Below are positions 1-64,000 of a stretch of 64,000 nucleotides of DNA, piece by piece. How positions within the stretch are numbered: position 1 is the stretch's first letter; each line of letters starts with the position of its first letter. The notes below the pieces were generated by a model, which made no database searches, had not been told where the DNA came from, and saw only the letters and a list, made by a program, of their open reading frames with translations. This stretch comes from Mobula hypostoma (lineage: Eukaryota): contig NC_086105.1 in assembly GCF_963921235.1 (NCBI RefSeq), positions 14,198,001 to 14,262,000 of the forward strand, given 5' to 3'. The position numbers and the translations under genes are program-made.

Positions 1-200
1 AGCCAACGTTCTGGGCCAAGGCCCCTCATCAGGACTGGAAAGGAAAGGGGAAGAAATCAGAATTCTTTCCAGTCCTGAGGAAGGGTCTTGGCCAGAACAG
101 CCATCTGTTTATTCTTTCCCATGGGTGCTACCTGACCTGCTGAGCTCTTTCAGCATTTTGTGTGAGTTACTCTGGATTTTCAGCATCTGCAGAAACTTTA
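1..200. mobile_element. Inverted pair of Penelope 3'-tail fragments
   Basis: Minus-strand tail with degenerate hammerhead (1-38) followed by a plus-strand tail (agtcctgaggaagggtcttggcc...cagcatctgcaga). Confidence 0.65.
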
Positions 201-408
201 GTGGTTATTAATGTTTCAGCTCAGACTATTTATCAGAACTGGGAAGGAGATACCCAATATTTTACTTCCGAGAGTAGGGGGAAATTGTGAAGGGTTTGTC
301 AGAGCTGGTAGAAATTTGACACCAACCATACATTCTCTTCCCCTTTCTTTCAGCATTTCAGTGCTTGGTCCTTTTGACATTTCCTGGTTCAGCCACTCCC
401 ACAGATAT

Positions 409-1093
409 TTTAGATTAGATTATGAGGACACTCAGTCCTCGTTTATTGTCATTTTGAAATGCATGCATGCATGCATTAAGAAATGATACAATGTTCCTCC
501 AGAGTGATATCACAAAAAAAACAGGACAAACCAAAGATTAACACTGACAAGACCACATAATTATAACATATAGTTACAGCAGTGCAAAGCAATACCATAA
601 TTTGATAAAGAGCAGACCGTGGGAACGTCAAAAAAAAGTCTCAAAGTTCCGATCGACTCCCGATAGTTCCCTATAGCAGGCGGCAAAAGAGAGAAACTCT
701 CTCTGCCATAAACCTCCAGGCACTGACAACTGTCAGTGCATTGGAAGCACCCGACCACAGCCGACCCTGAGTCCGCCCAAAAACTTCGAGCATCCGACCA
801 GCCCTTCGACACCGAGCACCGAGCGCCATCTCTGCCGAGCACTTCGACCCCGTCCCGGCCGCTGAGCAACAAGCAAAGCCAAGGATTCGGGGCCTTCCCC
901 TCCGGAGATTCTGGGTCACATAGTAACAGCGGCAGTGGAAAAGGCATTTCAGAAGATTCTCCAAATGTTCCTCCGTTCTCTCACGTCTGTCTCCATCAAA
1001 TCAGGATTGTGCACAGCACCCTACTTGACAGATTACAGATATCGTTCACCGGAGTGGCCGCGCAAGCTGTGTCGCGTCGCCATCTTCTCCTCC
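409..1093 (-). mobile_element. Non-autonomous LINE derivative (Rex/Babar-like ends), CpG-rich
   Basis: Minus strand begins gaggagaagatggcg (LINE-type 5' end) and ends aatgacaataaa...(taatc)n tail; no RT coding. Confidence 0.55.
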
Positions 1094-1499
1094 TCTACCT
1101 AACCTTATGACAATAACTCTCCCCCTCTAACTTTTCAATCCTTCTTTTTACACCCCTGACTTCTTGCACTACATCCCACCTCACCAATATTACCACCCCC
1201 ATCCTCTCTCCAATCTCTTCAAACCTCCGAAAGCCAACTTCGCACCACCATGATCTCCCATTAACTCTCCTCCCTAGCCACCTCACTTTCCAGAAGCCCT
1301 GTCATTTGTCCTGCTAGCTAACAGCATTGTTAATGTTTACCGGGGGTCCACTTTTGTTGATATCTAACGACACCTATGACGGGGAAAGAGGAAATCTGAA
1401 ACAGAGGTTGGTAGTTTAAAATGGGAAGATTTCTCCAGCTTGTTGCTGACCACAAAATACAGATCTCACAAATTTGATAAGTGACAAAGATGATTCATG

Positions 1500-3010
1500 A
1501 TGAAGGATTGGTCAATATTGCTTGCGTAGAACCTAACAAAGCATTTCACAAAGTACCTCATAGTAGTCTGGTCCAGAAGAGTTAGTCACATGAGATCCAT
1601 GGTCAAATGATCCATTGGATCCAAATTTGGCTTGGTCATACAAGATAGAATGCAATAGTGGAGGGGTGTTATTCTGACTGGAAGTCTATGATCAGTGATG
1701 TTCCACTTGGATAAGGACTGGGACCTCTGTTCGTTATACTGTGGATTCTGGTTATTTGGGATACATCGGGACCAGTACATTTTGGCTCAGTCAAACAGCT
1801 AACCCAATTAGCCAAAGTTTCATGGAAGGTTCCCCATGCAAGGCTCATTCAGAAAGTAAGGAGGCATGGGATCCAAGGAGACCTTGCTTTGTGGATTCAG
1901 AATTATCTTGCCCACAGAAAGCCAAGAGTGGATGTAGATGGTTCATATTCTGCATGGCGGTCAGTGACTGGTGGTGTTGCACAGGAATCTGCTCTTGGAC
2001 CACTCCTCTTTGTGATTTCTATAAATGACCTGGATGAGGAAGTAGTAAGATTGCCGGTGACACAAAGGTTGGGGGTGTTGTGGTTAGCCTGGAGGGTTGT
2101 CAAAGGTTACCGTGAAACATCGATAGGATGCAGAACTGGGCTAAGAAGTAGGCAGATGGAGTTCAACCCAGAGAAGTGTGTGTTGCTTGAAATTCCAGCA
2201 TCTGCAGATTTCCTCGTGTTGAAGTGTGAAGTGGTTTATTTTGGTAGGTCAAATTTGAAGACAGAATATAGAATTAATGGTAAGACTCTTGGCCATGTGG
2301 AGGATCAGAGAGATCTTGGGGTCTGTGTCCACAGGACACTCAAAGCTGCTGCACAGGTTGACAGTGTTAAGAAGGTGTATGGTGTGTTGGCATTCATCAA
2401 CTGTGGGATTGAGTTCAAGAGCCGTGAGGTAATGTTACAGCTATATAAGAACTTGGTCAGACCCCACTTGGAGTGTTCAGTTCTGGTCACCTCACTACAG
2501 GAAGGATGTGGATACTATAGAAAGAGTGCAGAAGGGATTTACAAGGATGTTGCCCGGATTGGAGAATGTGCCTTATGAGAATAGGTTGAGTGAACTTGGC
2601 CTTTCCTTCTTGGAGCAATGGAGGATGAGAGATGACCTGATAAAGGTGTATAAGATGATGAGAGGCATTGGTTATGTGTGGATAGCCAGGGGCTTTTTCC
2701 CAGGGCTGAAATGGCTAACACAAGGGGGCATAGTTTTAAGGTGCTTGGACGTAGTTACAGAGGGGATGGCAGGGGTAGGATTTTCATACAGAGAGTGGTG
2801 GGTGCGTGGAATGCATTGCCGGCAACGGTGGTGGAGGCCAATACAATAGGGTCTTTTAAGAGACTTAGATAGGTACATGGAGCCTAGGAAAATAGAGGGC
2901 TATGCGCTAGGGAAATTCTAGGCAGTTTCTAGAGTAGGTTACATGGTTGGCACAACGTTGTGGGCCAAAGGGCCTGTAATGTGCTGTAGATTTCTGTGTT
3001 CTATGTTCTG
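1500..3010 (+). mobile_element. CR1 LINE 3' fragments (older piece 1500-1737, younger piece about 1825-3010)
   Basis: RT C-terminal motifs GVAQESALGPLLF, QRDLGVCVH, LYKNLVRPHLE and CR1 tail ttctatgttct. Confidence 0.9.
1739..1826 (+). mobile_element. Tigger/pogo-like MITE terminal fragment
   Basis: Same terminus (gtggattctggtt..tgggacacatcgggaccagtac) as the copies at 6973 and 23961. Confidence 0.6.
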
Positions 3011-3225
3011 TTCTTGATTCTCATGCCTCCATAGTCTCTTCAGCCGCCTCTTTCAGGACTCTGGAGTGTACACCATCTGGTTCAGAGACTTTACTACCTT
3101 ATGACTTCCAGTTTCCCAAGAACCTTCTCTCCAGTTATGGCAACTTTACATACTTCATGTCTTCTGACAGCTGGAACTTCCACCATACTGCTAGTGTTTT
3201 CCACAGTAAAGACTGATGCAAAATA

Positions 3226-4271
3226 GGGTTCCCCTGGTCCTCACCTACCACCCCACCAGCCTCCGGGTCCAACATATTATTCTCCGTAACTTCCGCCACC
3301 TCCAACGGGATCCCACCACTAAGCATATCTTTCCCTCCCCGCCTCTCTCTGCATTCCGCAGGGATCGCTCCCTACACAACTCCCTTGTCCATTCGTCCCC
3401 CCCATCCCTCCCCACTGATCTCCCTCCTGGCACTTATCCGTGTAAGTGGAACAAGTGCTACACATGCCCTTACACTTCCTCCCTTACCACCATTCAGGGC
3501 CCCAAACAGTCCTTCCAGGTGAGGCATCACTTCACCTGTGAGTCGACTGGGGTGATATACTGCGTCCGGTGCTCCCGATGTGGCCTTTTATATATTGGTG
3601 AGACCCGACGCAGACTGGGAGACCGCTTTGCTGAACATCTACGCTCTGTCCGCCAGAGAAAGCAGGATCTCCCAGTGGCCACACATTTTAATTCCACATC
3701 CCATTCCCATTCTGACATGTCTATCCACGGCCTCCTCTACTGTAAAGATGAAGCCACACTCAGGTTGGAGGAACAACACCTTATATTCCGTATGGGTAGC
3801 CTCCAACCTGATGGCATGAACATTGACTTCTCTAACTTCCGCTAGGCCCCACCTCCCCCTCGTACCCCATCTGTTACTCTTTTTAATGCACACATTCTTT
3901 CTCTCACTCTCCTTTTTCTCCCTCTGTCCCTCTGAATATACCTCTTGCCCATCCTCTGGGTCACCCCCCCCCCGTCTTTCTTCCCGGACCTCCTGTCCCA
4001 TGATCCTCTCGTATCCCCTTCTGCCTATCACCTGTCCAGCTCTCGGCTCCATCCCTCCCCCTCCTGTCTTCTCCTATCATTTTGCATCTCCCCCTCCCCC
4101 TCCAGCTTTCAAATCCCTTACTCACTCTTCCTTCAGTTAGTCCTGACGAAGGGTCTCGGCCTGAAACGTCGACTGCGCCTCTTCCTATAGATGCTGCCTG
4201 GCCTGCTGCGTTCACCAGCAACTTTGATGTGTGTTGCTTGAATTTCCAGCATCTGCAGAATTCCTGTTGTT
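3226..4271 (+). mobile_element. Penelope-like element, 5'-truncated, with open GIY-YIG endonuclease region and 3' tail
   Basis: ORF 3216-3845 has CxxxxCxxC, GVIYCVRCSRCGLLYIGET (GIY-YIG) and GMN end. TSD TGCAAAATA at 3217-3225 and 4272-4280. Inserted into a minus-strand CR1. Confidence 0.9.
4139..4174 (+). ncRNA. Minimal type I hammerhead ribozyme (PLE-associated), intact core
   Basis: AGUC-CUGACGA-AGG(gucucgg)CCU-GAAA-CGUC-GACU: stem I AGUC/GACU, CUGANGA and GAAA boxes, palindromic minimal stem III, predicted cleavage after C4170. Confidence 0.75.
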
Positions 4272-5084
4272 TGCAAAATACTTATTATGTTTGTCTGCTA
4301 TTTTGTTGTCCCCCATTACTACCTCTCCAGCATCATCTTCCAATAGTCCGATATCCACTCTCGCCTCTCTTTCACACTTTATGTATCTGAAGAAACTTTT
4401 GGTATCCTCTTTAATATCATTGGCTAGCTTACTTTCATATTCCATCTTTACCTTCTTAATGACCTTATTAGTTGCCTTCTGTTGGTTTTTAAAAGCTTCC
4501 CAAACCTCTAACTTCCCATTAATCTTTGCTTTATTATATGCCCTCTCTTTGGCTTTTAAGTTGGCTTTGACTTTTCAGGTTAGCAATGGTTGTGTGATCT
4601 TTCCTTTAGAATACTTCTTCCTCTTTGGGATGTATATATCCTGTGCCTTCCTAATTGCTTCCAGAAATTCCAATGGTTGCAGCTCTGCTGTCATCCCTGC
4701 CAATGTTCTTTTCCAATCAACTCTGGCCAACTCCTCTCTCATGCCTCTGTAATTCCCTTTACTTCTCTGTAATACTGATACATCTGACTTCAGCTTCACC
4801 TTCTCAGATTTCAAGGTGAATACAATCATATTCTTTCCCCGGGGGTTCTTTCACCTTAAGCTCCCTAATCAATTCTGTTTCATTGCATAATACCTGATAC
4901 ACAATAGCTGATCCTCTAGTGGGCTCAACCACAAGCTGCCCCCCAAAAAAACCTATCTCATAGGCTCTCTAGAAAACCCCCCTCCTGTAATCCAGCACCA
5001 ACTTGATATTCCCATCTACCTACATATTGAAATAACCCATGACTATTGTAACATGGTATGCAAAAGATGTTTTAGTTATATTCT

Positions 5085-5460
5085 CTCTAGGTAGCTTCCA
5101 ACATGATGGTATGAATATCGATTTCTTCTTCTGGTTTAAAAAAAATTCCTCTTTCTCACTTCTTCTATTCCTCATGCTGGCTTCTTCCCTCTTCTCACCT
5201 GCCTATCACCACCCCCGATTCCTTCCCTTTCTCCTATTGTCCACTGTCCTCTCCTATCAGATTCCTTCCTCTGAAGCCCTTTACCTTTTGCACCTGCCTG
5301 ACTTCACCTGTTACTTTCTAGCTATCCCTCTTCCACTCAACCCACCATTTTATTCTGATGTCTTCCCCATTTCCAGTCCTGAAAAAGTGTCCCGGCCTGA
5401 AGCATCAACTGTTTGTTAATTCCATGGAGGCTGAGTTGCTTCAGCATTTTGTGTGTGTTG
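5085..5460 (+). mobile_element. Penelope 3' fragment, degenerate
   Basis: LGSFQHDGMNIDF remnant, pyrimidine tract and degenerate hammerhead tail. Confidence 0.75.
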
Positions 5461-6252
5461 TAGACTGGTGAATAATTTGGGCAGAGAAATGTAGATGTAA
5501 TTTAATCTGGACAAGTATGAGGTTTTGCGTTTGGGAGGTCTCTATTCTAAGAGAAAATACATAGTAAACAGCATTGATATACAGAGGGATCTTGGGGTGT
5601 AAGCCTAAAGCTCCAGAATGTGACAACACAAATGGATAGCTCGATAAAAAGGCATATGGCTTACTTGCCTTCTCATTTGTGACACTGAGTATCAAAGCTG
5701 AGAAGTTGTTTTGCCATTATGTAAAACTTTGGTTGGGGCACATCAGAGGTATTGTGTCTAGTTCCAGTCACTGCACAAGAGCAGGGATGGGGAGGGTTTG
5801 GAGAGAGTACAGAAGAGGTTCACCAGGATGTTGCCAAGATTGGAGTGTACTAGTTGTTGGGAGAAGTTGGGCAAATTTGAATGGCTTTCTCTGAAGCATT
5901 GCAGGCGAGTTAATGGAAGTACAGTATGTACAATTATGAGAAATATGGATAATATAGATCGTCTTGTCCCCAGTGTGAGAATATAAGGTACTAGAGCGCA
6001 TAGATTTAAGGTGAGAATGGGAAATGTGCAGGCAAAATTTTTACATAGAGAGTGGTAGGTGTGTGGAAACGTGGTAGAAGTGGATAAAATAGCAATGTTT
6101 TAAAGCCCCCAGACAGACTAATGAATAGGCAGTAAATAGAGGGATGTGGACTACATGTTGCAGATGGGATTAAGTAGATTAGTATCATTGTTGAAGCAGA
6201 CATGATAAGGCAAAGGGCTGTGTTTCTGTGCTGCACTTTACTATGTTCTATG
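5461..6252 (+). mobile_element. Old CR1 3' end
   Basis: ERVQKRFTRMLP remnant and ctatgttctatg tail. Confidence 0.8.
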
Positions 6253-6537
6253 TGTTGTTATGCAATTAATTCAAAGGTAGGACAACCTCTCATCTTTTCC
6301 CCCATTTTACCTCAGTTCCATCCTAAACATCTGCATTCCCCTTTCTTTTAAAGAAGCAAACCTTTTCTAAGTAAAATTAAACAAATTTATGCTTAGGGCA
6401 CTGAATGTTTTTTTCTGGCTCCATTGCCTCTGGTTGAGGAGATGAATGTGGAGGATATACCGTTTGTAAATGAAACGTCTTTATATTACACAAAGGCCTT
6501 TGCTTTGCGATTACATGCGTACTGCTCCAATTTGCAG

Positions 6538-6744
6538 AGTGTGGAAGGGGAACACCATGAAAAGGCAGTGGAATTGCTGAAGGCTGCTCAGAACAGTGTG
6601 AAACTGGTGGTGCGTTACACTCCAAAGGTGCTGGAAGAAATGGAGGCGAGATTTGAGAAACTGCGGACTGCCCGACGCAGGCAGCAGCAGCTTCTGCTCC
6701 AGCAGCAACAGCAGCAGCAAGTTCAGCAAAATCATATGTCATAG
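6538..6744 (+). CDS. LIN7A: Last coding exon of protein lin-7 homolog A (C-terminal part of the PDZ domain plus polyQ tail)
   Basis: Acceptor ...ccaatttgcag|AGT at 6537/6538. Translates [68 protein letters not shown], matching the LIN7 PDZ end and the LIN7A-type polyQ-NHMS tail. TAG at 6742-6744 is followed by a GTGAGA donor. No upstream exons were recognised in this window. Confidence 0.95.
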
Positions 6745-6972
6745 GTGAGAGTATTGAAATTATCTTTCAACCTCAAAGTTCAAGTACATTTCCTCAAATT
6801 GTGGTGCAAAATCAAAAGCAAGTCTTATGAGTAGCGAACCACACAATCTTTCAGAGTAAAGAAACAATGACATAGGTCCTTCCACTGGCTATGGAGCAAT
6901 GATCTAAGTTATTAGGAGATACAACGGAAATGTTGTTCAAAAGTTCAAAGTAAATTTATTATCAAAGTAAGT

Positions 6973-7550
6973 ACACTGGATTCCGGTTAATAGGGACACA
7001 TCGGGACCAGTACATTTTGGCCCAATTAAGCAACTGCCCCAATTAAACGAGGTTTCATGGAAATAGTTAAAAAGTTATTAAAAAAGACAAACTGAGTAAC
7101 AAATTATGTATTTAAATGAGATACAGTCCAAGTTAAAATCCTAGCAATAGTACTACTACAGTACTATAAAATTGTGTATTAGTTCCTAGTAGTTATCAAC
7201 GGAGGAATTTATCCAGTGTATGCAATGAAGAAAATCAGCACAGGCACCTATTTAAGATAATAGACTGCCCTCATACATGCTATCGACAATTGCATCCTCC
7301 AAATCTTCATCTTCATTGTAACATTCAACATAATTGTCCGTAGTTACCTTCATATTCTTCATAGTTCCTTATCAACCTCGTTGAAGTATTGAAATTGTTT
7401 GATTTTCACTTCTGGTGTTTCTGGCATTTCCAGGTTTGAATGGTTGAAGCTATAGTGAGCAAAACAGTTCAGAATTATTGTACTGCTGATTTCTCATCAA
7501 CTATTACTGACAAAAGTCAGTTTCATGAAGACAAACATACACAGCTGTCA
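6973..7550 (+). mobile_element. Tigger/pogo-like MITE, partial
   Basis: Collinear homology with 23961-24766; starts cactggattccggttaat. Confidence 0.7.
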
Positions 7551-8831
7551 GCCAAAAGTTGATTTTAATGATTGTTTTATTATTGCAATAGCTGAAATGC
7601 TGGATTGAAGAAAATAAGAGGGAAGGAACTGTGGGTAGATGAATGAATTAGGATGAGGAAGAGCTAGTTGATTGAAAATCAGAAAATGCAGAATTAGTTA
7701 GTAGGTCAGCCAGTGCATCTGTACTGAGAGCAACAGGCAATGAAGGTCACCAACTGCAACAGAAAGAGGAGAGCAAGGAAGAAGGCAGAGAAGTTTGGAA
7801 GTTACCCAAGTTGAACAGAAAAGTAAGAGAAATATTGAAGTTAAATGTAATAAAAATGACATTAAAATTTCAGTGGAAATATCATTGATAAATACTGTTG
7901 ACACTTTCAAGTTGAAAATGGGCTACTACCTAGAGCAACTGGTGAAATATGAATGGTTGGGCAAGAACAAAACTCTAATTTAGATTTCTAAGTCAATAAC
8001 TGAGGGGTGAATGGAATTAGGAATGCTTTACAAGAACAAACTGCATGACTTGGGCTTCACGATTAAATCAGGCTCAATTATTTTGAATATCGGGAGGTAT
8101 CCACCTATTTAGTACCAAGGAGAATGCTGTTATATGCTCAAAACGTTAATAATCGTTATTCATTTTGTCTCTGAATTCCATTCAGACAATATTTCATTTA
8201 AATTATTTTAATGATTTTCACTACATTGCTTTTTCAAAGCAGATTCCTTGCTAATAGATTTTCAACTTTAAGCTTCAAAGCATTTTCAAAGTAGAATACT
8301 TGCCACCAGCTTTAGTTAGTGTAAAGAAATCAAGCAGATTTTCTTTCATTTCAACCCTCATTTGTTTAAGAATAATTGAGCAAAGAAACTTCAGCAAAGG
8401 ATCTTATCTGTTCCTCCATGGCTTCGAATATCTTGTATCATTCCAACCGCTTGAAAAATAAATATATTTATTCACATTGCCAAAAATGTTTAAATTCTCA
8501 TTCAAAACTCTTTATATTTCTGTCCATGAAGCCCAGAATTATCAAAATAAGCAGTTGTTAGAAGATTGCTGTCAAAAATTTGCCTCAGGATAGTCAGGCA
8601 GTCAGACAAATGTGCCAATCCCTAGAGAACGTTACTGTGAGTACAAATTCATAATTAAAATAAAGATTATACATGTAAGTATATATCTTGAGGGTCACTG
8701 GAGAAATCACAAATCATCAAGTGGTGTGAGCAGTTTTTTCATTGCAGCTGTATCTCACTGTACTTGTGCTTATGACAATAAATTTGACCTGTGTTGTAAA
8801 ATCGAACTTAACTAGTATTCTAGTAGAATGG

Positions 8832-8992
8832 GGGCATCTTTCCCACTTCCTTCTCAGTCCTGAAGAAGGGTTTCAGTCGGAAATGTCGACTGCTTACTCT
8901 TTTCCATGGATGCTGCCTGGCCTGCTGAGTTCCTCCAGCATTTAGTGTGTGTTGTTTTGGATTTCCAGCATCTGTAGAATTTCTTGTGTTTA
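8832..8992 (+). mobile_element. Penelope tail fragment with near-intact hammerhead motif
   Basis: cagtc-ctgaaga-agggtttcagtcg-gaaa-tgtc-gactg at 8855-8892, followed by the common tail. Confidence 0.7.
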
Positions 8993-9167
8993 TGATTAGC
9001 TAGAATCGAGTGCATATCATATTTGTCTGTTCAGTTGAACAGAATTTAATATCTCACTAAACATTGTAGTAGTTATTAAAATAAATACAAACTCAAAATA
9101 TTTATTTTGCAATTTGCAATTTTATTTTCTAATATCTTGCTCTAGGTTCATTAATATCAGAACAAAG

Positions 9168-10340
9168 GAATTTGATAAAGTCCCACATGGGAGATTAGTG
9201 GGCAAAATTAGGCCACATGATATTGGGGGCAGAGTACTGACATGGATTGAAAATTGGCTGGCTGACAGAAAACAAAGAGTGGCGATTAACGGGTCCCTTT
9301 CGGAATGGCAGGCGGTGACCAGTGGGGTACCGCAGGGTTCAGTGCTGGGACCGCAGCTGTTTACAATATATATTAATGATTTAGATGAGGGAATTAAAAG
9401 TAACATTAGCAAATTTGCCGATGACACAAAGCTGGGAGGCAGTGTGAAATGTGAGGAGGATGTTATGAGAATGCAGGGTGACTTGGACAGGCTGGGTGAG
9501 TGGGCAGATGCATGGCAGATGCAGTTTAATGTGGATAAATGTGAGGTTACCACTTTGGTGGTAAGAACAGGAAGGCAGATTATTATCTAAATGGAGTCAA
9601 GTTAGGAAAAGGGGAAGCACAACGAGATCTAGGTGTTCTTGTACATCAGTCACTGAAAGCAAGCATGCAAGTACAGCAGGCAGTGAAAAAAACTAATGGC
9701 ATGCTGGTCTTCATAACAAGGGGAATTGAGTATAAGAGCAAAGAGGTCCTTCTGCAGCTGTACAGGGCCCTGGTGAGACCACACCTGGAGTACTGTGTGC
9801 AGTTTTGGTCTCCAAATTTGAGGAAGGACATTCTTGCTATTGAGGGAGTGCAGCGTAGGTTCACAAGGTTAATTCCTGGGATGGCAGGACTGTCATATGT
9901 GGAAAGATTGGAGCGACTGGGCTTGTATACTCTGGAATTTAGAAGGCTGAGAGGGGAACTTATTGAAACACATAAGATTATTAAGGGATTGGACACACTG
10001 CAGGCAGGAAGCATGTTCCCGCTGATGGGTGAGTCCAGAACCAGAGGCCACAGTTTAAGAATTAGGGGTAGGCCATTTAGAAAGGAGTTGAGGAAAAACT
10101 TGTTCACCCAGAGAGTGGTGGATATATGGAATGCTCTGCCCCAGAAGGCTGTGGAAGCCAAGTCTCTGGATGCTTTCAAGAAAGAGATGGATAGAGCTCT
10201 TAAAGATAGCGGAATCAAAAGTTATGGGATAAGGCAGGAACTGGATACTGAAAGTGGATGATCAGCCATGATCACAGTGAATGGCGGTGCTGGCTCGAAG
10301 GGCCGAATGGCCTACTCCTGCACCTATTGTCTATTGTCGA
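9168..10340 (+). mobile_element. CR1 LINE 3' end, young
   Basis: [22 protein letters not shown] and YRALVRPHLEYCVQFWSP motifs; single frameshift; (ctattgt)n tail. Confidence 0.95.
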
Positions 10341-11121
10341 TAATTATATTCAATAATTCTTTTTTGGACCATTGCTAATTATTTGTAATGAATAGAAAAT
10401 AAAATTAAAGTCTTGTGACTTTTACATTTTTTTCCCACAGAAAATTAATGCTTTGACAATGTGGTTTAAAGCGTCCAGTGTTCATAAGTCATTTTATAAA
10501 GCCTTGAAAACTTATTACCTGTTCAAAGACTGTTTCCATGGTGAGCCAATCCAATAGAATTAATTAGGTAGTCCACATCATTTGAAAGGGATCAGGAATA
10601 GGGGATGAAATGTCGAACTTGGTTTCTGTTTTAATTGCATTCTACAGTATGTACAAAAAGATTATTGTAAAACAAACAAATTGTCGCAGTTACTTGATCA
10701 AACCAACATCGCATTGAGACTAGGCGTGGGAGGTGAGGTGGTTCTTAATCCTGGTTGACGCATCTTCTGTGCTATCCAATAATAATAATATTCAAAGTCA
10801 AAGAAATGTATTTGATCCTTTATTAAGAAACTAGCAAAAACAAACAATCTTGAAGTGATAAAAATAATGAAACTAAAACTAGAAACTAAAACGTAATTAA
10901 ACAAAGTTAAACACAAATAGTTAAACAAAATTAAACGGTCAACAAAAAGATATCACAGCCAGAGATGTCTGACTCTTAACTAACCAGAATGACTCTAAAA
11001 AACATGAACATGTAATTAAAGCTCTTCACTTTGACCACATCCCCACCCACGTGACTGACTACCATAATAAACAGAACAAACATGCAACAGGCAACACAAT
11101 GCAGATAGGAAACAGATACAT

Positions 11122-13522
11122 CCTATGGCCTCAGTCCGTACTAAGTCTTTAAACTCACCTTTTTTTCCTCTTTTCCGAGGTACCAGACAAGGTTGCCCTC
11201 TTAGTCCTTTATTATTTGATATTGCATTAGAACCTCTTGCAATTGCTATTCGAGAATCTCCAAATATTATTGGTATAACTCGTGGTTTAAAGTCCCACAA
11301 AGTATCAGTCTATGCTGATGATTTACTTTTATATATTTCTAATCCTCAAAAATCTATTCCTGCTGCTTTAGATTTATTAGCACAATTTAGTCTTTGTTCA
11401 GGTTATAAGTTAAATCTTGGTAAGAGTGAACTTCTTCCGATTAATAGGCAAGTCCCCTTATATCAAATCTTCCCTTTAAGTTGGTTAATAATCATTTTTC
11501 ATATCTTGGGATTAAAGTTACCTGTAAACATAAAGATTTATTTAAGACTAATTTCCTACCCTAAATCGATCACATTACTCAACTTTCATTTAAATTGTCT
11601 CCATTTTATTTAACTTTGATTGGTCGTATTAATGCTGTTAAGATGTTTATTCTTCCAAAAATCTTATATGTATTTCAGGCACTACCGATTTTTGTTCCCA
11701 AATCCTTTTTTGATAAAGTTGACTCTAAAATTTCTTCATTTATTTGGCAAAATAAAAACCCGAGATTGGGTAAAATACATCTACAGAAAGCTAAGAGAGA
11801 TGGAGGTTTTGCATTATCTTACTTTAGATTCTATTACTGGGCAATTAATATTCGACATATGAAATTTTGGCTACTTCATCAAGATACACTATCCATCCCT
11901 AAGTGGGTAGTATTGGAATTACAATCATCTCAAGGTTATGCACTTGGCTCCATTTTAGGTTCTTCTCTTCCTTTTGATTTGAAACGCTGTTAACTGGTTT
12001 GTAACCCGATAGTTAAATATACCTTACGTATTTGGTTTCAATTCCGAAAATTTTTCGATCTCAATCAATTTGGGCTTGCGATTCCTATTTTAGGTAACAT
12101 ATTCTACCCTCCCTCTTCCACTGACCGTGCCTTTCAAATTTGGAAGATTAATGGTATTTCACGGTTTTTGGATTTATTTTTAGATGGTTCCCTTATGTCT
12201 TTTGAGCAATTATCTAACAAATATAACTTACCAAGAATACATTTTTTTAGATATCTCCAAGTTAGAAATTTCCCAAGTACTATACTCTCTTCCTTTCCGA
12301 CGCTACCTCCTACATATATTTTAGACACTATAATTAACCTTAATCCATGTCAGAAAGGTGTAACGGCTATTATTTATAATACTATTATGAAACTTGGGAA
12401 AGCTCCATTTGATAAGATTAGGTCAGATTGGGAAAAGGAATTGGGTCTTACTATTCCGGTGGATGACTGGGCGTATATTTTACAACTAGTTAATACTTCC
12501 TCTATCTGTTCTAAACACTCCCTAATTCAGTTTAAAGTTGTCCATAGAGCACATACGTCTAAAGATAAATTAGCTCGTTTTTATTCTCATATTAACCCTT
12601 TGTGTGACAAATGTCATGGGGAGATAGCTTCCTTAACTCATATGTTTTAGGCCTGTCCTACTCTGGAAAATTTTTGGAAAGATATTTTTAATATTATTTC
12701 AAAAGTATTGAACATAGATATTTCTCTCCATCCTATTACTGCTATCTTTGGATTACCTAAAATTTCCAGTAATCTTTCCCCTTCAGCCCGTAGATTGATT
12801 GCATTTCTTACTTTAATGGCAAAAAGACGTATTTTACAACATTGGAAGGAGATTAATGCTCCAACTACATTCTTTTGGTTTTCCCAGATGATACTATGCT
12901 TAAATCTGTAGAAAATTAGAAGTAATCTTTATGATTCTTCAGTTAAATTTGAACAGACTTGGAGATCTTTTATTCAACATTTTCATTTAATGTAACTTTT
13001 TTTTTCTTTCTCTGGCCATATTTACATTCCCTTCTTGCTTTTTAACTGTTTTTAATGGAGGTCGGGTTTGAGGACGTGATTGTTTTAAGTTGTTTAACTC
13101 CACTTGATACCTAGTTAGCCCATTGCTTTGCTTTGCTTTTTAGTTTAGTTGCATGGTGGTTTTTTTTGGGGGGTTTTTTTTCCTTATTGACATGTTTGAA
13201 AATTAGTATACTATCATATTACCTAGTTATTTTATATCTAAACTGCACTGTTTGTACTAAAACAACAGGAATTCTGCAGATGCTGGAAATTCAAGCAACA
13301 CACATCAAAGTTGCTGGTGAAGGGTCTCGGCCTGAAACGTCGACTGCACCTCTTCCTACAGATGCTGCCTGGCCTGCTGCGTTCACCAGCAACTTTGCTG
13401 TTTGTACTAATTTTTTTTGTATTAATATCTCTTGTAAATTTATATTGCAACTGTGTATCAGTGCCTATATGGTTTACCTTTTGTGTACTAATTCAATAAA
13501 AAGGTTTAAAAAGAAAAAAGAA
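11122..13522 (+). mobile_element. L1/Tx1-clade LINE, 5'-truncated, with polyA tail and 15-bp TSD
   Basis: RQGCPLSPLLF, YADD and C-terminal CxxC..H motifs; AATAAA plus A-rich tail; TSD AGGAAACAGATACAT at 11107-11121 and 13523-13537. Confidence 0.92.
13261..13397. mobile_element. Fold-back Penelope-tail micro-insertion inside the L1 3'UTR
   Basis: TSD CTGTTTGTACTAA at 13248-13260 and 13398-13410; inverted caaagttgctggtgaa/ttcaccagcaactttg. Confidence 0.8.
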
Positions 13523-13635
13523 AGGAAACAGATACATGACTCCTACTCCGATGTTTCTTTAAAGTATTTGTGATTATTGGAAAGGACTTTTTGCAGTATT
13601 TTATTATTTTGATCATCTATCAATAGATAATTTGC

Positions 13636-13975
13636 AAACACAAAATAATCTGCAGATGCTGGGGTCAAAGCAACACTCAGAACATGCTGGAGGAACTCAG
13701 CAGGTCGGGCAGCATCCGTGGAAAAGATCGGTCGACGTTTCGGGCCAGAACCCTTCGTCAGGACTGTAGAGAGAAGGGGCAGAGGCCCTATAAAGAAGGT
13801 GGGGGAGGGTAGGAAGGAGAAGGCTGGTAGGTTCAGTTGAAAAACCAGTAATTTGAAAGACAAAGGGGTGGGGGAGGGGAAGCAGGGAGGTGATAGGCAG
13901 GAAAGGTGAAGAAGGAATAGGGGAAAGCAATGGGTAATAGAAGGAGGCAGAACCATGAGGGAGGTGATAGGAGAA
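13636..13975 (-). mobile_element. Penelope 3' tail
   Basis: Reverse complement of the 3845-4271 tail family; contains the intact hammerhead at 13731-13764. Confidence 0.8.
13731..13764 (-). ncRNA. Minimal type I hammerhead ribozyme (PLE-associated), intact core
   Basis: Minus strand reads GUC-CUGACGA-A-GGG(uucugg)CCC-GAAA-CGUC-GAC. Confidence 0.7.
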
Positions 13976-15084
13976 GAGAGCATAACCTGGGTGGTGGAGG
14001 TCCCTGATTATGATGGTTTCTTCCCTAAGAAAGGATGTTCTTATACTACAAATCTGAAACAAAAATATAAACTTGGAAATACTTGGAAGGAGAGAAGGGC
14101 TCTGTGAAGCTAAAAATAGTGTCAGTGTTCAGGGCAATACCCTCACATCAGAACTGAAGTAGTTACAGTATTTGCCTTATGGGTGGTGCAACAAATGTTT
14201 ACAAATTGATTTATGGGATAAGAGGTCCATACCTTGAAAACAGATTAATTAGCAGGGACATACAGTATATTCCAAGTTATTGGAAAGACTTCAAATTAAT
14301 TTAATTGAAACTGATAAAATTCTTTAAAATGGTAGAGCTGATGCAAAGAGGAAGTGTTTCCCTGCAGGAGAATGTAGCGCTATGGTGTCGTGGCCAGGCA
14401 TTACAACTGAGATGAGGAGTCATTTGTTCATACAAGAGACTTGACACTTTCTACTTCTGAGGCTGGCGATTTTCACTCAATAAGAAAGTGATCAATAGAG
14501 ATTTGAACTGTCAGGGTATCAGAAGATAGAAAAGTAAGTCAAGAGAAAGGAATTGATGTCAATGGTTGGTTATGATCTTATTGATCAGCAAAGCAGGCTC
14601 AGAGGTTATATTACCCACTGCTCCTTTTCCTTTTTGTGTTTTTTACCGTCAGTGACGGATCTGACCTAATGCAGGTCAGACATACAGACAAGCTCGGCTT
14701 GGTGGGAGACTTCCAATCTTGCCGCTTTGTCTGGCCCATATTGTAACTTAGAATATATATGTGGATGTCAGGGGTAATTTGAATCAGAATTGGGCTTGGC
14801 TGTGGTACTTTCCAAGTGTATGTATATTGACCTCAGATCATTTAAGTAAGTGATATACCTTAAAATTCTGACACCCTAGTAGTACCAGGTTCGCAGATTT
14901 TCCAATCTGTTGGAGGTTACTTTGTTACCCCAACATGCCTTTATTTCTCACAGTAAGATAATACATTTCAGTAAATCCAGCAAGTTCAAAGGAGTTGGAT
15001 CCTGAGCTGTAGAGAAGTTTTAACCTTGTCAAGCAAACTAAAATATACAAGACATCTAGTCCCCAGCTCCATTTGCAAACCACA

Positions 15085-15356
15085 TAGTAGCATAGCGGCT
15101 AGCTTAACACTCTACAATGCCAATGATCGGGGTTCAATTGCCGCTGCTGCTGTGAGTAGTTTGTATTTCTTCCCTGTGGCCGTGTGAATTTCCTCCGGGT
15201 GTTTTAGATTCCTCCCATGTTCTAAAGATGTGGGCGTGCTGCCTTGGCAGAGGAAACATGCGACGCTTGTGGGCTGCCCCCAGCACATTCAGACTGTGTT
15301 GGCTGTTGACGCAAACGATGTATGTTTCGAAGTGCATATGACAAATAAAGCTAAGG
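15085..15356 (+). mobile_element. tRNA-derived SINE (V-SINE-like)
   Basis: A-box-like gtagcatagcgg, B-box-like gggttcaattgcc, central tttcctccgggtg and tail gacaaataaag. Confidence 0.7.
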
Positions 15357-15600
15357 ATTTCCAAATGATCAGATTCTGGATTGTTGGAGTTTTAAAACAG
15401 CAAAGCGTTGAAGGAGGGAAAAGTAACTAAATTCGGGTTGGAAATGTTTCAGTATTTAAGACTTTTTGTAAATAATGCAATTGTTTATAATTGAGAGTTT
15501 TTGAAAAGTAACATGTAGTTTAACCAAAATTTAATTAAGATTAAATAATCTGTCATAAGATACTTACTCGGGGATTTTGATCTTTTGTATCCATTTTCAG

Positions 15601-18350
15601 ACTTGTCCAGGAATTTCCAAGATCCAAGTGGTAATCGCTGCCAACTCGAATGAACACACTGCAATCATGGTTTTGCGGTGGAGAAGAGAAGCAACCTTCA
15701 GATACAATTGATCATTTGTGAAGATGTGTATATAGCTCATTCAAACCCAAGATATTGTGTAAATGATAGTTTTAGCTAAGCTTAGCGTTGGCTTAGAACA
15801 AAATGGCACAAGATTTTTTGGAAAGTAATTGAATGCGTCTATTAGAGTCGCAGTAGCTCTTACAAGTTAGGATTCATCTTTTGAATAAGAGATTCTAACT
15901 CAGCAAATGCTTATACGTACAGAATATGGACTTTTCCTAATTTAAAGCCATCCCTATTGGCTCTGTCAATGTTTGTGTTTAGTATAATTGTATTGATATA
16001 AAATAAGTGTTTTCAAATAATATTTCCAAAGGGAACTCCAAAGAAATACCTGATTTTGACTTTTAATGATTTTTGCATATTAATGTAAAATATTATTTTT
16101 CCAATCAGATTTCATTGTATTAAAAATCTTGTGCCTATTCATAAAATCAAGTTATGTTTAGAAAATTATTATAATATCTCATTTAATATTTAAAGGAATC
16201 ATGAGTTAATATATTGATTAACTAGATAAGCTGAGTTCAATTGATTACTCAACCAATTTTAGTGCAATCTCTCCAATTTTCCCACCTCTTCAATTGAAAG
16301 ATGTGAAATGCAAATAATAGATCTTCATTCAATGATATTCCTTCTATTTGTAATTATTATCAGCTCCACTGAAATAATTCAACATCCCAATTTGAACCCA
16401 TTCACTTTCTTCTTGCTCCCTTAAGCTTCATCTTAGTATTTTGTGATCTTCGTTTGGCTTATTTTTGTTGCTGCACATTTATGACAAATTGAGGGAGTCA
16501 ATACATGGCTCATTCGTGAAATATTTATTATTACTAGATTTGTTATGGAAAGTTGACATACTTGACAGTATCAGTGCAAGGAAAGAATGCAGAAAGTAAG
16601 TATATACTGGTTCTAAAGTGAAAGAATATTGAATGCAAATAACGAAGGCATTTAGGAATACAAAGTGACCACATATTCTTTATTTATTAGGTTGCTCACA
16701 ATTTAATGGATTCACTGTTCACTAAATTGGAAGGAACACAAAATCAGCTGAACTAGCATTCCTCAGATGCATTCTTTCATTATTTTCCTTCCCTGGGCTG
16801 CTAATTGAGAAGCAATTAGATGCCTATGCTGAAAAAATTGCATTTCTATTAACTTTAATGAGTTGAGCTCTAAAATGTGCCGGTGACATCTGCACTGGGA
16901 GTTTCCACTCATCGTTCTTTTGGTTGATTAGCTTCTGGCTTGGTCTTCAATTTTTGAAATTTACTGACAAAAACTTTTTATAAGAACATTTCTATTAGGA
17001 ACAATGCCTCTGTTTCAGGAAGAAAATTAGATATATGGAGTGGTAAAAATCAAAGATAAAGCCTGCAGGACAGACATATATGATTTTTTTTGCTGACAGT
17101 TTTATTTCTAATTTCCTATGGTTATTTATATAAAATTATATCTTTGCATTATGTTTCAAAAACAAAATTTGCTCTCTTCCCTCTTGCCCGAACTCAATTA
17201 TACAAACCACACCAACCTTCTGATAGCTGGATCACCTTAAGCCCTGATGTTACACCGATATTTACTGTAGCATTCCAACTTTAGGGAGGAGAAACTATTA
17301 ACTTTGTTCAGTCTCAAATCTGCTGTAAAATGTAACAATGGTATGGTTCTACAATGAGACAGAAAAGTTTCATATATATTTGCAGATAGCAAATAGAAAT
17401 ATATCTGTGTGAATCTAGAAAAATATGTATAATTCTATTGGTGTGATTTTGTATTTCATTTTGATTGTACAGAATTGTTTGATTTGCTGTTATGAGGATG
17501 AGCAACTTTGCTCCAATTCTTATCATTTGCTTTTCCCTCTCAAATTTGGGCTTAACCAGAAATGAAGATTTCATACCCAATGTACTGGTCTGTCAATGTG
17601 TATTTAGATAATCAGAGTCTAATGCTGTTTTACGTGATCCATAAAGTGTTTGATGCAAAGATGTCATCTGTATCTCAACTAAAAATTCCAATTTTGTAGT
17701 GTTTTTAGTATTTCATTTTCAGTTTATGATAAAACTTTAGATTGTTTACAGAGAATGTATTTAATTTCTAAAAACAGATAGAAATCTTGATCACTCCAGT
17801 GGTTTGCTTGTGTCTGTTTTCCTTATTGATTCCTATTTTGTCAAAAAACCTTTCCCCCCCAGCTATTGTTGCACTGCACAAAATAATACATGATTTTTAC
17901 ATATATCAGGAGCACTTATAAATACTAATACCAATAGAATTAATCAGAAGTTATGTTTAGCATCTTAAAATGGTGATACAGCAAGTAAGATTGATGTTTC
18001 GGGAAGTCCACTTTATGGTTGTGTGTTGCGATAGAATTGCCAGAGACAAGCTTAACAATATCTCTGGGCCAATTTCTGCAGAACTTTACATTGCATTCTG
18101 TCACAATGGAACTTAGAATAATTTCTGAAGCAATTCTCACCAATGTGCAGATAGTGTTGTTAAAAATATTTGAAAATGTGGTCATTCGTACTCAAATTAC
18201 AAAATATTGTACTTTAATATCACTTAAATAGTTAAGGTTCTAAGCTACCACCTAACCAACAACCACAGCAGTGTGCAACTTTTTGAAGCTAGCAAGTGTC
18301 AATATATGGAGGAGCTCTTTAAGAATTCAAGTTTCTCATAGAAAATAAAA
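15601..18350 (+). other. LIN7A: Probable non-coding terminal (3'UTR) exon of LIN7A; 3' end uncertain
   Basis: Acceptor tcttttgtatccattttcag ends at 15600, followed by about 2.8 kb of repeat-free AT-rich sequence. Contains a Pumilio motif TGTATATA (15727-15734), a miR-30 8mer TGTTTACA (17743-17750), a miR-130 site TTGCACT (17869-17875) and AATAAA at 18344-18349. Confidence 0.5.
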
Positions 18351-19279
18351 AATAACTTGCTAATGATCAAAATCACTGATAACTTCAAGTGACACATGAA
18401 CTCCAGCATAAATGAAGGAAGGTTCATTGTGTAGAACAGGAGTGAAAAAGACACGTACTTAGAAATGTGAAATAAAGCAAAACAAAAAGTAGAAATACTT
18501 AAAAGCTGGACAGCATCTGTGGAAAGGAAAATTAAGTTAATGCAAGTAAATGACATTTCATCAGTTCTTAATTCAATGTTCAGAACTTGTATTCCAATGT
18601 AAGATTACTAGTCTAAACACTCAACACTTCCTTTTTCCACAGGCACCGCTTGACTTGCTGAGTATCTCCAGATTGTTTTTTTTTTAAATTTGCAGAAAAT
18701 ATGTAAACTGACTGTTCAGGGAGGCATTGCTAAATATTGGTGTGGTTGATTGGGAATGATTTTTATTTTGATCCTAGCTAAATAGCCTGCCACTATTTTT
18801 GGTAGACTTGATGTCTTCAGTGGATAGAGTACTGGGTGTTAAGACATAGGTAACTTCTGATCAGAATTTTAACAGTATAGGTTGACAAATTTTATCCACA
18901 AAGATCAAATATTCCTATAAAATTGGATTTGGACATTCCCTGCTTAGAGATGATGCTAGTGAAATTACATAATCATGTATTTCATGCCATGAACAATGAT
19001 CTGAATGTGTAGAGATTAGGGAGTACAGATTGACTGATAGTATATGACATGGTTTGAAGTATGCTCCTGGAAGTTTGCCCACTTGACGTTTCATCAGCAG
19101 GCATTGCCTGCATTACCTTTTAAACACAGAACTCCCTTTGCCCTCTTGTACAGCCACACTGCACCAGAGTTAAGAGGAAGGGAATGAAGAAATCGTCCTG
19201 TTGTCATGAAGAATCAAATGCCAGTATCTAAAACAAGTATTTGACCAATGAAAAGATTTCCTTCACACCAAATATTTCT

Positions 19280-19780
19280 AAAGTAAAGTAATTTTTATCA
19301 AAGTGCATATGCAGCACCATATACAACTCAGATTCATTTTCCTGTGGGCATTCTCAGCAAATCTATAGAATAGTAACTATAACAGGATTAATGAAAGATC
19401 AACCAGAGTTCGGAAGACAACAAACTACGCAGATGCAAATATAACTAAATAGCAATAAATATTGAGAACGTGAGATAAGAGAACCTAAAGTGAGATCATT
19501 TGTTGTAGAAACATCTCAATGGATGAGCAAATGAGTGTAGTTATCCCCTTTTGTTCAAAAGCCTGATGATTGTGGGGTAGTAACTGTTCTTGAACCTGGT
19601 GCTGTGAGTCCTGAGGCTTTTGTACCTTCTACCCGATAGCAGCAGTGAGAAAAGAGCATGGCCTGGGTGGTAGTGATCTCTGATGATGGATGCTGCTTCT
19701 CCACAACAGTGTTTCATGTAGATGTGCTCAATGGTAGGGAGAGCTTTATCCGTGATGTACTGGGCCAAATCCACTACCTT
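19280..19780 (-). mobile_element. Rex1/Babar LINE 3' end
   Basis: AASIIRDHYHPGHALFSLL.SGRRYKSLRTH..RFKNSYYP motif and long 3'UTR. Confidence 0.85.
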
Positions 19781-20639
19781 TGTTAGATATTCTCATTGCT
19801 TCTGTTATAATCAGTCAAGTGACAGAGAAAAGGTTATGACCCTTTTACATCTTGTTCGTCATTGAGTTGAGAATTTGTTTTGAGACACTTAAGCATTTGA
19901 AGACATTTTAAACTCCAGTAAGATTTGGGGTGTATGATTCTACTTGAAGGTGTTGGGATCCTGCTTACAGTCTTGACTGCATTGCTCTGTTCTTGTTCAA
20001 GTTCAGGTACAACAGTGGGTATTGGAAAGGTCATTCTGAATGGCCATACTCCCACCTTCATGCAGCATATGAACCGTTGCTTCTTGTCATGAGGAAGCAG
20101 AACTCATTTCTGACCAAACTGAACCAAAGCATACAGCAGCCATTTCTCTGCATCTTGCAACTGCTTCCATTGATTTGTCCAGCGGGTGACTTGAAACATC
20201 AGACTTTAGTAATTACTTTCATAGTCTTGGTATTCCAAAGCACTCTATAGCCACTTGTGTGAGGACTGTATGACAGAAAGTCACATTTGTAATGTGGAGG
20301 AATTGAACTTGGTTCTAGGATTTAAGAGAGGCTGAAAATATTTCCTTACTATTATCACCCTCCCACAAAACCATTCTGATCCTAATAAAGCTCTCTACTC
20401 TGATCATATATGCAGAACAAAAAGAAAAGTTGGCAAATTAGGCAATTTCATGTCATATGTTGTAGCTTTAAGCCAGTGGAGTAGTGGAAAATGGGGTTAA
20501 GCTGCAGTGTCATCAAAAATAAAGTTTTGATTAGCATGTATCCTGGAACTCAACGAATTAATCTGAAGAGACATTACATTTCCTGGAATGTAACAAAGAT
20601 TCTAAACTCTCCACAATGACAGTGAGCATGTGACAGATG

Positions 20640-22600
20640 CTTGGTTATTAACACAAATGAGAACTAGGATAATTACAGAAAATTCAGAGTGAAAGTTAAA
20701 AGGAAATGAGAGCATGATTAGAGACTGGCATCAAATATAGAAGAGGATCTAAAGATATCCCACAGTCTTTGAATAGGAATGGTTAATGAGCAGAGAGGTC
20801 AGACTGATTTGAGAGCAAAAAAAAAATGTACCCATAGAGCCAGAGAATGACTGAAGAACCAAATAAGCACCATGCTCAGACTCCATCAAAGAGGAAGATG
20901 CTGCTCAAGGCTTATCAAAGAGAGCTTGAATGGGCCAAAAATTGATAAGGAGGAAGTAGATATACTTAAAATGAATAAACACAAGAAATTCTGTAGATGC
21001 TGGAAATGCAAAGCAACATACCTAAAATGCTGGAGGAACTCAGCAGGTCAGGCAGCACCCATGGAAATGATGTTTGAATGGGGGAAGTCCTAAAGACATG
21101 TCTCAGCCCAAAACATGGACTACTTATTCATTTCCAAAGATGCTGCCTGACCAGCATTTTGTGTGTGTTGGTTAAAATGAATAAGTTATCTTTTCCACAT
21201 AGGATGTATTCTAAATTACAATGAGGGAATATAGGTAAGTAAATTAGCACCATAATTAGCCTTGATTCTCAAAACATTTACGGACTTAGGAGGGAGGAAA
21301 AAATGCAAGTTACACACTTATTCAAAGAGTGTATAGAATTAAACCCAGAAGTTACAGGCTAATCTTGCTGCTGGGCAATGTTTGACAAACAATAATTAGG
21401 GACTGATTTAGAAGCCATTTGGATTCACTGGTGAAAACAAGAGGAGATTTATCAAAACCGCAAACACGAGGAAATTTGCAGATGCTGGAATTTCAAGCAA
21501 CACACATAAAAGTTGATGGTGAACGCAGCAGGCCAGACAGCATCTCTAGGAAGGGGTATGGTCGACGTTTCGGGCCGAGACTCAAGACTAGTTGGATCTA
21601 ATTACTAATATCTTTTAATGAAAGTAACAAAGAAGGCTGGTGAGGGAAATTCAATTGTTGTGTATATATGGACTATTAAAAGGTAGCCAAGGTGACACAT
21701 AAAAGAGTTGTCATCCAGATTAAAGCCCATTGAATAACTGGGGCAGAAACAAAGTAGCAGTTAAAGATTCTTTTGGGATTACAGGTGTACAGATTACGGT
21801 GGTTGTTACTACGAACAGGATTTTCACAATATAAGTTGATATTTGGACTTAGGTGTAGAATCCAAGCTTTCAGATGACATAAAACTGAGAGGTGTAATAA
21901 ACTCTCAGTTCAGTAGGCTTAAAAACTGTGTATATAGCCTTATGGAGTTGGTGAAGAGATGGATAGAATTTAATGCTGAGAAACTTGAAGTGTTGGAGTG
22001 TTCTGTTCTGTTCAAATCTAAAAGGCTTTCAGGAGCCCTAGAGTATATTTGCACAGTTCATTGAAAGTGACAGAGCAGGTTAACAATATGCACAGAAGAG
22101 TATTGGGCTGCCAGGCTTTATCAAAACACATGACTAAGAAAATCACAATTAAAAAATTACAAGACACTGATAAGGCCACAATTGGAGTACTGTACTCAGT
22201 TATGCCTCCCAGACTTTAGGAAAGAGGTGGAGATTTATGGAGAAAATGTGGAAGTTAGATTGATCTCAGAGTAGGTTAAAAGGTTGGCACGACATTGAGG
22301 GCTGAAGAACCTGTAATGTACTGTAGTGTTCTACGTTCTATGTTCCAAGAGATTTTCCAATGTGATTCCTGGGAAGAGAGATGTTAGGTATGTTGCTAGA
22401 CTGGATACATTGGAATAAGGGAATTTGTGAGATCTCGTCGAGGTATTTGAAATCATGAAGGGTAGAGGCAGAGTAAATAGAGAGAAATTTTCCCCAGTGG
22501 TGAAGGGATTAGGAACCAGAGGACATAGAATAAAACTGACAAACAACGGAAAGTGAAATGAATTTTATTTTAAACAGTGAAAATGTATAGTACAGAAAAC
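20640..22600 (+). mobile_element. Highly degraded CR1 with nested Penelope-tail insertions
   Basis: Remnants of DDTKL, IRPQLEYC and TRGH motifs; nested tails at 20979-21171 and about 21460-21585. Confidence 0.6.
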
Positions 22601-22629
22601 AGTGGCATTCAGGAGGGAACGGGTTCAGT

Positions 22630-23310
22630 TCAAAGTTCAAAGTAAATGTTATTATCAAAGTACATTTATGTCACCATCTACAGCACTGAGATTCATATTC
22701 CTGTGGGCACACTCAACAAATCTATAGAACAGTAGTTATAACAGGATCAATGAAAGATCAACTGGAGTGCAGAAAACAACAAACTGTGCAAATGCATATA
22801 TAAATAAATAACAATAAATAACAAAAACATGAGATAAAAAGTCCTTGAAAGTGAGGTGATTGGTTGTGGGAACATTTCAATGATGGGGCAAGTAGAGTTG
22901 AGTGTTGTTATCCCCTTTTATTCAAGAGTCTCATGGTTGATGGGTAGTAACTGTTCCTGAACCTGGCCGTGTGAGTCCTAAGGCTCTTGTACCTCCTACC
23001 TGATGGCAGTAGCAAGAAAAGAGCATGACCTTGTGGTGGGAATCTCTGATGATGGATGCTGCTTTCATACAACAACATTTCATGTCGATGTGCTCAATGG
23101 TTGTGAGAGCTTTACCCATAATGTACTGAGCCGAATCCACTATTTTTTTTGTAGGATTTTCTGTTCATAGGCATTGGTATTTCCATATCAGGCTGTGATG
23201 CAGCCAGTCAATATACTTTCAACTACACATCTATGGAAGTTTGTCAAAGTTTTAGATGTCATGCCAAATCTCCACAAACTCCTAAGAAAGCAGAGATGCT
23301 GCCATTTTCA
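22630..23310 (-). mobile_element. Rex1/Babar LINE 3' end
   Basis: Homologous to 19280-19780 and 53115-53725; ttcaaagttcaaagt tail. Confidence 0.85.
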
Positions 23311-23960
23311 GGGCTGTTGTGTGAGTGTGGGGGAGTTGAGCTGACTGGACTGTCCTTGGATTGAGCTAGTGTGAATGTGATGGGCCTAAATGGCTGTGAA
23401 CACAACAGATAATGATAATGATGTGACTTTCTGTGATACTGTCTCTTTAACCTGAAATAAAACACACACTAGTTTTTTGTTAATATTGACTCATAGGTTG
23501 TGGATATCAACATCAAGACAGATGTTATTGCCTATCCTGAAATTGCTCCCAGAATTCAGTGATTTCAGAGAGTATTTGAGAGTCTGTCACATTCTGTGGG
23601 CTTAGAATTGGAAACAGGGCAGACTGTACGTCATTGGAAAAATTCCTTTACTGAAGAACTTTGGTGAAAAGATGGAATTTTATCAGTTTTTTAATTGTAG
23701 AATTATAAGTATTTGTATTTAAAATTCTCAGCCATGTCTGGCTTTGACCTTGTGTTTCCAGAATAGAAGTCCAGGCCTCTGGATATTCATTAACTTAATC
23801 CCAATCCCAACAATGTAACCACAAAATTATTGATAAATTCGTATTCCATATCCCGTGTGCTGTATCACCTGTCAACGAAAAGTAGTTCTATTGGAAGACA
23901 ATCTGTAGCAATTAGTTATATTTACTGTTTCAGTAATGCAGACTAGGAATTCGGGAAAAA

Positions 23961-24766
23961 TGGATTCTGGTTAATTGGGACACATCAGAACCAGTACGTT
24001 TTGGCCCAATTTAGGAGTGCCTCAATTTGTCAAAGTTCCATGGAAATAGATAAAAAGGTATAAAAATGGCAAACTGAGTAACAAGTTATGTATTTAAGTG
24101 ATATACAGAGCAAATTAGAACATTACCAATATTTCTACCATACTCTAAAACTGCATATTAGTTCCTAATAGTTATTGATGGAGAAATTCATCCAGTGTAG
24201 GCAATGCACAAAATCAGAACAGACACGTAGTGCAGATAATGGACTGCCTTCAGACAAAGTTATCAATGATTGCATCCTCCAAATCTTCGTGTTCATTGTA
24301 ACATTCAAGATGATTATCGATACCTTCAAATTGTTATACTGTACTCCGAACTTGTTGAAGTAGTGAAATCATTTAATTTTTACTCCTAATGGTTTCTGGC
24401 ATCTCTAAGCCTGAATGCTTGAAATCACAGTGAGCAAAACTGTTCTGAATTGTCTTATTGCTTATTCCTTGTAGCTATCAGTGACAAAATGCACTGCTTT
24501 TGAACACAAACAAACTTAACAGACACTATTTAAAAGCTGTTAGCTGCAAGTATAGTGTAGCATTTAACAGCTACAAAAGTGCACACGACTAACACTAGTT
24601 TGAAACTGTTCAGCAACGGTCTGCTGACCCAATTAAGCAGCATGGTGTCCCAAATAAATGAAGGGAATCCTGGAAATGTTCTTGATTGGTTTTTGTTCTT
24701 TAAGAGTTGTCCCAATTAAGCAGCTATCCCAATTAACTGATGGCCCAATTAATCAGACTCCACTGT
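23961..24766 (+). mobile_element. Tigger/pogo-like MITE, near complete
   Basis: Imperfect TIRs tggattctggttaattggg ... cccaattaatcagactccactg followed by TA. Confidence 0.75.
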
Positions 24767-25136
24767 ACTTACTGGTAAACAGTTTTTGTGCATTGAGAAA
24801 CAGACTAAGTTTCTGCAGACGCTGCCTGATCTCCTGAGTATTTCTAACATTCTCCCATTTCCAGCATTTACATTTTATCTGCTTTTATTTACTGATTCAC
24901 TATTGTTCCACCTTTAATCTTTCCAAATAATTCATTTTGTATTTCATTCCTTAAGGTATATTGGCTCTTGAAAAGGTTAAAAAGACAAAAGTACTGTGGG
25001 TGACTTGGAATGCAACTCCACTTAAAATTCCCTGCACTGATTGTTAGTTACGTGCAGGTCTAGAAGTACACAAAGCAGGAAATCTGTCTTTTGTGGAAAT
25101 TCAGGGGACTAGAAAAAAAGGAATGTGGAGCTGTAT

Positions 25137-25698
25137 GTGTTCATACATCGTCGACATCGATGAGGACCTCAACACCATTATGATGGTTTCGAGACTAGTG
25201 CGTGATTTGGATTTAAGTGAGGGAGAGTTGCACAGCGTCAGCCTCTCTCTCTCTTCCCAATTCCCATCTGGATCCAGTGGCAAGACAGAGTCTAGACGGC
25301 TGGAGATGGGACTAGATGCAGTGGATGACCAGGACGTCTTCTGTGTCTTGTCCTGCTCTACACATTCCACAATGCATGCAGAGACCGCCTTCTTGACCGT
25401 TGGACCTTCCGCTGGTCTCGTCCACTCAATCCGCCGGAGTCTGTCTTCACATGCTGGGATAGACATCTCCCTACCTCACCGAGGGTTTGAGACCCATCGG
25501 CTACCCTCACCTGGTTTAGCCGGCTTGTCGAAGCCGTTGTCCGGGGTGTGGCCACTGTCGCATGCAAACAGCTACAGGGAGCCACAGGTGAGAGCTGAGT
25601 GCCAGGTGGGGACCAAAGGTGGACTAACTGCCTTGAAAAGGACGCGACATGTTCCCCCACCAGAAGTGCTACCCCTCCCTGACACTCTATACACCCCA
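25137..25698 (-). mobile_element. Non-autonomous RTE-type retroelement/SINE, full length with TSD
   Basis: CpG-rich 562-bp insert flanked by a direct repeat GAGCTGTAT (25128-25136 and 25699-25707). The minus strand starts GGGGTGT. Resembles RTE 5'UTR-derived SINEs (recollection, not searched). Confidence 0.75.
25506..25697 (-). ncRNA. HDV-like self-cleaving ribozyme at the 5' end of the RTE-type element
   Basis: P1 GGGGUGU(25697-25691)/ACACCCC(25549-25543); P2 CUCACCUG(25592-25585)/CAGGUGAG(25513-25506); P3 GGC(25583-25581)/GCC(25552-25550); L3 starts UCC and can form P1.1 with GG (25542-25541); P4 CGGCUU-cgac-AAGCCG; J4/2 GCUAA with putative catalytic C at 25519. Confidence 0.75.
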
Positions 25699-26545
25699 GA
25701 GCTGTATACTCAGGGCAAATAAAGCTAACTCCCTGTTTATGAGGTACGAGTGACCCACTTCTGCATTTTATGTGCAGTGCAGAGCAGTATCCCGTGGAAT
25801 GGGCAGAGAAAGGCACCCTGAGTGGGAAAGTTGATAGGCACAATGATGAATAAATTTCTCATGCAGAATTTCCCCATGGGTGATATCAGAATGTTGCAAG
25901 CAATGTTTTCCCATTTTTGCGCTTACTTTTCCATTATTTACACCCACATTTCCTGCCAAATTTTAGTGTAGGCTGAAAAATAAAAATTACCGCAAATGAT
26001 CAGGACCTTCATAAAAGAACAAAATTCACACCATAAACTTCACGTGTGAAAATTAGAAATGTCATCCATTGTTCGTTCCCACACACAAAGCACAGCATGT
26101 TTCAGAAAATGCAATCGTTTAGGCTTTTCAATGTTTATAGAGCATAATTTTGCATTATAAATATATTCAATGAAACCAACTATCAAGTCTTTTGAGCTAC
26201 TTAACCCGAAACGCTGTGTGATATTTCTCAAGTGAATGGAACCCTTGTGAAACCATAATCCATTGTTTGTATTATCAACATTCTGACTCAAGGTTCCAGG
26301 AAATCTGACATTAAAGAAGTTGCACAACTCATCGTTTTCTTCCAACTTTGATAATTAAAAACATCCTCAATTTCAAGTGTGTTTTTTCATTCTTTTCTTT
26401 CTATAACATTGCCTAACCTATTTCAATTTATTTTTGATGTTTAAATTATTCATATGCATCCATCAGTTTCAAAACAACAGAGGCCAACTGTTTTCGCTCA
26501 ATATTAGCATTCTTCCATCATGTATACCAAACTCTCTAACTAAAC

Positions 26546-26627
26546 TAGGGAGTTCCCATGCTGGGGCCCACGAACCTCTCGATTAAGAGTAGGGGGTCCA
26601 TAGCATAAAAAGGATTGGGAAATCCTG
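26546..26627. mobile_element. Small hAT-like MITE
   Basis: Imperfect caggg.ttccc-type terminal inverted repeats; related partial copy at 46700-46755. Confidence 0.45.
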
Positions 26628-27369
26628 AAGTAAACAATCTATCCATTTACACTAATTTGAAAGAATAAATCTGGATGGATGTGTATAATGAACAAAGTTG
26701 TCCAAGCGCCACAAGAATGAAAACTTCTAACCCTTTCATTAAATAAGATAGGAAACAAAAACCAGTATTAATAAATGCATGAAAGTGTATACATGCTCTA
26801 TATATTATATATGCTATCACTATTGTAGTTTACATTTTAAGAATAAAGAAGAAAATTGCAATTAAATTATTATTTTGTTCCCTGCTGTGTCTAACATTCT
26901 GGACTGACATATGCATCTTTTTGAACTAGTATAATTTTTTAAAAAACTCTGACATATGTGGCATTTTGATGCAGTTTATTTCTATTTTCCCTTTAACAGA
27001 AAAAACTTGCTTCATTCCCTGTTTGCATGCTTCAGCATAAGTGTCGTGAAAATTCTTTCCGCCCATGATTTTCCAATCCAGCAATCTGAACATAAGTGTG
27101 CCAAAGAGATTAATCTTTCACTTCAGTTAACTCACAAGACAACTGAGAATTGTCTGGATCATGAACCTATCAGAAGTTTATTTTGAATGTCTGGACGAGC
27201 AATCAATCATACTGTGAGCTGTGATCAGCTGAGGAGAAGTAGTAATTGAGTTATAAATCTTCTTCAGTTAAATACTCACAAGAGTTATACTGGAGCATTA
27301 CCAAAGAAAATTTGACATCAAGGCACATTGAGATTTTTGGGGAGGTGACTAAAAAGGATATTTTTAAGG

Positions 27370-27917
27370 GCATGTCAGTCCATGGCCTCCTCTACTGCTG
27401 TGATGAGACCACACTCAGGTTAGAGAAGCAACACCTTATATTCCATCTGGGTAATCTCCAACCTGATGGCATGAACATCGATTTCTCAAACGGCAGTAAT
27501 TGCCTTTCCCCTGCTCCCCTTCACCATTCCCCGTTCCAGTTTTCCTCTTTCACCTTGTCTCTTTACCTGCCCATCACCTCTCTCTGGTGCTTCTCCCCCT
27601 TCCCTTTCTTCCATGGTCCTCTGTACTCTTCTATCAGATTCCCTCTTCTCCAGCCCTTTATCTCTTTCACCAATCAATTTCACCCCTCCCTCTGCTCTCA
27701 GTTTCACCTATCACCTACCACCTTGTACTTCTTCCTCCCCTCCCCCCAACTTCTCCCTCTGACCTCTCACCTTTCTTTCTAGTCCCGATGAAGGGTCTCA
27801 GCCCAAAACCTTGACTGTCTACTCTTTTCCATGGATGTTGCCTGATCTGCTGTGTTCCTCAACCATTTTATGGATGTTGCTTGGATTCTCAGCATCTGCC
27901 AATTTTCTCATGTTTGA
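27370..27917 (+). mobile_element. Penelope 3' fragment with TSD
   Basis: MSVHGLLYC...LGNLQPDGMNIDFS; TSD ATTTTTAAGG at 27360-27369 and 27918-27927. Confidence 0.85.
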
Positions 27918-28289
27918 ATTTTTAAGGAGCAATTTAAAGGAGGAAAGTATATCAGGAGGATTTGCCCAACAAATTTCAAGGCCAGCATATATTGTTCTTC
28001 CTTGATAGCATAAGTACTCTCTACACAATCATTTTCTTCTCCTTTTGGCTCCTAACATACAGTTAATTAGAATCATTTCTCACCTGTACGCAAATGCTCG
28101 GAAATTTGGCCTGATGGTGACCACTTTACATCAACCTCTACAGATTGGAACAGGTGCTTCCAAGCAATATTAATCCTTGTTGCCGATTGCTGTTCTTGGT
28201 CAGGTAACTCAAACAGGGGCATCCAAGCATGTTTGGCAGCAGAAACCAATATTTAAAATTTGTTCATGATTTTCTATATCTGGACATTG

Positions 28290-29690
28290 CCAGCAAGACC
28301 TTTATTGCCCGTCCCTAAATGCTCTTGAGAAAATGGGATACTGGAACCCCAGCAGACATTCCGGTAGGGTAAGGAATTTGCAGATTTAGACTGTCCAGGA
28401 TTCTATTTTCATATCATGATTGTGTGCACCTTGGAGAGGGACGTGTGAGTGGTGGTGGACCCATGACATTCATGATGGTGGAAGCTGTCAGACTGTCCAA
28501 GCAAGTAAATAGTGCATATTACCAGCATTGCATCAAAGTAGTAGAAGGAATGTATGTTTTGGATGGTGAACGGGGTTCCATTAAGCAAGCTGCTTTAACC
28601 TGTATGACGTTAAGCTTCCTGAATGTAGAAGATGTCCTCTCCCAGGCAAGTGAACAGTATTCCATCACTCTTCTTGCAGATAGTGGAAAGGCTTTGGGAA
28701 TTAGGAAATGGGGCAATTGCTGGGTTACTGAGCTATCTTTGTAGCCATTCTATTTGTGTGACTGGTCTACCCGAATTTCTGTTTAGTGGTGAACCCATGT
28801 TATTGCCGGTGGGGAAATTCGATGATGGTAATACCATTGAAAGCCAAGGGACATGGTTATATTCTGTCTTGATGGAGAAGATTATCCTCCGGCACCAATG
28901 TTACCTGCCAATGATCATAAACATGAAAATGTCTGCAGATGCCAGAAATCCAGAGCAACACACACAAAATTCTGAAGGAACTCAGCAGGTCAGGCAACAT
29001 CTGTGGAAATGAATAAATAGTCGACATTTTGGGCTAAGACTTTTCTTCAGGACTGAGAGGGAAGGGGGAAGATGCCAGAATTGAAAGGTGGTGTGAGGGG
29101 AAGGAGGCTAGCTGGAAGGTGATAGGTGAAGCCAGCTGGATAGGAAAGGTCAGGTGCTGGAGAAGAAGGAATCTGAAAGGAGAGGAGAGTGGACAATAGG
29201 ACAATTACCATTTTGTTAAATTGCCAAGGCCTGGCTGCAAGGAGCAAACATCCCTTCTTCTGACAGAAGGGAATGAAGGCCATTTATGCAACAGGTGAAG
29301 ATAATTAGGCCTAAGACTTGGCCTTGAGGAACTCTGCAATGAAAATACTGCGGTTGCTGACTTCAAATGAAAATACTATTTCTGTTTGTGTCAAATGAGA
29401 CTTCAACAATTGGGGTATCTTCCACTGAAGCCCACAGATTTGAATTTTATTAGGTCTTCTTCAATCTCTCAAAGCATTCTCCACCTCACCTCAACTTTGG
29501 AATTCAACTCTGTGACCTATGCAATAAGATTTGAAGCTGGCTGGTGATGCTGAAACCCAAAGTGAGCAGCTTATCAATAACCTCGTGCTGACAACACTTC
29601 CAGCAATAGCTTCTGTTACTTTGTTGATGACTGAGAGCAGATTAATTGGAGAGTAGCTAGCCAGATTGGATTTCTCCAATCATCTAGCAA
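28290..29690 (-). mobile_element. Degraded CR1/L2-group LINE with nested Penelope tail (about 28918-29200)
   Basis: Minus-strand KSNLASYSPINLLSVINKV and VMEYCSLAW...LNVIQVKAACL remnants. Confidence 0.6.
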
Positions 29691-29979
29691 TGAATGGCAC
29701 AAAATCATCAAAAAAATTAACACCAAATGATAATTCCCCACAAAAAACAAGGAGGGTATGTGTAAATACACTATAGAGTATGTTAAGGTATGATATTCTG
29801 GCCCAGAAATTATAGTGTACAGGTGATGACTTTTGCACCAACCAGCATTGTGCATTTTCTTTCACACAACGCTAAACATCCCAGACCAAGGGCGTGTCTG
29901 GAGATTCAAGGGGAATGCAGCGTAGGCTGCTGGAGGCCTAATTAGAGGTGGGTTAATTCTACAATTCCTTCACATCCAT

Positions 29980-30485
29980 TTGAGAGAGTATTCTAACTGG
30001 CTTCAGCACTATCTGGAATGGGGGCTGGGCAGTGGCTACTGCAATGGAATTAAATAAGCTGCAGGGAGTTGTAAACTTAGTCTGCTCCATCATGGGCTCT
30101 AGTCTCCATAGTATCTAGCACATCTTCAAGGTGCGAGGCCTCAAAAAGGAGGTTCTCCATTAGTAAGGACTCCCACCACCCAGGACATGCCATCTTCTTA
30201 TTGCTACCATCAGGAAGGAGGTACAGGAGCCTGAAGACACACATTCAATGATTCAGGAACAGCATTTTCTTCTCTGCCATCTGATTAATGAATGGACATT
30301 GAACCTATGAAAACTACCTCACGACTTCTTTATTTCTGCTTTTGACTGCATATTTAATTTAACTATTTGCTATAATAAACTGTAATTCACATTTTCTTCT
30401 CTATTATTATGTATTGCATTGTACTGTTGCGGCAAAGACAACAAATTTCATGATATATGGCGCTGATATTACACCTGATTCTGAA
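29980..30485 (+). mobile_element. Rex1/Babar LINE 3' end
   Basis: gagagtattctaactggc...ccatcaggaaggaggtacaggagcctga...cctgattctga tail. Confidence 0.8.
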
Positions 30486-30599
30486 TTTTTCTCCAGGTAA
30501 GTATTGTGAAGTTTAAAGCCTTGTTTTCCATTCCTGCACCATACTCTGTTCCTGAGCACAGCCCTACACTATTCCATCAAATTATTCTGAAAGCAAACC

Positions 30600-31160
30600 A
30601 GACCATTTGGAAAATTTATTATCATATTGACAGGAAGTTGGGGTCCAGATAAAAAATTCATACCATTAATAAGTTGGGATCCAGAAAAAAAATTCATACC
30701 ATTAATAAGATTTTCCTACCTTCATAACAAGATCTAATGCGTCCATAGCTTTATCTACTCTGCTTCTGAATTATCTCTCATGCTTTTGTTACCACTTGAT
30801 TATTCCAACATAATCTTGGCCGAACTACCCCATTCCGTGGTTGGTAAATATGAGATAATTCAAAATCCTGTTGTCCAAGTAGTAATTCCACCATGTATTC
30901 ATTCTGTACTTGCTGCTGTACATGGGTCCCTAGCCAAACAACAGGTTGAATTAAAAATTCTCATTTTTCACTCATATCATTCTCTCTGTGTCAATGATGT
31001 CCTCCAGCCTCGCAAGTCTAGCTCCTCTGAATTCCCCAAGCAATTTTAACACCACACAATTTAAACTGTGAAATTTTCTTCCTTAATCCCTTTGCTTTTT
31101 TGGCTTTCTCTCTCTTTCAGAGTCATTCCTTAAAACTTTCATCTTTGACCTTTTGGTCAT
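30600..31160 (+). mobile_element. Old L2 LINE 3' fragment containing an about 36-bp tandem duplication (30637-30709)
   Basis: LDYSNIILAELP...IQNPVVQ...IHSVLAAVH..ELKIL matches the L2 C-terminal pattern. Confidence 0.55.
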
Positions 31161-32339
31161 CTGACTCAGTGGAATTGTGAAACATATGCCCCCTTTTTAC
31201 TTAAAGCTGGGCGCAAATTAATCTGTGACATTGTTTCAAAGAAGAACAGAGCATTATATTTGACCCATTGTACAATATTTCCCTGATTCAGTCACAAATA
31301 AATTTGGAGTTTGTCAGATTACTATTGTGGGAACTTGCTTTGCCAAAAACTGCTGGCACAATTCCTATATTGGAAGATGACTCTAATGGTAATTCCATTG
31401 GTTTGAAGTACCTGGGATTGTCTGGAGACTACAAAATGTGCTATGTGAATGCACATCTTTCCTTAATGTCTCCTCTTTGGTACAGTACCCAATTTTGTTT
31501 TATAGTTTGTCTAAAGATAATATACTACATTAAATAGTACTGTATGATTTTGTTGCGATTTGAAACAAATTAAATAGCTGAGCTTTAGATTTAATCCAGA
31601 TGCTTCAAGGTTATTATGGCATGATTGATTGAAAAGTTGTTAATATCTTGTGAAATATAAGTTTATGTTATTGAGTAAATGCTTGAATTTTGTGAGAATT
31701 CAGTCAGTGGAATCATAAACATCAAAATTGTTTGTGTCATGCATTTTATTTTACACTTGTTTTATGGGAAAATTAGTAGACCAGTAAATACATTGCTATA
31801 CATGATGCAACGTTGAACTAGATGAAATCTTGCAAAAATATAGTATTTTCTGCTGTGCATGAGGAAAATTTTCTTTGGAATTACAATTTGCAATGGTAAG
31901 ATAAATATCCCAGTGGATTCACATTTCATTCTGAGGTATATTTAAAATATATATTGATCATTTTTAATCACGCACCAAGCAGGGGCATTTGTTCTGTTTC
32001 CTTATGAATCCTGGAAAATTCTGAGCTACCCTTAAGTAATACAAAGACCATTTATGATCAACAGTGCATGTAAACCAAAATAGTGGTGCAGATTTTATCA
32101 TTAAAATGACAAGGTTTGTTAAAAATAGCCTTTATTTCTCTGAAATTTCCAACATCCAACCATGTGCAGATAAATTTCAAGATAGAGAAGCTACTGTTAA
32201 TACATCCTAATCCTCCACATGAGGTACCATATAACCTTTGCAAAAGGAATAATTTGAATCTTTTCATTTCTAAGGTACTATTCTTGGCATAAATTCTACT
32301 GTCTTGAGTTGATTGGAATATTTTAACAAAATAGCAAGT

Positions 32340-32460
32340 CCTAATTACTACTGAAACTGCTTTTAAGACCTGTAAAGATAATTGTACTTATGTACTATGT
32401 AATAATCTTAGATTAATTGTTCTAAAATTATCTGTATTTTAAATAATAAAATTGTTTTTG
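32340..32460 (+). terminator. Candidate distal polyadenylation region
   Basis: AATAAA at 32445-32450, preceded by a cluster of TGTA motifs and followed by the U-rich ttgtttttg, at the end of a repeat-poor AT-rich block. Confidence 0.35.
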
Positions 32461-33169
32461 GTCCATATTTCAAACCTAATGAAATAATTAATTCTAAATT
32501 TAGAATTTCTCACTTCCTAGTTTACTTTATGTCAGATTACTTTAATATAATTGGCTGGTTGATGTGACATGGCTGTGACTAGACACAAAAATCTTCTGTG
32601 GGAATTGATTAACAAAAACTCAAAGGAACACACACAAAATGCTGGAGGAACTCAGCTAGTTGGGCATCTGCAGATCTTTCTGTGTGTTAACAATAACTCA
32701 TGTTAGGTCTGAGGAGATCCATTTTGCACAGACACTGAAGCTTTATAGTTAATTATCTTCCAAGTCAACAGAAAGCAATATTCCAAAAATCTGGCTATTG
32801 AAGTCAGAACGTGTATTAAGTGAAATGCGTGAGCAATATACACTGCTTAACATGCTATGGTGAAACTGAAGTGTGCTATTAGGATCAGAAGGAAATCTGA
32901 TAAAATCTGTTCAAAATTTAGAAGAGGTTTAATAAGATAAATGGGATAAAAACAACTTTGAGCACTGATAGTTAAACACTGTACAGCAATTGAAAAGAAC
33001 GAATTAAGGAAATATGAGAAATTATTTAATGAGGGGATATAAAAAAAAGCATGCTCTGCTAGAAACTAAACATAATAAGCCCAACAAACAACTCCTGTGT
33101 TGTAACTAAATGTAATTCTAACTTTGCTTCCAAAAGTGTAATACAGTGAGTATAAATGGCTATAGATTA

Positions 33170-33940
33170 CTGGTAAATTGGTTTATTATTGTTACGTGTA
33201 ACTGGGTGGACTGAAAAACTTGTCTTACATACCATCCATACAAAACAGTTCATTACAACAGTGCATTCAGGCAGTATAAGGTAATACAATTACAGAGTGC
33301 AGAAGAAAGTGTAATAGTACAGAGAAACTAGCGTAGATAGACAGTGAGGTGCAAGTCACAACAAGATAGATTGTGAGGTCAAGATTCCATCTTATCATAC
33401 TAGGGACCCAATCAGTAGTCTTATAACAGTGGGATAGAAGCTGTCCTTGACCCTTGCTTGCAGGGCTTTTTATTTTCTGCCCGATGGGAGAGGGGAGAAG
33501 AGAGGATGTTCGAGGAGGGTGTGGTCTTTGATTATGTTGGCTTCTTTACCCAGACAGGGAAAAGTGAGTCTACTGAGGCTGGTTTCTGTGATGTCCTGAG
33601 CTGTGTTTGCAACTCTCTGCAGTATCTTCTAGTCTTGGGCAGTACAGTTGCCATACCAAGCTATGGTGAATCTAGATAAGATGCTTTCTATGTTATAGGG
33701 ATTAAAATTGATGAGTGTCAAAGGGTACATGCCAAATTTCATTAGCCTACCGAGAAAGCAGAGGCATTGGAGAACTTTTTTTTGCCATAGAGTCGATGCT
33801 GTTGGAGCAGGGTAGGCTATTGGTGATGCTCACTCCTTGGAACTTGAAACTCTCAACCCTCCCAATTGCAGCACCGCTATTGTAAATGGCAGACTGTGCA
33901 CTGGCCACTTCCCCACCCCTTCATGAAGTCAATGACCCAC
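33170..33940 (-). mobile_element. Rex1/Babar LINE 3' part
   Basis: tttattattgt tail, gggatagaagctgtcc, and aagtcaatgac (minus-strand VIDF) remnants. Confidence 0.7.
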
Positions 33941-33954
33941 CTCTCTCCAACACT

Positions 33955-36365
33955 TAGTTCCAAGGGTTTAGATGGGGCAGAATTTGTTAAGTGTGTCCAG
34001 GATGGATTCCTGTCACAGTATGTGGACAGGCCGACCAGGGGGAATGCCATACTGGATCTAGTACTAGGTAATGAACCGGGTCAGGTCACAGATCTCTCAG
34101 TGGGTGAACATCTGGGGGACAGTGACCACCGCTCCCTGGCCTTTATAATTATCATGGAAAAGGATAGAATCAAAGAGGACAGGAAAATTTTTAATTGGGG
34201 AAAGGCAAATTATGAGGCTATAAGGCTAGAACTTGCGGGTGTGAATTGGGATGATGTTTTTGCAGGGAAATGTACTATGGACATGTGGTCGATGTTTAGA
34301 GATCTCTTGTGGGATGTAAAGGATAAATTTGTCCCGGTGAGGAAGATAAAGAATGGTAGGGTGAAGGAACCATGGGTGACAAGTGAGGTGGAAAATCTAG
34401 TCAGGTGGAAGAAGGCAGCATACATGAGGTTTAGGAAGGAAGGATCAGATGGGTCTATTGAGGAATATAGGGAAGCAAGAAAGGAGCTTAAGAAGGGGCT
34501 GAGAAGAGCAAGAAGGGGGCATGAGAAGGCCTTGGTGAGTAGGGTAAAGGAAAACCCCAAGGCATTCCTCAATTATGTGAAGAAAAAAAGGATGACAGGA
34601 GTGAAGGTAGGACCGATTAGAGATAAAGGTGGGAAGATGTGCCTGGAGGCTGTGGAAGTGAGCGAGGTCCTGAATGAATACTTCTCCTCGGTATTCACCA
34701 ATGAGAGGGAACTTGATGATGGTGAGGACAATATGAGTGAGGTTGATGTTCTGGAGCATGTTGATATTAAGGGAGCGGAGGTGTTGGAGTTGTTAAAATA
34801 CTTTAGGACAGATAAGTCCCCGGGACCTGACGGAATATTCCCCAGGCTGCTCCACGAGGCGAGAGAAGAGATTGCTGAGCCTCTGGCTAGGAACTTTATG
34901 TCCTCATTGTCCACGGGAATGGTACCGGAGGATTGGAGGGAGGTGAATGTTGTTCCCTTGTTCAAAAAAGGTAGTAGGGATAGTCCGGGTAATTATAGAC
35001 CAGTGAGCCTTACGTCTGTAGTGGGAAAGCTGTTGGAAAAGATTCTTAGAGATAGGATCTATAGGCATTTAGAGAATCATGGTCTGATCAGGGACAGTCA
35101 GCATGGCTTTGTGAAGGGCAGATCGTGTCTAACAAGACTGATAGAGTTCTTTGAGGAGGTGACCAGGCATATAGATGAGGGTAGTGCAGTGGATGTGATC
35201 TATATAGATTTTAGTAAGGTATTTGACAAGGTTCCACATGATAGGCTTATTCAGAAAGTTAGAAGGCATGGGATCCAGGGAAGTTTGGCCAGGTGGATTC
35301 AGAATTGGCTTGCCTGCAGAAGGCAGAGGGTTGTGGTGGAGGGAGTACATTCAGATTGGAGGATTGTGACTAGTGGTGTCCCACAAGGATCTGTTCTGGG
35401 ACCTCTACTTTTCATGATCTTTATTAACGACCTGGATGTGGGGGTAGAAGGGTAGGTTGGCAAGTTTGCAGATGACACAAAGGTTGGTGGTGTTGTAGAT
35501 AGTATAGAGGATTGTCGAAGATTGCAGAGAGACATTGATAGAATGCAGAAGTGGGCTGAGAAGTGGCAGATGGAGTTCAACCCGGAGAAGTGTGAGGTGG
35601 TACACTTTGGAAGGACAAACTCCAAGGCAGAGTACAAAGTAAATGGCAGGGTACTTGGTAGTGTGGAGGAGCAGAGGGATCTCGGGGTACATGTTCACAG
35701 ATCCCTGAAAGTTGCCTCACAGGTGGATAGGGTAGTTAAGAAAGCTTATGGGGTGTTAGCTTTCATAAGTTGAGAGATAGAGTTTAAGAGTCGCGATGTA
35801 ATGATGCAGCTCTATAAAACTCTGGTTAGACCACACTTGGAGTACTGTGTCCAGTTCTGGTCACCTCACTATAGGATGGATGTGGAAGCATTGGAAAAGG
35901 GTACAGAGGAGATTTACCAGGATGCTGCCTGGTTTAGAAAGTATGCATTATGATCAGAGATTAAGGGAGCTAGGGCTTTACTCTTTGGAGAGAAGGAGGA
36001 TGAGAGGAGACATGATAGAGATGTACAAGATAATAAGAGGAATAGATAGAGTGGATAGCCAACGCCTCTTCCCCAGGGCACCACTGCTCAATACAAGAGG
36101 ACATGGCTTTAAGGTAAGGGGTGGGAAGTTCAAGGGGGATATTAGAGGAAGGTTTTTTTACTCAGAGAGTGGCTGGTGTGTGGAATACACTGCCTGAGTC
36201 AGTGGTGGAGGCAGATACACTAGTGAAGTTTAAGAGACTACTAGACAGGTATATGGAGGAATCTAAGGTGGGGGCTTATATGGGAGGCAGGGTTTGAGGG
36301 TCGACACAACATTGTGGGCCGAAGGGCCTGTACTGTGCTGTACTATTCTATGTTCTATGTTATAT
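33955..36365 (+). mobile_element. CR1 LINE, 5'-truncated ORF2 (endonuclease end plus RT), young
   Basis: [45 protein letters not shown] and [10 protein letters not shown] motifs; premature TAG at 35453-35455; ttctatgttctatg tail. Confidence 0.95.
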
Positions 36366-36407
36366 GTTCCTCTGGCAGTTTATCTCTTAAAGAGTCATCG
36401 AATGATA

Positions 36408-37065
36408 CAAGTCAAGTCAATTCACTTTTTATTGTCATTTCAACCATAACTGCTGGTACAGAACATAGTAAAAATGAGACAGTATTTTCCAGGACCATGG
36501 TGCTACATGAAACAATACAAACACTACACTGAACTACATAAGAAAAAACACAAAAACTACACTAGACTACAGTCCTATCCAGGACTGCATAAAGTGCACA
36601 AAACAGCGCAGGCAGTACAATAAATAGTAATAAATAATAAACAAGACAGTAGGCACAGTAGGGGGCAGTAGGTTGGTGTCAGTCCAGGCTCTGGGTATTG
36701 AGGATTCTGATGGCTTGGGGAAAGAAACTGTTAATGAGTCTGGTCACGAGAGCCCGAATGCTTTGGTGCCTTTTGCCAGATGGCAGGAGGGAGAAGAATT
36801 TGTATGAGGGGTGCGTGGGGTCCTTCATAATGCTGTTTGCTTTGCGGATGCAACGTGTGGTGTAAATGTCTGTGATGGCGGGAAGAGAGACCCCGATGAT
36901 CTTCTCAGCTGACCTCACTACCCGCTGCAGGGTCTTGCGATTCGAGATGGTGCAATTTCCGAACCAGTGATGCAGCTGCTCAGGATGCTCTCAGTACAAC
37001 CGCTGGAGAATGCTGTGAGGATGGGGGGTGGGAGATGGACTTTTCTCAGCCTTCGCAGAAAGTAG
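36408..37065 (-). mobile_element. Rex1/Babar LINE 3' end
   Basis: RSAEKIIG...KDPTHP..FSLLPSGKR motif; (caagt)n tail. Confidence 0.88.
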
Positions 37066-37669
37066 GCTATACAGTATGAAAATAGGCTATTCAGCCCACA
37101 ATGTCCATGCTGTATTAATTACATCTGCCAGCACGTGACCGATAGCCTTCTATGTCAAGGAAATTCAGATAAAGGAAAAATATCTATGGGTATTATTCAA
37201 TGAAAAATAGTGATTGCAAATTTTGTCTAAGCTTTTGTCATCTGCTTATCATCCTCCTTCTTTCTGTTACTTTCAGTTTTGCCCGATTGCCTTTGTAAAA
37301 CTCATCGAGATAAATACACGTTATCCTGTTCAACGTGCATCGTTGAGTCAAGGTCATCAAAAGTAGACCAACCTTAAGTGAAGATGGAAAATTTGTGATA
37401 ACTCAAGGATCTAATAAATATGAACTTACTTATTTCAGATTTTAAACATTCATGCTCCATTTCAGTTTCTTGACCACTCTGTTTGTTAATAAATATGATT
37501 TTTAGACACTTAAACTACATTGAACATTCATATCTTTTACTTAATTTGGATTATGTTCAATTCTTTAACTTTTATCAAAATGGCTCTAGTGCCAGACCAA
37601 GGAAGAAAATTAAAGGAGGTAAAGTCAGTATATGGTTGAAAGTAATCTCACATGAAGGACACCTTCATA

Positions 37670-38930
37670 TGAAGAGCGTTTGATGGCTCTGGGCCTGTAG
37701 AATTCAGAAGAATGAGGAGTGGCCTCATTGAAACCTATCAAATGGTGAAAGGCCTTGGTAGACTGGATGTGGAGAGGATGTTTCCTCTGGTGGGTGCAAT
37801 AATGGGTGGCAGCTGGGAGTGGACCCAAATGCGAGGCACAGGTACTGAAGTACAAGGAACAGGACTAGGTTAGTCAAGAAAGCAAGAGAAATGGGGAAGA
37901 AAGGATGCTGGACATGACACAGGCCCTGGACGAGACAAGGATACAGGGCCTGGGCTAGGACTTGACTAGGATAGCAGAACCAGGACATGGAACTAGGAAC
38001 TAGAAGCCTGGGCATGGACTCCGAGCCAGAGACTGGACAAGGACCTGAAACATGGGTCTTGACTGGGGCTCGGATCCCGGATCTAGGTGAAGACATGATG
38101 AGCCTTGGGTTCTTCGAGGCTTGTGTATGGACTCCGAGCCGGAGACTGGGCAAGGACCCAGAAACTGGGACTTGACTCGGGCTTGGACTCCAGAACTAGG
38201 TGAGGACAAGACATGGCTCCAGGATGAGGAATGGCACCAGGACTAGACGTGAGTCTCCTGGACAGGACAAGCCAACCCCAGCACTGGGTTGGGCAAGGTA
38301 CTCCTGGACTGGGCGAAACACATGCACAAGACTAGAACACAAAGCCATGGCTTGGACAGGACAAGGTTCTTGGATCGTGGCTAGGGCTGGACGAGACCAT
38401 CTCGCTTTCAGAAGGAGGGGGTCAGAGAAGGGATTCAGACAGGGGGTTTGGACAGGAACAATCCAGCAGCCAGAGGCTGAATCCTGAAGCTATTTATGAA
38501 GCCAGCCCAAACGAGAATCAGCTGCCTCAACAGAAACCGGGGAAAACCAGAAAACCTGGAATAAGGAACATGGACCGGACCGTGAACCGGAATGCGGATT
38601 TCACATACCGGACCATGACAGTGAGAGAGTCTAAGATCAGAGGACACAGTTTCAGAATAGATGGGCATCCTTTTAGAAGGAAATGAGGAGGAATTTCTTG
38701 AGTAAGAAAGTGGTGAATCTGTGGAATTTATTGCCACAGGCAGCTGTGGAGGCCACGTCTTTATGTATATATAAGGCAGTGGTTGATAGAGGTTGACAGG
38801 GCATGAAGGGATACGGGGAGAAGGCAAGAGGATGGGTCTGAGAGGAAAATTGGATCAGCCATGATGAAATGGTGCAGCATATTTGATGGGCCAAATGGCC
38901 TAATTCTGCTCCTATATCTTATGGTCTAAT
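37670..38930 (+). mobile_element. CR1 3' end interrupted by a solo LTR
   Basis: CR1 sequence resumes after 38625; tcttatggtc tail. Confidence 0.8.
37795..38620 (-). mobile_element. Gypsy-type solo LTR with internal direct repeats
   Basis: TG...CA termini; TSD GTGGG (37790-37794) / GTGAG (38621-38625); repeated ggactccgagcc.gagactgg.caaggacc units. Confidence 0.8.
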
Positions 38931-38996
38931 GGTTTTATATCTCAGAGATTCCCTCGTCTATGATCAGACCTTCCTTTTATCAGAAAACATCACCAT

Positions 38997-39610
38997 CTTT
39001 CTTTTTAAATCTTTTTATTAATTTTCAAAATTATAAACTCAATAACAAAGTTGGTACAAAGAGATTGGAATAATCTTAATCAGCATATACAAAAAGGATT
39101 TTAAGTAACATAGGTATAATAGACTTCCAAACTCATAATGAAATTAGTCATAAAAAAAGAAATAAAAAGAAATATATATATAAACAAAGAAAAATCCATA
39201 AAAGAAAAAGAGGAAAAAAACCCCAAAAAGAAACAGAACAAAACAGGGCTAGACCAATATCTTGAATCAGACACGTTCAGTAATGTCGTCAACTCCGCTC
39301 CTCTATTCATATAATTTAAGTTTAAAAAAAGATCCGGAAAGATCAGATTACATCATGTGAAAATGTTGCATAAAAGGTTTCCAAGTTTCTTCAAATTTAA
39401 CCGAAGGGTCAAAAATATCACTTTTAATTTTTTCTAAATTTAAACTTAATATAGTTTCAGAAAACCATTGGAATGTAGTAGGAGGATTGATTTCCTTCCA
39501 GTTTAACAAAATAGATCTTCTAGCCATTAAAGTAACAAATGCTATCATCCGACAGGCTGAAGAAGACAAAGATCTATGTTCTACCATTGGCAATCCAAAA
39601 ATTGTCGTCA
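38997..39610 (-). mobile_element. L1/Tx1-clade LINE 3' end, related to 11122-13522
   Basis: IAFVTLMARRSILLNWKEINPPT...LNLEK matches the C-terminus of the first copy; T-rich (polyA) end. Confidence 0.85.
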
Positions 39611-39845
39611 TGCATTCTTTCCATTAGCATCAGTCAATCCCCCTATCATCATCAGTCAGTGATCCCCCCCCCATCATCATCAGCCATTTCATCACCATCA
39701 GACCTTCACTCCATTACCTTCTGTTCCCTCTTCACCATCATTGGTCACCTCCTCCAAAAGATGTCCCTTCTTCACTATTCGACATGCCCTCCCTTACCAT
39801 CAGTATCTGCAGCAACATCAACCACCGACCCCAGCACCATGATGC
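39610..39845. repeat. CAT/CCA-rich low-complexity tract
   Basis: Degenerate (catcat/caccat) repeats. Confidence 0.5.
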
Positions 39846-39897
39846 CTCTCAAAAGGAAAATAGATTGATGTAAGCCAGCAAACCTGAAATGCATTGT

Positions 39898-40280
39898 TAA
39901 AGGACTTGGTGGCGGGTTGGAGATATGTCTCTGCCAAAGGAAGTGTAAGGCACTCCTTCCCTCTGTTAGCCTGCAGGTAACCCTTAGGCAAGGTGAGGCA
40001 CCTGCTTAGTCCCCCAATAAGTGTCAGGTAAATCCATAGGAGCAGGTCGTGGATGGTCATACGAGCAGCTGGTGCATGTCACCGGTCCTGATTATGCGAC
40101 CACTGATACCAGGAAGGCAATCTCTGAAGAGAATTGATAATGGCTGTGGTCACCCATCTTGTGACGAAACTGCCCAGAAGAAAGCAATGGCAAACTACTT
40201 CTGTAGAAAAACTTGGCAAGAACAATCATGGTCAAAGACCATGATTGCCAATGTCATATGAAATGACACATAATGAACAA
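39898..40280 (+). mobile_element. RTE-tail SINE
   Basis: 3' part aaagcaatggcaaactacttctg...ttggcaag resembles the RTE/BovB-type tail; a second tail fragment lies on the minus strand at about 46156-46240. Confidence 0.6.
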
Positions 40281-40779
40281 ACAATTTGCTAACTCTATAC
40301 ATCTAATTAGTGCATTTTGTAAAGGAAATTACATGCTTATACAGTGTCAAAACAATGGAGAATGTGTTCATTACGGCAAATTGCTGGAAGAAAAATGGAC
40401 TCTCCTAATGAGCAAAAAGCATTTTAAAAAATTATAAATAATCTTCCCGTGAATAGCACCTTTGCTGAGGCAGGGAGATATTGAAGCCAAAGTCTTCAGA
40501 TATTTTTCTAATTGCTTCTACTGTACAAAAACTATAATAACATTTCTTCTGTCACCATGGGCATTTCACATCCATGGTTGAATTGCAACAAAAAATATTT
40601 CTGAAATTTTTATTATACAAATAGTTGCCATGGAAAAGTCGGCAGGCCAGAGGGCTGCGATGTTTACTTAAATGAGACTTTGGAAATGCCTCTAACGGCT
40701 TTCTATCCCCACTGGAGTGTGAAGGAGCAGAAATATCAGTGCAAAGAAGGATTACACCTCACAGCTTTTACGCAATGTG

Positions 40780-41066
40780 CCATGGCAGTGTAGTGGTCAG
40801 CACGACACTATTACAGCTCAGGGTGTTCTGGAGGTTGGAGTTCAATTCTGGCATCTACTCCTGTAAGGAATCTCTGTACATATTCCCCGTGGAATGTGTG
40901 GATTTTCTCCAGATCCTCCAGTTTCCTTCCACAGTCCAAAGACATACTGGGTAGGTCAATTGGCCATTGTAATCAGGTGATTAGGTTAGGGATAATCAAG
41001 TTTGTCAGGGATTGCTGGGGTGGCCTGGAAGGGCCTAGTCCACACTGCATCGCTAAGTAAACAATG
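40780..41066 (+). mobile_element. tRNA-derived SINE
   Basis: gtgtagtggtcagc A-box, gagttcaattct B-box and V-SINE-like body. Confidence 0.7.
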
Positions 41067-41698
41067 AATTAAGGGGACGTACAGCACATCCTCACTTCAG
41101 CCACAATACAACATCGCATAAAATTGTCTAAAAGACATTGAGGAAGAGTCAAGTAATTTCCAGGCGCGTGGATTTGGCATGAGGGGCACTTGTTGTTGGG
41201 ACACTTGCTTTCTTTGTTTCTTGTGTGGTCTACATTATTTAACATTTCACTTGTGTGAAGATCTATTTGCATATATAAACACCCACGCACATAGAAAACT
41301 GCAGGTCAGATGCTGGGGGGGGGGGTGCAATCATTCTTTGCAGTCACATATGCTGCTGGTGCGGTTTCACACTCCTGTTAGAACAGATGGTGATCGTAGG
41401 TGGGTGGGGGTTTATTTTAGAGAACACAATGTTGAACTAGAGCTGCATTATTCTACGATATATTTGTTCTATTTTCATGGTGCGAACGTTCTCAACTGAA
41501 CATTTATCAGCTTTACTCGAGATCTTTCCCCCATAACTTATTTTCTGTTTGAGTTCACACATTAATTTTTCCAACTCAGCAAATGTGGTGAGAAGTTCTA
41601 TTTATATATGTTTAACTGATCAGAGGAGTGCTTTTCATTGTGTAAAAATTATCCTTTCATTTCCCTTCTAATATTACTGCTTTGTTCCAACTATCATA

Positions 41699-42457
41699 CA
41701 CTCAGTGACCACTTTATTGGTTACCTCCTGTACCTAATAAAATGGCATTGAGTGTGTATTCACGGTCTTCTGCTTTTGCAGCCCATGCACTGTGAAATTT
41801 GACATGCCGTGCATTTGGAGATGCATTTCTGCACACCTGTGTTGTAATGCAAGGCTTCTTGAGTTAATGTTGCCTTCCTGCCAGCTTGGTTGGAGAGAGT
41901 AGTGTTTGGGTGTTTTTGGTTTGCTTTTTAACTGGTTCAGCACAACATTGTGTTCAAAGTTCAAAGTACATTTATTAACAAAGTTTGTATACATTACACA
42001 ACCTTGAGATTGGTCTCCTAACAGGCAGACAGATGGTCTGCTTCTGTTCTGTACTGTGCAAAGTTCTATGCTCTAAAAAGCCAGTCGTGCCATTGCTCTG
42101 ACCACTCTCATTAACAAGGCATTTTAACTGCCGTTCGCTGGATGTTTCTTTGGGGTTCCTTTCACCATGGTCTGTCAACTCTAGAAACTGTTACGCATGA
42201 AAATCTCAGGAATTCAGCAGTTTCTGAGATATGCAAACTACCCCATCTGGCACCAACAATTATTCCACGGTCAAAGCCACTTGGACATAGAGACACATTT
42301 CTTCCCCATGCTGATGTTTGGTCAGAGCAACAATTGAATGCTTGATCATGTCTGTATGTTTTTATACATTGAGTTGCTGCCACATAATTGGCTGAATTGA
42401 TATTTTCACTAACTAGCAGCTGTACAGGTATACCTAATAAAGTGGCCACTAAGTGAA
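41699..42457. mobile_element. Tc1/mariner-like MITE
   Basis: TIRs cactcagtg.ccactttatt.g.tac ... tacctaataaagtggccactaagtg; TA at left flank. Confidence 0.7.
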
Positions 42458-43062
42458 TTTCTCTTTATCCTATGTCTACATATGTGACGTATGTGTAGTT
42501 TCAGCTCAGGCATGTATCCTGGGTGGAAACCCGTTGATCAACAGCAAATTGTCTGTGCACATAAATCACAAAGCTTAATTTCAGCACTCTGAAAAGAATT
42601 AAGTCATTGTAGACCAGCGATAAAACTCTGTTCCGAGAACGTGTCTTTATCACCAGGATGAGTGGTACTAATAATAATTAACAATAATGAGCTATATTTT
42701 AATCTTATCCCCTGCCATTAGCACTGCACGATTTCCATGGTTGAGAAGCAGTGGGAAAAGGAAATTTATCATTAACACCTCCCAGCAGACATTGGGCTGT
42801 ATCTTGACCTTCAGAGTCTGTTGACATATTATAAGTTAAAGTTCAGGTAATTAGTAATTGGAACCTAATCTATTTTAAATCCCAAACACGAGAAAATTCT
42901 ACAGATTAAATACACCCAGTTCTGTTTTTAACTCATACAGGTGACCAATCTCCTTGTGGAAGACGGGTTGTTAATTAAATGTATTATACAGAGGCTGTTT
43001 TAATTTTTACAGTTGTTCCAATTTTAACTAATGTTAGACCGCTTTCTCAAGCCTTGGTAAAT

Positions 43063-44435
43063 TTCAGAGTTCAAAGTAAAGTTATCAGAGTACATACATG
43101 TCACAACATACAACGCTGAGATTCTTTTTCTGCTTCGCTGTGAACTGTAAACGTCAGGAACTATGAACTGTAAACAAACTGTGCAAATACAGATATAAAT
43201 AAATTGCAATAAATAATGAACATGAAATAACATAGTAACATCCATCAACATAACAAAATAACGGAGCCCTTAAATGAGAGTAGCTATCCCCTTTTGTTCA
43301 AGAGCCTGATGGTTGAGGGGTAGTAATTGTTCTTAAACCTGGTGGTGTGAGTCCTGAGATATCTGCACCTTCTATCTGATGGCAGCAGCGAGAAAAGAGC
43401 ATGGCCTAGGTGGTGAGGATCTTTAATGATGGATGCTGCTTTTCTACAGCAACAGTTCACGTAGATGTGCTTAATGGTTGGGAGAGTTTTCTGCTCAAAG
43501 GCATTGCTGTTCCCATCCCAAGCCGTAATGCAGCCAGCCAGCAATCTTTCCACCACACATCTACAGAAGTTTGTCAAGGTTTTCGATAACATGCTGAACC
43601 TACACAGACCCCTGAGGAAGTAGAGGCCCTGTAGTGCTCTCTTCGCTATAATATTTAAATGATGGGTCCAGGTCAGGTCCTCTGTGATAGTCACACCCAG
43701 AATTTTAAAGTTACTGACCCTTTCCACCTCTGATCCTCTGATGATTACTGGTTCATAGACCTCTGGTTTCCCTCCCCTGAAGTTTACGATCAGTTCCTTG
43801 GTCTTATTGACATTGGCTGTTGTTATTAAACCACTCAGCCAAGTTTTCAATCTCCCTCCTGTGTGCTGATTCATCACTCCTTTGATACAGTCCACAACAG
43901 TGGTGTCATCAGCAAACTCTTATATGGTGTTGGAGCTGTACTTAGTCAGCCAGTCATGGGTGTAAAGTGAGTAGATCAGGAGGCTAAGCACACAGTCCAG
44001 TGGTGCTCCTGTGCTGATGGAGATGGTGGAAGAGGATTTTTTCCAACCCAAACTGACTGGGGTCTACAGGTGAGGAAATCCAGGATCCAATTACACAAGG
44101 GGGTATTGACACCCAGGTCTTGGAGTTTACTGCCTAATTTTGAGGGGATGATGGTGTTAAGTGCTGAGTTGTAATCAATAAAGAGCTTTCTGATCTATGT
44201 ATCTTTGCTGCCCAGATGTTCCAGGGTTCTGTGAAGAGCCAACGAGACAGCACCTGCTGTAGACCTGTTGCTTCAGTAGGTGAATTGGAGCGGATTCAAG
44301 TCACCATTCAGACAGGAACTGATATACTTCAATACCAGCCTCTCAAAACACTTCATCATTGTGGATGTAAGTGCCACTGGGCGATAGACATTTAGACAGG
44401 TTACCACAATCTTCTTGGGCACTGTACGATTGAAG
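43063..44435 (-). mobile_element. Rex1/Babar LINE RT 3' part
   Basis: NVNKTKELIVNFR, VERVSNFKILGV and FSLLPSDRR motifs; upstream FADDTTVV and [15 protein letters not shown] remnants. Confidence 0.9.
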
Positions 44436-45121
44436 CATCATAGGCTCTCTTCAAAGATCAGAAGGAACAGCAATATTTTATCCTTGTCCAAATAATAACC
44501 CAATCAAAGAGCCCGCAAGCCCATTACCACCTCTCCAGAATCTGTACCCCTCACCAGATCAGATACCCCTTCCAACACCATTGAGACTCTCAACACAAAT
44601 GCAATTGTAGATATTGGAGTGAACTCACACAAGCCCCTCCCTTCCTCAGCCCTCAGGCCCTTGTTTTACAAGTATTAAGACTTGTGGTCTACAGCCTACA
44701 AGATCTCTATAATCCATTATTAAGATTTTTACCAAATATTAGATACCTTGATCACCATTGAATACCATTGTTTTCATATTTCCCCACCTCCCCTCAGCTG
44801 GAATCTAACTGCTAGGCCACTTTACTTGGCTGTGGCCTTTTGCATTCAATAATCAGCCTGATTTTGTGACAATGATAAAAAAGACAAGCTTAAAGAAGTC
44901 TACTGATCAACTGCTGGTCATCCAAGGAACACATTCTTTCAAATTTCTTGCTCTTAAAACATAAATCCTCATGTAGACCTCTCAAATGGGTTAATAAACT
45001 GGTAAGAGTTTCAGTGAAATGAAAAATAATGCTTGATTCATTAATTCATCATTGAAAAACATCAATGAAATAATTTAATTCAACTTAATTCATTGTTGTA
45101 ATAATTTAATGATTCTGATAA

Positions 45122-45860
45122 CACTGGGCAACAAAGATTTTGTGTCCTGAATACTTTTGGGTACCCCTTATGGATTTTGGGCTGCTGATCATGAAAATCA
45201 CCATGAAATTTCTCTTTCATGCACCTTTTTTGAAAATCGCCTATAATTGTAATTTCAATTCATAACTCAAGTCAGAATAATTGATGCCAAGATTAAGGAA
45301 TGCACTTTTGTTGGTCCACAAATCGAACAGGTCATCAATGATAGGCAATTTGTCATTTGCCTACTGGGACTGGAGAAAATCACATGGAATGTATTCAAGG
45401 ATGTTGTTGAGAATTATCTAGGCAATGACACAGCACCAAGCTGCATGCAGCTGGCTGGCAACATGCTTCAAGCATACAAAACCATGAAGTGCAATATGTC
45501 ACTAAAGATTCATTTTCTGCTTTCACATTTAGACCTCTTCCCTGCAAATGTTGGTGCTATCAGTGACGAGCATGGTGAAAGGTTTCACCAGGACTTTGCA
45601 GTCATGGAGAAATGGTATCAGGAAACTGGAATCCATCAGAGTTGGCTGATTACTGTTAGACACTTAAGTGAGAAGCCTCAGACACTAAGTAAAAATGAAA
45701 ATCATCAGTAAAACATTTTTAGCTCAGTTGAACTATTGCAAGGCGTCAGCACTATCATGTAATTAAAGGCATTATATTCAATAAAAGTTAATTTCTTGTT
45801 TCTCCAAATTCCTACGTGATTCAAGTAGTCTGAAATTATACTTGTGTTTAGCTTCAAGCA
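45122..45860 (+). mobile_element. Chapaev(3)-like DNA transposon remnant
   Basis: Begins CACTGGGCAACAAA; encodes CNMSLKIHFLLSHLDLFPANVGAISDEHGERFHQD, a transposase C-terminal motif I associate with Chapaev3. Confidence 0.55.
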
Positions 45861-45864
45861 CCAT

Positions 45865-46070
45865 TACCTACTGTACGCTGGGAAGTAATTCACAGGAGGC
45901 AATTAACCTACCCTACCAGCTCATCTTTGGCGTGTGGAAGAAACTGGAACATGTGAGGTCTTTGGAAGAACATGCAAACTCCACACAACCAGTGCCCTAG
46001 ACCAGAATTGAACCTGAGTCTCTGGTGGGGTAAGGCAGCAATGTTAACTGTTGTGCTACCATATTGCACT
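45865..46070 (-). mobile_element. tRNA-derived SINE
   Basis: Reverse-complement A/B boxes and V-SINE-like core. Confidence 0.6.
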
Positions 46071-46444
46071 ACCAGACTGCCCAGGATCATTTTTCTGTGA
46101 GATTCAACAGCTTTAATGAAGCTGCAATAAATTAGTAGTTTGTTCATTTATAATACGTGGGCGATCGTGGCCTTTCCATGACCATAATTGTTCTTAGCAT
46201 TTTTTTTATCAGAAGTGGTTTGCCATTGCCTTCTACTGAGCGGCAGTAATTAATAGTAGTTGAAAATATTTAAAAAATTTAGTGAATGTATTTTTTTGAG
46301 TCTAAGCACTTTGTTGGCATGGATTACGTAAACATTTTGGGACTATATAACCTATTATATTTGAGTTTGAAGATGCTCAGTTCACTCCACATTGAGAATA
46401 AATTATATTTTAATGAAGGCTCTGGCAGGATATTATTGAGAATC

Positions 46445-46463
46445 TAGTGCCACCTGCAGGTGA
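46445..46463 (-). promoter_or_regulatory. Candidate CTCF site / palindromic double E-box
   Basis: Minus strand TCACCTGCAGGTGGCACTA fits the CTCF core CC[AT][GC]CAG[GA][TG]GGC[AG]CTA and contains the perfect palindrome CACCTGCAGGTG (46451-46462). Confidence 0.55.
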
Positions 46464-47371
46464 CAATGTTACATGGTTTTGAAGACTTCTCAACTCAGCC
46501 AATGAGGAGTGCTTCATTCAGTGGAAATATTAATACTCCATCTTGAGGGTAAGGTTTTAAATTGAGGGCTGGTGGACACATGACCTATAGACAGGAGAGA
46601 AAACCAAGTTCACTGTTCTACATTGATTTTTTTGGGGAGCAGAACCAGGCTGATAATCTAAATCACACTGAGTGCCAATGATGTATAATATCTGTTATAA
46701 CAGGGGTTCCCAATCATTTTTTATGCCATGAACCCCTACCATTAACTGAAGGGTTAATTCCCACTCAAACTGCAGTGAGAATACACATTTTCATTGTATA
46801 TTCCTACAAATTTATAAATAAGTTGATAGGAGAGTTATGAAGATTACATGGACTGTGACCAGAGAAACTACCTAAAACTAAACATCTTATCTCAATAGTG
46901 CACTGGGAAACTTGCAGGCCATAAGGCATTTTCTTTAGTACTGAGGGATGTCAATTTCCTGGAGATGGGCTTAGGATTTCTCCTGGAGATTTCCTGGACA
47001 TTACATATCCTGTATTTCTCCAGGCACTGCAGAAGGCAAAAGAATGAAGTGAACTTTACTATCTCCTCATATTTCCCCTTCCCTTCTGAAGGAAGTTATC
47101 AGCAGCAACAGTATAATTATCCAGAGCTTCCTGAAAGGTCCACTCAAGCTACCCAGTGCCCAGATCCAAGAGCTCAAGTTTATTATTGTGAGAAGTGAGC
47201 TTAAGGGGGATATTTAATTAATCTTCAAGCTCCTTTCTGTAATTCCCCTCATATTTGCAAATGTCCAAAGGCCTATTCATCTGTCAGCACTCCAGCCAGT
47301 GTCACTAACTTATAAACAGCATTTATTTATCTTCATATTCTGGCAGATGGCTGAGAAATCTTCTACTAACC

Positions 47372-48648
47372 TTCAAAGTTCAACGTACGTTTATTATCAA
47401 AGTACGTACGCAGTATACAACCCTGAGATTTGTCTTCCCATAGACAGCCGCGAAGCAAAGAAACACCATGGAACCTGCTCAAAGAAAATATCAAACAACC
47501 AATGTGCAAGAAAGGACAAAGCATGCAAACGGCAAAGAAATGAGTGGAAAACACAGAATATAAACCATCAAACCACAGATTCATTGAAACAGTCTAGAAA
47601 TGTTCAGTTTAGTTCAGTTTATTTTGATTTAGTGCCATGTCATTTGTTGACTGCAGGCCACTCCGATCAAAATCACACAAAACAGCAATAAACTAGAAAC
47701 CAGAAACACATCGTAACATGAACTGCAGCGTCTAATCCACAAATCACATTGTCCACAACTGTGTGGCTAAGCGCAGCTCAAATTTCATCAATAAACTTGC
47801 TAATGATACAACCATTCTTGGCAGAGCTTCAGATGGTGATGAAAGGGCATTACAGGAGTGAGATATACCAGTTAGTTGAGTGGTGTTGCAGCAACAATAT
47901 TGTACTCAACATAAGCAAGACCAAAGATCTGATCGTGGACTTCAGAAAGGGTAAGATGAGGGAACACAAACCAATCCTCATTGAGGGATCAGAAGTGAGC
48001 AACTTCAATTTCCTGGGTGTCAGTATCTGTGAGGGCCTAACCTGGGTGTAAGATATTGATGCAGCTATAGAAAAGACAAGACAGTGACGATATTTCATTT
48101 GGAGTTTGAGGAGATTTGGCTTGTCATCTAAAACACTCGAAAACTTCTACAGATATGCTGTGAGGATCATTCTGACAGGCTGTATCACTGTCTGGTATGG
48201 GGAGGCTACGTAAGTCAATGGAGTCAGCTCCATCAAGGGGATGAGCCTCCATAGTATCCAAGACATCCACAAGGAGCAGTGTCTTAGGAAGGCGACGCCC
48301 ATCATTAAGGATGCCCACCACCCAGGACATGCTCTCTTCTCATTGTTACCATTGGGAAAACGTACAGAAGCCTGAGGGCACATACTCAGGAACAGCTTCT
48401 TCTCCTCTGCCATCCAATTTCCAAATGGACACTGAACCCATGAACACTACCTCACTTTTTTATTTCTTTTTTTTTGCATTAATTACTTTAAGTTAACTAT
48501 TTAATAGACATATATACAGTATATATTTAGTGTAATTCATTTTTTCTCTATATTTATTTATCATGTATTTCATTGTACTGCTGCCATGGAGTTAACAAAT
48601 TTCATGACATATGCCAGTGATTTTAAACCTGATTCCGATTCTGATTAA
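47372..48648. mobile_element. Rex1/Babar fragments (minus 3'UTR about 47372-47750; plus RT 3' end about 47755-48648)
   Basis: LVEWCCSNNIVLNISKTKDLIVDFRKG and tail cctgattccgattctga. Confidence 0.8.
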
Positions 48649-49774
48649 ACCTTGTCCAAGACCCAAGATGACCACACTATCCTCCAGCAGCACTGGGCGA
48701 GAGGGAGAGAGAGACCAGTCAAACGGAGGCAGTTGGCACTGAACACACGCTCATCTTCCGCTCTCGTCCTCGTTGATATCAATCTTGCTCAACGCTTTCA
48801 TCAGCAAAATCAGCAAGAAATGGAGTTGATCATGGGAACTCCAGGCCACACACTCTGCTCAAATCCTCACCGAACTCCCTCGCAGTCAGCAAAGCACCAG
48901 ATCATTCAATCAGCCCAACACACACCCATCAAAACATAAGTCACAGGTTCCAATAATAGCAGAATCATATTTCAAAGAAGAGGTGAAAGAAGAAAAAGAA
49001 AAAGAAGTAGTTTCATGAACTGCCTGAAGGACGTTGGTCACCAGCATTTATTCCATTGATCTCAATTCTGCTCCCACCCTGCCTCCATCCAGCCTGAATG
49101 GAGACACAGATGCCTTGATCCTTGCTTTGGTCCTTACCTTTCCTCCTACCAACCCTCACATACAGCACAATATCCAGTTAATCACTCACATGAATAATAC
49201 CAAAATGCAAAGAAACCTGGAAAAGCCTATCCTGGATTACCATGGGATATACTTCGTAGCCAGCTTCACCAACACTCGCATCTATGGCACTATGCAAGTT
49301 TTCAGCAGCCTGGTCACATTGTAAGTCCACTTTAAGACAATGCTCCTGGACAAACCCAAACAGGTGTATGACTGTAAGCCTTTTCTGAAGATCTTGAAAT
49401 TCCCTGGACCGGGTGGGTGAGTGGGCTCAGGGGCATATGATAAATTCCCCTCCAGCTTCTGCGTCTCTGTTAGCCTGACATCAGTAGCCTTCAAGCTCAT
49501 ATCTGACATTAAACACAAGAAATCCTGCGGATGTTGGCAATCCAAAGCATCTTCGTGGGCCCTCAGCTCCCAGTGGAACACAGGCCATTGATGACCTCCC
49601 AACTCCATCATCCAACATTGATGGTATGGTTGGTGTTTGTTAACACTTCTGCAATCCATTGCATCCACTGAACCCAGGAATGGCCTATACAGCTTCACCT
49701 GTGCCCTGTTGGTCGGCTTTACCTGATTCCACCTCTCACAACAGGGACGCAGAGTTGGACTTCGAGAGGCGGAA

Positions 49775-49990
49775 GTCCAAAGCCACACACACAGAATGCC
49801 GGAGGAACTCAGCAGGTCAGGCAGCATCTATGGAGATGAATAAACAGTTGACGTCTTGGGCTGATACACTTCTTCAGAATTGGAAGGGAAGGGGGAAGAC
49901 GACAGAATGAAAAGGCGAGGGGAGGTGAAGGAGGATAGCTCAGAGATGATAGGTAAAGCCGAGTGGGTAGATGAAGGAATCTGATAGGAA
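49775..49990 (-). mobile_element. Penelope tail fragment
   Basis: ggaggaactcagcaggtcaggcagcatc and a degenerate hammerhead. Confidence 0.7.
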
Positions 49991-50057
49991 ATATCTTAAT
50001 ATTGCCCACAGCATAAAAAAACATTGGCTTTTAGTGCTAATTGTGCTATAGAGTCAT

Positions 50058-50600
50058 GGAATCAGAATCAGAATCAGGTTTATTATCACCAGCATGTGAC
50101 GTGAAATTTGTTAACAGCAGCAGCAGTTCAATGCAATGCATAATCTGGCAGAGAGAATAAATAAATAAATTAACAAACAAACAAACAAACAATTAAATCA
50201 GTTACGTATATTGAATAGATTAAAAAACACAACAACAGAAATACTGTCTATTAAAAAAGTGAGGTAGTGTCCAAAGGTTCAATGTCCATTTAGTAATCGG
50301 ACATTGGGGCAGAGGGGAAGAAGTTGTTCCTGAATCGCTGAGTGTGTGCCTTCAGGCTTCTGTATCTCCTACCTGATGGTAACAGTGAGAAAAGGGCACA
50401 CCCTGGGTGCTGGAGGTCCTTAATAATGGACGCTGCTTTTCTGAGACACCGCTCCCCGAAGATGTCCTGGGTACTTTGTAGGCTAGTACCCAAGATAGAG
50501 CTGACTAGATTTACAACCTTCTGCAGTTTCCTTCGGTCCTGTGCAGTAGCCCCTCCATACCAGACAGTGATGCAGCCTGTCAGAATGCTCTCCACAGTAT
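50058..50600 (-). mobile_element. Rex1/Babar LINE 3' end
   Basis: TVESILTGCITVWYG...FSLLPSGRRYRSL; (gaatca)n tail. Confidence 0.88.
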
Positions 50601-51089
50601 AACTAGGGGATTCTATTCTGCCCCAGAAATTCATTTAATTGTTCTGTCCCTGGTAAGACTTTAGATGCAGAAACTCTCAACCACATGAACAACTTGCAAA
50701 GATATGAGCCATGAGCTGGAAAACTGGATTTACATAAAATTCATTATTAGCCAGAAAAGCATCATGAATTTAATGTACAGTGAACTTTCACTTTTCTATA
50801 AAGTCAAAACAATGCATGGACATGCACAGAATAATCTTTTCTTTGGCAAAAATGAATAAAAGCCAATTATTAATTCCGTCTATGTGATGAGGTCTTTGAA
50901 TATATTCTGGTGGTCCTTTCATTTCTTCCAGTTAACAGACAACATGATCAAAAATTAAATATGAAGAAAGTTAATAGCATTCTATTAAAGAGTTGTTCTG
51001 TGATTGTAGATTCTCCTTGGCAAGTTTGCATAAGTTATAACAATTCTTATCTTGTTCCCAGGGTTCTGTAGTCGGCCTTTCTTCAGCTT

Positions 51090-51380
51090 ATTTATTTTTT
51101 ATTGACACAGAGCGAGGAAGTAGGCCCTCCCAGCCCTTCGAGCCGCACTACCCAGAAACCCCCAGTTTAATCCCAGCCTAATCACCGGACAATTTACAAT
51201 GATCAATTAGCCTACTGACTGGTACATCTTTGGACTGTGGGAGGAAACCGGAGCACCCGGAGGAAACCCACGTGGTCACAGATAGAATGTACAAACTCCT
51301 TACAGGCAGGAGTGGGAACTGAACCCAGGTCGCCGGTACTGTAGAGCGTTGTGCTAACCACTATGCTACCATGCCAACCC
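51090..51380 (-). mobile_element. tRNA-derived SINE (V-SINE-like), well preserved
   Basis: Minus strand ggcatggtagcatagtggttagc...gggttcagttccc...gggtttcctccgggtgctccggtttcctccc; related copy at about 62290-62570. Confidence 0.8.
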
Positions 51381-51649
51381 CACTGTGTTTGACTGTGAAA
51401 TTATTGTTGGCAATACTTTGGCTAGGGTTGGGTAGATAAAGAAAGACAGAAGGAGCTGTCTGACGAAATTGTACACAAACACCTTTGGGGGCACCACATT
51501 CTAAAGTCATACCAGTTGATAGGTTAACTGATCATTGTAAATTGACCTGTGATTAGGCTGGGATTAAATAGGGGTGATGCTGGGCGCCGCAACTCGAGGT
51601 GCTGGAAAGGCCTATTCCACACTGTAGCTCAATAAATTAATAAATAAAC

Positions 51650-52680
51650 CTTATGGATTTCAATCAGCTCTCAGGCTCTGCCACTCCAGGGAAAATAACC
51701 CAATTTTGCACATCCTGTCCTCATAGCACATGGTGTTGAATCCAGATGGCCTTGAGGTAAACTGCTTTTGTACCCTCTTCAAGGCCTCCACATTCTTCCT
51801 ATAATGGGGTGACCAGAATTACATAAAATTCTCCAGATGCAGCCTCTCCGGAATTTTATAAAATTGCAACATAAATTCCTGATTCTTGAACTCAATATCT
51901 CAACTAATAAAAGCAAACATGCCTTTATTACCCTACCAGTCTGTGCCACCACTTACAGGGAACAGTCAACTTGGACCACAAGATCCCTCTGTACGTATCC
52001 TCTATTAAGGGTCCTCCCATTATCAGAGCTCTGCCATACAGTTGTTGATTCATGGCAAAGTACAGCACAGAAACAGGCCCTTCTGCCCATCTAGTCCAAG
52101 CTGAACCATTTAAACTGCCTACTCAAATTGACCTGCACCGGGACTATAACTCACCATACCCCTACTATCCATGTACCTATCCAAACATCTCTTAAATAAT
52201 GATCTCACATGCACCACTTGCGCAGGCAGCTCGTTCCGCACTCTCATGACTCTCTGAAGGAAGGTTTCCCCTCATATTCCCCTTAAACTTTTCATCTTTC
52301 ACCCTAACCCAGTAGAAAAAGCCTGCTTGCATTTACTCTATCTGTACCCCTCATAATGTTATAAACCTCTATCAAATCTCCCCTCAATCTTCTACATTCC
52401 AAGGAATAATGTCCGAACCTATTCAATCTTTCCTGATAACTCAGGTTCTCCAGTCCCAGCTACATCCTTATAAATTTTCTCTGTACTCTTTCACCTTATT
52501 TATATCTTTCTTGTAGGTAGGGGTCCTTTTATATTTGATCTCTGAAAGTGTATCACCTCACACTTGGTGGATTAAGCTCCATCTATCATACCCTTATCCC
52601 TATCTGCAACTCATGCTCATTCTACTTTATCCCTTTGGCTGTTCACAGCGCTGGCAATTTCTGTATCATTTGCGAGTTAC
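51650..52680 (-). mobile_element. Nested CR1 3' fragments
   Basis: Reverse-complement CR1 C-terminal and 3'UTR sequence (gaccagaattacacata..., gcacagaaacaggccc). Confidence 0.7.
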
Positions 52681-53114
52681 AGAATATTTCCATCACATCA
52701 TGTATTAAACCCTGAATGCATTCTCAAAATGTTTGAATAATCTGCCTTTGGAATGATTCCAGTACATTATCTAAATCCTCAGCTAACCACAGGTCCAGGG
52801 ATTAGTAAAATCTTTCAGTAATTCTGTAACTTCTACTAAAACATTTTCAAATGGAATTTGTGGCTTTATTTCTCTTTATAATATTCTGTTTAAATAGAAA
52901 CTTGAATTGTGATCCTTGTGACTTAGATAACATTGTCCAGATGATGTCTCTGTTACGCAGTTCATACAGAATCATCATGTAAGAAAACAGATCTTCTCAC
53001 ACTGTGGAACAATTCCACATATCTAGGGCAATAAAAAACTCTTTGCATTACTAGACCAAATGCTGTCAGTGCACCAATGAGAGTGATGATTGACAAATAT
53101 ATCTATTGAAAGAA

Positions 53115-53725
53115 TTCAAGTTCAAAGTAAATTTTATTATCAAGGTACATATATGTCACCATATACAACTCTGAGATTCATTTGATTGTGGGCATACTTA
53201 ACAACTCTATGGAATAGTATCTATAACGTAATCAAAGAAAGACCGCACCATCTAGAGTCTTCAACCAGAGTGCAGAAGACAACAAACTGAACAGATGCAA
53301 ATATAAATAAATATTGAGAACATTAGATGAAGAGTCCTTGAAAGTGAGTCCATAGGTTGTGGAAATATTTCAGCGATGGGGCAAGTGAAGCTATTCCCAT
53401 TTGTTCAAGAGCCTGATGGGTGAAGGGTAGTAACTGTTGCTGAACATGCTGGTGCGAGCCCTGAGCCTCTTGTTTCCTCTTCCTGATGGCAGCAGCGAAA
53501 AGAGAGCATGACCCAGGTAGCGGAGATCCTTGATGATGGATGCAGCTTTCCTACGACAGAGTTTCATGTTGATGTGCTCAATGGTTGGGAAGGCTTTGCC
53601 TGTGATGGACTGTACGGAATCCACTACTTTTTATACAGTCATCCGTTCAAGAGTATCGGTGTTTCCATACCAGTCTGTGATGAAGCCAATTAATATACTC
53701 CCCTCCACATATCTATGAAAGTTGT
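53115..53725 (-). mobile_element. Rex1/Babar LINE 3' end
   Basis: RRKAASIIKD...HALFSLLPSGR...NSYYP motif. Confidence 0.88.
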
Positions 53726-54574
53726 GGCACACAAGTGGATTCTACTTTTACTGATGTCTATAACATAATGACAGTAATATGTATAAATAAAAATCGATGT
53801 CCTTTTTATCGTTATTGGATTTGATAGCAGCTCACCTTGGCTGTCTGCACTGCAAGGCACAACAGTATAATCTGGAAGGTGATCTTGAATATGCCTACAG
53901 TCATTGTCTAAAAGCAGAGCTGCAGGTTGGAGCTTTGTTTTATGTCAAAGCTGTCAATTATTTTATTAGAGGCATCCGGAGACCGCTAGAATTAAAGTAA
54001 TAAAACAAATGTATTGACAGAGTTTTGAAATAAAGTTTATCAAAATATTGGAAAATGACTTAGGATACAATAATATCAAACACAATTAAAGTAATAGATC
54101 TTTCCCTTTTCTTCCTCTGCCACAGATCTAGAAATGTCAGTGGTATCAATACAATTTCAGGTCATAGTGGGATTACTTCAGTGTAATGCAAGAAATCCCA
54201 GCCTCACCATCCAAAACCATGGTCTGTTCAGTGGTGCAAGAGAGCTGTCCTATTCACCCCCAGAATTTGTTGGTAAGTCCTGGACTCATACAGTGTGACT
54301 GTACATCTCGGACTTTGTTTTGAAAGGCTGAATGCCAATGGTTCCATTCATTAGGATTCAAATCGATCCCTTCCAATGATCATGCAGCAAGTATTCTTAC
54401 AGAAAGTGCTTATTTTTATGACAACTGAGAGGCTGGGAACCTCAAGAAAGCAGATGATTTTATTTGCTGTAGTCTTCAAGGAGATCATGAAAAATAATCC
54501 TTGGTAGTGTATCTGCTCAGAATTTGCATACAGTTCATTTATTTTTATCAGCAAACCTTTGCCAGAGGCCAGAG

Positions 54575-57270
54575 TGGGAAACAGAAGAGGGGAGGGTAGA
54601 GGGAATTTTTTTTCTGGAAGGAGAAAGCGATATTCATGCCATCGGATTGGAGGCTGCTTAGACGGAATATAAGGTGTTGCTCCTCCACCCTGAGGGTGGC
54701 CTTATCATGACACAAGAGGAGGCTATGGAATGACATGTCGGAATGTGAATGGGAATCGGAATTAAAATGGTTGGCTGCTGGGAAGTTCCATTTTAGTCGG
54801 ATGGAGTGGTGGTGTTCAATGATGCGGTCCTCCAGTTTAGGACAAATCTCACCGCCGCCTCAGGAGATTCGGACACAATAGGTGACCCCAGCAGAATCAC
54901 AGATGAAGTGTTGCCTCACCTGGAGCCCTGCATGGAGCTGAGGGAGGAGGTGAATGGGCAGCTGTTGATAAAATCAGTGTCCCTCTTACAGGGATATGTG
55001 CCATGAGGGAGATTAATGGAGAGGGGCGAATGGATGAGGGAATTGTAGAGGGAGTGATCCCTGCAGAAAGTGGGTGGGGGGATATAGAGAGGTGCTTGGT
55101 GGTAGGATCCCTTTGGAGATTGCGGAAGTTCTAAAATATGTGTTAGATGTGGAGGCTCATGGTAAAAACTAGAGGAACTCTATCCCTGATATGGCAGTGG
55201 GAGGATGGGGTGAGTGTGGATGTCTGGGAAATGGAGGGGATGCGGATGAGGGCAGCATCAATGGTGGAGGAAGGGATACCCCATTCTATGAATGTGGACA
55301 TCTCTGATGTCCTGGAAAGGAAAGTCTCATTCTGGGAACAGATGTGGCAGAGATGAAGGAACTGAGAAAAGGGAATAGCATTTTACTGCAGACAGGGTGG
55401 GAAGTCAAGATAACTGTGGGAATCAGTAGGTTTACAAAAGATGTCGGACAACAGTTTGTCTCCAGAAATGGAGACACAGAGATCGAAAAGGGGAGGGTGT
55501 TATCAGGAATGGACCAAGTGAATTTAAGGGCAGGGTGGAAGTTGGAGGCAACGTTAATGAAATTGATAAGCTCAGCATGGGTGCAGGAAGCAGCACCAGT
55601 GCAGTTGCCAATACAGCACAGCAAGATTTTGGGACCATTTTCAGGGAAAACTTGGAGCATGGACTACTCTACGTAGCCAATGAAAAGGCAGACACAGCTG
55701 GGGAGCATAGCTGCCCCCTAAGCCTGGAAAAAGTGGGAGGAGCTGAAGAAATTGTGCAGGGTGAGGACCAGTTCTACCAGATGGAGGAGGGTGGGGGTGG
55801 TGGAGGGGAACCAGTCAGATCTGTTGTCAAGAAAGAAGTGGAGAGATTTGAGGCCTTCTTGTTGGGTGATAGAAGTGTATAGGGTCTGGATATCCATGAT
55901 GAAAATGAGGTGGCCAGGACCAGGGAATTGAAAGTTATTGAGGAGACTGAGAGAATAAGAAGTGTTGTGGATGTATGTGGTAAGGTACCGAACCAAGGGT
56001 ATAGATTAGATTCGAGGTACAAAGACTCAAGTTCAGAAGGGCAGGAGCAAGCAGAGACAATGGGCCTACCTGGACAGTCAAGCTTGTAGATCTTGGGTGG
56101 GAGATAGAAACGAGCAGTGCAGGGTCAGGGAACTATGAGTTTGGTGGCAGTGGATGGGAGTTCTCCAGAGTTGACAAAGTCAGTGATGGTTTCCTGATGA
56201 TCTGGAGTGGGGTCCTGTTCAATGGGTAGGTAAGGGGAGGTGTTTGATTGTTGCCGCCTGGTTTCAGCAAGGTAAAGGTCAGTCCGTCACGCTACAACAG
56301 CAAACCCCTTTGTCTGTGGGTTTGATGGTAGGGCAGGATTGGTGCAGCGAGAGTGGAGGGCAGTGCGTTCAGAGGGTGTAAGGTTCAAGGAGGAGAAAGC
56401 AGTGCTGAAGTTGAACTGGCTGATGTTTTTTCAGTAATTACAGATGGAAAGATCCAGAGAAGTCAGAGAAGCAGAGCAGGCCGTCGTAGAAGAGGAGGAG
56501 GGCTGGAGATGGGAGAAGGGGCCATCAGTGCAAGGTGGGGAGTTCGTACCAAGGAAGTGAGCTCGGTGACAGAGACAATGGAAGAAGAGCTCGGTAAGTG
56601 TTGTGGCAAGTGCAGAACTCGCTAAGGTATAGGTGCAGAGGCACAAAAGTGGAGCGGTGAGGACAGAAGGGTATGCCTCAGAGAGGGGAAGGTCAGAGGG
56701 AACAGTGAAGACACAGCAGGAATTAGAGCTGGGATTAGAGTGGGGAGGAGAAATGGTGGCATCAGACGAGGTGTTTAGGGGAGGTAGGGTGAGAGGAAGA
56801 TGGAGGTTCTGAGAATCCAGGGGATGATGGGGGAGCCTGAGGGCCCAGGGGTGGAGAGTGGTGGTGAGGGAGGGAGAGCCCAGGGGTCTAGTGGCAGCAA
56901 GGAAAATCTCAGTCTGGGTTTGAGGTCCAGGCTGGAGCCAGAGCTAAAGGCTGCATACTGTGCAGTCTGAAGGCGTCCAGGGTTGTAGGAACTAGAGTTG
57001 ATGGTGGTGGAATCCGATGTCTGCATCTGCCTGGGACTGGTTGGAGACAAAAGGGAGCTGAAAGCCATGTGGGACAAGGCAGTGGTGAAGACAAATTCCC
57101 AGGAAGGATATATGATGGTGGAAGCAAGTCTGGGTGAGCACAGGGTGAAAGCGTTGGAGGGCAGCAGAGGTCTCAGGGGGAGCAGTGAGAGGGGGTTTCA
57201 CTGAACTCTTGTCGAAGAGAAGATTTTAATTTCTTCAAGGTAGACATCCTCCAAAGAGACTTTGCAGATT
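54575..57270 (-). mobile_element. Long degraded Penelope-like element (N-terminus, RT and GIY-YIG)
   Basis: Minus-strand remnants FIMDIQTLYTSI, LVELVLTLHNF, GAASCTHAELINFI..ASNFHPALKFTWSI and LRVEEQHLIFRLSSLQSDGMN; many frameshifts. Confidence 0.88.
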
Positions 57271-57535
57271 CCCATGGTTCATTGAAACAAAAGTTGATTA
57301 AATTGAAATGTAGATTTATAAATGGTATTTACAATACAGCAGGCAGGTAGTAACCTAAAGGTTTCTTTCAAGGTCAAAGTCACTCTCTGAAAAAGACCTG
57401 GAGAGATACAGAGGATATTTTTCCATATGTGCTTGGAGTTTTGGAGAAGCAGCTTTCCTCATAGTTAAACTAATTTTAAAGTACGCAAGTTTCACTTATT
57501 CCACTTTCTTGCATATAATATCCACCATTGGTTTA

Positions 57536-60500
57536 TATAACGAGCCACCTGGGTTGAACCAGATTGTTATGTCGAAGTTCTATCTTTAACCCATGGCTTT
57601 AACCCAGATAGACCAAGTGTTCCCCAATGCAAGGGAGAGAAGAAGTGAGGATTGAGTTGAATGAAGAATCGTTGAGGATCGGTTTGTACAGAACACAGGC
57701 TTGACTCGAGAATCACTACTAACAAGGAAGGTAAACTCAAGTCCGAGCAAAAGACAAAAAAAACAGAGGGGGCTCAAGTAGAGAAACAACACAAACCATA
57801 GGTGCATTGATAACTAAAACAAGACAGAGCTGAAAACAATCAACTAGTAATGAGGGAGGAAGAACATCAGAGGATCCTGACACCCCCTGCTGATCAGCCC
57901 ATGTGGTAAACATGACAAACACCCTCCAACCACTCTATGGCCAACACCCGACAGCTCAGGGTGATCAGGGTGGTAACAGTGTCCCTGATCAGGTCTGGGT
58001 TTAGGATGTCATAAGAGGGAACTCACAACCTCTCCAATCCATCAAGTGCTGGAGCCAGCTACAAATGAGATGGAAGTCCTGAAGCCAACAGACGGTGTAC
58101 GCTGGCTGACCACCGATGATGTGAGGAGCACAGGGCAATCTTGCGACTGGTGCTGGTGGACAGTTTTAGATGGGGGACCTGGAACGTGGCTTTGAATTGG
58201 AAGGCCTGTGACAACTGGAGATGGTAGGTGAGTGGACTGATCAGATAGAGAACCATGAACAGTCCAAAGTAGCATGGTGTCAGTTTCTAAGAATCAACCT
58301 ATGGAGGAAGTTCTTTGGTGGGGAGCCAGATCCCTTGATGGAATGAAGGGCCTAATCTCCTTCAACAGTTGCCATGCCATTGTTGTTGCAGAGAGGCCTT
58401 CAGTAGGGCTGCCTGAGCTTTTATTTTCCAGTTCTACTGGCAATGACAGACCAACTATTCAACAGATGGAACTCCCACCTCAGCTTCCTACTCAGAAACA
58501 GAGAGGATGGATAAGCAGACTGACACTCAAAGGGAGATATACCTGTAGAAGAGTGGTGCAGAGTGTTGAGCAAACTCTGCCCGGAGTAGATGATCACCCC
58601 AAGTGGACGGATGCCTGACACAAGGCAGCTCAAGGTCTCCTCCAGGGCCAGGTCGGCCTTCTCCATCTGCCCATTAGACTGGAAATTAAATCCAGATGAG
58701 AAGCTGACCACAAATTCAACAGGTCAACAGAAAGTCTTCCAGAACCAGGAGCTAAACTGAGGGCCTTTGTCAGAAACAGCAACCCGGGGATAGCCATGCA
58801 CTCTAACCTCGTGTTACAGCATAAGGTTGGCTGAAGCCCAGACTGAGGGAGGCTTGGGTAAGGCACAATTCGGCAGGCCTTGGAGAACAGATCCACCACC
58901 ACCATAATCATGGTTCTTCCTCACGGTGGTGACAGACCAATACGGAGTCCATGGAGGTATGGAATCACGGGTGGGAGGGAATGGGCAGTGGGTGTGGAAG
59001 CCCCTGTGAACTTGATCTAGGGTTCTTGATCTGGGCGCAGATGTGCCATGCTGCTATATACGATTTCATATCCCCATCCAACCCTGGCCACCAGAACCAC
59101 CACTTGATGAACTCCACCATTTGAGCAGTCTCCATCTGTCCTGCAGTACATGATGCATGACCCCAGTGGAGTGCACCAGTGACCCAGTCAATTTGTGGAT
59201 TGTGGAGGGCCAACCGGGAGTGTCCTAAGGTCAATGGGAGCTCAGGAGAATGAATAAGGTGAAACTGAATGGTCTCATTATGTTCTATATGTAGACACGT
59301 GGGTGGCGGGTCCTTCCAGGACCCAAAGGTCTTCCATCCAGAGCCATGGCCATTACTGGTTGGTCGCGGTGGGCCAGGGGTACTCGCAGATGTCTTGCTA
59401 ACCCAAGTTCCATGAAATTACCTGCTGTGCCAGAATCTACGGAAGGCTCCCAGGGCAAGTTGTTGTTCTCCCCAGGAGATGGAGGCGGGCAGCATGACCC
59501 CTGAAGTAGCAGATCTGAGATGAATGGTGGAACCGGGCACAGACCTCCCTTCCCTGGATCAGTCTGGATGTTCTCCCGACAACTCAAGACAGGCAGAACA
59601 GAGGTAGCATGGCTCACCACAGTAGAGGCAGAACTTTCCCTTCGTTCTCCAGTCCCACTCGGCTGGAGAAAGTTGGGTTCTGCCCAGTTGCATCAATTCC
59701 TCTGGAGGAAGTGGAGGGGAGCTGCTGGGTGTGCATGATTGCACCAAGGACGATCGGACTGAAGGGGTTGACAAACCTAAAGGACTCATTTTTGTGCTCC
59801 CTTCCACTTTCCTGGTGACCGTTGTCAACCCAGATAGGGGTTTTGATGAGAATTTTGATATCTTCATCCAGATCTCTGGCTGCCAATTCATCTTTACTTT
59901 CAGCTGTAGTGCACGGTGGAACATGGCTACAAAGGCTTCTGTGTTCCAACCAGGGTGTGGAACTCCGTTTCATAGCCAGCCACGCTACAGGTACCACGAC
60001 GAAGTTGGAGGAGTCAGTTAGTCACCTCTCGCCCACTGACTGGGTGGTCAGACACCTTCTTCATTTCCCTGAGGAAGAGACACATTTCTGCACAACCTTC
60101 CCAGAGCACCATAGCCCAGGCGAGAGCATGGCCAAGGAGGAGATGGAAAATATGGGCCACGTTGCAGCAGCAACCTTAGAGGGGACCTTAGAGGTCTGCA
60201 GCTTGAAAGCCAGAGAACACTGAATAGAGACCCCTCTACAGGTCCCCGTGTTACCTCCGCATCGCTCAGGCTCCAGCAAGTCCAGAGACGCGGGAGTTAG
60301 GGTGGTAGCAGGGGTTTGCTGGCTCAGCCAGATGATCTCTGTGAGCGTCAAGATCTGCCGGAGCACACGCTTGTGTTCATTCACCATGACTTCCCGGCTG
60401 GTCAGCACTGATCACAGATCCTCATACTCTGCTGAGTCCATCTTGTGGCTCAGTATTGCTGTAGTGAGGTGGTTGCCAGGCTGGGTTGAACTGGAATTAT

Positions 60501-60852
60501 TATGGTCAAGTGCCATACCTTTAACCCATGGACTACCAGGAGAAACTTAGACCAGGTGCCAAGGAGACCGGAGACAAGGATGGAGATCATCAATGGGTCT
60601 TCACTTCTAGATTGGTTCGTGGAGAACACAGGGTAGAACTTGAGAATCACTACATACAGTGTAGGTAAACTCAAGACTGAGCAAAGACAAACGAAACTGA
60701 GGAAACTTGAGGAGAGACACAAAACAAAGTACGGGTGCACTGATAACTAAAACCAGAAGCAGGTGAAAATGATCAACCTATAATCAGTGGAGGAGGAGGA
60801 TTGGCAGCCTGGAGGAATCTGGTGCTCCTAATGTTCAGACCAAAGCATGACA
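57536..60852 (-). mobile_element. Gypsy/Ty3 (sushi-like) LTR retrotransposon, degraded, lacking RT/RNaseH
   Basis: LTRs at 57536-57917 and 60460-60852, both ending CATGACA on +; flanks GGTTTA at 57530-57535 and 60853-60858; gag MDSAE start near 60440; CLYCG zinc knuckle; protease VDSGTAGNFM; integrase FWWPG..HIC, VVDLFSK and QSNGQME. Confidence 0.85.
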
Positions 60853-60939
60853 GGTTTAGCGGTCACATCAGCTGAGAAAGTGCTGCCTTTTTCACTACGG
60901 CTGATTTGTATATTGGAAATAACAGAGCAACACACAGAA

Positions 60940-61110
60940 AATACTGGGGGAGCATACATGGAGGGCAATGAACTGTCAACATTCATTTCCTTCCACTGAT
61001 GAAGGGTCTTGGCCTGTTCAATACCCTCCGCAGATGTTGCCTGACCCCCGGGGTCCATCCAGCATTTTGTGTATTGCTCTAGATTTCTAGCATCTGCAGT
61101 CTCTCTTGTG
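60940..61110. mobile_element. Inverted Penelope-tail fragments
   Basis: cacacagaaaatactgg... followed by ctgatgaagggtcttggcc...cagcattttgtg. Confidence 0.55.
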
Positions 61111-61689
61111 TTGCCATGTTGGAAGTACCAGATTTATTTTTCTGGCTCCTGTGTGGAGTAACATTCCATCCATGCCAACTCATAGATTCCGATCTAGCCA
61201 CTGGCACTGGGGTTGTACTCTCAGTTAGCACAAAGTCTCTGCCATCTCATAGTAAACAAATCTGTGAACTAAGTGAAAAAAAACTACGAAAGAAATGTTG
61301 TTTTCCTGAGTGCCTTGTATCCCATCATTCTTGTTTTAAATTCTGTGAAGGTTGATTATTGCTTTTGCATAGTTGAGCATATTGTGCTTCTATTTTTGCC
61401 TTACAGCTATGCAGTGTCAGATGATACGCACTGCTGATAATAATCTGACAGTTATAATGTGGACGCTGGTGAATCATGTTCTCCTCCCACAACAACAATT
61501 TACACTGCTAAGCAGCACTAAATCTCAAAATAGCTCGCTGGAACAAACTATAGATATAAAAAGACTTATGTATATAATGTTTTTTTAAAAAACTATGGCA
61601 ACCATAATAGGACATTTCCAACTTAAACTATGAACAGCTATATTTTAAAATTCTGGTTGATAGAATTGTTCATTAAAAACTGAAAAAAG

Positions 61690-61905
61690 TGCAACACACA
61701 CACAAAATGCTTGAGGAACTCAGCAGGTCAGGCAGCATCAATGGAAAATAACAGACATTTGACATTTTGGCCCAAGACCCTTCTTCAGGATTGAGAAGGA
61801 AGGGGGAAGATGCCAGAATAAAAAAGGCAGGGGGAGGGGAAAGAGGTTAGCTGGAAGGTGATAGTTGAAGCCAGGTGGGTGGGAAAGGTCAAGGGGTGGA
61901 GAAGA
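61690..61905 (-). mobile_element. Penelope tail fragment
   Basis: gaggaactcagcaggtcaggcagcatc and a degenerate hammerhead. Confidence 0.75.
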
Positions 61906-62859
61906 ACGAAAGAAGAGCAATTTAAACCATACTTTTACAGTTATTTTGCTGTGCCTTCTCATTTTGTAAAATACTTTATTGGATATGCTCAAAAGTTGAA
62001 TTATAAATATGTATTTGCTTGCAATATCTGAACAATTTAGGTCGAAATTAAAGTTGATATATATGGATGCTAATATATTTAATTTGGTTTATAGTCTGTA
62101 GATTTTTCCATTTTAACCCCAGTTAATACATTCAAATAAAATGCAGTTTTAATTGGTCAAACAGGCAGTTATTCATTCAGGATTTTTTATATTTCCCTTG
62201 CTTCCTGGATTCCCACAGAAAATCGAAAATTCTTCTGCAATATTTTTTGAAGTTTCTCTTAAGTTGCTGAGGATGGTTTCCTTGCTTTTATTTTATTTTA
62301 TTCAGCGATACAGCAAGGAGTAGGCCCTTCTGGTCCTTCGAGCTATGCCACCCCAGCAAACCTCAACAATCCCAATTAACCCTAACCTAATCACAATAAT
62401 CAATTAACCTGCTTTGTACTGCTTTGGACTTTGGGAGGAAACCAAAGGACTCTGGGAAAACCCACACATTCCACAGGGAGATCGTACAGAGTCCTTACAG
62501 GTGGCACCAGAATTCAACTCCGAATTCCAGAACACTTTGAGCTAACCACTACACTATTGTGATCACCCATGTTCTGCAGTTGAATCTGAATGCTGCCATC
62601 AGGTCAACAGAATGCTTCCCACCATTTTAGTTGGGGAAACTGAATGGCAACACATAGCTCAGTCCAGAGTTAATATCTTCCCAGCCTCACATGGCCAAGG
62701 TTAGGACGGTCTACCTACCACCTCAAACTAACCCCACACAGCATCACCTTAGACAACAAAATAGTACATGATCAAGTACAAAGATGGTAAAAAAATATAA
62801 AAACTATAAACCTACTTTATTTTCTCTGATGTTGATTGACTTAGTGTGTAAATTATGTT

Positions 62860-63197
62860 TTCTTCTTCTCACCTGTCTATTACTTCCCCTGGGTCCTCCC
62901 TCCCTTCCCTTTCTCCCATTCTCCAGTCTTCTCTCATATCAGATTCTTTCTTCTTCCACCTTTGACCTTTCCCATCCACCTGACTTCACCTATCACCTTC
63001 CAGCTGTGCTCCTTCCTCTCTCCCCACCTTTTAATTCAGGCATCTTCCCCCTTCCTTCTCAGTTCTGAAGAAGGGTCTAGGCCCAAAACATCAGCTGTTT
63101 ACTCTTTTCCATAGATGTTGCCTGACCTGCTGAGTTCCTCCACCATTTTGTGTGTGTTACTTTGGATTTCCAGCATCTCCAGATTTTCTCATGTTTG
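62860..63197 (+). mobile_element. Penelope tail fragment
   Basis: Pyrimidine tract, agttctgaagaagggtctaggcccaaaac and the common tail. Confidence 0.75.
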
Positions 63198-63599
63198 TTA
63201 AATAAATCAATATATGATTATAATAATGATATATTGAAGTGGATATATCAAATGTATTCCAAAGCACTCAGGTGAATAGTAGTAATCAAAGGGTGTGACT
63301 ATTTGCACATTTAATGCTTCAAACCTCAAAAAACCTTTTGACAAAGAATAAAGAAGAAATGGAGCTTCTGTACTGATGGAACTTGAACAATGTTCTGCTG
63401 TGGATGATAGATTCACAATGCCCATAGAACTAGAATCCAAAGAAAAGGAGAATCTTACCATAGGGTTATTAGATGTACAAAAGTAGACGTGTCACTCCAC
63501 AAGAAATCATGTGTTAGCTGTTCCTCATTTAAATGTAGTTGCTTTTGGAAGATGTTTCATGTTAATTCAAATTTATATAAGCAATACACTAGAAGTTAT

Positions 63600-64000
63600 A
63601 GGGACTCAGCAAGTCAGGCAACACCTATCAAGGGCAATGAGGACAATGAATGTTTTGGGCAAGACCCTTCATGTGGACTGAAAGAGAAGTGGGGGGATAG
63701 TCAATATAAAGAGGTGAGAGAGAGGGCGGGGCAAGGGCTAGCAAGCAGTAGGTGGATCCAGATGTGGAGATGCTGCTTTCAGATGGAATCAGGTGAGCGG
63801 GCGGATAGGAACTTGTGACAAAGTTTGGGAGGTGACGGGTAGAAGCAACAAAGGACTACAGATGATGGAAAGGAAGGGGGAGCATGAAACCAAATAAAGA
63901 AGGTAGGGTGGATAGGTGGAAGCAGTGGGGGGTTGGGGGGAGGATGTGTGGGTGATGGGTAGATAGAGTAGGTGGAGAAGAGACAGAAACTGTTGATTGG
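63600..64000 (-). mobile_element. Degenerate Penelope tail running off the window
   Basis: actcagcaagtcaggcaac...gacccttc followed by a purine-rich tract. Confidence 0.55.

Follow-up and report, generated by a model that had tools for sequence, protein, structure and literature searches.

An internally deleted RTE-type LINE of Mobula hypostoma that probably carries an HDV-like ribozyme at its 5' end

The locus, the element and its parent LINE

We analysed a 64,000-nt stretch of the Mobula hypostoma genome, hereafter referred to as the window (GCF_963921235.1, NC_086105.1, forward-strand positions 14,198,001-14,262,000; coordinates below are window positions unless a locus is named). The last LIN7A-like coding exon lies on the plus strand at ~6530-6760 and ends in ...VQQNHMS, and a 561-bp element occupies 25697-25137 on the minus strand, ~18 kb downstream of this exon and antisense to LIN7A. 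With the final coding exon ending near plus-strand position 6760, the element is intergenic or downstream of the gene, and a location within a LIN7A intron was rejected. An earlier note on this DNA had proposed a SINE that cuts itself out of read-through transcripts; for a copy lying ~18 kb past LIN7A and antisense to it nothing points to such release, and the window copy is most likely a dead-end insertion. Elsewhere in the window, a retroelement ORF with a GIY-YIG domain (3216-3842, plus strand) may represent a Penelope-like element, an RVT_1 reverse transcriptase (33866-35452, plus strand) is unrelated to the tail of the element family, and a further retroelement ORF (43287-43895, minus strand) gives an ALKBH8_N-like match.

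The element is bordered by a 9-bp target-site duplication (TSD), ATACAGCTC, with the 5' copy at 25699-25707 and an identical 9-mer as the 3' copy at 25128-25136. A single extra T (25698) separates the 5' copy from the first nucleotide of the element (G1, 25697), and the earlier statement that helix P1 begins at the first base of the TSD-defined element is accurate except for this one base. Self-blast revealed no second copy inside the 64-kb window. A 209-aa ORF (25093-25722, plus strand) runs antisense through the whole element, and its counterparts on other copies in Mobula birostris and M. hypostoma bear the annotation 'uncharacterized protein', with 63 representative 'proteins' of this kind in the protein library. 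This ORF was rejected as a gene, since its only Pfam match (Tox-GHH2, 18.9 bits) falls below the 25-bit cut-off; its 'homologues' were likewise set aside as other copies of the repeat, and a search for protein relatives of a 72-aa piece of the antisense ORF returned no candidates. An antisense repeat ORF thus explains 'uncharacterized proteins' called in manta-ray genomes.

Further copies were found through the 'proteins' predicted on the repeat and through relatives of an endonuclease fragment (loci L001 and L004-L012), and by a metagenome pattern scan (L002 and L003, in each of which the pattern match lies at a cut 5' contig end; a further, full copy is present in L003 at 1795-1989). Not counting the window copy, the ribozyme region was recovered in full or nearly so from eight copies and in part from two more, whereas a covariance model of the P2-P3-P4 domain (R1) added none in the 211 kb of sequence searched. 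Most of the recovered copies head LINEs. L010, a 4.1-kb contig, has an intact 1092-aa ORF with Exo_endo_phos and RVT_1 domains (PF03372, PF14529 and PF00078) behind a ~790-nt 5' UTR; L005 is a 4-kb LINE whose 11-bp TSD (ACTTATGTCGT) ends directly before G1; and in L001 the ribozyme runs on into the N-terminus of an APE-type endonuclease. By its ORF domains and its endonuclease relatives, which bear the name 'craniofacial development protein 2', the partner LINE is probably RTE-type. L011 is a related RTE, its endonuclease sharing 65% aa identity, and its contig starts within the 5' UTR; over its positions 1-130 the downstream 5' UTR is related and 92 nt at the place of the ribozyme 3' half are unrelated, so that it may carry a different 5' module. 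An endonuclease fragment annotated to the tubeworm Lamellibrachia satsuma (P0006) is 78% identical to a piece of the ray RTE endonuclease, a similarity exceeding that of most other matches and pointing to either horizontal transfer of this RTE lineage or contamination.

The parentage of the element is seen in its alignments. Its remaining body downstream of the ribozyme region (25193-25505, minus strand) is collinear with the 5' UTR of the RTE LINE: element positions 5-505 align to L010 positions 26-538 with 74% identity, and L005 and L008 align to element positions 1-505 (blastn). The 56-nt 3' tail (25137-25192, minus strand), of the form GGUCCUC.UCGA..UCGAC..GAACA, resembles a LINE 3' end; its local alignment to the 3' end of L005 scored 31 against a shuffle mean of 16.2 (sd 3.1, maximum 35), the similarity being modest because L005 belongs to another subfamily. 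These alignments indicate that the LINE's first 505 nt are joined to its 56-nt 3' tail, and by this composition the element appears to be an internally deleted RTE-type LINE of the R2 'SIDE' design. ARAGORN detected no tRNA-like sequence in the element head, and an Rfam search gave no 7SL or 5S match. The earlier label of a non-coding RTE-type SINE is therefore apt only in part: the element is RTE-related and non-autonomous, but a pol III SINE was rejected, as there is no tRNA-like head and the LINE's own 5' UTR, joined to the tail, takes that place.

The HDV-type arrangement in the window copy

By direct reading and by script, we found all helices of the HDV order (P1, P2, P3, P1.1 and P4) on the minus strand at 25697-25506, where the earlier note had placed them, and all of their pairs in this copy are Watson-Crick. 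P1 comprises seven pairs between GGGGUGU (25697-25691) and ACACCCC (25549-25543); the 5' heptamer recurs in L001, L005 and L003, and the 3' strand is identical in 10 of 11 copies. P2 comprises eight pairs between CUCACCUG (25592-25585) and CAGGUGAG (25513-25506), with 94% of cells paired across the copies and no covariation. P3 pairs GGC (25583-25581) with GCC (25552-25550), the latter invariant in all 11 copies and directly adjoining the P1 3' strand; the whole helix order, including this junction, is common to nine of nine full copies. P1.1 is formed by C25579/C25578, the second and third bases of loop L3, with G25541/G25542, the GG that comes right after the P1 3' strand. Then follow J1.1/4 (25537-25540), which reads ACAA here, GCAA in the copy's own subfamily and UAAA, CAAA or UACA elsewhere, and the P4 hairpin (25521-25536), with six pairs between CGGCUU (25536-25531) and AAGCCG (25526-25521) and a CGAC loop. 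The -1 nucleotide is U (25698), as had been reported, and the predicted scissile bond is 25698/25697. Three positions of the window copy within the ribozyme (25540, 25554 and 25576) depart from the consensus of its subfamily, but every helix remains intact.

The joining regions required one correction. J4/2 had been given as the 5-nt GCUAA and is actually the 7-nt GCUAAAC (25514-25520), A25515 and C25514 having been skipped; the putative catalytic residue named within it, C25519, is present and invariant in 11 of 11 copies. One unpaired U (25584) links P2 and P3, and a canonical C-N-R-A form of J4/2 would require a U25584-A25515 pair together with a bulged C25514; all three positions are invariant. 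The peripheral J1/2 domain (25593-25690, 98 nt) forms a long irregular hairpin, whose closing helix (25687-25678 with 25606-25597) has nine Watson-Crick pairs and one G-U pair, in agreement with the earlier reading.

We assessed the significance of the single copy with a relaxed HDV descriptor (J1/2 up to ~250 nt, L3 6-40 nt), which matched the window at the element and at one other site, plus-strand 28480. Markov-resampled sequence with the dinucleotide frequencies of the window gave 0.71 matches per 64 kb when P2 had 6 bp or more and 0.073 when it had 8 bp or more; the second match (28480-28690, plus strand; L3 25 nt, P2 6 bp) is at the chance level of 0.71 per window. MFE folding gave a z-score of only -1.6, and RNAalifold favours a rival nested fold in which the P1 5' strand pairs with the P2 5' strand. 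The window copy alone is weakly significant, and for this reason the case is built on its 5'-end position and on family conservation. Standard HDV models do miss the motif, as had been expected: cmscan returned no Rfam HDV-family match at E up to 10 for the window region or for L003, L010 and L011, and neither an HDV-family nor any other ribozyme at gathering score across the whole 64-kb window. Covariance models score neither pseudoknots nor large insertions.

Family conservation and the position of the 5' end

Contigs of seven sequencing runs (seven species labels) were aligned to the region at an identity of at least 80%, and each run contributed thousands of them. In the five richest runs the summed depth across 25146-25697 was ~1e5-1e6, compared with ~19 in the flanks. 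At 25698 the depth drops ~1000-fold, a collapse present in seven of seven runs that bears out the predicted clustering of family 5' ends at G25697, and it collapses again near 25137-25145, also in all seven. Among contigs continuing into unrelated flank, two stop aligning at 25698 and one at 25697. Read with caution, these data, which cover at least seven related species, suggest that the element is present in some 10^4 copies, to an order of magnitude.

The 5' terminus itself carries a tandem P1 strand of the form GGGGUGU-AU-GGGGUGU-C. The internal repeat is intact in L003, L007, L009 and L010, and L010 carries the internal copy only; in the window copy it is degenerate (AGAGUGU, 25682-25688, minus strand), and it is mutated throughout the window subfamily (AGAGUGU, GAGGUGA or GGGGUGA). 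The repeat unit measures 9 nt in L003 (1795-1812) and 8 nt in L009 (about 3181-3165), and is single in L010 (about 4095), which suggests recurrent 5'-terminal duplication of P1. This pattern matches the 5'-extension model of R2, in which P1 duplication followed by mutation of the inner copy produces a longer 5' end and a larger J1/2 (PMC3774820). Moreover, a T precedes G1 in all six sequenced 5' junctions (window, L001, L003, L005, L009 and L010), and two of the three flank-spanning contigs seem to show it as well. It lies within the TSD in L005 and is an extra base in the window, and it could reflect a non-templated A on the cDNA, a target preference, or a mobile RNA whose first base is the one just 5' of the predicted cut.

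These features bear on whether a real ribozyme might work at another cut site, either at the internal P1 repeat (the equivalents of 25688-25682) or one base upstream of G1. The intact second GGGGUGU of four loci, the sole copy in L010, and the strong over-representation of T at -1 would fit such a site. However, because the internal copy is mutated in the window subfamily, only the terminal P1 pairs fully with ACACCCC there; the T at -1 in L005 belongs to the TSD; and in R2, non-templated additions and microhomology have been described at ribozyme-defined 5' junctions. We therefore consider a displaced cut site unlikely.

The copies are 72-84% identical overall, and this identity is unevenly distributed. 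Mean pairwise identity is 0.93 across P2, P3 and the UCC of L3 (25592-25578), 0.91 across the end of L3, the P3 and P1 3' strands and P1.1 (25554-25541), and 0.91 across J4/2 and the P2 3' strand (25520-25506), compared with 0.68 in J1/2, 0.74 in the L3 insert, 0.60 in J1.1/4, 0.73 in P4 and 0.63-0.80 in the downstream UTR. The alignment thus supports the HDV-type motif as the best-conserved part of the family 5' region. C25519 and the downstream AAAC are conserved; the bases after C25519 read UAA, CAA or UGA, and the C-N-R-A pattern is invariant.

Covariation, which the earlier note had suggested testing across P1-P4 and the L3 hairpin, is present in P4, where three pairs carry compensatory changes. 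At pair 2, the window and two LINE copies have G-C, six others have C-G and L006 has a decayed G-U, and among the contigs the minority letters at 25535 and 25522 match each other as C-G and as U-A; pair 3 passes from G-C to G-U and on to A-U in loose-end consensus sequences from two runs (X11 and X12); and pair 5 is U-A, U-G or C-G. In total, 8 of 60 predicted pairs still pair despite two-sided changes, six of them in the J1/2 domain. P1, P2, P3 and P1.1 gave no covariation among the recovered copies, as their strands never vary, and L011 added nothing for P1 or P2, its contig being cut at the 5' end and its ribozyme 3'-half region unrelated. The double pseudoknot is consequently argued from conservation and topology only.

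This invariance leaves room for a reading in which the conserved 5' block is a structured RNA or DNA element with some other job, acting for instance as an internal promoter, as a signal for RT or translation, or in RNA stability, and the HDV fit is coincidental. No pair of the four core helices is proven by covariation, random sequence yields 0.07-0.7 relaxed-descriptor matches per 64 kb, and the nested fold from RNAalifold and the lack of Rfam matches in the sequences scanned are in line with such a view. Yet the family-specific HDV details go beyond chance, namely P3 abutting the P1 3' strand, a GG that pairs CC at L3 positions 2-3, the invariant C-N-R-A in J4/2 and a G at L3 position 6. 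Furthermore, P1 starts at the first base of the insertion in TSD-defined copies, and HDV-like ribozymes are already known in RTE elements (PMC6765202). A coincidental fit accordingly strikes us as quite improbable.

The most unusual part of the motif is L3, which spans 28 nt in the window copy (25553-25580, minus strand) and 25-28 nt across copies, compared with the usual ~7-8 nt. It consists of UCC, two variable bases and an invariant G (G25575), followed by an inserted stem-loop and a final G (G25553 here) before the P3 3' strand that is common to all subfamilies; the consensus of the window subfamily starts UCCCCG, and a second subfamily has AA at 25577-25576. The insertion, of 15-19 nt, is placed just before the P3 3' strand. 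Its 4-bp stem, GCUG (25572-25569) with CAGY (25557-25554), is common to all subfamilies, is 92.5% paired, closes a loop of 9-11 nt and shows a single compensatory change, from C-G to U-A in L008 (GUUG/CAAC). The earlier description of a 28-nt L3 with an inserted hairpin is correct, but the 7-bp hairpin belongs to this copy only; as a family trait it was rejected, since the consensus C at 25576 creates a C-A mismatch. In the genomic HDV ribozyme L3 starts UCCUCG, and in HDV the last L3 base at the place of the final G is dispensable. The ray L3 thus seems to keep an HDV-like 5' half, with the insertion right before the P3 3' strand. No description of an L3 stem-loop insertion in HDV-like ribozymes was found in the searchable literature, whose reach does not extend to the key 2009 and 2011 papers.

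It is very improbable that the motif descends from an HDV-like ribozyme disabled by the L3 insertion and the extra J4/2 bases, with the 5' end set otherwise: although no precedent for a 25-28-nt L3 was found in that literature and L3 is normally tightly spaced (PMC3774820 describes the deviation of one wasp R2 as substantial), the insertion is common to all subfamilies, is also found in L010 with its intact ORF, and is therefore older than the amplification to ~1e4 copies, the ribozyme core has been under strong constraint since, and the inserted stem still pairs.

Interpretation and comparison with known systems

Overall, we read the window element as an internally deleted ray RTE-type LINE headed by an HDV-family self-cleaving ribozyme, with a probability of about 0.78. 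We hold with much the same confidence that master copies of the family self-cleave as HDV-like ribozymes, while the window copy itself would have a slightly better than even chance of cleaving in vitro. Counting against the HDV reading are a 25-28-nt L3 beside the active site, a canonical core that needs a bulge (two extra J4/2 nt and one P2-P3 base), and a G1 that pairs with C, unlike the G-U wobble of HDV. In the proposed mechanism, master copies without a promoter of their own would be transcribed within a longer RNA; the ribozyme, formed by the first 192 nt, would cut 5' of G1 and set the RNA 5' end; the RTE endonuclease/reverse transcriptase, acting in trans for the deleted derivative, would recognise the 3' tail; and the RNA would be copied into a new site by target-primed reverse transcription. 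We favour, with moderate confidence, the broader picture of an active HDV-family ribozyme in rays that tolerates an L3 stem-loop, has spread to ~1e4 copies or more as part of an RTE LINE and of its deletion derivative, and has had its P1 strand duplicated repeatedly at the 5' terminus. If true, a non-site-specific LINE would show cleavage-site migration, which has so far been proposed for R2 only.

The genomic HDV ribozyme has a P1 of 7 bp, a P3 of 3 bp, an L3 starting UCCYCG, a GG after the P1 3' strand that forms P1.1, GCAA after P1.1, and a J4/2 of the form GC-N-AA. The ray motif displays these traits (with GCAA in the subfamily of the window copy), but differs in its 98-nt J1/2, its L3 insertion, a G1-C rather than G1-U pair and its biological context. 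RTE-derived SINEs of marsupials and squamates combine a tRNA head with an RTE or Bov-B tail. Like these, the ray element is short and non-coding and would depend on an RTE-clade LINE through a common 3' tail; unlike them, it lacks a pol III-type head and begins instead with the LINE's own 5' UTR and the ribozyme in it.

The occurrence of HDV-like ribozymes in RTEs is established (review PMC6765202). As in the RTE and R2 ribozymes covered by that review and by PMC3774820, the ray motif is a nested double pseudoknot at the 5' end of a promoter-less LINE, with a large variable J1/2, a variable P4 and a conserved P3/L3/P1.1 core, and its predicted cut site would set the element 5' end. Compared with what those sources describe, it differs in its cartilaginous-fish host, its 15-19-nt L3 stem-loop insertion, a P2 that needs a bulged C for a canonical J4/2, a G1 paired with C and not U, and the lack of an Rfam HDV-family match. 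HDV-like RTE ribozymes in cartilaginous fishes were not found in the searchable literature, which again does not take in the key 2009 and 2011 papers. Large HDV-like ribozymes are known to be activated by a structured J1/2 domain, or 'pinch', closing P1 onto P2 (PMC4908430), and the long J1/2 hairpin of the ray copies fits such an activating peripheral domain.

Like R2 SIDEs (PMC3414825) and NARTc of Trypanosoma cruzi (PMC3383444), the window element joins the parent's 5' ribozyme to its 3' end and would be non-autonomous and mobilised in trans. Unlike them, its parent is a non-site-specific RTE, and it keeps 505 nt of 5' UTR, well beyond the ribozyme; the ray family, counting LINE 5' ends and deleted copies together, also numbers ~1e4 copies, whereas R2 SIDEs are rare. 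The principle is thus already established, both for ribozyme-headed RTEs and for ribozyme-plus-tail deletion derivatives. What the ray family would add is an HDV-like ribozyme family of very high copy number in a vertebrate, shared by several related ray species, an L3 stem-loop variant that the Rfam models missed here and that probes the tolerance of the HDV active-site loop, and naturally occurring stages of P1 duplication at the 5' terminus, relevant to the question of how the cut sites of ribozymes shift.
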